From Perna viridis (lineage: Eukaryota), in NCBI GenBank assembly GCA_037379345.1, contig CM074515.1, positions 30,879,801 to 30,943,800 of the forward strand: 64,000 bases of DNA, given 5' to 3'. Shown piece by piece: positions 1-64,000 of this stretch. The notes under the pieces are model-generated. The model was not told the origin of the DNA. It saw only the letters and a program-made list of their open reading frames with translations, and did not search any database. Position numbers and translations under genes: made by a program. How positions within the stretch are numbered: position 1 is the first letter of the stretch; every line of letters starts with the position of its first letter.

Positions 1-1075
1 CACAAAATAACTAAAATCAAACGTACAAAGTATACATACAAAGTAACAAAAGCAAATGAGCAACTCAGACTCCACTAAAAACTGGGAGCATGGACCAGGT
101 GCACCGGTAGGGTAAGCGTCCTCTGCTTTTCTAGAAACACCCGCCGAGTTGCTCAGAAAAAGTCAAGAACGGGGTAGGCAAACGAGGATGAATAAATTAG
201 TTTTCATGGTGCAGATGGATACACCATAACGATCCATCAGTTCATGATGACGACCATAAAACTTCTGTAGTGATGATTTTATTCTTGTAGCAACATAACC
301 CTCTTCCAGAAGCCTATGTGTTAGACTTCTAGCGCGATACAAAAAATCTGCGTAGTTTCGGCAAACTCTGGCATAAAGTATGAGTTGTGATATGAACACT
401 TCATACGCAGGTTCTGAAGCGATGTTGCCACAGATGAAAGGAAAGTTGACAATTCTAAATGAAACGTCATCACGTTTATCGCAAAGTTTGGTCAAAAGTT
501 TCCTTTACCGTCAATTTCTAAGTATAGGTCAAGATATGAGGCTGACGTCACTGTGTCTGTAGTATCCTTTATCTCAAGTTCTTTCGGGTAGATGCGTGGT
601 ATCAAATCCCTGAAATTAGGATTGTTTAAAGATAATACGTCATCTATACAGCGGAAACTGAGATTAAAGGATCTAGCCCAACGATATTCTTTCTTTCGGA
701 TCAGATCAGCTATAAAGTCAGCCTCATAAGAGTGAAGGAATAGGTCAGCAAGTAGAGGAGCACAATTTGTTATCATTGGAATGCCGACCGTTTATTGAAA
801 AACACGTCAACCACACTGGACAAACATGTTGTCGATTAAAAATTCCAGCATTTTGTAAACATCTTCCTCTTTATATTTGGAGGATGATTTGGAATCATTT
901 CTTACAAAGTATGAGGAATCTCTCCCAAGAACTATATATTTGTATCCAGGTGTACCATCTTTTTTTGGAAAAACAACGATGTATAATGTTTTTAAGTCGG
1001 GATTTTAACTGAGTATGGGCAACGGAAGTATACAGAGTTGAAAAGATCATAGGTTTTCACGCTATTATATCCAGA
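1..1075 (-). mobile_element. Penelope-like retroelement (Naiad/Chlamys-type layout), 5'-truncated, decayed RT plus 3' UTR
   Basis: The minus strand gives FSTLYT (motif A remnant), VGIPMITNCAPLLADLFLHSYE (motif B), FRCIDDVL (YxDD equivalent), ASYLDL and DKRDD..IVNFPF..SQL..YARVC..KFYGRHH. There are frameshifts and stops. The RT ends near 163 with no downstream GIY-YIG domain and is followed by a UTR repeated elsewhere in the window. Confidence 0.88.
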
Positions 1076-1989
1076 TAATATTGAAAGCATTGCTTTGTGT
1101 CTGTGAAAATGAGACTCGGATGTTGCGATTTAGTGTATCTGTCTTGTGTGATTTTCTATTGCAATTACGATTTCTTACACGTGTATTCGCTTTCTTATTT
1201 CTTAATTAAGTTTACGTGTGGTTTTTATTTTAGTATTTTTCGTAATTATAAGATTTGAATTTTTGGTATAAGAAACCACTGCGTCGATGTCAATCATGTT
1301 GAACCATAGATCTCGGGGAGTATTTACAAGCACAGTAGTCAGAGTTGTATTCATATGATCCGAATTGTATGTTATAATTTTTCATTGAAATTTGCCATAG
1401 CACATAAGCCCCTAAATCTCTGAGGCTTCTCTGAGGCTTTATCTCGTTTTTTTTTAAATGGAAGCTACATTACTGTAGCCCCTTTTACGTCTTTTATCAG
1501 AACAAAAAATAACAATAACGAATACACAGGTATGCACGTGTCTTGTTTTCATATCATTTCATCTATTTCTTGATTAGTTTTCAAATAGATAATGACCATC
1601 TTTGTGTCACATTATATCACAATATGTAAATTTCAAAAGGATCCTTTCGTTATATTCGAATGTTTTTACGGCTTGAGTCCGTCGGTCTTCCTTGTCGTTG
1701 AATATCCTCTTTCGCTTAGCAATCAGATTTGTTATTAAAGAGGCGACCCTTATAGCACATCCGCAGATTAAGGTCACCAGAAGTCACACGCATACGAATT
1801 TATTTAGGTAGATTTTTTTGTCTTGCAAGACAATAAATATATAGACACCTGTTTCATGTATTTAATGCATTTTATTTGTGGATATCAAATGAAATTATAC
1901 AGAAAAAGTACAACTTAGTAGATATTATTCAAAGTTAAGGCATATTTCAACAAAAACAAAAATTTACGAAAATGACAGCTAATGTAGCT

Positions 1990-2185
1990 TTCAACATTGG
2001 AACATTTGTATTCATCATTTTACATTAATCTCATGTTTGCATCTACGTAACATAGACTGTCTTATTCTGTCTCAAATCAAAGCTTGCTATGCTTAAGCTT
2101 GATATACTTTGGTGAAATTGAATATGATACAAACATATGACTGATTTCAAGAATTACGTCCCTTACCCTATGTCTATCTCCTTAA
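1990..2185. mobile_element. MITE family A (TTAA-flanked, Kolobok-like), partial copy
   Basis: Matches the 16021-16230 copy and ends gtcccttaccctatgtctatctcc-ttaa. Confidence 0.7.
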
Positions 2186-4708
2186 GCTTGAGAAAGGTAA
2201 ATCATATCAAGCATACTAATAATACAAATGCAGGTATGGTGTACACTTACTTCAAGCAGCACTAGAACCAAATACTTAGAATATTCATGATCTAAATTAC
2301 AAATATAATGAGAATGGTAATGATGAATATGTCAATTTTACAACCCCATTGGGATGACCAATGTCAGCTCAATGCCACCCATGGGCCTTCAATGAATAAC
2401 GATGAAACCCTCACACCACAGGACAGGCTGCAGCTGGCCCAAAAACAACATTATACACCGGTACAGTGAATAAGTTGCACCTATATACTCCAACAACATA
2501 AATGAATCTAATTGTGAAAACGAAACAATACAAACAGAGGCCTTTTTTCGATTTGGGACAAGCGAAAAAAATTGCGGCAGAGTTAAAGTACTTTGTGTGA
2601 ACACAACCCCCTCCCCCATTATTTCTGGCCATTGAGGAAAAAGAATTACACAGTTGAAATAACTTAAAAATTAGTTCAAAAGGTTAGGAATCCCTTATGA
2701 AAACAAAATAAGGAAACTGGTTATACGTTGCACAAATAAAAAAAAAACAAAGGACTACTGGACATTAACAGACATACCAGCTCCAGACCAGTTTAAACTT
2801 ACCAAAAGATATGTCATCATCGTATGTAATATTAATCAAATATATTCTGCTCTTTTTTAATCAACAAAAATATACAGTTTCACCTAGCTATCTTGACCAT
2901 TAATTGTTCTTATCCACGGGTATTTCGTAATTCTCGTTCTTTCATAAACTCGGTCTGCATGTAGATCGTCTATGTTTATGTGCTCATGTTGAGTTCATGT
3001 TTTGGAATTTCATCGTATTTGAATTATTCCGTTGTTTTCTAATGCCGATATTCAATACATTTATCGAATTCTCCATCTAAACTTTCTCACCTTAAAGGGG
3101 AAAAGATTAGCGACCTGTTAAGCTAACTTTTTTTCAAAAATGAAATCAAAATTATAGCATATTTATTTACCTGAAGAAATTCGTTTTCTATACATGTATA
3201 AAGTGTATCTACTTACCGAAAGTCACAACAGTGCGCCATAGAACAAGGTACAGAAAACAACGGGCCATTTCCCAAGTTAAATACTTCTTAAAACAAAAAG
3301 GAGTTGATGACTAAAGTATCATATAAAGAAAAATTTCCTCAATACATTGTAGATGCTTATTCTACATAAAAGCACTTAAGAATATTTTCATAATCTTCCT
3401 GGTTAAAAAGTGTTTTCGTGTAGTAATGTTCAGTATTAACGTAATCGTAAACTTATTACGTATATTATGATTGTTACTTTCTAAACATTTAAGTGTCAGT
3501 CTCTGACGAATGGGGCAGTGAATGAAAAATGATGTGAAAAAACATCGTTTTGAAACTTGAATTGGAATATTTGCACCATCGGCATAAAAAATGAATTTAA
3601 CTATCAATTTGGTAAATTGGATTATTATTACATTGAAGTACACTGAAAATGAACATTTCACGACCAGATAATTCCGTCAAAAGCCTATTTTTCTCACATT
3701 CTTTTTAAAGTCCAGTTAGAGCATGTCGAGATCACAGTGCTGGGGTAATATTTGAGTGCATTTTATTATTTTTCTAAATTTCCACACATTAAATAATGGG
3801 ACATGATTATTCCCTTTGAAGATCTTTTGCCACTAGTGCAAACCTTATACATTATTTCATATTAAAATACTTGTCGGTGCATAGAATATAATATATCGAA
3901 GTAACGTGCACTTTTTTATAAAATATATGCAATGGGTAAAACGTGAGAAAAATAAAAACTTTGTGCTTTGGATATTTAGCCCATTGATCCTAGGGAAATG
4001 GGTCCTTGATTCTGCGACTAAGTGTAACTCTCTTTTTTTTACTTCCTATTACAATTAGAAATATTTTTGCGCATATGTTGGTTGATTGATTGGTTGGTTC
4101 TCTTTATTTCCTCCATACAAGGAGGGTTCTACATATGAAATACTCAAACATATTTACATCTCACAAATACAGAGGGAAAAATAATAAGAATAAGTACTGG
4201 TTCATGTCAAAAATAAATCATGGCTGATTACGCATAAAGCAAGATTCAATATATTACGAATATATATATATATGTGACAGTACAAATCATATTTAAATTC
4301 ATGCAATTTGTGCATGTACTCTGCCATGTAAGAAATTGCTGATCCCATAAGTCTGACGACATTTTTCGAATAGTGTCGGTCATGCCACCAAGCATCGCTA
4401 TCTTGAATTCACTGTCCTCCTGGTTGAAGAAAGAGATCGACTTCTCTATCGGAAATACATCCACTATTTCATAGAACATATCGTTTCGTATTTGGAGAAG
4501 ATTCGTGCAGCTCAGAATATGATGCAGAAGATTGTCGTTTGAATAAAATTTACACAATGAACAGTTTCCGTCTGTATTAGGAATTGAACCTAGCTTTACG
4601 ATAAGAACAAATTGTCTTTTTTTCTGTTAGAGTGTCGTAAATTTTTTAGTATTGGAGTAAATCAGATCTCTGTTCCAATGCATTTTTCTAACGGGGTTCC
4701 TTCGTATC

Positions 4709-5167
4709 TGTCACGAAAAATATAAAATAAATGTCTTTTTCGTGTTTGTATACGTTTATTGTATTTATCATTTGTGTTTTTCATTCATATTTATTATTCA
4801 TTCATTCATCATACATCATTTGCATATTCATTGACGAATGACTGACGACGTATCGAGCACACCTTGCATGAACTAACTTAACCCTAACTTAACCTGTCTT
4901 CAAATACATTCCATTATAGGCGTTGACTTTAACAGTGGCTGACACCACCTCAATTGTATTTTTGCAGATTAGTTTCTGTCTAAATTGAATTTATTTCAAT
5001 ATTTCATAAATTCGGAATATCGGTTTTCATATCAATTATATATACTTTTAAATTATGCAATTTATTTATGAACGTTTTGGTTAATTGTATTTTTGCAGAA
5101 TAAAATATGGCATCCTGAATTCGAAATAGTATTTAGCCACAAGGTAATGACAAAAATATCGGCGACA
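4709..5167 (+). repeat. 5' LTR
   Basis: TGTCACG...GGCGACA; direct repeat of 11620-12072; contains TATATATA and AATAAA. Confidence 0.95.
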
Positions 5168-5171
5168 AATT

Positions 5172-5189
5172 TGGAGGCTCCAGCGAGAT
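5172..5189 (+). promoter_or_regulatory. Primer-binding site, complementary to tRNA-Thr(TGT)-type 3' end
   Basis: TGGAGGCTCCAGCGAGAT, 4 nt after the LTR. Its reverse complement resembles the ...ATCTCGCTGGGGCCTCCA end of metazoan tRNA-Thr(TGT) (recalled, not searched). Confidence 0.75.
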
Positions 5190-6200
5190 GCCAGCTGTAA
5201 ATTCTGCCTGATTTACTGGTTAATTGCGTCATTTCCTTGGTTTATTTTGTCGTTTAAGTTAGTTTGGCCCAACGATTGTATGTTTAATTTTCATCGTCGT
5301 TTGGCCAATCGACTAACAACGACATGTATTAAGTTTGGCCCAACGAATGAATATATTTACAATTTTCGTCGTAGTTTAGCATAACGACTTCTATACATTC
5401 AACGACAGTTTGTAGTCAACGACAAATTTATTTCAATAGATGGTGATGCGAATTACTGAAATATTAATTCAGCGATAATAAAATAGAAATCATCGTCATG
5501 AAATGGTGAAAAAATTGTCACGTACATGTATTTATCATATGAGTTTCGTAACATAAATGGTGTGTTCGATAGCGAGTGATTATACTTACGGAGGCTAGCC
5601 AATTTAATATATTATATATGAAATTTGAGTACTCAGCGCTGTAAACAGTGTGTAAATATTTTTTGTTTGTGTAAATGTCTTCGCCCGACAGTACACGACA
5701 AATCTCCGCCTTGTAGAATGCGCATCATCTGTCAACTTTAAAACTAGTGTCCCTCATCGTAGTATTTTTGAAAACCGTAAAGAATCAAACCTGCTAGAAC
5801 AATTTACAACGCTCTGGAAAAATAATGTACAATAAAAATTTAATCATTTTGAATAGTTAAGAAATCGTTTATTTTATATATTTTATATATTATATATTGT
5901 TGAAACTGATTTTGTTTATTCATAGTTGATTGACTTTCTGTTCATTATGATTACCTGTATATGTTTATAACATATTACCTGTATTTTTCAGATTTGGTGT
6001 ACATGTTAGGTGTAATGCATGATTGAAGCAGGAGTCTTTGCACTTCCCTTTTTACACTTTTGACTGATGACTGAAATTAAGATGAGTTGATTGTGACCTG
6101 TATCATCAATTATTAATCCAACAATCATTTAGTGTATTGTCTTGTGTAATTTGTAGAGTTTTGTTTGTATACAAATATTTTTTGACTAGTTTTCAAAATT

Positions 6201-6880
6201 ATGGCAGATAATAAGTCTAGATTAGAGGTTAAGAGTGAGATAGAATTGGACGAAAAAGATGTTCAGAAAATGATTCAGTATCTAACTGAACGCACTAAGT
6301 ATAAAGTGGTGATTGACGGTGAATTTAATTCGATGTTTCATAGACACAGTACCCCAAAATAGGTACTGGGGCATGAAAATGAAGAAAATGCTCCTCCTAG
6401 ATCGCCTCCGCCTAGTTGTAATTTTGAACTTTCAAAAATACCACCCGCTACGCCAGTTAGAAATTTGACGTCGCTTGCTATTAATAATAATTTGTCAAAC
6501 TGGAAGAGACCCAGACTCCCTACGTTTTCAAGTGATCAAAAAAACTTTTGACGTATGGAAATTTGAAGTCAAGCGAACTAGTCTAAGTCGAACGTTTCGT
6601 CGTCAGTTCAACAAAATTGTATTTCTCTCGAACATCAGAAGCTTAAGGAAGTATGGAAAAAGCTTGACTGCTTCAATAGGCGAATGAATTCGATGGAATC
6701 GGAATTAAAAGAACTTAAAAGTAAACAAACTGACCACCAACATTTACCCCTCCAAGTAATAACAGAGGTCAAGGTCAAAGAGGTTATTTTAATAGCTCAA
6801 GTTACAAGAGAGGCAGAGGTAATTTTGAGGACGAGGTCAGTTTAGAGGAACAGGACCAGTGAAGTTAAGGATGATAATTA
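6201..6880 (+). pseudogene. Gypsy gag remnant (PNMA-like), capsid core deleted
   Basis: MADNKSRLEVKSEIELDEKD... then RPRLPTFSSD..FDVWKFEVK, after which it jumps to the coiled-coil and RG-rich C-terminus; stops and frameshifts. Confidence 0.75.
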
Positions 6881-9800
6881 AAACGGGGAGTAGTCTCTAA
6901 TGAAGGGCAAATTAGGGACTTTGCTATTTCATTTGATGAAAACAATAGCCCTGATAAAACTGAAAATTTGTACAAAAGAATGTTTGTATTTAGGTTACGT
7001 TAAGGTTGAGTTGAAGGTTCCTTTTGTAAATGGGAAAAGTTTACAAGTGCCTTTGCATGTATTTCCTGTTAAGATGATAATAGTAAGGTTCCAGTTGTGA
7101 TCGGTACTAGTGTTTGAATTTATTCAAATATGATATGAGTGAGAATACATCTGGAAAAATTCCGAAAGCTTGGAATGTAGCTATGTCCTCTCTCACGAGT
7201 GAAAATACAAGTTTGGTTCATTACACAAATAAGAGAGTTGTAAAGTTGATGCCTATGTCTATTAAAACAGTGTCTGGAGTGGTTAGTGCTCAAGGTGACA
7301 CAGGTTCTACCGTAGTTACTGAGAATTTAGATTGTGAATTGTCAGATTGGGTATCAGTATGTCCTAGGGTTTTAGAATTGAAGAAATCTGGTAAATGTAG
7401 AATTCCTGTTCGGATTTTTAATATGACGGCAACATTTTTTGAAATCAAGCCAAAATATATCTAATGTGCACTTAGTGATGTCAAGGTTATACGCCATATC
7501 GATGATAGTATTCAATATGTAGATAGTTCTAAAACCAAGAGTGGTGTTTTAGAGAAAGATATAAAGAAACTTGGTTGTAAGGTTGATGAAAATTTATCTG
7601 ATGAGGTTAGACAAAGACTGTTCAGCTTGTTAGGCAAATGGAAGTCCGTGTTTTCAACAGGTCCTACAGATCTTTGGTATACAACATTAGTCGAGCATGA
7701 AATTAAGCTGACTGATGATACTCTGTTAAGATTGCCTTTTGGTTTGACTAACGCAGTAGCTTGTTTTCAAGATTGATGGAAAAATGTATAGGAGAGATGC
7801 ATTTGAGAGAGTGTCTGATATTTCTTGATGATATTATCATTTTTTCAAAGACAGTTGAGGCACATTTGGAAAGGTTAGATTCTGTTTTTCGTCGTTTGAA
7901 GGAACATGGTTTGAAGTTGAAGGGTTCTAAGTGCGAATTTTAACACAGAGGTCAAATATCTAGGTTTTGTGGTTTCAGAAGAAGGTATTAACTAGATGAC
8001 GAGAAGATTGAGGTAGTCAAAAATTGGCCAGATATTCAGAATGTAAAGGATTTGAGGAAAGTTTTGGGATTCACCTCGTATTATAGGAAATTTGTAAAAG
8101 ATAATGGGAAAATATTGAAACCTCTTAACGATATTCTTATTGGTCATTGTACCAATATAAAGGGTAGGAAGAAGTCTAAGACTAAACCTAAACATCGGCA
8201 ATGGGGTGATCTGGAGGCAAACGCTAAGAAAACTATTGTAGAAAAATTTACCAGTCCTCCCATATCAGGATATGCTGACTATAACCTCCCATTCATAGTG
8301 CATACAGATGCGAGTGGTGATGGCTTAGGTGCAGTTTTTTATCAGTGTCAAATGGAGTTGAAAGGGTAATATCATACGCAAGGAGAGGTTTGAGAGGTTC
8401 TGAAAAGTTATATCCTGCACATAAGAGGAAATTTCTTGCCCTCAAATGGGCCGTTACAGATAAGTTTCATGATTATCATTGTGGAAACCGTTTTGAGGTA
8501 AAAACGGATAATAACCCTTTGACTTATGTCATGAATAAAGCTAAGCTCGATGCTTCATTGGCAGACTATAATTTTTCTGCCACTTATAGAAGTGGTAAAT
8601 CAAAGGCGATGCCGATGTTTTGTCTAGAATTGATTCAGGGAAGAGTATTAAAAGTGAAGTTGTCAAAGCCGTTTGTACGTCTATAGTTTTTTTCTGAGAA
8701 TCCTGGTATTTTTAGCTCAAAGTGTAAATTCAGAGTCCGATGATGTAAATGGTCCTATAGATTTGTGTGATATAAATTGGGCCGATGAGCAATTAGCCAA
8801 CCCGAATATTTCAGAGGTCCTTAGGCTTTTGAAAACCGGCCATAAGCCAAGAAAGCGTGTTATTGCACAGAAACCGCGTGAAGTAAGAAAGTTGTTGAAT
8901 GAGTGGAACAACTTGTATTTTAAGGACGGTGTTTTATACAGAAGTGGTAGTTTACAGAGTGATAAGGTCCAACAACTAGTATTACCCGATGTTTACCGTA
9001 ATGTGGATTTCACGGGTCTTCATGACGATGTGGGTCATCAGGGGTGCGATCGCAAAATTATTTTTGGTCAAATCACGATTTTTCTGGCCTAGCATGGATA
9101 AGGATGTTGAAAATAAGATATCCAATTGTTCAAACTGTATTTTGCGGAAATCAAAGGCAAAGAATGCTGCTGAGATGGTTAGCATCAAGTCATGTGAACC
9201 GTTAGAACTGATCTGTATAGACTATTTGAGCCTGTAGAAATCCAAAGGAGGTTACAAAAACATTTTAGTTATAACAGATCACTTTACGCGATTTGCACAT
9301 GCTATACCCACGAGAAACCAGTCTGCGTATACAACAGCAAAGTGTCTTTGGGACCATTTTATTCAGCACTATTCATTCCCTGCGCGTATTCATAGTGACC
9401 AAAGTCGGAACTTCGAAACTAAAGTTATACGTGAGCTTTGCAAGATAGCTGGAATAAAAAAAAATCTCGAACGACACCGTATCACCCACAGGGAAATGGC
9501 CAGTGCGAGAGATTTAACAAGACTTTGTTAAATATGCTTGGTACATTGAATGATAACCAAAAGTCTGTTTGGAAAAGCTACGTCTCGCCGCTTGTCCATA
9601 CGTACAATGCGACACAACATGAGAGTACGGGTTATAGTCCTCATTTTTTAATGTTTGGATGGCACCCTAGATTAACAATAGATGCATTTTTTGGCACACA
9701 CTCTGGACTTTTATCTAGTAAGAATCCTGATAATTACGCTGCGAAACTCGAAAAACGTCTCAAGTTTGCCTACAAAACAGCCGCTAGCGAAGCAGAGAAA

Positions 9801-10614
9801 GCTAGTAAACGTCACAAAGCCAGATACGATTTACGTGTTAGAATTTCGGTGCTAAAATCAGGCGATCGAGTATTAGTCAAGAACGTTATTTTGCGGGGCA
9901 AATATAAGCTTACAAACAAATGGGAACGCTGTCCGTATATTGCACAGTCCCAACCAGACCATGGTATACCCGTATACGCGAATTCGGTCGTGGAACAAAA
10001 CGTACAGTTCACAGAAATTTATTTTTACCGATTGGCAATACAGATATCTCATCAGCTTCCGACAATCCAAGCGATATATTGTTAAATAATCGCCACTGAA
10101 AGAGTAGTAATAATACTACAAACTTAATCACTCCGAATAGCGAGGAAACTAGGTGGTCGGTAGAAGAAGTACAGACTGATGGTGATCTTTCTGATAGCTC
10201 AGATGATAGTGAGGTGTGTTTGAATCGGTTTGTTTCGATGGGCGAATTAGTGAAATAAACGAGTCGTCTTGTTCCTTTTGCTCCAGAGTTTATCCCAGCT
10301 TTGCGAACGAATACTAGTCATCAAATTCATCTCGTGTGTCAAATTTAAACTTTTAAACATCTGGAGATAAATGTATGCACACTACGAGTTCAGAAGCAGA
10401 AGCAAGCGTTGTAAATGAAAATGCATCGCAAAATTTAAGAGTTGCAAATGAACGGTCAGAATCGTTGGAAATTAGTAAAGAGAATGACAGACAGTTGAAT
10501 GAAAGTAGTAGACATAACAATAATATGGTAGCAGAACCAGAACAAATTGTAGTTCGTAGGAGCAATCGAATGTCAAGTCCGCCTGAACGTTTCAGAGATT
10601 ATACCAGATACTGA
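6880..10614 (+). pseudogene. Gypsy pol remnant (partial PR, partial RT, RNase H, integrase)
   Basis: YLGYV (PR C-half); LPFGLTNA and CLIFLDDIIIFS (RT, 7821-7832); FIVHTDASGDGLGAV, ALKWAVTDKFHDY and TDNNPLTY (RH); HDDVGHQG..FFWP..CSNC (HHCC); ICIDYL, ITDHFTR, HSDQ and TTPYHPQGNGQCERFNKTL (IN); many frameshifts. Confidence 0.95.
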
Positions 10615-10758
10615 AATTTCATTATTATGAGCGGAAATCGGTTCGTCGCGATGCACTTACCACATGCATTTGCTGATTTTCCCACATAATTATGATACAT
10701 TTTTTTTAATTTGATTTTCAATTTGTTTTTTATGGTTTTTATTCTGTTTTTTATAGAT

Positions 10759-11421
10759 ATGAGTTCCTATGTTTATGCTTCAAGTAGAGGGAAGGGTTTG
10801 AAGGATATTGAAAATGCCATCGTTAATACTAAACCTGGTTGAAAATACTTGGACTTGTTGAATAAACCGAAAAGTAATTTGCAATATTCGGATGGTAGAC
10901 AATTTGTGTATATCAAGTGTGGCATACCAGACATTTGCAAACTGGAAAGAGATAAAGCTTGAAATTATGAAGATTCGTTTTTTTATCTGGACAAAAGTGT
11001 TAATCAAGTATTTGATGACAGTGTTTGTAAAATTAGGCAGGTTTATGAATGTTAAAATCAGATTGGTTATAAAGTTGTCTTTTGTACAGTATGTACAATG
11101 AACTTTGATAAATGGAACCACAGTAGATTGAATCAGGGTAAAAGATCATTTTTTGAAGTATGAAGACAAGTATGTCGTTATGCAAGATCATTTGAATTAT
11201 CTTTTAAGTAGATTGAATCAGTTCATTACTGAACTGGATGTTTCAAAGACCTATGTACACCATTCACTCATTCATATGTTCACCAGAGATGTGCGGGTAG
11301 TAAAATCCGTTACAAATATTCGAAACTTGTTGATGGTGTCCATCCTTCTCTTGAATTTAACAATCAATGGTTGACACATTTGCAAAAAGTTATCTATGAT
11401 AACGAACAGAAATTTTTGTAA
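10759..11421 (+). pseudogene. Gypsy ORF3 in env position, SGNH/GDSL hydrolase-like (3 stops, 2 frameshifts)
   Basis: Hand translation: MSSYVYASSRGKGL..TKPG*K..FVYIKCGIPDIC..KVVFCTV..KWN../..LNQFITEL../..TPFTHSYVH..YSKLVDGVHPS..QWLTHLQKVIYDNEQKFL*. SGNH blocks I, II, III and V appear in order. Confidence 0.72.
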
Positions 11422-11606
11422 TTATGCTTTTTGTAGATTATGAATGTGTAAATTTTGACTTTTTATTTTTTTTTTATTTGAATAATTTTCCTTGCATTTC
11501 AATTTCCCAGCGCGGCATTGCCACATATGAAGTTGGTATACTTTATATAATTTTGAAGTAAATTTTAATCTTGTGATATAGAAAATTCGATGACGATTTT
11601 TTGTCC

Positions 11607-11616
11607 GAGGGGAGGA
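11607..11616 (+). promoter_or_regulatory. Polypurine tract
   Basis: GAGGGGAGGA, 3 nt before the 3' LTR. Confidence 0.85.
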
Positions 11617-11619
11617 CTA

Positions 11620-12072
11620 TGTGATGGAAATATAAAATAAATGTCTGGTTTGTGTTTGTATACGTTTATCGTATCCATTATTTTTCATTCATATTTATCA
11701 TTCATTCATTCATCATACCTCATTTGCATATTCATTGACGAATGACTGACGACGTATCGAGCACACCTTGCATGAACTAACTTAACCCTAACTTAACCTG
11801 TCTTCAAATTCATTCCATTATAAGGCGTTGACTTGAGTAGTGGCTGACATCATCTCAATTGTATTTTTGCAGGTTAGTTTCTGTCTAAATTGAATTTATT
11901 TCAATATTTCATAGTTTCGGAATATCGGTTTTCATACTAATTATATATACTTTTAAATTATGCAGTTTATGTATGAACGTTTTGGTTAATTGTATTTTTG
12001 CGGAATAAAATATGGCATCCTGAATTCGAAATATTATTTAGCCACAAGGTAATGACAAAAATACCGGTGACA
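11620..12072 (+). repeat. 3' LTR
   Basis: TGTGATG...GGTGACA; roughly 90-93% identical to the 5' LTR by eye. Confidence 0.95.
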
Positions 12073-12549
12073 AGTGTTTCTATTGACTGGTTGAAAATAG
12101 TTGTTTGTTAAGTATCCTTTAAGAAAAAAGGTGAATTGATATTTTACCAATAGTTCAAATAATTCATACGCGACCGAATTTTTAATGCATTCATTAGTCA
12201 ACAATATTATTTTTTAAAGTTTACGTGTATAATTTAGGCTTCGCTCTGCATAATCGACCAAATAACAAAAGTTTCATTTTGTCTATGAATCAATTAACAT
12301 TCCCCTAACCTAGGTTATTTATGTAGGTACAAGATGGGATCCGCTTATAGAATCTCAATACGAACCATGCGAAGTGACCTTGAGTGATTTCCGGTAATTC
12401 AATTTGTCGGTTTGATATAGGCCCACGTTTCACACACAAAAAGTGTTTCCATATAATACAGTTTGTTATTGTGTTCATACCTCGCGAGTTAAGACCTACT
12501 GAATTCAAAGAATGAAGTTTTTTTTTGTTTTAAATTTTTTCGGCGAATT

Positions 12550-12798
12550 NNNNNNNNNNNNNNNNNNNNNNNNNNNNNNNNNNNNNNNNNNNNNNNNNNN
12601 NNNNNNNNNNNNNNNNNNNNNNNNNNNNNNNNNNNNNNNNNNNNNNNNNNNNNNNNNNNNNNNNNNNNNNNNNNNNNNNNNNNNNNNNNNNNNNNNNNNN
12701 NNNNNNNNNNNNNNNNNNNNNNNNNNNNNNNNNNNNNNNNNNNNNNNNNNNNNNNNNNNNNNNNNNNNNNNNNNNNNNNNNNNNNNNNNNNNNNNNNN
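12550..12798. other. Assembly gap (249 N)
   Basis: Run of N. Confidence 1.
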
Positions 12799-13902
12799 AT
12801 TTCTTTTCCGGTACACGTAATCTTGCATTTCTATTCAATTGTCGTTTCCCCCAGATTAGGTGTAGTACAATTTTGATAGACGCATTGTCACTGTGACGTT
12901 TTAAAATTCAAAGCATTACTTTTACTTGCGTTATTTTTCATATTCCATTTCTTCGCATATTCGAATACAGTGTTCAACATAACTTGAGATGTTACAATAA
13001 TGACCGTCCACCATAGATTTTATGCTCATTTGTTACATCGTCTTGCCCGGGTGACTTTGATGTTTTCAGTCCGTACTTGTTTTTCTAGTTCGTCAACCAT
13101 CATGGACGAACAGTCTGCTGTAACATTAGCTGTAACAGAATTTGACACGTTTTAGAAAGATTTGCATCACCGTGTTTATTCGGCTGTTCCGTATGTAACT
13201 GTCCGAAGTATTGTCCCTAAAAACTTCACCAGGAATAGAATTTTCTTTTATTGTAACTTATAGAGGACGGCAGTTTTTCGGTTTTTTTTTTTTCGAACTG
13301 TTCTATTGCATTCTCCTGTATCTACTTCCGCTCTCCTCATATTATCTATTTCTGTTCCACATAGTTTCAGCTTGACGTATACGTTTTCTGAAATCCCGTT
13401 TTGTTTCTTTGTATTCTATATACAGTTTATCTATATTGTCTCTGTTTGTCGTTGGCCAACCTCTTATGTCAAGGTCCGCGTTACTTAAAGTAAAATGCAT
13501 GCAGTCAGTAGGTCTTATAGTATGGTTTGAAGTAAGAGTAAAACTTTCCAAATGGAATGTTAGAATTAACACACATATGCATTTAATTAGACATACAAGT
13601 GTTATATTGTTGAATATCGTTAATAGTACTACATTTAATTTTCGGAGCTTTGAAGTTTAAAAGTCTGATTTTGTTTTTTGGTTTTTTTTTCGGTTTGAGA
13701 CATACGGATTTCCAAATCATTTGCATCGGACCATTTCATAACCTTTCTTTTTGATTAGCATATGTGTCACATATCAGATCAGTTGTCCGAGACACAAAAA
13801 ATGGGAGAATGATCAGATCTCCATATGGACAATCCCCACATACCTTGAGATTTAACACACAATTAACTACAAATTTAGGTCGACATACATAATCAATAAA
13901 AC

Positions 13903-14146
13903 ACCTTTTCATCTGTGGCAACATCCCTTCAGCGCCTGCGTATAGAGTGCTCATATCACAACTCATACGTTATGCCAGAGGTTGCCGAAACTACGCAGAG
14001 TTTTTGTATCGCGCTAGATTTTGAACAAATAGGCTTCTGGAACAGGGTTATATTACTACAAAATTGAAGTCAGAAGTTTTATGGTCGTCATCAGTAACTC
14101 TTGGATCGCTACGATGTATCTGTCTGCGTTCCCTTGATTACTCTTT
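13903..14146 (+). mobile_element. Penelope-like RT C-terminal fragment nested in the LINE
   Basis: FICGNIPSAPAYRVLISQLIRYARGCRNY...KFYGRH, homologous to 163-495, then joined directly to the element's last bases (gttcccttgattactctt). Confidence 0.85.
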
Positions 14147-14208
14147 GAATATCCTTTTTTCTGTATGTATAGTTTGGACCAACTTTTCTTTGCAATAAAG
14201 GGATCGCC

Positions 14209-14289
14209 TTAAAGATATCGACCTATGGTAAGGGAAATAACTCTTGAAATCACTGATATGTTTGTATCATTTTCAATTTTACCAAATTC
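14209..14289. mobile_element. MITE family A, partial
   Basis: gacctatggtaagggaaataactcttgaaatcactgatatg matches the family A end. Confidence 0.6.
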
Positions 14290-16020
14290 TAGATACATCT
14301 AAATGTTTCAAATATTCGTCTTTAAAATGGCGGATATGTTACAAAGTACATACTAGTATAACCACCTGAACCCCTACATGTATCATTAGTATTTTTGCCA
14401 ATACTGTAAATAATATGCAAGTCATCAGCAATAGTAAACAAAAACCATAAACTCTTCATTTAACCAATGTTCAGTCAAAAAACGAATATCGGTATTATTT
14501 AAAGAAATTGCAAGTATGTCCTGCCATATATGACACCACGACACCTCTAATGGTCAACATTGAAATCAATGAAAGAGTAACATCAATAACCCTTATTGTC
14601 GCTGTCCTCCTGATAACCCTTATTGTCGCTGTCCTGATAACTGTTCTTGGTAAGTTTTATTGTAAGACACATATTCTCACAAATAGATGTCTATCGGCCA
14701 AAATGTTTAATCCTTTACCTCAGTAATGAAGTATATTTCTGCAATATTAATTCGTATTATGTAAGTTAAGAGTCCTCTGTTTTCTCGTTTTCGCAAGAGC
14801 TTAGTAAAGGGTCACCTTCACACTTTCTTTTTGCGAAAGGTTTTACTACTTACTGACAAGTTCGTATGGCTTATCACCTTTTACATTGTACAAACCTATC
14901 GTTTTGTGTTTGTCTCCTGACAACACTTTTGAAATATCATCGTCCGATGTAAACCTATCAGTCTATTCCGGAATGTCATCACCATGTGTTAGCGGAATAC
15001 GATTACGGTTTATGTTAACTAATTGTTTCACTTGTTGAAATTCCGTTTACTTCTTCCTAGGTTCATCGATTGTGGTTGTGTAAAGTGTCTTTTTGTGCGC
15101 TAAAGGTCTAGTTTTACCACCGTTGTGTGATACATACGAACAAGGGTCTTCATATATGAGAAATGTAGTTTCATTGTTAGCTTTAGTATTTTTTTCAATA
15201 CTCCCGTTATTGTTTGGCGCACTATCTACTTAAAAAACTTTTTTGTTAGGCTTTGTTGTTACTCATGTTCTTTGGTATATTCCTGATTTTTTTTTCTTGC
15301 GGTTGTAGCTTTTGTTCTGCATGTATGTTTGTGTTTTGTGCTCAGATGTCCTTTGTTTGGGCTTTTAGAATTGTCACTTCTTCTTTTGTTTTTAACTTGT
15401 TCTTAAAGGACTGAATTTCATTGTCTAGTTTCTTAGTCAAGACATCAATTTTATCGTTTGTTTGGTTTGTTGATCCTGAAAAACCATGCTTTAGCTCATG
15501 TAAGGTACTAAAGATCTAAATATTTTGATATTGTATTTATTATTCAATTTCGTGTAAATCTCATTTATTGCAGAACTGTCGTCGTCGGTATTTATGGTCC
15601 CTCTTCTACCCTTTGATATGCAATGTCGAAGCTCGGATATGTCACTATCATTCCCCAGATAGTGATGTATTATGTAGATATCATCAGCCAGTCTATCTGA
15701 TAGAGCTGTACCACTTGTATTTGTTTTCTCAATACGTTTGCCGACTTGTAAATATGTTTCACGCTTGCAGATTAGATTTCCTTATGAAATTCATGTCTTG
15801 GACATCTGTGATTTTCACTATAAGTTCCTTTTTTCAAATGTTCTACGGTCTTTAATTAAAGTCATTTTCAGATGATTTTCAACCAAATTACAACTACATA
15901 CAGTTAGTCGAGCACATAACAAGGTCACCAAAGAAATGTCAAAAGTTCTTTATAAATCCTGTAATAATGATTTCACTTACTCGATCTTTTTACGTTGACT
16001 TTTCAACTAGAGGAGCTTAA

Positions 16021-16230
16021 GAGGTAGACCTAAGGTAAGAGACGCAACTCTTACATATCATCGGAACGTTTGAATTCAGTATTTTATGTCAATCTCATGT
16101 AAGCATCAAAGTAACTTGGATTAATTTCATTCTGTTTCAAATGAAAGCTTAATAAGCATTGGTAAATTGAATATGATACAAACATTTCACTAATTTCAAG
16201 AGTTATGTCCCTTACCCTAGGTCTACCTCC
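16021..16230. mobile_element. MITE family A, complete (TTAA TSD, Kolobok-like)
   Basis: ttaa-gaggtagacctaaggtaagagac ... gtcccttaccctaggtctacctcc-ttaa; ~30-bp TIRs that start with purines. Confidence 0.85.
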
Positions 16231-16694
16231 TTAATCTTAAATATGTTCGGTTACTGATTTCTAAATAAATTTTGCGTGTTGTTTGGATTTTAGTTCTTCT
16301 TATTTTTCCCTTTTACATTGCCTTTTTATTAGCACTTCATTTTAAATCTTTATAAGATAAGAAACGGTAGAATATGTAAAATAAATTATGTGTCAGTAAA
16401 TAAATCCTGAATCAAAGAAATGAAGCGGGTGAAATAGAATAAGAGATTTTTTAATCATAGTGCAAAATACTAGTAGGCTTTAGTTAAAAAATATTCAGTT
16501 GGAGCTGTCATACAGTAACGTAATTAGGTAGAAGTATTAATCTACTCATTATACTATTGTATTAATGTTTTGGCTCGTCAAATCTAAATTGATAACAAAT
16601 CTTCAACTGCAAAACCGTTATCCCCATTTTAACTGAGCAACCGTCAATTATATACAACTCAAAATATTACTAAAATAAACTGAAATTAAATTAT

Positions 16695-16856
16695 AATTAT
16701 TATTATGACTGTTATATATTTTCGGTTTATGAGGAAATAACCTCAATCACGTGGTGCACACTAAATTACCTGCGTAGTAGGTTATTTTCAAGTGGGCGCC
16801 ACGGGTATTAAGGTTATTTAAAATAGACCGAAAAGTATAAGTCATTCCTTACAATT
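16695..16856. mobile_element. Foldback/palindromic MITE
   Basis: Long imperfect inverted arms (atgact..ttttcggt..aataacct / aggttatt..accgaaaa..agtcat) around a central acctgcgtagtaggt. Confidence 0.6.
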
Positions 16857-18042
16857 TTACTTTATTATCAAAATTTAGTAAATCAGCAAAAAAGGTTGAT
16901 AACGTCTCCGTCACATTGCAAAATCTGGTCTATGAGTAGATCTTAAATAAGTGTAAACACACCTTAAGGCAAAGACAACAAAAATTCATTGTAACTGTCA
17001 AACTTAAAGTAAAATAACGACAGAAACACGCATTAATGCACACTTTTCACTTGAACAACCTATAAGACATTATACATAATTGCATGGAGAAAAGAGATCA
17101 AGCGGTATATACATTGAAATGTCATTCCTTTTTCTATCCGTCCGTCCGTCATTACGTTTGTTATTCTGACTATTGTTAGTCGCACATTTGTATCAACAAT
17201 TAATCCAAAACACTGGATGTGGCATAATTATCAGATAATGCCATTTTACACCTGCTGTTTTGATTTTTGATCCGAATGAGTTTTTAATTCTAATAAGCAT
17301 CACATTTACTAAAACAGTCCATTCTGTATCATCAACTCCTTCTAAATCACTGCGTAGACTTTAATGAAACTTCAAGAAAATGACAATTAGAGTTCTGTTA
17401 CTATGAAGTGTATCGATTTTGTTGTCGAGGCCTCCCAGGGCTCACTTAAATATGTATTTACATGTGCTGAAGACCTTTTTGGTGATCTCAGAAACCATAT
17501 CCGTTCTTTTTGGGAGGGTTTTGTCAACCGGTCGTTTTTTTATAATTTACAATTCGAATAAATTATAAGTTTAATATACTGAACATGAATTTTACCAATA
17601 ACTTATGCAGATGGTAAGGGCATTTGCTCCTCCTAAGCCAATGAGTGAATTTTCATGAAAGTTTTAGATTATAATTTTTGGTATGCCAATGCGCAACTGC
17701 TATTTTGATTTTGATTTGTATGAATTTTCAATTTGTGTTATCGTAACATGGACTGCCATTGCCTCAGGTTGATGGGGTACCCATTGTTTATCTGAAACTT
17801 CTGTTTTGTAATGAATATTGTGTAATTGTGTATTGCAATTGTGCACATTCTTTTTTAATTTTTTTTATGATTTCAATTTGGCAGAATTTAAGGTTTCTTG
17901 TAGTTTAAGTTTCATTCGGCTATGGACTGCGTAGATATAGTCTTACCTGATCTGGTCAGTAACAGGTTGATTTTCAGACTCCCTACATACTTCGGACGTT
18001 GGTCGGGCTCAGTTTAGGTTGTTTACGTAAATGTTCATGTTG

Positions 18043-18240
18043 AAGAATAATCAAGGGAACCAAAGCTATAGCGGTAATAAAAAAATTGTAATCCAGGGAC
18101 AAAGACCAGACATGGAAATAGACATACACAACAACGAACATAAAGTAACTAAAATCATGCATACAAAGTAACAAAAGCAAATGAGCAACTCGGACTCCAC
18201 TAAAAATTGGGAGCATGGACCAGGTGCACCGGTAGGGTAG
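18043..18240 (-). mobile_element. Penelope-like 3' UTR fragment
   Basis: Near-identical to 1-115 and to the reverse complement of 56650-56850. Confidence 0.85.
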
Positions 18241-19394
18241 GGAATTATTGCGATTTTCTCCTTGTAAAGAAAAAAGCGATTTTAGTTTTCGCTATTTAAA
18301 AAAAAGATCCCACGCTGGTTATCAAGAAAAATTTCAATGCGAGTTCTAATTGTTGCGATTTGATATCAGTTGGATTGTTCGCAATAAGTTGCAAACTTAC
18401 AATGTTCGTATCGATTCATGCCTTGATACTCTTAATTACATGTATTTGTTCAAGTAATTTTAAGATCATGTCGATTTCATGTAGTGCTGTCTGAATATTT
18501 TATAAGTTTTCAGAGGGTAAAGTAAAAACTGTTTTTATTTTTTAAAAGCGTTTATGAACTATAAGGATAGTTGATACCAATACAACAGGCATGTTTTCAT
18601 TTTAAATAATTTATTAATAGCACTCATAGAATTATTTTGAAGATGAGTGCATATTGTGATAAATTCATTTGCACTTAAAGCGTGGTAGTCGATGAGCATG
18701 CTTGATATGTACACTTCCGCTGGTGACTTTCTTTTGTTCTATCCCAAGCCCAATTACTTCGTGGAAGTATATGCCCCGTATGTTCATTAAATACCAAATA
18801 TTTAACACAAAAGGGTTTATACGAGATATGTTATTAAAAAAATACAATGCTCAAATTGTACACTCCTCTTATTTTTAGCAATCAATCATTTGTTAGTTCA
18901 AATTTTTAATGAAGTTAATTCGTTAATGTAAAAAAAAATCATAAACTTGGAGAAATAAACGAGTAAAAGTTGTTAGCAAACTTGATAAGGTATAAATAAA
19001 TCTTCTTAATTAGGGCATTTTAATTAATTTAATTAAAATTATGTGGTAAATTGCGAAAAAAGGTCACTTATTTTTTTTTGGGGGGGAGGAGGGGGGTGTG
19101 GGTTGGAGTGGGGGCTAATATTTTATCTATAAATGGACAATATTTTTTCAGCTAGTGCGTTTTTGTAAAGGTATATGACGTGGAAGTTACATTGTACTAG
19201 CAAGTTAGTTAGAGTTGTCTTCCTTTAAGTGATATCATAGTTCATTTTCAAACAGTAGAACTATACGCAACCATTGTTGAATTTCAATGCGTAGAAACAT
19301 TCTGAAGTACATATCAAAAACAAAAATATATGATCTTTCGACTCAAAAACCAACTCCTACATGATACTCAGATGAACAAGTATTTCACTTAATA

Positions 19395-19555
19395 TACATT
19401 GAAACCAGTATAAGCCGAACCATTTTTGGACTTTAAATAAAGTTTGTTCAGTTTACCCAGATGCGATATTTAAATTGATATAAGAGGCTTTAACAAGTGA
19501 CCAGTTTAGAAAGGATTTGGATTACTCTGGGGTCGGTTTATACAGTTGTACCGTA
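19395..19555. mobile_element. Tc1/pogo-like MITE abutting the serpin-1 stop codon
   Basis: ta-cattgaaaccagtataagccga ... tcggtttatacagttgtaccg-ta; imperfect TIRs with TA flanks. Confidence 0.55.
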
Positions 19556-20710
19556 CTAATTTCCAATGTAACGTCCCATGAATATGACAACGCTGTCCTT
19601 TTTGTTGACATTTTGAATTATGTAAAACAAAAATGGTTTGTCAGCAATGAATCTTCTGAAAGGATTATTTTCTGCTTTACTCGGTTCTATTAATGTTTTC
19701 TGAACTCCATTCATTTTCGTCACAACGTTGTGCACTGCCCCAGAAACGTATATTCTTTTATGTCCTTTGAAAAGATTATTAAAATCATTTTCGATTGTGT
19801 TAAAAATTCTTTTGACGCCAATTTTAGGCAAGTAGTCTTTTAAATTGATTTTGTTTTTCAGGAACAATTTAGGCAATGTGATATCAATATTATTAAACTT
19901 TGTACTCTTCTTCAAATAATGCAAAGCATCCATTGTAACCATCGCCTCAAACTCTGGCAATGTTTCTGGATTTTCTGGCAAAATGACAACGAGATTTAAC
20001 TGTTTACCTTTCAAAGGCAAAACTAGGACTTCGAATGCATTAAATTTTCCATACCTAGCTTTCTGAATACTTCTTATCATTGTCAAAGGCACCGTGTCAT
20101 TTTTCGAGACATAAAAATCTTGTGCTCCCGTAACGGGGTGAAACTTTTTCTTCCATTTCATGTTGAAAGTCATTGCATTAAGAAACACTGCAATTGTATT
20201 TTTGGTAATCATATCAGGTGTTATGAGATTGTCAAACTTTCTTTTAGTGTATCTCTTTATCCATCTATTTATTCCGGCAACAGAACCTATAGGATTATGA
20301 TGAAAATTTTTTCGCCTTATTGTCACGTCAAAATATTTTTTCGCTTCCTGTTCAAGGGTTTCATTTAAGATGCATTTCCTATCGATGAATATTTCATTCT
20401 GCAGATTAAATCCAATGCCTTTTCTTGGTGGAGGCAATACAGAGTCAAGCATTCTGAAAAGATGATTTGGCTTAAAGTGGTGTCTTCTGTGTCGTGGAAA
20501 AAACGCAGAGGACATTTGAGACTTAGTTCTTCCATTTGCACCCATCATAAGCAGCATAAGAATAGCTGAAAAGCTGTATGGAGATATCACAACGCTTTGT
20601 CCGTTTGGTGAGCCGACTGTTGTTAAATTTCTTGTAATGTTTGTATCCAAGGCAACATGATTGTGTGGCTGTAGTTTGGTGAAAGTTACCCAAACCTCTG
20701 ATATCTCCAT
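19556..20710 (-). CDS. Serpin 1: basic, atypical, predicted non-inhibitory serpin (384 aa)
   Basis: Intact ORF with VVISPYS, GANGRT, INRWI..T, FLNAMTFNMKW, LPLKG..LVVILP, ITLPK, FIADKPFLFYI and IFMGRY. The hinge consensus is absent. Confidence 0.92.
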   Translation of the reverse strand: MEISEVWVTFTKLQPHNHVALDTNITRNLTTVGSPNGQSVVISPYSFSAILMLLMMGANGRTKSQMSSAFFPRHRRHHFKPNHLFRMLDSVLPPPRKGIGFNLQNEIFIDRKCILNETLEQEAKKYFDVTIRRKNFHHNPIGSVAGINRWIKRYTKRKFDNLITPDMITKNTIAVFLNAMTFNMKWKKKFHPVTGAQDFYVSKNDTVPLTMIRSIQKARYGKFNAFEVLVLPLKGKQLNLVVILPENPETLPEFEAMVTMDALHYLKKSTKFNNIDITLPKLFLKNKINLKDYLPKIGVKRIFNTIENDFNNLFKGHKRIYVSGAVHNVVTKMNGVQKTLIEPSKAENNPFRRFIADKPFLFYIIQNVNKKDSVVIFMGRYIGN

Positions 20711-20763
20711 AGTTGTACAAACTAATTAAAGATAGCTTACACTTTTGCCACTGTGTTTTGCCC

Positions 20764-20775
20764 TTTTTTATATAT
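20764..20775 (-). promoter_or_regulatory. Candidate TATA box of serpin 1
   Basis: ATATATAAAAAAGG about 55 nt upstream of the ATG. Confidence 0.4.
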
Positions 20776-21292
20776 CGCTTTTTAACTTCGATCTCTTCTT
20801 AACTTCTGTTCTCATATATATTTGATGTTGCAGACTCACTCGGTATATCTAATTTAAACGGAACAAATAAGATTCTACTAAGAAAGTTACATGAATAATA
20901 AGATTTACCGAGGTTCATTGTTTGAAACGTTGTGTTTGTAAAGATTGCAGTGAAAAGGTTGCTACGACATTGAAACATAATGCGTATTGGAATTACTTTA
21001 TTGTTATGTGAACAATGAATATAATCTTCATCAGTTTGCAATTTGCCTACATCATATTTTTACCATATCTTATCCAATGTATAGTAAATGATTTTGCATT
21101 AATGGTTTTTATGACTTACTTTGAAACTTGGAACGTCTCGGATAGAAAAGAACAATTGCGCCAGGACCTAATAATACAAAAAGTGATATGAATTTTCGTG
21201 TAACCAAATTTAAGTTGTCATTAAAAAAAACTAAGACTGATTCGTTGTGTATTGTTGTTTATGTATGTATTGTTGTCATGTAGTAATTTTGT

Positions 21293-21323
<31 letters not shown>

Positions 21324-21449
21324 GTTTTGTTTGTTTAGATTGTTTGTTTGTTGTTTGTTTTTTTTTCTTTTTTAGCTTCTTTTGCATTTTTCATCAAAAT
21401 CCAAACATGCACACAAAACTGCATAATATTCAATGTTGTTTGCATGGCA

Positions 21450-21870
21450 GATAGTGCCAGAACATTGCTGTGAGCTGGTATCATGCCATAGTATCATTAT
21501 ATGCGGAAATCATTATTGAAAAAATTATTGTGCACCAATATAGTTCGCGAACATTATCGTTAGCTAAAACAGTGTCGAAACCCCATTGTGCGCTTGAAAT
21601 TGCCATAACACCATTGTGTGCTAGAACATTGCTATAACATAATTGTGTACTACTTCCGTAACACAATTGTGTGCTAGAACACCGTTATAACATCATTGTA
21701 TGCTAGAACATTGTTATAAACCTAACTATTTACTTGAACACTTTCATAACACCATTGTAAGCTAGAACACTGTTGTAACATCATTGCGTACTAATGCATT
21801 GTTATAACATCATTTTGTGCTAGAATCATTATCAACATCATGAGTGCTAGGATAGTGCAAGAATAATTGC
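21450..21870. repeat. Degenerate ~30-bp tandem repeat (cattgtgtgctagaacattgttataaca), left block
   Basis: GCTAGAAC core recurring about every 30 bp. Confidence 0.85.
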
Positions 21871-23500
21871 CCCAATTACGTCACAGACATAAAGCACTTT
21901 TAAGAGTGAAATAATAACAACATAGAACAAACATAAAACAAACATGAATGTTGGCGTTCGAAAATAGGCGTAAGTAGTTAACACAACTTATCAAAACAAT
22001 CATACTAAAAACAGATAGATACCTTACTGGTAGCAAAATCTAGCTTATACGTGTCAAGTTGTTGAAAATCATTTTCTGCTAGTACTGCTTGAACAAATAT
22101 GTACTCTCTTAAAATAAAACTTTGAAAAGTTGTGCATCAGAAAGTCGCCATGTGCATATTATCAGGAATTCAAGTTTGCACAAAATCTACAAAACTTCGA
22201 ATCTCGTGTTATTTTGTTCAGAATATTTGTCTTGGTTATAATATTACACCCTTTTTCATTGTAAGTGATTCATAATATATTGTTTAGGTGTTATGTCCGC
22301 AACTCATCGGAATTCTTGTTACCCCTTTTTATGTATTTTCTTGAATTTTTGTAGAATTGTGGATATCATCATACTTTTGTCGTAGCATAAAATAAAGAAA
22401 AGAATAATATATTATTTACTTGTACGCAAAATACATAGAAAACAATATATATACAGTTCCCACTGCCCACTTGGTCCATGTCCCGTTCCCAATAGCCCCA
22501 TTCCCCATTGCCCTACCCAATCGCTTCATTCCCCGTTGTCCAATGACCCATTCCTCGTTCTGAAGAGAAAAAGTAAGTAAATGTTTAACCACAGACATGC
22601 GTATTACGAGATGCGCAAAGTTCTGTGATGTAGTAATAATAAATCAATATCAATTTTAGAATCTTAAGCCGAAATCGCGTGATACTATCGCCACTCCGAT
22701 CGCGAGCTGCGTGATTAATAATCATGATTAATATTCTTAAAACAATAGATATATGCATGAATTGTGAACACATTCAATTTTGAAATTGATTATAAATGAA
22801 GTATTTATGGATATTCTTGATCATTTACATCAGATTATAAGGGGAAACCCTCATTTCCAAGTGTATATATTCCAGTCTTTATTCTGAAAAATAACATACT
22901 TCTGCAAATTTATGTCTGTGCAAACACATCTTATTTCAATAATGGAATGATATTATTGATTAAAATGTTAAATTTGTCAAAAATTTGCATCTTAGTTATG
23001 GATGCGACATATACATTTCAATGGCATATTTCAGCAAATTGTATGGGTGCGAACATTTTTATATCCAAAATCATTGCTTAAAATATCAAACGTAGCAATA
23101 TCAGTATCATGTTTGTTGCGCCACTTGTATTTCTGTCCAAAACTTTCAAAATTACATATTTTGCAAAGTGTATGTGTTTGAGCACTTTTAATATACTTAT
23201 CAGTCTAAAACTATTGTATAAAATGTTAGAATTGTCGATATAAGTATTATGTGGATTACTGTGATACATATACATCAGAGATAATTCTTAAAAAATAAGA
23301 TACTTTTGCAAATTGAATGAGTGCGAACACTTGAAATTGTCTCAAATAGTTTAAAATGTGAAAATTGTCAAAATAACCATCATATGTGTGGTTGCGGTAC
23401 TTAAAGTTCAGTCCAATTTCTAAAAAAAATTACATATTTCTGCAAATTGTATGCGTGCAAACACTTTTAATTTCAATAATGGTACAACAAAATTATATAT

Positions 23501-23655
23501 GTCTGAAAAATTCTCAACGATGTAAGAACTGTCAAATTTGAAAAGCAAAGTTTTGGTCGTTCTCTCCGCGGGACTCGAACTCGTACCGCTGTGACTTCTG
23601 TGGCAACACCGCCTGCACAAAGTCCAGCGCCATAGACCACTCTGCCAGCTAGGCT
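23501..23655 (-). mobile_element. tRNA-derived SINE-like Pol III unit, copy A
   Basis: Minus strand AGCCTAGCTGGCAGAGTGGTCTATGGCGCTGGAC...GAGTTCGAGTCCC contains A and B boxes; no complete cloverleaf. Confidence 0.7.
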
Positions 23656-23906
23656 ATATAAAAATATAGCTTTCGCTGGCCGGGTCATTCCTCCTCGTAG
23701 GATTAATATAAGGCTTCAACTTAATACATGATGTATGGTAGTACGTTACAGTTCATCTGTGTTAATATGTAGGATAGAGGATCAAATTAACGATACATGT
23801 CACAAGGAAGCTATATTATTATACGTATCAGAATGTGACGACTCTGTTCGCTTCACTGCTCCTTTGGATCAAATTGATACAGGGGAGATAACGAAAGTTT
23901 AGAAGG

Positions 23907-24051
23907 GTCTGAAAAATTTCCAACGATGTTAGAACTGTCGAATTTGAAAAGTCAAATGTTTGGTCGTTCCCTCCATGGGACTCGATCTCGTACCGCTGTG
24001 ACATGTGTGGCAACACCACCTGCACAAATTCCAGCACCCTAGACCACTCGG
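23907..24051 (-). mobile_element. tRNA-derived SINE-like Pol III unit, copy B
   Basis: Direct repeat of 23501-23645, ~406 bp away; CCGAGTGGTCTAGGGTGCTGGA...GAGATCGAGTCCC. Confidence 0.7.
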
Positions 24052-24747
24052 ATATATATTATATTAAATATTTAAAATGGCAATATTACTATCGTATTGT
24101 TGGTTGCAACACTCATATCTATGTCAAAAATTATAACAAATGACATTTTTTCTGCCATTGGGAGCAAACATTTTCAATTTCAAAAATGGTGTAATATTAT
24201 TTTTTTAATATATTAAATATGTCAGTATTAAAATCATGCGATTGTTTTGTGACAATACATTTATTTAAATCAAAATTGTCAAAAATGGCATATTTTTCAG
24301 AAATTGTATGAGCCCGAACATTTTCAATCGGTAATTGCCAGAAATTAGCTATTGTACTAAATATTAAAAATTTCAATAAATAATGAACTGCGATATACGA
24401 TATATTCCAAATTCTGTTAAATGATGGGTTTTTTTTCTAAACACTTTCAATTGCCGTCATAGAAATATGATAGGTTCGTACCAAAGCGAAAAAGGCAAAA
24501 CAAGTTTTTCGATTGACCATGCAAAATTATGCCCTTGCACCATTCCCTATATTCCATGCCCATTGCCCCATTCCCAATCTTCCAATTCCCCATGCCCCCA
24601 GTGCCCCATACCCCATAAAATGGTAAGATTATCCAATACAAAAACTGTAACCGAAGCAAACTTTAAAAAGCACTACATCGATTTAATAACGATTGTTGAA
24701 TAGTTCATACAAGCACTTTTCACATTAAGCAGTCTATTACAAGTGTA

Positions 24748-25500
24748 AAATATACGATGCTAAGTTTGCATACTGTACTGTCATCTCATTGTTGGTGTGT
24801 CGCTGTTTCAGGTCACCGATTTTGATACCGATTTCTCTGTGTTTTTTTCTTCTGTTGATTCGTTTACAATCGGCGGCGTACTGCAATATTTGACATCTGG
24901 AAGCAGCCTCTTGGCGTTGTAACAGCTCGATAAACTTGAAATATTTGGGTGTGTAGTCAAGACGGTTTCTTAATCTTTAAGTGCCAAGTTGTTGGTTGTA
25001 CTTGGTCCTACGGTGTTGTAATGGTTCAACAGATGAAAGTTGCTTTCTACCTAATACTCGGTCATGTAGTCAGCAAATCTTGTGGTGTTGGTGTCGGTAT
25101 CTGCGTCCTCTAACTCTTGGAGAGCTTGAAAACAAACGTCCTCCACCTCCCCAGTTGGCCAAATTGGAAGAACTGCGACTCTTCTCGCCAGTCTGTGGAG
25201 GTCTTCGTTGTTCGAAAATGGAACTTGCAGGCCTTACTCTTGAGTTTTCTGCCAGGTACACCTGGTGTAGTGGAATAAGCAACCTTTCTTGGGGAAGCCA
25301 GGAAACACTGTAGATGCTGCATTATGTTCTGCTGTCTCGTAGTCAAGTACTGTAGTCTCTGGTTGAAGTTGCAGTTGTTCTTGTTGTCAGTAATCTGTAA
25401 ATGGTTAAGAAATTGGTGTAAGCTGCTTGGACTTTTCCTGGCAATAACGCAAAGACGAGTGGGTACATCGCATCATCCACAAAGCTATGTCTGCCATGTT
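24748..25500 (-). pseudogene. Mutator-like (MULE) transposase, C-terminal half, decayed
   Basis: NAASTVFPG, GCLFHYTRCTWQKTQE*GLQVPF (CxxH motif), RRVAVLP..VEDVCFQAL, FADYMTEY, NHYNTVGP and FKFIELLQRQEA. Confidence 0.85.
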
Positions 25501-26744
25501 ATTTAAGGGTGTTTTTTTTAATTCAATTAGCAATTGAATTTCACAATAAAATTAAAAATAATGTAAAAAATTATATGTACAAACTTTGCATACAAAATTG
25601 TGCAAAACATTTCATATTGAAAATTGAGAGGAAATATGAAATAGAAGATGGGATGGGACTGGTTGCATTTGATATTTCTGTGTATATAATTTATGCATTT
25701 ATTATTTATACAGCATGTCTTATCTATTGTTTATTAAAAAAAAAAGTTTAAGAGGGTCTTCATGCAAAAACCAGGCAACGGGTGGCACATGGCAAATTTT
25801 CGTTTCAAAAAATGTTCACCCTTTCATATCACAAAACAAATGCATTCTTTCTGGGAGTTGAATGTTAGTTTTGGATTAACTGCAATGATTAATGTGAAAT
25901 AAATTTCATAGAAAGCATTAAAATTCATTGAAAAAAGGGGAATAACTCTTTAATTTGAGCAACACTTGGTTGATTTGTTAGGGAACTTTACAATCATTTT
26001 CTGAGCCATACATTGTCGATTCAAAGGGAATTTTACATTACATTGGAACAAAAAATCAGTGGAATAAAATTTATCCTGTGCCACTCATATCATAGGATCT
26101 GCTTGTTTTGTTTACATTGACAGCCTCGATCTTCGAAGCATATAAACCAGCATTAAACTTGCATAAGTATGGGCATCTACACTTGTGGACACCATGGGCG
26201 AAAATAATCACAATTACATTGTTTCAATGACATCAAAATGTTATTCGGAGACAAATCTGGGGTCATTCTGAGCAAAATGACAAGTGTGAATTCATGTATT
26301 GCTTAGCCCTGGTAAAGCCAGTTCATAATGCATAATTATTTCCCATTTTAATAGAACTTATATAAATATATAGGCAATTGAAATAATCCTAAAAAGTAGG
26401 AACCATATTTGATCAATTTTGACAATGAAAACTTACTAATCATATAATTATTCAAAAAATTATAATGATATGAACTAAGATAGAAGTCTTGACAGAATTA
26501 AACCAAAGGCATTTGCGATGAAATTTAAAAAATCTTTACTTTTAAAAGTTTAACATGGTACATGCATGTATAATCGTAAGAAATTTGATAGCTCTCACTA
26601 TGATTTTTCCATAAAATACATTTCTTGCGATACAAGTACATGTGCATTGGATAATTGAGCTGAAACACTTTAGTTTTTTATATTTGAATACTAGACCATA
26701 ATATTAAGAATATATTGGATATAGACACACTTTGAGATTTATTT

Positions 26745-26923
26745 CTATTGTAATCATGAAAGTAATCGTGATTGCAGGGTAACTTGAAATGTAAATGACT
26801 AAATTGGTTACATGTAATCAGTTACTTTTATGATTAATGATTAATCATTACAATTATTACTTATAAGAATATAGTCAATGACAGCTGATTAATTATTACA
26901 ATTACAAGTATTCCATCTCTGAT
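26745..26923. repeat. GTAATC/GATTAC-rich dispersed repeat (MITE-like fragment)
   Basis: Clustered gtaat/attac motifs ending ccatctctg. Confidence 0.4.
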
Positions 26924-26924
26924 C

Positions 26925-27255
26925 ATGTGTGCTAGAATAGTGCAAGAACATTGCTGTGTGTCAGAATAGTGCCATGGCATCAGTGTGTGCTAGAAAGTTG
27001 TTATAACTTTATTTTTCCTAGAATCATGTTATAACTTCATTTTCCTAGAATCATGCCTTAACATCATTAGTGCTAAAATAGAATAAGCACATTGTGTGTC
27101 AAATAGTGCCATAACGTCAGTGTGTGCTAGAACACTTTTATAACATATTTTTGCTTAGTTTTGTTATTTTGTTTTTTTTTTTTGTTGAATCATACCTAAA
27201 ATCATGCGTGCTAAAATAGTGCAATAAAATTGCTGCGTGTCAGAATAGTGCCATT
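26925..27255. repeat. Same ~30-bp GCTAGAA tandem repeat, right block
   Basis: Same unit and orientation as 21450-21870. Confidence 0.85.
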
Positions 27256-27394
27256 ACATAAAAAAAACAACGTCATTTATCAATGTGTATTACAATAGTG
27301 TGTCGCATCTACAGTGCAAACTGTGTGATGGAAAACTAAAATTCGACGAATTTTCCGCACTTTCTGAATTAAAGCAATGTTTACTAGCGTTATA

Positions 27395-27782
27395 CTAAGT
27401 GTAAGTGTTTGTAAGAATCTGGTAAAGTGGGAAAAATCAGAAACATGCATGTCAAAAACCCACCGATCTGACAATAAAATATCATTCAAGGATACATTCT
27501 TCATTTGGAAAGACCATCTCTGCATCACTGGCTTTGCTAAGAAATTTTTAAATAGAATGTTAGAATTTTTTATTAAAAGAGTTATCTGCCCTTGAAATGT
27601 TTATTTTCTGTGCATTTCAATGAAATTGTAACTCAATGGTCCAGCATGATATGGAAAATCTTGTCTGTTTTCCTTGATTCTGATGGTGCAAATAGTCAAA
27701 TTACACTATCACACTGAAATGGTTGTTTTTTTTTAAACAATGTTTCACCTACTGCCTGATTCTTACAGGAACTGATACTTAA
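27395..27782. mobile_element. MITE family B (~385 bp, TTAA-like flanks)
   Basis: taagtgtaagtgtttgtaagaatc ... gattcttacaggaactgatacttaa TIRs; three copies in the window. Confidence 0.8.
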
Positions 27783-28189
27783 TAATATATTCAAAACAAT
27801 AAATGGGCCTAGTATAGCTTGATAACGCTCAAAATACGAGTAAAAATATTACAGTGATTCATATATTTACATCTATGGAATTTAAGCGGTTTTCAGTGTA
27901 TGAATGCAGCCAACAGATGTCACTAAATAAGGCTATGTAATGATTTGAATTAGTTTTTTCCTTATGTATGTAAATTGAATTTTCCAGGATATTTGTTTTC
28001 TATCCACATTTACCGTATATATTCATTGCCAGAATTATTAATCAGGTGATGTAAGTTAAAAGAAATAATATGATTAAACACAATTCTGAATAAATTTTTA
28101 CGTATTCATTGCATAATGTTGTTATTTGTATTATTTATTTTATAACTGCTACTTACCTTATCCGAGAGAAGCAGTTTAAGTAATTGCAG

Positions 28190-29326
28190 ATGGAAACAAA
28201 AAATATTCAGCCTTCTTTTGAAGACAGCTTGATAAGTTTTTCTTATGATATTTACCGGGAGATCGGAAACGATGAGAGCACCTGCGTTTCCCCGTATAGT
28301 ATCATTTCTGCGCTCCTGTTGCTCATGGCTGGGACCGCTGGAAACAGTAAAAGCCAAATAAAGTCAGCCATTTTGAAAAATAAATGGGATGATCACGTTA
28401 TTTATGATGAATATGGGATCTTAAAGGACTATATTTCTTACGGAACGAAAGGAGAGCTTTATGTTGCTACAAAACTCTTTGTCATGAATGGGCTCACCGT
28501 TACAACGGGTGTTCGTGATGTTGCGAAAGGCACTTTCGATGCTGATATAAGCTTTAAAGATTTCCGGAAACCCAAAATATCTGCTCATCACATGAATAGA
28601 TACATTTCTAAACGAACAAATGAGAAAATAAAAGACTTGATTTCATGGAAGTGGCTTAATGATAATACCATTATGGTCCTTGCTAATGCTGTATACTTTA
28701 AAGGCACATGGGAGAGGGAATTTTATCCAAAAAATACGAGAAAAGCAGATTTCTTCTTGAAAAATACTAAGACCGAAAAATTACAAGTAGATATGATGGC
28801 CATGAAATCATTTGTGAACCTTTACGATGGGAAAAACTACTCAGCGATTACCTTGCCATATAAAGGAGGATCTTTTGAAATGATGATAGTCTTGCCAAAA
28901 GAAATTGAGGGACTGAAAGATTTGCAAATGTCCTTTTCACCTGATGATGCTAAACACATTGATAAAAATTTGAAGAATGTGTCAGCTGTTATAAAAATAC
29001 CTAAGTTTACTTTTTCGGCGGCAACTAACCTGAAAACCCTGTTGCCGAAGGTAGGGATCAAAGATATCTTTAAAGAAGGCGTTGCCAACTTTTCAAATCT
29101 TGTCAATGAAGTTAATAGAAGAATATACGTGTCTGAAGCCCGGCACAAAGTTGTTATAGATGTTAACGAGAAGGGGACAGAAGCAGCCGGAGCAACAGCT
29201 TTAGTGGTAGAAAGGCGATCTAAGCATCAGCCAAGATTCGTCGCCGATCACCCATTCATGTTCTATATACGGCATGGATCTACTGGTACGATCCTATTCA
29301 TGGGCCATTTCAACCCGAAGAAGTAA
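28190..29326 (+). CDS. Serpin 2: inhibitory-type serpin (leukocyte elastase inhibitor/serpin B-like), P1-P1' Arg-Ser
   Basis: Intact ORF with ATG at 28190; CVSPYSI, VLANAVYFKGTW, LPYKGG, hinge EKGTEAAGAT, FVADHPFMFYI and ILFMG. Confidence 0.96.
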   Translation: METKNIQPSFEDSLISFSYDIYREIGNDESTCVSPYSIISALLLLMAGTAGNSKSQIKSAILKNKWDDHVIYDEYGILKDYISYGTKGELYVATKLFVMNGLTVTTGVRDVAKGTFDADISFKDFRKPKISAHHMNRYISKRTNEKIKDLISWKWLNDNTIMVLANAVYFKGTWEREFYPKNTRKADFFLKNTKTEKLQVDMMAMKSFVNLYDGKNYSAITLPYKGGSFEMMIVLPKEIEGLKDLQMSFSPDDAKHIDKNLKNVSAVIKIPKFTFSAATNLKTLLPKVGIKDIFKEGVANFSNLVNEVNRRIYVSEARHKVVIDVNEKGTEAAGATALVVERRSKHQPRFVADHPFMFYIRHGSTGTILFMGHFNPKK

Positions 29327-29747
29327 GCAGGTTGTCATTAAATTCATGTTCTCTTGTCGTTAACTTGTTAATGAATACAAACCATTCGCAGAAAACACAA
29401 GGGCAGCCATTGTTTAAGTGAAGTCAGAATTTTAAAGTCATGGAACAAGGACAAAGCAACAAAATCAGAGACAAAACAAGAGACAATATATAAAAGCAGA
29501 ACTAAATCACAATAAAAACTTAATACAAACTGGCGATCCGGGCTGCGTCATTAAATGTTACCATGGAGAAACATGACAACGTATGTTTATCGTCCTCTAT
29601 AACTTTCCCTATTTAGTTGTATATTTCATAAGTTCATATTTATGTATTCGCTGCAAATCAAGAAATGATGAATATGCTATGACAGGTTCATTGCCGTACA
29701 ACCTGTATAATTCGAACTCCCCTTTAAACTGTAGGGGTTTTTTTTAT

Positions 29748-30005
29748 TGCCTCCGTCGGTAGTTACGTGATTGCCTCGATTGCGGAAGGTCGTCATTTCG
29801 ATCTCCCGACAATCACACAGAAGACTTAAAATTAGTATTCACAGCTTCTCGGCCAAGCACACGATATTTCGGAGACAGAATGGTGACTGGCAGGCTCGGA
29901 GTCAGAATGATGTGCGCAAAGTGGGTGACATGCCTATTAATACCTGCGGGTTTTTGTTTCTGTGAGATACCTGTAGCAAAATAAAACTCCGGCGCAATGT
30001 CAGAC
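29748..30005 (+). mobile_element. tRNA-derived SINE (V-domain-like bivalve SINE)
   Basis: tRNA-like head (gcctcgattgcggaaggtcg..ttcgatc) followed by aagacttaaaattagtattcacagcttctcggccaagcac and ggctcggagtcagaatgatgtg; family assignment from memory. Confidence 0.65.
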
Positions 30006-30023
30006 TATTAAACATATACGTTA

Positions 30024-30165
30024 AAGAGTAACCATGGGAACCAAGATTCTAGCGGAAATCAAAAGAATGTAATCAAGGGACAAAGACCAGACATGGAAAA
30101 CAGACAAACACAACAAAGAACACAAAACAATCAAAATAATACATACAAAGCAACAAAATTAGCAA
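30024..30165 (-). mobile_element. Penelope-like extreme 3' end fragment
   Basis: agggacaaagaccagacatggaaaacagac is shared with the 18096 and 56770 copies. Confidence 0.8.
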
Positions 30166-31437
30166 TTGTTTTAAAATCCGTGAAAACAAGTCGGTTGTTT
30201 AATTTAGTTTAAACAGTATTTTATACAGTATAAAGCTGAAATGGATTGGGCAGCAGGCTAAGCCTATATAAGCCCTCCCCATGATACAAAATACAAAATT
30301 ACAATTATCAATATAAAACAATATTTGATATATGAATTATTAATCAATGGACATGTGGCAGCAGGCCATGGCCATTTTGGACAATAGATTTCAGAGTAAC
30401 ATATGTAAACACAAGTAGTGCAATAGAATATAGAATAGAAGTAGGTTGTAGTTCATAACGCGTTGTACTTTCTGACAGAATCCGCATGAAATCATTCTGT
30501 GTATAAATCTTTCCGTATTAATTAACAATTTAATATAGCTGTAATTCGGTATCGTCTCATATGTCAGTTTTCAGCGTACAACTTAGTTAACTTTAGGAAA
30601 TCGAGTTGGACTTTCTTTGACTACCTGTCGAAATTCCTGAGGTAGTAAACTGGGTAATGATTTTTAACTTTTTTTTTTGTTTTAAAACTGTGTCTGATAG
30701 AAATATTATATTTCCTTGTTAGTTCTCCAGTTGACAATGAAAGACATTTCACCAGGTTAATGATTATTCAATCATGGGGAGACTAACTATTTTCCCTGAA
30801 GTTGACTGCATTACTTGTTGTAAAATACCATCAAAACTTAAGAGTTGAAACAAAGGCACCTAATACGGCCTAGTACTTTATTATTGTTACAGTTGTTTAG
30901 CAATTTGTTTTTTTTTAGGTTAGCGAAGCGTGTTGCATAGGAGAACACGGTACAAGAAACGTATATATGTAAATCAACATGTGTAGCCAAATATATTTCA
31001 ATAAATACAATGTACAATGATTGTAAATAAATGATATCCTGCAAAACCAGAAAGCACTTCATATTAGAAACAAAATAAGTAGATCCAAGAGACGCGAATT
31101 TTGGAACTCCCACCCCTAATGCTGCAAATTTGGTTGATTTCGTGCATTTTGGGGGCGGAATTAGAATATTAAAATTCTGGACCATCTCTCTGACTCCGCC
31201 TGTGCGTGAATATTGTAGTTTTAATTATTTGAAAACATGTGCTCGAACAGACTAATCTTGCTTTTTTGTTTATCATAACCAGGTTTGATATTTCTTTATA
31301 CATGTAACACCAAAACAATCAATCGTATTTTGATTACAAATGAAGAGAAATGTTATCTCGGTAAAAAAAAATCATGTAAACAATAACTTTGTGTTGCCAT
31401 GATAGACTAGTCACCGCCTACTGGTTTATAGAAATTT

Positions 31438-31915
31438 ATACGGAGGAAAATAACTCTCACACCAGACTAAATAGTTTGCGGTCTTTTCTTACACAGGCAA
31501 AATTATTTCACATGATTTTCACATGAATTGAGCAAATAAACTAAGTGACACAGTTCACGTGAAATTTGGGCGAATGGAGTCTTCACGTGAAATTAACGCG
31601 AAATGTTCACATGAAATTCGTGTTAATTTCATGTTAATTTCACATGAATTTAATGTGAAGCTCGACTTTAACATGAATTTCACGTGAAAAATATTTGCCT
31701 GTGTAGGCTTATACTTCCTTTGAAACTAAAGCGATTTGAATGGTTGTAATTATTCGGTGATTTGGTACAAAATGTAGTAATTTTTACAATTTTTTCAGAT
31801 AATTACTCAAGTTTAAGAGGTTTTATTCTCCGAGAAAACGTTAACTGTTTTTCCTACTAATATTCAACATGATGCGTTCAATCAGTCTGTCTGGTGAACG
31901 AGTTATTCCCCGCTG
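31438..31915. mobile_element. Outer TIR element hosting the E-box MITE
   Basis: cggaggaaaataactctcacaccagact ... gtctggtgaacgagttattccccg, imperfect inverted ends. Confidence 0.5.
31490..31705. mobile_element. MITE with internal array of TTCAC(G/A)TGAA palindromes
   Basis: tacacaggcaaa ... tttgcctgtgta TIRs; 3 CACGTG and 4 CACATG. Confidence 0.8.
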
Positions 31916-31922
31916 CATTACA

Positions 31923-32220
31923 TTAAGTATAAGTGTTTGTAAGAATCAGGCAAAATGGGAAAAATCAGAAACATGCATGTAAAAACCACTCAAGGATGCT
32001 TTCCCTATTTTGAAAAAAAAAAAACATTATATGATCTATGCATCATTGGATTTGCTCAGAAATTGCTCCATTGTTTTTGACAGAGTTATCTGCCCTTGAA
32101 ATGTTCATTTTCAGTGGCTTTCAATTGTTCAGCATGATGTGGAAAACTTTGACTGTTTTGCTTTATTCTGATGGTGCACATAGTCAAATTACACTATCAA
32201 AATGATGGGCTTTTTATACC
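31923..32220. mobile_element. MITE family B, partial
   Basis: Colinear with 27395-27740. Confidence 0.8.
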
Positions 32221-32887
32221 ATGTCTTTTTTTTTCTTTTTTTTTCCTTTTTTTGCTACGGAGTTCTACATTAAATTCAATATACCAGTTTTCTCAATATT
32301 TAAGATTTGAGGGATGTCTGAGTTTCTCTGTAGTCTCAGCAGCTGTATTGCCTTTGTTCAAGCTTTGTATCATTGTAGGGGATTTTTTTTAACTGTCAAT
32401 TAATTAAGAGTCTAATAGATCCATCTAAATATTGCTGGGGGGGTCACTAAGACGTGAATTCATTTTGTTTTATTATGGTATTATGGTTGTGCAAAGTGGA
32501 GAGTTCCGTTTTTTCAAAAGGACGAACATGTTATCCGCGAACACCAAGGAAGATATCAAGTATATCCCGAAGTCTAATTATTTTATAAAATATTTTAGAT
32601 ATCATCAAAACTCCCCACGCGATGAAAAATGTAAAACTAGTAAAGAAAAGTATGCTTTTTAATAATAATATACATACAATGAAATTGTGCAATTATTTCT
32701 AAATGTTTCAAAACTCTTTCTGTCCTTGTAAAACACGTGGAAAATGAGGTAGGAATACTTTAATTCAAACAAGCTTAATCACGAAAACGTTTTCCCCTAT
32801 GGTCATACCAATAAGCAGCAAGCTAAACATAACTTCGATAATTACAGTAAGAGACGGAACGAACGTATGCAGCTGCATGGGGCTTGA

Positions 32888-34318
32888 CTAACTCCCAGAA
32901 GAATTTACCGGTTTGCTGTGTGCTGCCGGTGCGTAGCTTGATGCACCAGCATGACTGTACGCGCTAGCATAGGTCGAGCTATTGTTTTTTTCTGCTGAAA
33001 TATTAGACGGTAAGGTATTAGAGATGTTATTAATAGATGCGGTAGAACTACCTGAACTTGAGGAATGTTCCATAGTAGTATTGTAGTTTACGATTCGTTC
33101 TTTTACCATAGCCTCATAACTTGTTATATTTCTTATGCTTGGTGACGCCTTTGACAGCGGGTTACCATAACGACCAATAAACAAAATTGTACCAGTGCTC
33201 TTTTCTCTGATGAGATAAATGAACGGACGGTCTGCGGTAAATTTGAAGACTGGGGGTAACGCTGACCTGAAGGAAATAACGAATGCGACCGCTGCCGCTG
33301 CTTCACTTCCCTCCTCGTTGACTTCGATGACACTTTCGTGTATGGCATCTGAGACAAACAAAAATCCATATTGTTGGTGCGGGCTCACCATGTGCTTAAA
33401 ATTAGCTTTAGATGCATCAAAAATATCCTTTACACCTAGTTTGCACAAGAGAGTTTTTATATCGAAGTTACTTTTTATCTTGAATTTTGGGAGTGTAACT
33501 TCCGTTTCTACTGTCATCATGCCTTTGTAAAGTTTATTAAATGTAGATTGAGTTAGATTCCTTTCCAAAGCTGGTAGCCCTTCTTTGTCATCAGGAAGTA
33601 TAACAACCATCGAAAAGTTACCTCCCTTGTAGGGTAACTCAAGTAACTTGCAGTTAAGGTCGTCACTTTTCCCAAATCTAAATTTAGATTTTTGATACAT
33701 CATTTGGGTCTTTACAGTAGAGTTTTTGTTAATCCAAAAATCCATTTCTTTAGTTTTATTCGGATTAAATTTCGATTCCCACTGTCCTTTAAAGTAAATG
33801 ACATTTAACAAAACCATGAATGTTAAGTCGTTTAAAACTCCATCTGGAATTATATTCTTTATCTTCCTGCCAGTACGATGCTCGATCCATCTATTTATCA
33901 CCTTACGAGTGTGAGGCTCATCCCCGAAATCCATCAGTCCAACATGGAATCCAAAATCCCTTCGAGCCTCTCTTCTGAATTTATACTTGATACGCTCCAC
34001 TTGCCACATTCCGAGAAACAACTGATTGGCTACAGCAAGATTCACTTCCGATTTATTTTTCGCTCTATACTGCAAGTTACTATACAAATCTTTGTACTGG
34101 TGAAAAATGTTCCCATCTGGAATTTTATCCTTGAACATGACTGTCTGTAACTGCTTTCGTGACTGTCCATCTGTACCCAGAATGAGTACCATAAGTGCCG
34201 CGGCGACACTGAACGGTGAGAGACAAACATTTTCAGTTTTTTCAATTTGGTTGTAAAATGACAAAGAGAAATCAGACAAAGTTACGTTAAAAGTGATGTT
34301 TCCTGCTAAAGAATTCAT
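32888..34318 (-). CDS. Serpin 3: inhibitory-type serpin, P2-P1-P1' Phe-Arg-Ser, with C-terminal Ser/Asn-rich extension (476 aa)
   Basis: Intact ORF with NVCLSPFSV, VLLNVIYFKGQW, LELPYKGG, hinge EEGSEAAAAV, FTADRPFIYLI and ILFIGRYGNP, followed by ~89 extra residues. Confidence 0.96.
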   Translation of the reverse strand: MNSLAGNITFNVTLSDFSLSFYNQIEKTENVCLSPFSVAAALMVLILGTDGQSRKQLQTVMFKDKIPDGNIFHQYKDLYSNLQYRAKNKSEVNLAVANQLFLGMWQVERIKYKFRREARRDFGFHVGLMDFGDEPHTRKVINRWIEHRTGRKIKNIIPDGVLNDLTFMVLLNVIYFKGQWESKFNPNKTKEMDFWINKNSTVKTQMMYQKSKFRFGKSDDLNCKLLELPYKGGNFSMVVILPDDKEGLPALERNLTQSTFNKLYKGMMTVETEVTLPKFKIKSNFDIKTLLCKLGVKDIFDASKANFKHMVSPHQQYGFLFVSDAIHESVIEVNEEGSEAAAAVAFVISFRSALPPVFKFTADRPFIYLIREKSTGTILFIGRYGNPLSKASPSIRNITSYEAMVKERIVNYNTTMEHSSSSGSSTASINNISNTLPSNISAEKNNSSTYASAYSHAGASSYAPAAHSKPVNSSGS

Positions 34319-37300
34319 TTTTTTTTCCGTACTTCCAGTTCAAAATTTTCAGAAACAATGGCACTTCATTAAAAATCGCAATAAATTGGTTCAAAACAAT
34401 TCTTTTAAGTACAGAAATACATGATATGATTGCTTTCTTCAAGGAGCTTAATACAGATTTTCTTGTAAATACTTCGACAATTCATCTTAATCTAAGACTT
34501 TACGTAAATAAACACTTGTCAATCATATGTTAAAAATGTTGCATTGTTTCTATTGACTATGAATAAGAAATGTACTTCGTGTGACACACCTGAATCGAGA
34601 TATTACCTAAACGAAGCACTAACAACATTTATGAAGTACAACATGTGGCTTTGAAGCAGGTTGATTTGGTACATAAGAGTTCATTGATTCAGACAGTCTT
34701 ATAAAGAAATGATCATGTCACACATTTAAGAAATTACGGATTAGGAGTGAGAGCTTTGATCAAGAGGATCATACAAGAGCAAACTCTGAATAATAAAAAT
34801 TATGATTGTTGCATGATGCAAAATCTGTGTCACTTGCATATCTAGTTAAAAATGCTAAGAAAAACAACGCACAGTAACATAACGTGTATAAAAAATAAAC
34901 ACGTGACAATTGTACACAAAAAAACCTTTGTTTTTTGGTAGGTTGACCAATGTACTTGTGTCACAAAATCCTGGCTAGGGAGGATACTTTTACCCTTTCT
35001 GAGCACCTGGTGTCATTCCCGCGTGTGTGTGTGTGTGTGTTTACTGTCTCGTTTTCCATATCTGAAGTTTTTGTATGTAATTTTCTATCATTTCGAAGTA
35101 TGCATGGTGTATGTAGGTCGTCTGTATTTCATGTTTCCACGGTTTGGCTATGTACCTTGCTCCTGATGTATCTGAATTTTCCTTCTTTTGTTTTTTGTTT
35201 GTTAGTGTATATACGTTTTGTTTTTCTTTCGTTTTGTTTTTATTTGAATCGCTTTGTTTGTTTTTGTATGAGTTTTTTATGTTGTTCCTTTGTTGGCAGT
35301 TGCAACGTTAAGGACTTCGTTTTAAAGACAGGTCGATACCAACTTAAGTCACAATCTTAGATAAAAATGTAAAAATATTGTCACAATCAAAAAAACTTAC
35401 AGGCAATTAGAACCACATTGAATGTAAACGGTCAAATGTTTTTACTTCAAATGATATAAATAGCTTTGATCGTTTCTTCCGCAATCAATTTTTTTTATCA
35501 GAGAAAAAGTATTTACGTTGATTCTGCAGTAAGAAGTACCTTGCGGGATATAGTAATTAAACAAGGACAAATCTGCGTACAAATCATGAAACACATGTGT
35601 AACGCCAAAAAAAGACAACAGATGGAGACCAAATCTTTCGACATAAAAGAATTGAAAAAGTCGAAACAGAAAAAAGAAAATAACAAAACCCACAAGTTTA
35701 AACCTGGAAATGAAGATAATCAATTCAAAAAATAAACATTGTCCACAGTCAGGAGAAGTTGGTTGTGTCATCGTGTCGTTTTTGACTTTTTAGTTTATTT
35801 TGAAGAAGTGTCATCGTTCTTCTACCGTGGATTTTATTACTAAGAGGTGTGTTTACACTTAGTCTTGTTGAGGACCTTTTGGTGATCTCGGAAAGTATTT
35901 ACTATTATTATACATGTTATACGATGATACATTTGTTGCGTTTCACCATATCTTTTCCTGTTTCAATTTTTTTTTCGCAATGCTAAATCTGTACACTATT
36001 TCGGATTTTGTATCGATCTTTGTAGCAGCTAGGATCTAACACTCTAAAAGGTTTGAAGTATTTGCAACTTAATCATTTTATTTCACTTAATATATACAGC
36101 GATTGCAATAACACATATTGTTCAAATGCTAATTAAGGTACACTCAACCCAAATAATTTAATCCGAAATATATTACTTCACGTATTATCAAACCTATATT
36201 GAACATGTAACATGTTGTATATACGTGGGCTGAATTAGGTAGAAGACTAAGTATTCTCCTGAAGAAATAGTAAATGAAATGAGCTAATAATGAATGACTG
36301 AGCAAAAAAAGAGGAAATAGAGGGAAGTAAACGAATGAAACATAATAAACCGATGGTTAAAAGTAGTTTGACTGAATATTGTTTTCTGATTCTTTTGTTA
36401 CGCTTATTAATTGTATGCATGATTTTTGCATATGGTTTATATTTATATATATATTTTAATACAGCAATTTTTTTACGCTGCGGCAGTCACTAAATACAGT
36501 TATTTACTGTAAACATTCATATAGATAATATTTGCGGTGCAATGAAATGCAAACTGTAGTCCACTTTAAGTTTTCCTCTTCCGCTCTCGAGCAAAAAGTT
36601 GAAAATTGAAATAAATTGGATCTCATAATACAAACCACTTTTTCATGGTAACTAAGTTAACACAAAGCTACGGAGCCCCTGATAGGGAAATACATGCGAA
36701 GAAACTAATATCTTATTGTGCGCATAAAATAGATACTGTGCGTTCAAAATTCCATCGTTCATTATTATCAGTAGTGGCCATTGGTTAAAAAATGTATTTG
36801 CTTATTTTTTCACGTTATATCGGCATTTCTAGCAGCGAAGTGTAATTCCTTTTGCAATTGACAAAGGTAGAAGAATTGAAGAAAAGTACCAAAAGGAGAG
36901 ACCAAAATACAAGCAAGGATTCAAAGAAGTTCTGAGTGTTGGAAAAAAAACTTACACACACCATATGTTGAGAGAGAAAAAAAAATATTGATTTGGTGCA
37001 AATACGAGCAAATAATAATCTGGAACTCTTCATTTCTTGAATGGCACTTTTGAAAATCTCTAGATCTGCGATTGTAGTCGGATTTACAATTATAGTTACC
37101 TCCCTTTCATTTACAGGTTGAACCAGGCATCAAATTCAAATTATAATATTGATTTTGATACTAAACAGGACCAAACAAATCAGTATTGTCAGTACTCTAA
37201 TAAAATGTAAAAAAAACAATTAACAAGTGCTAAATTACAAAACGTCAGTCAATATAATATACTATATTTTATTTTATGGACATCAATTTACTTATAACGT

Positions 37301-39121
37301 ATACACCTGTTTCAATGTATGTCAAAGGAACGAAGTAATAAACAAAATACGTATTCATTTTTTGGGAAAATTAACAGGTTCTTTTGCTTGTCATAGCAAT
37401 ATAGGAATGATTCATATAAATTCTATGCTGATATGTGTAAGAAAACGCTCTTAAATTATAAAGAAATACTGTAAAATCAGTACAAAAAGGATGTTTCAGA
37501 ATTCTTAATAGTTTTTCATATTGTAATTTGCACATATTTGGAAATGACGTCTTGTCATTTAAGACTGTAATTTAGTCTCCAAACACCATTTATATCATAT
37601 AAAATATATGTAAATCGCTTTAGGGTGTAAATTCTGCTGCAGTTTGTCAATGGGTCATGATGTACCTATAAATTTACGAAATTAAAATTGTAGTATTTTA
37701 ACAATAAATTACTGTTGGATAGTTTTACCGACAACTCCTTTATGACAAAGGACATAAGTTAGCTTTCTGAAATTCTGCGGCAGTTTTACAACGTCAATGT
37801 TATAGAAGTCTTGGTTGTGGTAGAACATCGGGATTCAAAAATGACATTAGCTATTTAGTATTAATTTCCGTAAGGAGCGATATACCAGCGTAATTTCTGG
37901 TTCATTTCGGAATTGCTTATTATTTCTGTACATTTCCTGAGTTTGAGACTTCGACAGTGATTAATTTTGTATTGTTTTTTTTTTTTTTTTTTTCTGCTTT
38001 TGTTTTTGTTTTTGTTTCTCTTTGTTATTTATTGACTAGTATTTTGTAAGTCTCAGTGGTACTCTTTGTTGTTATATAGAGGGAATATCCGAATATCCTA
38101 CCAAAACCATTATTCACACTTATTGAAATAATCACTACAAGGAGAAAACAAGAAGACGTCACACTTAATAAATTTTGACTTTCATAACAGTTCGGATTTT
38201 TTGTTTTGTTTGTTTGTTTTGTTTTGTTTTTTGGTTTGTTTTTTTTTTTTTTGTTTTTTTGTTTTTGTTTAATTATTATGGTTATGATACGTTGATCCTC
38301 TCTTCACTGTAACAATGCTTTACACCAGATAATGGACGGGACGATCGTACGTATAGTAAACAGACCCGGCTATAACTACCTAAACTTATTCGCGCCCTTG
38401 TGGGTTGGTGGAAATAGTAGTTCTTATCACTTTTGATTGCCAGACGAATTGGAAGTAAAATTCGTAACGTAATGGAAATTCGTATGATCACCAAAATACT
38501 CCTCCCTTAATTTCATCACGTGTAGTGTTGTTCATGGGACAAGCAGTGAACGAAAATGGCAATGCCGTCGAACTACATTTTTTTTTATTTTACTTGCAAA
38601 GTTTCATTGCTCTTTTGGTAAACATTATGTTGACTTAACCTGCTTTGGTCAGATACTTTTCACATAGATTGTTGTAATTCATTTCTTGAAAGACTCATGA
38701 ATGCTAGAACAGCTTAACGCATTTACCATGGAGTAATAGACTACTGCCTCCCGGGAATACATCATTTACACGACAGTAATTTTCATTAGATATGCAAAGT
38801 ATGCGGATATTTTTGTCAATGTTGTTATTGGAAGTTTTATTCTTTTACGCATAAATCATTTCTGTGACATATTTTTATTATTTATATTAATACGAAAACC
38901 TACAGTTTCTTGTTCATGTTCCCGAATTGAGTCAAATGAATGATTAAGTACAAGAAAGAATATATCGATTCATTGTTTTTAACCTGAAACAAAAAAATAT
39001 CAGCCATTGAATGCATATTCCTTGTTGCCTTATTCTCAATTTCTTTTAAAATAATAGAATTCCCGCTTTACGATTCCAGATTTCTTCTCGTTAAACGAAG
39101 CCGGACATCAAATTCATTAAA

Positions 39122-39344
39122 CAATGGCGGACCCAGAGTTTTAGGTAAGGGGGGGGGGCAAAAAAATTCTTGGCAGGATCACCGTTGAGGATCACGAAGT
39201 GATCCGAATTTGCTAGGAGGGTTTGGCGTCATGCCCCCAAGAAGATTTTGAAATATTAAACCTCAAATCCTGCATTCTGAGGGTATCTTCAACAATTTTT
39301 CAACAATTTTTAAAAATTGCAATTTTCTAAGGGATCCGCCACTG
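39122..39344. mobile_element. hAT-like MITE (CAGTGGCGGATCC-type ends)
   Basis: caatggcggaccc ... gggatccgccactg; no clear TSD; related single ends near 57335, 57945 and 63610. Confidence 0.6.
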
Positions 39345-41863
39345 ATTCTGTTACAAAATATACAACCAAAAAGATCACCTGTTTGTCTGTTTAAACCGAT
39401 GTATATACATATTAACCCGGTCCCCATTTCAATCTCCCATTTCCCATACGCAAAAAAAAAATCTGAAACTCTCTGGACTTTCTGTTCGTTTTTAATTCTA
39501 AAATAATAAAATCTAATTGATCCCAAAACGTAATATATGGTTTTGCTAATTAGATTAGTATGCTTCTTTCTTTTTTCTGCAAATATTTGTGTTTTTACGA
39601 CAAAAATCAAATACAATGCATATTCATGCATGTTCAGCATTGAATAACTAAAGACAAGAAATTCACAGGTTCTTAACGGATTAAATATCTGATAATTTAA
39701 CTCATTTTGTCGCCTACGAGAAGTAACAAAGCGCTGTGCAGATGTAAAAATTTATGAACTTGATAAATGTACTTTTAAAGTTTTTGGCAATAAACAGTAA
39801 TCCAATACATTGAAAACTACGAAAAAAAGATAGGAATAAAATTGCATAAGCAATTGATGACGTCATTAGTCAGGAAAGTTGATAAATCTTCCTAAAACGA
39901 GTATAATTTTTCAGAAGTTATTTACTCGTTATGTGTTAAAACTTCTCAAGGAAATAAGCAAACTGTGTTAATTACTTTATAACCTGCCGTGTCGGTAATA
40001 GCATAGATTATTGGTCTAGAGCAGAACATACTATACTTTATTGGTCGAACATTCCAATCAAAATACATGAAATAGGGTGAACAATTACACATTACACCTT
40101 AATTTACAGAGTCGATAATTTTGTTTCAGTTTTGTCCACTTTAAATCTGTGAGTCTGGTTTATGTTTTATATTATTGTATTAATCGGTGACTCCTGTGTT
40201 TCTAGATATTTATGTTTTTATTGCGTTTTCATTTATGGCTAATCTGACCATTAATCACGACTAAGACTACAAGACGAATTTGTAAATAGGTGTTACATGT
40301 GTGGAAAGGTCCTCAATACAACCTCAAACGTCTGACCCCAAAATAACATCAGATACATGACAAGTGGCCTAAAAGTTACTTAATGCCAGCGGTGTAACCC
40401 AAACAATGCATTGTAGTTACCCGAACACCCAAGTTAATGTAATTTCTCGTAAATCACGGGAATATCCGAAAAGATCAGTGACACTATTAGAGTGTCGTGT
40501 CAGTAACATTATAATATTAATACTCTTAACTATATATATCAGATCAAGTTTTTAAAGATAGTTTTCTGATAAAACACAATTTTTTTTTATTTTTTTTTAT
40601 GCGCATACAATAAATTCTCGTATTTCAGTTAATTTCTACTTATTAACTATCTGATATAAATCGGTATGTGGCATACATTTCTCGTATGATACTTCGTGAG
40701 CAAATTCATAGCGACCTAGATTCGAAGACATTCACCATTTTTGCTGAATGGTGTTATGACAAATGACCTTTTTCTGTGTACCAAAATACCAATTTTTTTT
40801 TATAAATATTCCAAGTTTAGATACTTTTTATTGAAAAACAAGGTCAATTTAAAATTTGACTTGCTGACCCTGACCTCCCTGAACAACCTTAAACATTTAG
40901 ATGGTTCTAGAATTTCTATAAGGCGTGTGTTCATTGCACGATTTTGTTTCCATGATCACAAGAATCCTTTAAAATGGCGAATCCACATAGGCGTTCCATT
41001 TGTACCAGATCGCAAACAACACCGTTGGTTAATAATTATAACATAAACTTGAACTGCATTTTATCTTAATTTATTTTCAGCTACAAACAGCTTGCAAGTT
41101 CTGAACCGGAAGCCAGTGCCTTTAGTGCGATATTGTAATTTCAAATTCTATGGCAGATTACATGTATATATTCTTCGACACTTGTACAGGAAGTAGCTAC
41201 AAAAAGTGAAGGTAAAAGGTCACTTTGGTTTACACTGTTATTTAAAAAACAAACATTTTACTGGTCAAACATATGCCGAACTTCTCGTTACATGGGCTGC
41301 TTTTTTCAAATATACGGAAGACATTAGTTGGTCTTATTTATATAAGCGTTAAAACTTAAATTCATTTAAGACAACACATGTAAGGCCAAATAATTACTGT
41401 TACGATAATATACGTACATGTACTTTAATATTGACCATTGAACAAAAAGATCACCCGGTCATATTCTTTAAAATGCGGATAATTACGTCTCAAGTGTTTG
41501 ACACAATCTATACTTCAAGATTTCTGAGTTCTACAATATCACTTGAGATATAAAAATATTGTTTTATTTTGAAACTATACTTTACTTTAAAGGCATTCAA
41601 CCATTTTCTGGAAGCAGAACCTATGGAAGCTCAGTGGAGACATATAAATAATAATGATAACATCTGTATATCAATATAGTATATTGCAAACTATATAGAT
41701 AAATTCCGTATCATCTTCGAACAATATCAGCACTCGGGACAAAGGTCCTTGTGTTGATATAATTACCCTATAAATAGCACGATATAGCATTTGATGCAGA
41801 TTTAATCGTGAATTATTCTCTAAATATAAATTTATCATATGGTAAAAAGATAAATATTTGACA

Positions 41864-41957
41864 TTTTTCATTTTGCTCTTGTTATCAGCCCAAGGCTGAT
41901 GTTGTTTACCTGGCCGATATCAATTTTTTGGGATGATAACAGAAGCAATATGAAAAA
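41864..41957. repeat. Foldback inverted repeat (MITE core)
   Basis: tttttcattttgctcttgttatcagccc ... gggatgataacagaagcaatatgaaaaa. Confidence 0.6.
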
Positions 41958-43565
41958 TAGCATAACAAGTAAGAAGGCGGTTCTTGAAGAGGGGGTGCTT
42001 GGCTGATAATAACACAGAGAGCATGCTGCAGATGTAGGGAGCTGATCAATTTTTCAAGTTAAATTGATAATTATTTGGTGTGCTTTCTTCATGTATTATG
42101 TTTGTTCCTTAAATCTTATTAAGATTTGAAGGCAACTGTTTGTCTAACCTTCTTCACACATAGTCATCATGTTATTGTTGAGATACTTGCATTCTGTCGT
42201 TAATTTTCAAACACATCTAACTTTATCATGAGATATATCTTTAATATTCAAATTCAAATAATATAAAAATGTAAATTCGGTAGTATTAAGAGACTTATTA
42301 CAGATGTATTTTTCTTACGGTTTTGTGCATTTATTTCAGCATGAATACATCGTGAATCATTTGAAAATTATAGGAACGTTACTAACTTGCTATTTTATCT
42401 CTAAATCTTCTTTCAATGCTTTCTTAAAATATTGAAATACGAATTAAAAAACGAAACTGAATGTGTTATTTAAAACACCTTGCGGTATTATTTTATTTTA
42501 CGTTAAACCTTTAATTCCTTTAAGTAGTCAAAATATTACACCCCCTAGGTGTCATCTGTGTCAATAGGGACATATTTAATATAGTTACAATATTATTTTT
42601 GTCATAAAAAAATTGGTGTTGTTTTAACAATACTCCAGTGCATTTCAAATGGCATAAATGTCGAAATTTTAATGAAAAGATTGTTATTCACCGATATTTC
42701 AGAGCAGGATCTAGGGGTATGTTACAGGGTTTAGAACCCTGACTTTGACTGCGAACATTTGTTCATTTTGTGCTAATACAACATCGTCAAAAACCCGCAT
42801 AAGCATTTTGTATTCTGATATATCCCCACAAATAATGTTGCGTGGAAAGTTCTGAATGCATCGCTTCAATAGTTTCACGAACATCATTTTATACTTGTTG
42901 ACCAACATTTTAGCATCGATTTCCATCATGCATGAGGATAAATTTATCCACGTTCATATAGTTTTCTTTTTTTTTACTCACCATCTGACTTGCACTTTGT
43001 ACCTGTTTAGTCATGACCTGTTGACCTACACGATATACTGAATGCCTTTTTTTTCTAATAGTTTTACCCGTCTCATGGTCGTCAAATTTAATGAGTTTAT
43101 CGCTCTGATGATCTGTTGATGACCGGCGAAAAAAAGAACAATTTCATATCCTTTAATATAACCTCTTAATCACGTTTATATATTTGAGAGCATCAGCTTA
43201 TCGCTTTATAAAGATAAATAAATTCATATTTTACTAATATAAACCTCAGAATATACAAAGATTGTCATGAATTCGTACGTAATGGTCAGTGACACGGGAC
43301 TTTACATGATAAAGAGGACACATAAATTTTATCATATGAATTATTAGATTAATGTCGTTCCTTTCACGTCTCTTAAATAAGTGATTAAATAATCTTAAAT
43401 GATGTATTTTCGCTTGTTCACACCTTTTTGACCAACTACAAGTAGTTACTTGTCCTTGCTGTCAAGATACGCAGATGTCCCGTGATTTAAAGTACTATTA
43501 CTATTGTCATATCCTTTGTAACCTACAATATATTGATTTGTAGATTTCTGCATTTGATACGGTTT

Positions 43566-43942
43566 TTATGTGTAAGTGTTTGTAAGAATCAGGCAAAATG
43601 GGAAAAATCATAAACATGCATGTCAAAACCCAACCCATCTGACAGTTATATCACTCAAGGATGCTTCCTCTTGTGATCTCTGCATCATTGGATTTGCTCA
43701 GAAATTTTTCAATAGAATGTTAGAAAAATGGGGTTTTCGACAGAGTTATCTGCTCTTGAAATGTTTATTTTCAGTGCATTTCAATGAAATTATAACTCAA
43801 TGCACCAACATGATATGGAAAATCTTGTCTTTTTTTTCTCAATTCTGATGGTACAAACAGTCAAATTTAACTTTCAAAGTGGTGTTTTTTTTTTATACAA
43901 TGTTTCACCAACTGCCTGATTCTTACAGAGACTGACACTTAA
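43566..43942. mobile_element. MITE family B, complete
   Basis: gtgtaagtgtttgtaagaatcaggca ... tgcctgattcttacagagactgacacttaa. Confidence 0.85.
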
Positions 43943-44043
43943 GTATTTTTTTTTATTTACCTTTCAACGTCGAATTTGTATATCAGGTCAATTAACAGGT
44001 ATTAGCTGTACTGCATACATGTATATCTTGTCGATTACTTTAA

Positions 44044-44120
44044 ACGTTTTACCCTACCGATGCACATGGTCCGTGTTCACAGCCGTTTGATTTGGTATTT
44101 TGTCCACTTTGCTCATTAAG
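44044..44120 (+). mobile_element. Diverged Penelope-like 3' UTR fragment
   Basis: accctaccgatgcacatggtcc ... ttgctcatt. Confidence 0.5.
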
Positions 44121-45099
44121 CATAGGAATTCTCATTTCACCTCTGGTGATGCATTTCTTTTTTATTAATCATGGAGATTCCCGCTTCATCCGTACCGAAG
44201 TAGAGATCCCATAAATTAGCAATTTTTAACAATGATATGGTATTTCAAAGATTTTCAAGACATACTAATCCATCGATGTTACATAACCTTTTACATGTTT
44301 GCATTTAATAAATGTTAATTTTAAAGATAAAATAGCTAATAAATTTTGTATATCTTCTTAGTATCTACACAGAGATGTGCATCTAGTTACAAAAAAACCA
44401 GATGATGTCATTTAGCATTAATTTGAAATATGTTGAAATAAAGTTTGATATTAAAGTTTGCTCTCATTTTTGAAATCATTAGACTTAGGAATAAATCATG
44501 GGACTTGAAGATATGATGGTGTCGATTTAAACACAATAAAGTATAAAGCAAATGTCTTCCTGAAACAATTATGCAGGAAAGTTTCTATCTCATTAAATTA
44601 TTTCTGATTTAAAAAAAAAATACTGCATTTTAGTTATCTTATAGTCAGGTTTAACCTACATATACTTTTGAAATGGAAGTGAAGATTGGACAATTTTGAT
44701 AGTCGGAATGCAATAGCAATAAACGTTGACTTGTTTATTAAACGTTTCCTGATTCTACTTCCGGTTAGTCAGGTATGCCATTTGTAAACATTGAGCACAA
44801 ACTTATGGAGCATGATGAGAGATCATGAAAAATAAACACCGATACAACGAATAACAAAATATAACAATTGAAAGCATTCAAAAGAAAACATAGGAAAAAT
44901 CTTTTAAGAAAAGTCAACACGGACAGAAGCATGCAACATAAGAATATATGAAAGGCATATATATCTACTATGAGCATTGTTGAAAGATATGAAACTATGC
45001 GACATTGTGTTACTAAAAGTGTTTGTCCATTCTTTTTTTTTTATTTCTTATTTGCTTTTTAGTTTGTTTGGTATTTCTGGTTATTATAAGTTGTGCGTG

Positions 45100-45130
<31 letters not shown>

Positions 45131-46113
45131 ATTGTAGTTTGCTTTTTTTTTATTTAATTTGTTCGTTTTAAGTTTTATTTTGTACTTTGTACTTACGAAA
45201 ATCCTTTTCCTTTTTCACATATACATGTAGTAAAATGTATGTTTCGGTACGTATGGTTATAACTTATTCATATAATGAAGACATGTAGGCTATATTTATT
45301 TTTAATTTGCATATCAGAAAAGAATAGTTTCCTAAATGAAGACCTAAAGACAGTTCAATACGAAAAACGATTCAAAAAGAGAAAGATATGAAGTCATCAT
45401 TATTGAACAAAAAACGAAAACAGCATACCGAAATAAACATTAGAGCTGTTTAGAAATACAGCAGCAGTCAACGTCATTGTATTTAGACCTACGTGAATTC
45501 CATCTCGTGCTTACATAAATTCATTGGCGTACTATAGCTTCTGATACTTTTATTGAACTAGCGTTTATATAATTTACAAGAAAGTAAGTAAACATCGAGG
45601 TCTTCACACCTGTGAATTAAACGTTCAGAAATATTATGATCTTCTGACGTCGATGATTTATATTTGCCTGAAGTATGTCTTCGTCTACGTCGTTGTCCGT
45701 ATTGTTGAATTCACCTTGACTTGGTTGAGATTCATTGACTTATATTTGATTTTTCCCTAAACAGGCCAGTGCCTACAAGTCAATATGTAAAACCAAATGC
45801 AAATATCCATTTCCCAAATGCAATTTTAAAAAATCTTTTTCTACTGACCATGATAAAATAGATACTTAAATTTTGTCGTTCACAATTTGAAAATATTTCA
45901 TAGTTTTTGGGGGTACCTATAGTTACACAATAAAGTAGAAAACGATGAGGCTTTTAAGAAATAAAAATGAGTTGTAAATTAATTTTTTAATAAATCATTC
46001 TTCTCTGAAAAACACAATTTTGGGTAATACGAATATGGAGAATCTTCAAATTTAATGTTGTACACCTTTAATTTCTTGCTTGGAAATTCAGGGGTGCCTC
46101 CGTCGTCTACCAC

Positions 46114-46275
46114 TTAAGAAGGTGGACCTAGGGTAAGGGACATAACTCTTGAAATCAGTGATATGCTTGCATCATATTCAATTTCACCAAAGCCTTTCAA
46201 GCTTTCATTTGAAACAGAATGAAATCAATCCAAGTTACTTTGATGCTTACATGAGGTTGACGTACAATGCTGAAC
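46114..46275. mobile_element. MITE family A, partial
   Basis: ttaa-gaaggtggacctagggtaagggacataactcttgaaatcag. Confidence 0.8.
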
Positions 46276-46660
46276 AGTTTAAGGGAATCTCAGCCCAGTA
46301 TATCGAATGAATGAATGAATGGATTTAAAAATAAAAATAATAATAAATTACCCTCAACCTATTTGCATCAAAACTACGTTATATGTTATATGTTGATTAT
46401 TCAATTATTTTAATGCTTCTTTGATTTCTGGTGATTCTGGTGGATGATCATAAAAATGTAGAGAACGGAAAGACTTTTGGTATAAAATAATATAGAACAT
46501 TTATCCAATTACTTTAAGTGTGCATTCAGATGCATGTCTGGTTATAAACTGACTTGTACTTTCCGTTTATGTGAAACGGTCATGATCTTTAAATAACATA
46601 GAACGAAATATTCCATTATATTTGTGTAATTTTTTCTCCTCATTGAAACCATTTTAATTA

Positions 46661-46819
46661 AGAGATAATTCTGGATGCCGAGCTATATTCTTATTTTAAC
46701 AGTGGTAGACATTTGTCATTATTTTTCACCAAGCGTCAGAGAGGTGTACAATCGTGAGTAATATAGTGCCTATCCATGTTAAAATAAGCATAAAGCCCGG
46801 CATCCAGGAATTATTTTCT
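46661..46819. mobile_element. Foldback MITE with ~50-bp TIRs
   Basis: ataattctggatgccgagctatattcttattttaaca / tgttaaaataagcataaagcccggcatccaggaattat. Confidence 0.75.
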
Positions 46820-49346
46820 TTTTTAACATGAAAATGTCATTTTTGTCAGTGGTGCGTCCTTGGGAAAACGAAATTAATGTTTAACTCTTCCAATCACCTA
46901 TCCATGGCATTGTTTACAATAAAGCGCAATTATTTCAACTGTTTCATCAATAATATTTTAAATTCATGTATATAATTATACTAAGAAGTAACATTTATAA
47001 TTAGAAAACGAAAATTGAATCGCATTTACATATAGCAAACCAACGGATTCGTATCAAGACGTCAATAAGGTCGTTAAGGTTAGTCTAACAAAATATTAAC
47101 AAATCACGATCCTCTGAAACACATTACATTCTTTGTGAATTACATTTCAATGAGATCATGTCCTTCAATGCTTCGCCGAAATCAATGTGGCCAAAACAGC
47201 CACTTTACATGTGTCATATAGCCGACTGGTATTTTGAACACGTTAATATTTCTGTGTTCTTATGTTGTACGCCAAGATCGAAATCGAATACGGGCGTTTC
47301 TTAAGAAGTACTATTGAGTTTTTGCTTTCATAATTAGTAAACGATTTCAATCGATGAATACAATGGAAAGCGACCCGTTCATTACAATGAATATTGCTCA
47401 AATGCGAGCAGGGTTATACGCTATTTCGAGACCTTCTTTGTTTACAAAGTGTGTCACGCCATGTTAGAATTGTCTTTTAATGGCGTTTTTAAAGGCATGA
47501 TTCTTTTGTGGAACTATGCTTAAGAAAGAACCAAAAGACTTATGCTTTGTTTGTTCCCACTGGCCTTCAATAACAGACGGCAGATATTTTAAAATGTATT
47601 CAAAAGTCAGGTCCATGTAATAAAGGCATTCACTTCTCTTATCGGTATTTATAGTGTCTATCCTTTGACGCCAATGTCTGACATGAAAAATGCTTAAATA
47701 TATTTTGGGGAGCCACTGTGACTTAAAGTGCTTTTTTAAAGTTTTGAAGCCCTTTTCAGATTTTGCGGGTATTATCAGTAAGTTTTGTGTGATATTCTTC
47801 CATAATCTTACCTTGATATTTTTAAACACAGAAGATACACTTGAACTGCTTAGCTGACATTCAATAGTTCTCAAGGTGCACTCGAATAACACTTAGGAGT
47901 TAATGTCATTCTTCTTTTGTTATTCTTCCCACCCGTTGAACTCCTCTAACACTGCACGTTTTTGACTTCCGTTTTTTAAACAGTACGATGCTACACGAAG
48001 TTGTACATTGTATTTAATTTCTAACTACAAAAAATTCTTGAATATTTCAAGGACCTTGTCTTAGTTTTCTGTTAAGTTTTATACTATTTTCTGTTGCTAT
48101 TTAATAAAAAAATATATTTTTTTTACTTAGAACGGAATATTAAAGCATACATGTATTCCTGTAAGTGGGCAAATACTTGAATTTCGAGATGAAACTAGAC
48201 CAGGAGACAATTATGTTTCGATTTTCCTTCTGCGACTCCGTCGATCCGCCAAGGGGGAAAAGCTTACTTTGTTAAAACTAAAAATTGGCGACGTTATGGG
48301 GAAACTAAGATATACAATGCTGAAACACGTGTTTTTAGCTGCCGACAAATATAAGCAAATATTTAAACTTGCACTCGATTGTGCCAAGCGGAGTAAAAAT
48401 GTCCTGTCGGCACATAACTTTCATACTTTGTTGTAAGGAATTCTTTCGATCGCCTGGCTAAAAGGCAACTGACGAAAACAAAGAATCAGTTAAGACAGAT
48501 ATTTATTTTGTTACTATACAATTACTTAGCAAACTAACCAATAATAATAAAACAATGAAAAACTTCGTTTGTCTTGGCCAAGACAATTTATCAAAAGACT
48601 GGAGAAAATAGGGTCATCGGTAAAAACCTTGAAGTAACAATTTACATACTTTTTTTTGTTATATCTCGACATAATTACAAGAAAAATATACACTTCATCA
48701 AGCACTCTTGCTGTGAGAGAAGATACTGCCTGGAAGATACTACATACAATAAACTTTGCCAAGACATAAACACCCTCATTAACACAGTTATGGTCTTTGC
48801 TGTTCTTGCATATTGCAGGATGAAATGAAATCTACCTGTTAGATTGTTTTAACTCGTTGTGGTGCATATGATCCTCTATTGTGTCTGGCTCGATAAGGTC
48901 TACCATAATCTAAACAGCTGTCTCTTGGAAGTTCATCTCGGTAGAGTTACTAGTAAAGATCTGATTAAGGTGAAAATTCAATTTAAGAACACTTGATAAA
49001 CGGTATCTTATTGTCTTGTGATAGATTCAACCTTAGAGTTGCATGATAATATCGAAATTTGCACCTGGTGCAAGCTAGTGCGTTTTAACCTAGGATCAAA
49101 CAAAACAAATCGTTTATTTTCTCTGCATTCCATTTTTCGAATACATCTATTTGAATACATGAACGTTTGTTTGTTCTTTATCTTCCGTTCTTACATGTAG
49201 GTTGGTGGATTGGTTACTGGTAGTTTTTCGGTTGGCAGGTTGGATGGATAAGTATTTACAATCTTGCAAAACCTGTTCAAATCAGTGACTCTCCCTATTA
49301 CAAAAAATATTGAGTTCTTCAGGTGATATATATATATATATATTAC

Positions 49347-49380
<34 letters not shown>

Positions 49381-50479
49381 TAATTGACTTTTTTACATCA
49401 CTGTACATAAAAAAAGGTTTCTGAACTGACAAACAAACGTGCCGAAACTTTTGAAATAAGACCGTTAGATCCATCCATGTTTGTTTTCCAATCCAACTGT
49501 TCAATATATAATACAATGGACAAGTAATATAGTCAATCGGCCGACTGACCTACGACCTAAATCTCTTTGATTAATAAGATTATGCCCTGTATTTAGAATG
49601 AATGATGTTTAGGCATATTAAAGACGAGCTTCCTTCAATAGAAGGTAAAAACATTCCCACTGAGTACTCGTATTTCTTACAAATGAAGCTATTTGACGAT
49701 TATGCTGACTGAACAAATCTGAAGAACATTATTCCTGTCGAATTTTAACATTAAAAGCATGTTTGTCAAAAACAGTGTGAATTAAGGGGGCGTTCACAAA
49801 TACAATACGATAACTGTTCATCGCATTTGCTCTTTATGTGCATATTCTATACACGTTGACCGGATAGGCGGTGTTGCACCGAGCTATATTCTGTGACTTA
49901 TACAACTACTCATTGTCTAAAACTACATTACAAGGTTTTTGGAACAGCGCTTTGACATTTTAAAACCCAACCGTTCTGCTCAATATCTGTACAACTGATT
50001 AGTCAAATTACCCATTAACTTTCTTTTCACCATGCAAGTGCTCTATTCATACCAATGCTTTATATCTTGTACGGGTTATCCAAATAGAGGAATAAACGTT
50101 ACACTTAATTATGTGTCTTTTGTGTCGTTATTGCGGTCACAAAACACCTATAAAGCCACTAATACAATACTTCATTTATTGATATATTTTGATCTCTTTT
50201 ATAATTGTCGACTATTTAATCTTAGTATCAAAACATTTGCTTTACAAGATTACGAGAAGTAGACTATGGATGCTTTAGCGCAATATGTATTCAATTTACA
50301 GAAATAATTTTGTTATAAGACGGAGTTTATTGTAAACATTGATTATGGATAAAGATATTACCAAAAACCACCGAACACTAAGGAATTGTCAAAAGGAAAT
50401 GTTAAAAGGCGGATCAAGTAAAATCATCCAACATGCAAAATAAAGTTAAATGCTGTCAAATAAAAATAATAATAGTATA

Positions 50480-51055
50480 GAAAGACACTGCGTAGTGTTA
50501 TAAGACACGCTATAGTATAGTTATACACTTTATACTTTTGACCAAAACACTGTAGTATAGATTGACACTTTATACTTTTGACAAACTCAGTATAGCATAA
50601 ATTGATATTATTGAAAAACACTTCATAGTATAGATAAACACACACTTTAGTACAGAAAATGCTTCATACTGCTGACAGACACATTTTTGTATAGATAGAC
50701 ACACAATATTATTGACAGACACACTATAGTTTTGATAGACACGATGTATTGTTTGACACACACACTATTGTATGGGTAGACGCACCATGTTATTGAAAGA
50801 CACCCTATAGTAAAGATAGACAAAGCATGCTATTGACAGACACACTATAGTATAGATAGACAAAGCATGTTGTTGACAGACACACTATTGTATAGATGGA
50901 CAATGCATGTGTTGACAGACATACTATTGTATAGATAGACACACCATATTGTAGACAGACACACTATTGTATAGATAGACACACCATATTATTGGCAGAC
51001 ACACTCTAGTATAGACATACAAAGCATGTTGTTGACAGACACAACATATTGTAAA
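50480..51055. repeat. ~40-42-bp minisatellite (gacagacacactattgtatagatagacacaccatattatt)
   Basis: About 10 or more degenerate tandem units. Confidence 0.85.
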
Positions 51056-54000
51056 ACATAGCAATATAAAAGCACTGTTATGTAACTCTTTTTAACATAC
51101 TGTGGTAGAACTCATCTGTTCTGGATTTGGCTTCCTATTAAATTCGGTATTTTTTGTTTTGCTTTTTAGTATACTTCTTCTATACAATTTACTTTTGAAT
51201 CTTGATCTTGCGTATTTGGTTTTTTTTCTAATGCTGCTGATGAAAAATTAATATTGAAGCACGTGTACAGCATACCAAAATTTGAAGGGAAAATATATAT
51301 GGTTGGTATTGGTTGAATTTATATAATGTCTATCATAGAGCACTATTACTGTAACGATGTTCTGTAACAGCACAAATTAACCCCCATAATACATTTTGAT
51401 GGTTTAAGATTAGTGAAATACACGTACAAAACTTAAAGCAATGTGCATTCATGAAATCCCATGGGAAAAAAATCCCATGAATTTCAAATTGTAACTACAA
51501 ATTTATTTTAGTAAATATTGTAAAACAAAATGCATTTTATTAAATCCCATGCAAATCTGCATCCAATGGTTAGTCATATGACATGGTAGGTTGAAGAAAA
51601 AGCGGCGCAAGATTTGCAATTTAGTGTTTTGCAAATTTAAATTGTCTTGTGTTCAATGTAGATGTCATAATTTCTGTTTTCTAGCTTACAAACGTTGCTT
51701 TTATTGCCATTTTCATCAAATTTGAGGTTCGTAACTCAAAGTCACGAGCTCATATCGGTGTGACCCATTGTCATTCAAGCGACAACCGGAACATAAAATG
51801 GGAGAAACATATCCCCTACCAGTTTTTGAATTTGCCTGTCAGTTTTTGAAATGAGTGCCATTTTGCTGTATAATTGCATATATCTCAGCTTACGCTGTCA
51901 CCTTTCAAAGACATCTGTTAACATAAGAGTTTGTAATTCATGCGTTATATAACACCCTTTTTGATCTTTTTCTCGTAAAATGAACTTCGCCACTTAATAC
52001 CATATAATTTAATCTATTTGAACCTGTAAATTAACGCCGAATTTCTATCAGACGAAATTACATTTGTAACAATATCTTTAAAGTAGAATGGTTACACGCA
52101 GTAGTTAAAATATTTAACTTTGAAAGTTTAGTAGTACCTTCGGCAAAAATCAACACTTTAGAGCCGTAATCTCCATAACCGGAAATTCGATATACATAGA
52201 GACGATATTATCGCTTGAATCACAGACTTCAATAATTCAAACATCATTTTATCATAAAAGAACTATAATATAAATATATGTTTAACTGACAAGTATTAAT
52301 ACTTTTCGCATTTTTATCCTGAGACCGAAATATTGTTTTTTCATTAGGCTGTGTGTATTTTCGACTTGATTGTTAATTTTGTTCTTGTCTTTGATTTGTT
52401 TTGTTTTAATTTCCCGTGTTCATTTGCATTTTGTTTTTGTTCTTTGTTTGTTTATTTGTGTGTTTTATTTTTTGTTTTGATTTTTTGTTTTTGGGGTTTT
52501 TTTTTGGGGGGGGGGACGGGGGTTATCACCAAGCACCTCACTTTTAATACCATCGTTCCTGGTTTATTTTTACATTCTTTAATGTATTTCGATGAACACC
52601 CCTTAGTTCTTATGAAAACTAAACATTGCAATACACATATTTAATACATGCATGAAAAATACTGCAAAGTAAACGATTTTAAAATAATTTGTTTTCACCA
52701 AGAAGAGGTATGATAGCTTTATCGAATATGGTAGGAAATATTTGTTTATGTGCACCAAACTTTCGAAATCAAAACAATTAATATGATATTTAGATATAAT
52801 ACCGTAGGTAAAGTTGTGTAACTCTAAATCATGTTTTTATTATCAGGTGTTCTATAGACCTATATACTACCGGCTTAAATGTTTTGATATCATTTCCTCC
52901 CTAGACAATCTTTTGTTTATTTTTAACAGCTGCAATATGCATGTTGTCTTTGCTTATGAAATCATATTGTATCTACCACCTGTAAAATATGTTTAAAGGA
53001 TAAAAAATATGGCAACGTGTATGCTCTGGACGGGACCGAATGCGTGGGTACGCATTCGTCGATGCATATGGCTTGACCTTCCTTACAATGTCATTAAGTT
53101 TAGATGATTGTTTGATTGATTTTTTCTGTCTGATTGATCGGTTGATCATTGAATTTCGATCGTTTACACATTATTTTCGAACTTGTGTTTGATGTATTCA
53201 AACACAAGAGCAGTTGAGGATCTTACAGCTTCGATCGAACGTGCGATAACAGGTATCTCACGTCTACGGCCTCCAATTTTTTATACGCTACACGTTTTGT
53301 GCTGTATTACTAATTTATGACCCATGGAATAACTGTCCGGTCGGGGTAAACGGTCATACACAAAACTACCAAGGCGGTTCCAAGCATATATGTATATAAA
53401 GGGTTTGAAGATTTTGGGTAAATCTTTCGTTTTCGGGGTTCTTTATAAGTTATATCTCACAGAATTGTCTCTTATACTACACTTCTTAGTTCATCACATG
53501 TTAAGATGTTAATAACTTATGAGAAAGACATGCTGTGAGTAGAGATAGTTTTCCTGCCTAAATATGCAATGTATCATTTGTTTTTATTTTGATAATATCC
53601 CTAAAGCCACTGGACTAAACCAATGCACGTCTTTCATGCAACAGAATGGGTTTTCATTGAATATTTCTCAAAAATGAATAATCAATTAGATGAAATTAGT
53701 TACATCATCTATGTTTGTCTAAATTAGCAAATGACGGGTGCACCGTTACCAGTATATCCGTTTGGTCAAGTCCATTCCAGACCGAAGTTTACAATTTGCC
53801 TTACAATAAGAGAAACAAAAGTAAAATAGGCGTATTGAATTCGTACTTTGGAGCCTAGTTCCCATTGCGTGCAACTGTCAAAACTGTCCTCATTGACTCA
53901 CCTTTAAAAAACAAATGGCATTTCACTTTTTGAATACATACACGGTGGTATATCATTTTTAAGACTTAAATTATAACTAGGTCAACATTTAATTGGAACG

Positions 54001-56118
54001 AAATCGGTTTTATCTTTTCTCTGGTGCTTTAAATGCTATTGTTGTTATTATAATATTTAACAATGTAATTGTCATTCTTTAATAAAACTCTATAAAAAGG
54101 ATTCGTACTTTTATCGAAGTGTTCCATCAATGAATACCATATTAAGAACCACGGAAATCTATGATTATAATCAATGTTGGAAGATAAAGACAGCACCAAG
54201 GTAACAAAAGAAATAACAAACCACCAACGAAATGAAATACTCGTACCAAAAGCCTAAACCCTACCAAAACAATTTTCAACATTGCAGAACCAGGTTTATT
54301 GGTACTTTCAGTTGAAAAGTGCTTCAAATAATCACCATTTTAATCGTATTGTGTTGTTTCTAGCTATATTGGGGGTCATTATGATTTTGAATATGCAAAA
54401 ATAATACATTTCTTTAATTTCCTCATCACATTTTTTACATGCACCGTCACAAAATTCGAAATAGTACTAAATCAGACATTATCAACATTATAAATTATCG
54501 AAAGCTGAAAAAAAACGCATACAACATAGCTACAATGTCCCAAGTGGCCAATACAGTGTACTTCATTCCAAATCCCACAAATACATCGTTCTTTCTCTCT
54601 CGATATTGGGTGTTCAACCAATGAGTATATAAATTATTACATGGGTGGTAGTCTTTTTTCAGTATGATCCTATTTATCGACTGAATTAATTGGTTTATTT
54701 AAATCTCTACATTTTTGTGTTTGTTTGTTTTGTTTTTTTTTTTTCTCATTATGTATTTTTTCTCTTTTTCAGTATATGCTTGCTTTACGTAGCAACTTTA
54801 TCTTTAATATGAGTTAAACCACGAACCTTTCGAAGTTTTGAAATTTAACTTCACATGTGCTTATTTACAATTATCTTTCATCCACTATTGCCCGTCACAA
54901 ATATTTTTTTCTCAGTTACAGTTCGTCCTCATTTCAAAAAACAGATCTTTCATTTCACGCTAATGAACAATCCAGCTTTGCCCAATTACAACCCAATAAC
55001 GACTGCACTCACAGCAATCATTTTCTTTTCGACCAAATTGTAAAAGTTCAATGGGTCAATTTCCTCTTTCTGGCTCGCGAACAATATAAATATTTTTCTC
55101 CAAATATTTATACGAGCAAAAAACTCATTCTATAACCAAGTTTACGACAGAGCCGAACACAATAAATTCAGTCTGCTTTGATCTGACCTAGCCATTGAGG
55201 TATCGTGAACATAAACATTGCCATTAAGTACCAGGTAATTAGCTAGGTGCTCTCCTCTGATAGAGGTAATTACTGACCGAGCTTCCATTTCCTATTAACC
55301 TGACACTAGAAATATACATTTTAAGCGTTTACAATCAAGTTCTGCTAACCTGTAATTGCGAATACGTACAGAAAAGATAAGGCAGGACTTGGAAGGGGTG
55401 ATAAAACATCTAAGCTACTAATGTGTCCTATCAAACTATAATCCATAATAGCATGATCCATAAACTGTTTGTATATTAATGATTTCGAAATTAACGACTT
55501 CATGATAATTATGCGAAAGACTGATATGTGTAGATATATACCTTAAGATGTTTCATTTCCAGTTTTGTGAAAATCTTTGCAATGGAAAAATAGAACTTGA
55601 CATTATACAAAATTTTATAGTTTTTGTTAGTTTCCTTTTTTTATTTTGTTTTTGTTTTGTTTTGTTTTGTTTTGTTTTGTTTTGGTTTGGTTTGGTATGT
55701 TTTGTTTTGTTTTGTTTTGCTTTTGTCTTCTTTTTTAGGGGGGTGGGGTGGTCGTGGTCCCTTTTACACTTGCCAAAGTAGTCCTGGCGAATCTTGTACA
55801 CAATTTTAATGAATATCATATGTAAAGATGACGTGATATGCTTCAATCTCAATGAAGTCCACTTACAGTAAGTTACACCAGCACTTCAAAATTTTACAGT
55901 CAATATGTGTATACAGAATATTAGGCAATTTTTTTATACTGGCTTTATCATGGGTATTTGAGGTCGAGCCCGTTAGTGCGAGCCTGTGAATCTCGTGAGA
56001 AAACCTGTTTCAAAAACCAATTGCCTAATATTCAGTTTATAGGTAATTTGTAGGTAATATTTCATTTTCATTTTTTTTTTGTATGTGAAAAAAAAATCAA
56101 ATTTCGACCTTGAAAACG

Positions 56119-56316
56119 GATACATAACTCTTGAAATCAGTAATATGTTTTTTATCATATTCAATTTCACCAAAACCTATCAAGCTTTCATTTGAAACAG
56201 AATGAGATCAGTCCAAGTTGCTTTGAGGCTTACATGAGATAGATGTAAAATGCTGAATATAAACGTTCCATTGATTTGTAAAAGTTGTGTCCTTTACCCT
56301 AGGTCTACCTCCTTAA
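56119..56316. mobile_element. MITE family A, near complete
   Basis: Ends ttaccctaggtctacctcc-ttaa; internal sequence matches 16021-16230 in reverse. Confidence 0.8.
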
Positions 56317-56447
56317 TTCACCAAGTGTTATTGCTGAAAAAGACGTTTTAATTTAGGCAAAAACAATGAGAAACAGTAAAATGTATAAGTGTGTAATAAT
56401 CGTAAATTATAACATCTAGTTCAAAACAATCTGCATTACCTCATTTA

Positions 56448-56851
56448 CAAGGTCAAGTTGCTACAAGATTGAAGTCATCACTACAGAAGTTTTATGGTCG
56501 TCATCATGAACTCGTGGATCATTATGGTGCATCCATCTGCACCATGAAAACTGATTTATTCAACGGGTCATAGTTTTCCTTTTCTCGTTTGTCTACCCCG
56601 GACTTTTTGTGAGCAACTCCGCGGGTGTTTCTAGAAAAGCAGAGGACGCTTACCCTACCAGTGCACCTGGTCCATGCTCCCACTTTTTAATGGAGTCCGA
56701 GTTGCTCGTTTGCTTTTGTTACTTTGTATGTATGATTTTAGTTACTTTATGTTCTTTGTTGTGTATGTCTGTTTTCCATGTCTGGTCTTTGTCCCTGGAT
56801 TACTTTTTTTTTTGATTATCGCTATAACCTTGGTTCCCTTGTTTACTCTTT
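56448..56851 (+). mobile_element. Penelope-like 3' end (RT C-terminus plus full 3' UTR)
   Basis: ATRLKSSLQKFYGRHHELVDHYGASICTMKTDLFNGS* followed by the shared UTR. Confidence 0.9.
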
Positions 56852-58141
56852 CATTGTTGTTAACAAAGCACAGAATTTGATGTTATGCTTGAAGATATTC
56901 AAACGGCGAAAATAATCTTTGAGTTTCAGTTGTTTACAACTTATAATGTCAATTGTGTAATCCGGTTGGATGTAAGAGCTCATTACAGCGTCTACTAAAT
57001 ATAAAGAGAATGGATATGGTGAATACGAAACAACTATCAGGATGAAAAATGTCAGCTCAAAACCACTCATGGGTCTTTAATGAACGTCATATAACCAGCA
57101 GGCTGAATCTAGCCCCAAAACAACATTATACATACCTACAGCGAAATGTTGCCCCATTATACATGTACTCCAGCAACATAAAAGTAAACTAAAAAAAAAG
57201 ACGCATATGTGGATCACAATGGTAGAGTACTCGAAAAGTTAATTTCTTGACATTGATTATGATTATAGTAAACTTTGAAGTAAGTGTAGTGGTTCTATTT
57301 TAGGTTAGCCAGCGGGCCCCTTTCTGGAATTTCCGCCACTGGTGCGTTTAAAAAAAATCCAGTGTCTTGCTTCCAAATATGATGCTAATTATTGATATCA
57401 AATTGGAAAGATTTTACGTTTACATGGTATTTTGATGAACAGGCGGACAGACAAACACACAGACTAAAGGAAAAAATCATTCCTGTGTACATTACATCAA
57501 TTTTTATTGTATTGTACACTAACAAACGAACGCAAACCAACGTTTTTTCATAATTTTTAAATTCATATATTACTGCGCTGAGTTTTTTTACCAGTTTTTC
57601 AGCAATAAACTGTAGGACATTATTTTTTTTTAATCTTAAATTATGATAAATTGATTCTTATTAGCCAGAAGGTTTGCCCTAGTAATTAGATTTGACTTAC
57701 TTATTCAAAAAATGTATTATGCTAGCAAGATACTTTAAAGAAACGCCCTTTAGCCAGCGGATTTGGTCAAATTATGAGCTGTTTTAATTCATATAGTGGT
57801 TAACTCTTCATATGAAATTGTAATTAAATTTAGTATTAATTAAGCAAGAATTTCTTGGCATTTTATTTGTTGTTTTCTTGGTATTTTATCTGTTGTTTAC
57901 GTCGCTATACATTGTTTTTTAGTTTTGAAGCCTGGTTTAAGAAGAGGGCGGATCCATGCAGATTTTAGAAAGGGAATCCAGAAAAAGGGAGACTCAAGGT
58001 TATTATTTGCCAATTTTTCCCAAATTAAATATTTTTTTTTCAAATTGAGGTTCAAACTATTATTATTACTTAAATCAGTTTTTGGAAAATATAGAAATAT
58101 TTTCTTACTAACATGTAACTTAACCCTTTTTTCTTGCACAG

Positions 58142-58219
58142 ATCAAGTACCAGCCTATAAAAGAGCATCTAGGACCATTTTCACAGCGCATGCCCAGGCC
58201 CAGTTAGTACTTCCGTGAG
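58142..58219 (+). other. Candidate non-coding exon (78 bp)
   Basis: Branch-like ctaac and cccttttttcttgcacag acceptor; gag|gtatat donor; stops in all three frames. Confidence 0.3.
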
Positions 58220-58397
58220 GTATATGCAACACTCTAACAGTATTTAAACATATTTTTGCTGGAAAGTAATGCTTAAATATCACTCACGGAAGTGTTAAGA
58301 TTTTAGCAAGAATTGGTCTATTACATCAAGTTCGGAGTGAGAAGACGTAGAAACAAACAAATTCAAACTCTCTCAAATCTGTCTCTTTCTTCTTACC

Positions 58398-58577
58398 ATA
58401 CCGATGCACTTGTTCCATGCTCCCAGTTTTTAGCAGAGTCCGAGGTTGCTCATTTACTTTAGCTTCCGTACGCGTATTATTTTAATTATTTCATGTTCTT
58501 TGTTGCGTGCCCCTAATTAATTTGTGTTGTTGTTTTCCGTGGATTATGTTTCGAATCTTGGTTCCTTTAAATTCCCT
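58398..58577 (+). mobile_element. Diverged Penelope-like 3' UTR fragment
   Basis: tccatgctcccagtttttagcagagtccgaggttgctcattt ... aatcttggttcc. Confidence 0.75.
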
Positions 58578-59657
58578 CACAAAGAAATGAAATGTTTGCT
58601 CCCTCCTGGGCAACTGACCACGCCAAATTAAGGCAAACTAGAGTAATAGGTCAGTAGTATCATTTTATCTTATCAGTTATGATTACTTGTTATTATGATT
58701 CATACTTGTCATTTTTGCATATTAAAAATATTATCAACCTTCAATTTGTTTTATCAAAACCCATACAAGTCATTTGCTTACAATGTAAATAAGTATCATT
58801 AGCGTAATGTGGGTTTAATCGAGAGTTTTGATTATTTTGAAATGACAAAATAATAAAAGAATGTAACCGAACTTGTAAAATGACACATAAACAACTTTAA
58901 TTAAATCTACATGTACTTTTTTGAAGACATAATAGCATTTACAATATCAATGATGACAGTGTTTAACACATTCGTATAGTTCCAAAAATAAATATCAACG
59001 AGATGTAAAGGATCGAAGCATTTTTCCCGTTGTTACTAATTTCAAGACGAAGTCAATCCACCATGGACTGGTTTTGGTTCAGTGTCCGATTGCTGTCTAT
59101 TTATGAATTGTTACCTACCACCCATTTTTTTTGCAGGATTAACCCCTGTTTTTAGCCGCCCATGACTGGATATCCCCATTAGATGAAAAATTCTTAAAAT
59201 TGTACTCTGTTTTTACCCGATCCATCTTTTATGAAGATTTTTTATAAACAGTTTGGAGTTCTACTTTAGCAAGGTTTCAGTATCATTATTAAGATAATTT
59301 TTGCAATCGGAACTACTTAGTCCTTCTCCTTTCACAAGAGATTGAACATTGTACCGGAAATAGCAGAGTAGTCCCGATTTTATTTTAAATTCTGTACCAA
59401 GATGTACAGCAGCATAATTTGAATTGAAAATATCAGGCAGCGTGAAAAAGTTCAGATTTAGATAGAGAGTATGAAATAGGTTTTCAGGTTATGAGATGTT
59501 CAGACGTCCAAAAAGCTAAAGAAAAGGAGTATCGCGTTCTCAATTAACACATTACTTGTAGAATTACTATTAACTAAGTTCTACTTTATAATCTAATACC
59601 TGTTTCTGGTATAAGAGACGTCCTTACCTAACAAAACAACGATCTCATTCATAAACA

Positions 59658-59837
59658 TACAGTAAAACTTTCAACACCAAATCCCTTTGGGTTTACAAGT
59701 GTTTGTGTGGTAAAGGCATATGTTTTGGTAACGCCATTTCAAAATGTATGTATTTTGATATGAAAAGGTTCCAGATTGCGATTGGTATGATGGGGTTTTC
59801 TGTCAATTAAGGGCTAGGGTCGATAGGTTTTACTATA
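59658..59837. mobile_element. Tc1/pogo-like MITE
   Basis: ta-cagtaaaac ... gttttacta-ta. Confidence 0.5.
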
Positions 59838-60433
59838 TAAAATGATATCATGTCTCATTGACGTATTGGGTATTCAAGATACTGCTCAAATTTACAGTGT
59901 CAACATGGAGCGTCCTTGGAAGAAAATCGTATTCTGCTCGATTCACGTAGTAAAATTTATCAAATTTTATGTTAGTAAACTTCTATGTAGGTTTAAATTC
60001 AGCTTAAGTTTTTTTCCATAACAATACCACCCCTTTAATACATAAATTTGTCTGCGTTCACCAGACCACAAAACGACCTCTTTTCATTGGCTGCCCGGTG
60101 TGATATGAATTGTATATATACGCGAATACAACTTATTTATGAATGAATATCAAAATGTTCCATGCACTTAAAATTATGATAGTAGCATAGAGTTCATCTG
60201 CCTACCTACTATTCCACTTGATAGGGAGAGCAAAATGATGATTGTTACTTTCATATGTATAAAAAATGAATAGAGAATATTTATTTTAGTTTGTTTAGTA
60301 AATATTTATCTTAGTTGTTGTATCAGTTCATTTGGAAATATGATAAATGACATGTTTTGTGATAATTGGTGAAAATATTTTAGACACCTTTATGAATAGA
60401 GTACGATAAAAAATCTTATGGAGTTACAAAACC

Positions 60434-60481
60434 ATGGTAATGGAGAGAAAGTTATTCTATTTGATATTCTGTTGTATGCAG
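60434..60481 (+). CDS. Candidate first coding exon (signal-peptide-like MVMERKLFYLIFCCMQ) of a gene continuing downstream
   Basis: Kozak-like accATGg, a short hydrophobic run and a perfect CAG|GTAAGT donor; no downstream exon identified. Confidence 0.35.
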
Positions 60482-62469
60482 GTAAGTCTATTTAATCAAT
60501 CATTGCTTTTGATAGGTTTTTGATTTAAAAAGGTAGGCTCTCAATTTTTTTCCCTAGTTTATTTTATTTTATTTATTTATTTTTGTTCAATGAATACAGT
60601 AATTGGACTGACAGGTGTGTCATCTTTTGGATATATAGTAATATTATGACTGGGTCTATATTATGTTACACCTAGTTTCTGATCGAGGTCCATAAATATG
60701 GGCTAGATAGCCCCTAAAACCTTTCTTGATATATAATGACCGCACGAAATACATTATTTAAAGCAGTTTTTTCCTTGTTTTTCGTTTTTATCTATTCGGT
60801 TTTGGTTTTGTGTCACATCCATGTGAGGTTAAAAAAATAACTTATTGATGTATAAAGAGTCAACTCTATACAATTTTAAAAATTACAAGTTATGACAATT
60901 ATATTGTTTTGTACAAATGCCTATCCATATCATTTTGTCATTTAGATGACACTGTTCATTTTGGGACCATTTCAACCTTGATGTGATATGATAGTGTCAG
61001 TGTAAACTTCTTTTATCCATATTCTTGAAATTACTTATTATGACAGTTATTTCTTACTTTACAAATTGCTGGTTGAGCAATTTTCTTTGATTCAATTAAA
61101 GAAAGCAGAGATACGCGAGTCTCGGTTTGAATTGAACATTTGAATAGCCACCTGTTAACTCTTACGTAATAGGAGAAGTTTATCTAATGTTAAGCTTTAT
61201 CGACTGTTATTTAAGAAAAGAGATATTCCAATCCAGTTTGAAATAACAGGTTGCAAGAAACAAGGTCATTGTAAAGCGGGACATCCTCTTGCCCTTCTAT
61301 ATCTTATCTCATGAACGGAAGTTAAATGCCTTAAAGTAATAGGTTTGAAGACTTTTGTTCTTAAATGAATTCGTCCTTCAAAATGAACGAAATGAAACAA
61401 GAGATTAACGCTTCATTGTTTGTAGCCAATTTTACGAACTATTCGTAATCACGATTCGACCGTTGTTCTATTTTCGAACTTCATTTTGATACGTCTGACT
61501 TATAGACCTGTTATGCTTACCATTATTATTCATGTAGTACTTGGTCCACGCTTAATGACGTCATCGAAGCATATATATATATATAATATTTGATTGACGC
61601 AAGATTGAGATAGTTACCTTCAAAACGACCACTGAGAGGTTACTATTGTGACGGGAAATTTCTCGATAAGGACATACATGTACATGTACTGTACAGATCA
61701 TCATAACATTAGGCTACATGCTTATCATGCAAGCTAGATGACGTTCCATGGCGTAGGACTATTATTTCTATTTACGTTTAGGGTGAGTGAAATTCCGAAA
61801 TGCAATTTTCTAAAACAAAAGATACAAAGCTTTATCCACTTCATCATATTGACAGTTACGTGTTCATGTTTTTGCATATTATAGTTACCGTATCGTCTTC
61901 TTCTTACTAATTACTATTTTTACATAAGCAATTTTGCACTCTGATACAACAGCAGCATGCAAGCTCGGTGCCTAAAATATCACTCTAAGAGGCTGTATCA
62001 ACTTTGGCATGTTAGAGATTGTCTAATCTACTCTAATCATACCATGCTCATGTAGGTAGCAGATTCCAGTAGTCGAGAACTGATACGTCTAAGTAGGGAC
62101 ACGCGACTAGTAGTTGTAGTTTCAGTAACCACGTGACTATTATACATATCAAACAGCAGAGAAGGTGTTCTACGTAATGGAGTGTTAATTACCTGAAGAG
62201 TTTGTCATTGTTTTTACGTATTTAATATATGTTTGTACAATAGTACTATTATTATAGTTACTCATGGTTGTATGTATAAGCTTACAAAATGGGATTTAGA
62301 ACAAGAAAATTAAAGGAGGTTCCAGGCTACCAATTGCTCAATTTAACTTTAAAGCTTTTCAACAAAAGGGGGACCAACTCCAATTTTTGGAAATCTCTCG
62401 TTCAGCTACTGGTTACTGTTAAAGCTCGAAAATGGTTACCCGCGCTTTCCTTCGAACAAAAAATGAAAC

Positions 62470-62700
62470 ACATCTTTTCGGAAATGACGGTATTGAGACC
62501 TGTTATCTATAAATACGTTGGATGCATTACTAGATTGTGGTTCCCTTTAAATCGACATATCTTTTAGGGCATGACGGTATTGAGGCCGGTTATGTAAATA
62601 TATTGGATGCATCACTAGATAGTGGTTCTTTTTAAAGCGACACATCTTTTAGGACATGACGGTATTGAGACCTATTCTAGAAATACTTAGGATGCATTAC
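62470..62700. repeat. ~86-bp tandem repeat, ~2.7 units
   Basis: atgacggtattgag at ~62484, 62571 and 62656. Confidence 0.85.
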
Positions 62701-64000
62701 TTCTTCGTTTTAATTTAAAATATGAGGTTAAAAGTTACGAAGCAATATAATAAAGAAGAAATTGTAAATATATGCAGGAAGAAAAATTACAAAATTACCG
62801 AACAGATAAACCCTAGGCAATAATGAAAAGGTAAGTCTGTATAACAAATGGCAATATCCGGGTAAAAACCGGAAGGTTTGAAATGAATCACCGCATTGGT
62901 CCGGGCTTGGTACACGCATTTGATGATAACAAGATTTTGTTGCACAACGCCCAGCAGTTGGATCTTTATAGGTCCAAAGTATTTAGAAATCGGTAGCTAA
63001 CATAAAAGCAAAGCGAGAAATTAACCTCCTTTGAAATACTATAAGCCACAATTACCTGTTATATTCGGAAACGAAATATTTCTTAAATACCCTTAATATA
63101 TAATATTGGACCTCGTAAGAACATTAATGTTATTTTACAACTCAGTTTGTCAACTGTTCTTTTTTCTCCTTTTACAATTAATAGAAACATTTAAACAGAT
63201 TTATGCTCCCACTCAATGTTAAAATTTATGGCCTCGTTGACTTCAGTACCAAGTGCGTAGTTGGTGATACTTTGGTGATTGCCTACAAGTAACATACTTG
63301 TTAAGCAGTGGATAAGTGTGAATGATTTTTATTGCCATTCTCCGCTGAACATAGCCCTATATAAATAACTACTTGTAGAAGTAACTAGAAAACACGCATT
63401 AGTATTTCGATGACGAATTAACATTCGTTGTACAGAGGGGTAGGGTTCAAGTTATATATATATATATATTACGGTATAATACAAGTATAACTTCGTACAG
63501 CGTAAAACTTATGTTATATTTTGCTTTGTAAATATCAAAACATTTGTTTACCAAATTAAGTTTGTCTGGTTGAGTTAGGTGTTTCTCTGGTTCTAAAAGA
63601 ACTTACAGGCAATGGCGGATACATTGGTTATCCCGAGACGCCCGTCCCCTTTATGCCAGGAAATTGTGATTGACAATAACGAAACTAACTGGAAATCACT
63701 AGAGCCATCCCCCTCCTGGTTTAGAAAGTTTTCCGGTCGTCATGTTCATATACCTAGTAGGTTGTTACAGATTTAGAAAGTATTTTTACAAACTTCGGCT
63801 TAGATGGGTTTACAGTTTATATGTACTTCGATTTAAACAGGGTTCAATGTTCAAAAACTCTTAAAGACTTTTATTAAAGGATTGAAGATAGAAGAAGGAC
63901 GAGTCTTAGAGATATGGGTAAAGCCGTGTTTAAACTTATGCAGTAGATGCAAAATTCTTAACACGGACTCCCTGAGATTTCAGAGATCAAAACGTTTAAT

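Follow-up and report, generated by a model that had tools for sequence, protein, structure and literature searches.

The locus described here raises the question of what kind of gene a Gypsy retrotransposon of the mollusc Perna viridis carries in the position where related elements hold env. The window, meaning the whole stretch of DNA that was analysed, spans 64,000 nucleotides (GCA_037379345.1, contig CM074515.1, positions 30,879,801 to 30,943,800), and all of the window features given below lie on its plus strand. An earlier note on this DNA had proposed that an SGNH-hydrolase-like gene, provided with its own splice acceptor, serves the element as an analogue of env. The present work examines the copy in the window, its relatives in the same genome and the predicted protein, and weighs the functions that such a gene may have.

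The element itself is an old and decayed Gypsy copy, in which the hallmarks of the group, namely paired TG..CA LTRs, a primer-binding site and a polypurine tract, can still be recognised. The 5' LTR (TGTCAC...GCGACA, 4709..5167) pairs with the 3' LTR (TGTGAT...GTGACA, 11620..12072) at 92.9% identity over the 452 nt compared. The primer-binding site (5172..5189), which we take to be of the tRNA-Gln type, has its counterpart after the LTR in L042, L043, L049 and L055, and the polypurine tract was located from the sequence at 11607..11616. Reading frames place a broken gag at 6201..6890 (3' end approximate), followed by a pol gene with many stops and frameshifts at 6880..10614 (5' end approximate). 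The order PR-RT-RH-IN was obtained by Pfam on the pol of sister family L049, whose gag is of the PNMA type, and the pol fragments of the window are ordered alike. No target-site duplication was found around the window copy (positions 4709 and 12072). The first bases of its two LTRs also differ (4709, 12072), and the copy may simply be old or may have arisen by recombination between two insertions. Elsewhere in the window, the intervals 21436-21825, 26922-27259 and 50471-51048 consist of degenerate tandem repeats, whose units measure about 29 and 20/40 nt.

Between the integrase and the polypurine tract, the interrupted frame of the earlier note was recovered as ORF3 (10759..11421), as were the integrase stop at 10614 and the acceptor AG at 10755-10756. 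From its ATG at 10759, frame 1 reads MSSYVYASSRGKGL, then KPG directly followed by a stop, and further on VYIKCGIPDIC. Stops fall at codons 28, 68 and 99 (10840, 10960 and 11053), LVDGVHPS..W is present near the C-terminus and the terminal stop lies at 11419-11421. The family profile matches this frame over 10759-11415 (E 9.8e-51, stops read as X) and the adjacent frame over 11144-11251 (E 6.6e-6); because the profile switches frame over that interval, two compensating frameshifts are placed near 11150 and 11250. With three stops and two frameshifts, the window ORF3 is a pseudogene of a predicted SGNH-fold esterase. Pfam, applied to the three raw window frames, gave no GDSL match.

The broken copy belongs to a family in which the gene is a regular constituent. 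A DNA search of the same genome yielded five further close copies of the window family (89-93% identity), all of them broken, and, at a greater distance, a family whose ORFs are uninterrupted, while a protein search with one uninterrupted ORF gave 94 matches in the genome. Whether the gene is fixed was judged by a search with the integrase alone, in which the best-scoring long 60 of 150 matches were tabulated. The ORF lies downstream of 25 of the 28 integrases with at least 58% identity, as against 1 of the 32 below that value, and this single case is itself a degraded member of the window family. The three exceptions among the 28 consist of a 5' remnant (E 2.5e-4), a weak trace and a locus cut inside the integrase, and the three neighbouring Gypsy families checked contain no esterase ORF. 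The gene thus recurs in other members of the family, as had been anticipated, following the close integrases and remaining intact in sister families. In one of these, L049, gag, pol and ORF3 are all intact, the LTRs are 99.9-100% alike and five of the six copies checked are flanked by 4-bp target-site duplications; this young, env-less family was recently active. No env was found anywhere in the window lineage, the young family included, and ORF3 stands there as a separate ORF after pol and before the polypurine tract, without a transmembrane segment. Divergent esterase-like ORFs, each after an acceptor-like AG and each lacking the block I Ser, were further noted at L059:8186-9337 and in L060 (G000:C7). 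No reverse transcriptase was found near either, and the former ends in a long Arg/Asp repeat resembling P0062; these ORFs are possibly non-catalytic or host-captured copies.

Intact members of the family carry the mark of purifying selection. A codon model applied to seven naturally uninterrupted ORFs gave an omega of 0.033, a rough value with synonymous sites saturated between families, and the finite pairwise dN/dS values among eight ORFs all lie below 0.5, under the neutral ratio near 1 with which the earlier note had contrasted its proposal. Comparison of the window copy with its five sister copies gave dN/dS of 0.5-1.8, which fits decay after insertion.

The evidence for splicing comes from the family at large and from a single sister. 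An AG stands just 5' of the ORF in six of seven family representatives and in 10 of 13 further loci, and the acceptor of the window (10742..10756) corresponds to an AG that is spliced in L049. In that family, a contig of run X4 joins 2669 to 8179 across GT..AG borders, skipping 5,509 nt and connecting the ORF3 acceptor with a leader donor some 90 nt 5' of where gag begins. This joint consists of one contig with 30 nt on its short side, from a run guessed to be RNA and belonging to four runs placed on L049 that were chosen by matches to this gene. The other three gave no joint, among them the run documented as RNA (182 reads), and the four runs placed on the window family supplied few reads and zero splice joints. 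The proposal of an ORF3 acceptor is therefore supported, by the conserved AG and by the L049 contig. Its suggested partner, the donor-like AAG|GTAATG in the 5' LTR (5143/5144, within 5141..5149), fared differently: the site exists, and is present in the 3' LTR too, but the L049 donor lies in the leader. As partner of the ORF3 acceptor, the LTR donor was not supported, no such joint having appeared in the runs on L049 or the window family. The junction reads that the earlier note had called for are thus represented by the acceptor joint from the leader donor in the sister family, with none in the window family and none from the LTR. The homologue of the leader donor in the window family (6081/6082, within 6079..6087) is canonical in five of eight copies, and its GT has been lost in the window copy. 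The LTR donor may pair with the AG at 5991, at the end of an acceptor-like pyrimidine tract (5975..5991), as a first leader intron. One contig of run X1 agrees with L049 up to just past the leader donor, and the next 25 letters match no locus that was retrieved; this extension is a possible second splice target. Taking selection and splicing together, we regard it as very probable that ORF3 derives from a selected, spliced gene.

The protein is predicted to adopt the flavodoxin-like fold of the SGNH/GDSL hydrolase superfamily. The sister ORF L032, which has no interruptions, was modelled with AlphaFold2 from 119 sequences at a pLDDT of 97.7 and a pTM of 0.92. The PDB structures that Foldseek listed for this model were either GDSL/SGNH hydrolases or proteins designed on their scaffold, with a TM of about 0.6 and a lowest E of 1.8e-7. 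Sialate and peptidoglycan O-acetyl enzymes are included among its best structural matches, and the named viral matches are mostly phage esterases; PDB 4C1B (ZfL2-1) is absent among the Foldseek matches listed. At the level of sequence, Pfam Lipase_GDSL was detected in 16 of the 119 aligned members at E<=0.01 and weakly (E 0.03-0.08) in the intact sister ORFs, and a 10-sequence family profile matched no SGNH structure. Since Pfam was negative on the window frames and weak on the sisters, the fold assignment, which agrees with the earlier proposal, draws on the model and on the profile, the latter tying the window ORF3 to the modelled L032.

Residue counts over the 112 profile rows of full-length matches, which include near-duplicates and the P0024 repeats, show that the catalytic positions have been kept. 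The block I Ser occurs in 106 of the rows and the Arg next to it in 109, within a motif x-[STD]-S-R-G; the block II Gly occurs in 102, within PG[AG]; and the Asp and the His of block V occur in 105 each, so that the Asp-x-x-His of the DGVHP motif is conserved beyond the window copy. In the window, the frame and the profile rows place the Ser with the near-invariant Arg of block I at 10783..10788 and the Pro-Gly of block II at 10834..10839, and together with HMMER they place the Asp-Gly-Val-His-Pro of block V at 11332..11346. Blocks I, II and V were therefore read correctly in the earlier note, but the GxND-like block III was not: at 10921..10932 the HMMER alignment gives Gly-Ile-Pro-Asp, with Pro at the position of the oxyanion Asn. 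The family motif here is G-[IL]-[PC]-D, and the Asn position holds Pro in 68, Cys in 29 and Asn in 3 of the 112 rows. Because HMMER aligns this block to the GTND/GIND of solved GDSL proteins, the Asn has been lost from the window ORF3 and from the majority of its relatives.

By its predicted fold, the family is a non-canonical SGNH member, and DltD and other known members are likewise devoid of the Asn. Active SGNH-like enzymes without it include DltD, At4g34215 and AlgJ/AlgX, according to Table 2 of PMC10792757, and for XOAT1 and PatB1 the portion of bioRxiv 2020.01.16.909127 drawn upon proposes that an Arg serves the oxyanion hole instead. All of these retain the triad and have the Asn replaced, as here, although their hosts and substrates are unrelated. 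By analogy, the conserved Arg after the Ser might take the role of the missing Asn in this family. Further conserved residues occur in the cap, beyond the catalytic triad, and the protein is basic (30-31 K+R vs 20-23 D+E). The features of an env protein (signal peptide, furin site, fusion peptide and transmembrane anchor) were absent from ORF3 in a hydropathy scan and in Pfam; the best 19-residue hydropathy is 0.9-1.3, vs 3.0-3.3 for env, in agreement with the earlier note that the protein has neither a transmembrane nor a signal segment.

A second lineage in the same genome, whose reverse transcriptase is 36-37% identical to that of the young family and forms a separate clade in the RT tree, bears the same esterase, a gene kept under selection in both groups. 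Its pol has a chromodomain-like tail and its env matches Baculo_F (E 1.3e-20), and env followed by the esterase was found in 7 of the 32 stretches examined. Young four-gene errantiviruses of this kind were noted at L062/L053 (G000:C15, ~10.45-10.46 Mb) and L063/L054 (C3, ~27.74-27.76 Mb), with gag, pol with the chromodomain-like tail, an F-type env (one frameshift) and the esterase between LTRs of ~1.9 kb that are 99.7-99.8% identical and flanked by 4-bp duplications; their env and esterase are close to the Mytilus gene models P0168 and P0018. In L048, the middle of env has been deleted, so that its N- and C-terminal remnants adjoin (L048:7296-7580), the esterase is intact and the LTRs are 99.5% alike; this copy is a recent env-deletion derivative. 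Splicing apparently attaches a Gag leader to the esterase of this lineage, as judged from a gene model and from donor sites. In the RefSeq model XP_063417676.1, the esterase is preceded by 44 residues of Gag, an in-phase GAG|GTAAA donor lies at the joining point in L062 and L048, and no ATG follows the acceptor in L048, L057, L076 and L081.

The esterases of the two lineages form sister clades with a short stem, and monophyly of those of the window lineage was not rejected. Measured as summed branches, RT path lengths are 1.41 between the lineages vs 0.44 within the window lineage, in a tree built without reference clades or an outgroup, and the corresponding esterase path lengths are 1.57 vs 1.83. 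These different depths, together with the intermediate Gypsy families that do not have the gene, suggest that an esterase cassette may have moved once between the lineages, in either direction. Beyond P. viridis, the named homologues are Mytilus gene models in the order pol-esterase or pol-env-esterase, and look-alike clusters in the Atlas come from Mollusca and Annelida. The profile finds 1,126 clusters (50% identity) at E<=0.001, most of them unnamed; relatives were absent from viral-contig scans and from one metagenome scan, and another metagenome scan gave one 1.1-kb contig. Two proteins of unusual build, P0024 (2135 aa), with six tandem degenerate repeats of the esterase domain, and P0198 (714 aa, a Mytilus californianus model), in which the domain is joined to a long unrelated N-terminal region, are candidates for domesticated copies.

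The reading that accounts best for these observations, with a probability of about 0.6, is that ORF3 is the decayed copy of an accessory gene conserved in a Gypsy clade. The gene would be translated from a spliced subgenomic RNA, its product would be the predicted soluble serine esterase of the SGNH fold, and this enzyme would assist the particle at membranes or surfaces, alongside env where an env exists. That the protein is an active hydrolase seems likely. A membrane or lipid target has somewhat less than an even chance, and nothing in the data favours lipid over another ester as substrate. The least probable alternative by far, to which we give hardly any credence, is that the ORF is neutral captured DNA or a chance motif match. 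It could appeal to the pseudogene state of the window copy and its dN/dS against the five sisters, but the strength of the profile match to the window frame, the 94 genome matches, the low omega between families and the same gene order kept in Mytilus gene models oppose it; one-off capture and chance resemblance are ruled out by selection, by the fixed position after the integrase and by the profile match.

One choice lies between a helper of env and a replacement for it. According to the latter proposal, elements without env would owe their entry through membranes, or their transfer between cells, to this protein; ORF3 does occupy the env position and is spliced like env, the window lineage with its young active family has no env, and L048 retained the esterase after env loss. 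The same gene nevertheless coexists with an F-type env in seven loci of the second lineage, its product has neither a transmembrane nor a signal segment, and PMC5408684, in its accessible text, argued likewise for the rotifer GDSL ORFs. The env-analogue claim of the earlier note, in the sense of a replacement, was thus not upheld and is judged improbable; because one lineage has the esterase beside a real env, it is likely a helper enzyme, and the finding argues that it complements env rather than standing in for it. A possible but still unlikely role, and the strongest of the competitors, is that of a counter-defence or host-modifying enzyme, which would deacylate a restricting host protein, RNA cap or glycan, or, in the manner of the catalytically inactive OSK domain, would bind RNA. 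A soluble, basic protein with conserved cap residues, which suggest a specific substrate, would suit this role, and its usefulness to lineages with and without env agrees with a function that does not depend on entry; yet the triad is retained, unlike in OSK (PMC10792757, Table 2), PMC3905857 reports that the esterase of ZfL2-1 fails to bind oligo-A RNA, and no host target was suggested by any analysis. A bolder extension of the helper reading, which we consider rather doubtful, is that a portable spliced cassette moves between bivalve retrovirus-like lineages. The fourth gene of the errantivirus would then be a packaged, Gag-leader-fused enzyme that modifies membranes or glycans and works with the F-type fusogen, and in the env-less clade it would support cell-to-cell movement alone. 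Influenza C and coronaviruses, which have an esterase, offer an analogue for this reading of the errantivirus gene.

In the literature covered, which lies outside Repbase Reports and subscription journals, PMC5408684 is the only report of an esterase in LTR elements, and neither this subfamily nor an element with both env and esterase is described. Within the portions available, PMC6238403 on mollusc Gypsy clades and PMC12440569 on Troyka do not mention an esterase. Chromodomain F-type errantiviruses of Cnidaria, Mollusca and Annelida, with Mytilus ones listed, are described in PMC13524379, and the second lineage resembles them in its chromodomain-like pol tail and Baculo_F env, unlike the window's own lineage, which has no env. 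Neither an esterase nor a hydrolase is named in the main text of that report, nor do SGNH, GDSL, esterase or ORF4 occur in seven supplements. The present finding adds a previously unreported fourth gene to mollusc errantiviruses.

The closest precedent is that of the Vesta LTR retrotransposons of bdelloid rotifers, in which GDSL/SGNH ORF3s occupy the env position (Rodriguez, Kenefick, Arkhipova 2017, PMC5408684). Both systems are gypsy-like elements that encode an SGNH esterase as ORF3, 3' of pol, without a transmembrane segment or coiled coil, and the rotifer ORF3 is likewise taken as a spliced unit and given a proposed membrane role. The Vesta ORF3s are, however, about 1.3 kb long with S, G, N and H intact, whereas those described here measure 0.66 kb and have Pro or Cys for Asn; the Vesta pol has a dUTPase, and no dUTPase family was found on the pol of L049 or L053. 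The accessible part of the Vesta report describes no env-plus-esterase element, no splice junction and no departure from neutrality.

An SGNH domain is also found in ORF1 of CR1/L2/RTEX and Penelope-like retroelements, exemplified by ZfL2-1 (PDB 4C1B), whose esterase hydrolyses esters and binds liposomes in the portion of Schneider 2013 (PMC3905857) relied upon, and whose block II is an FPGA motif (PMC10792757, Table 2) resembling the PG[AG] of this family. ZfL2-1 is nonetheless a non-LTR element with the domain in ORF1, a coiled-coil dimer and the canonical Asn, whereas here a single domain lies at the 3' position of an LTR element. For the question of why several retroelement classes repeatedly capture SGNH esterases, the genome of P. 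viridis offers a natural comparison: one small enzyme, under clear selection and with a defined splice, occurs both in a young family that lacks env and, in a distant lineage, downstream of a genuine env. The family is a large, unnamed subfamily with an altered oxyanion hole, and its product, a single protein of 220 residues, can be assayed. An SGNH/GDSL ORF3 at the env position of gypsy-like elements was thus known from Vesta; new are this esterase subfamily, the env-plus-esterase layout and the evidence for splicing and selection.
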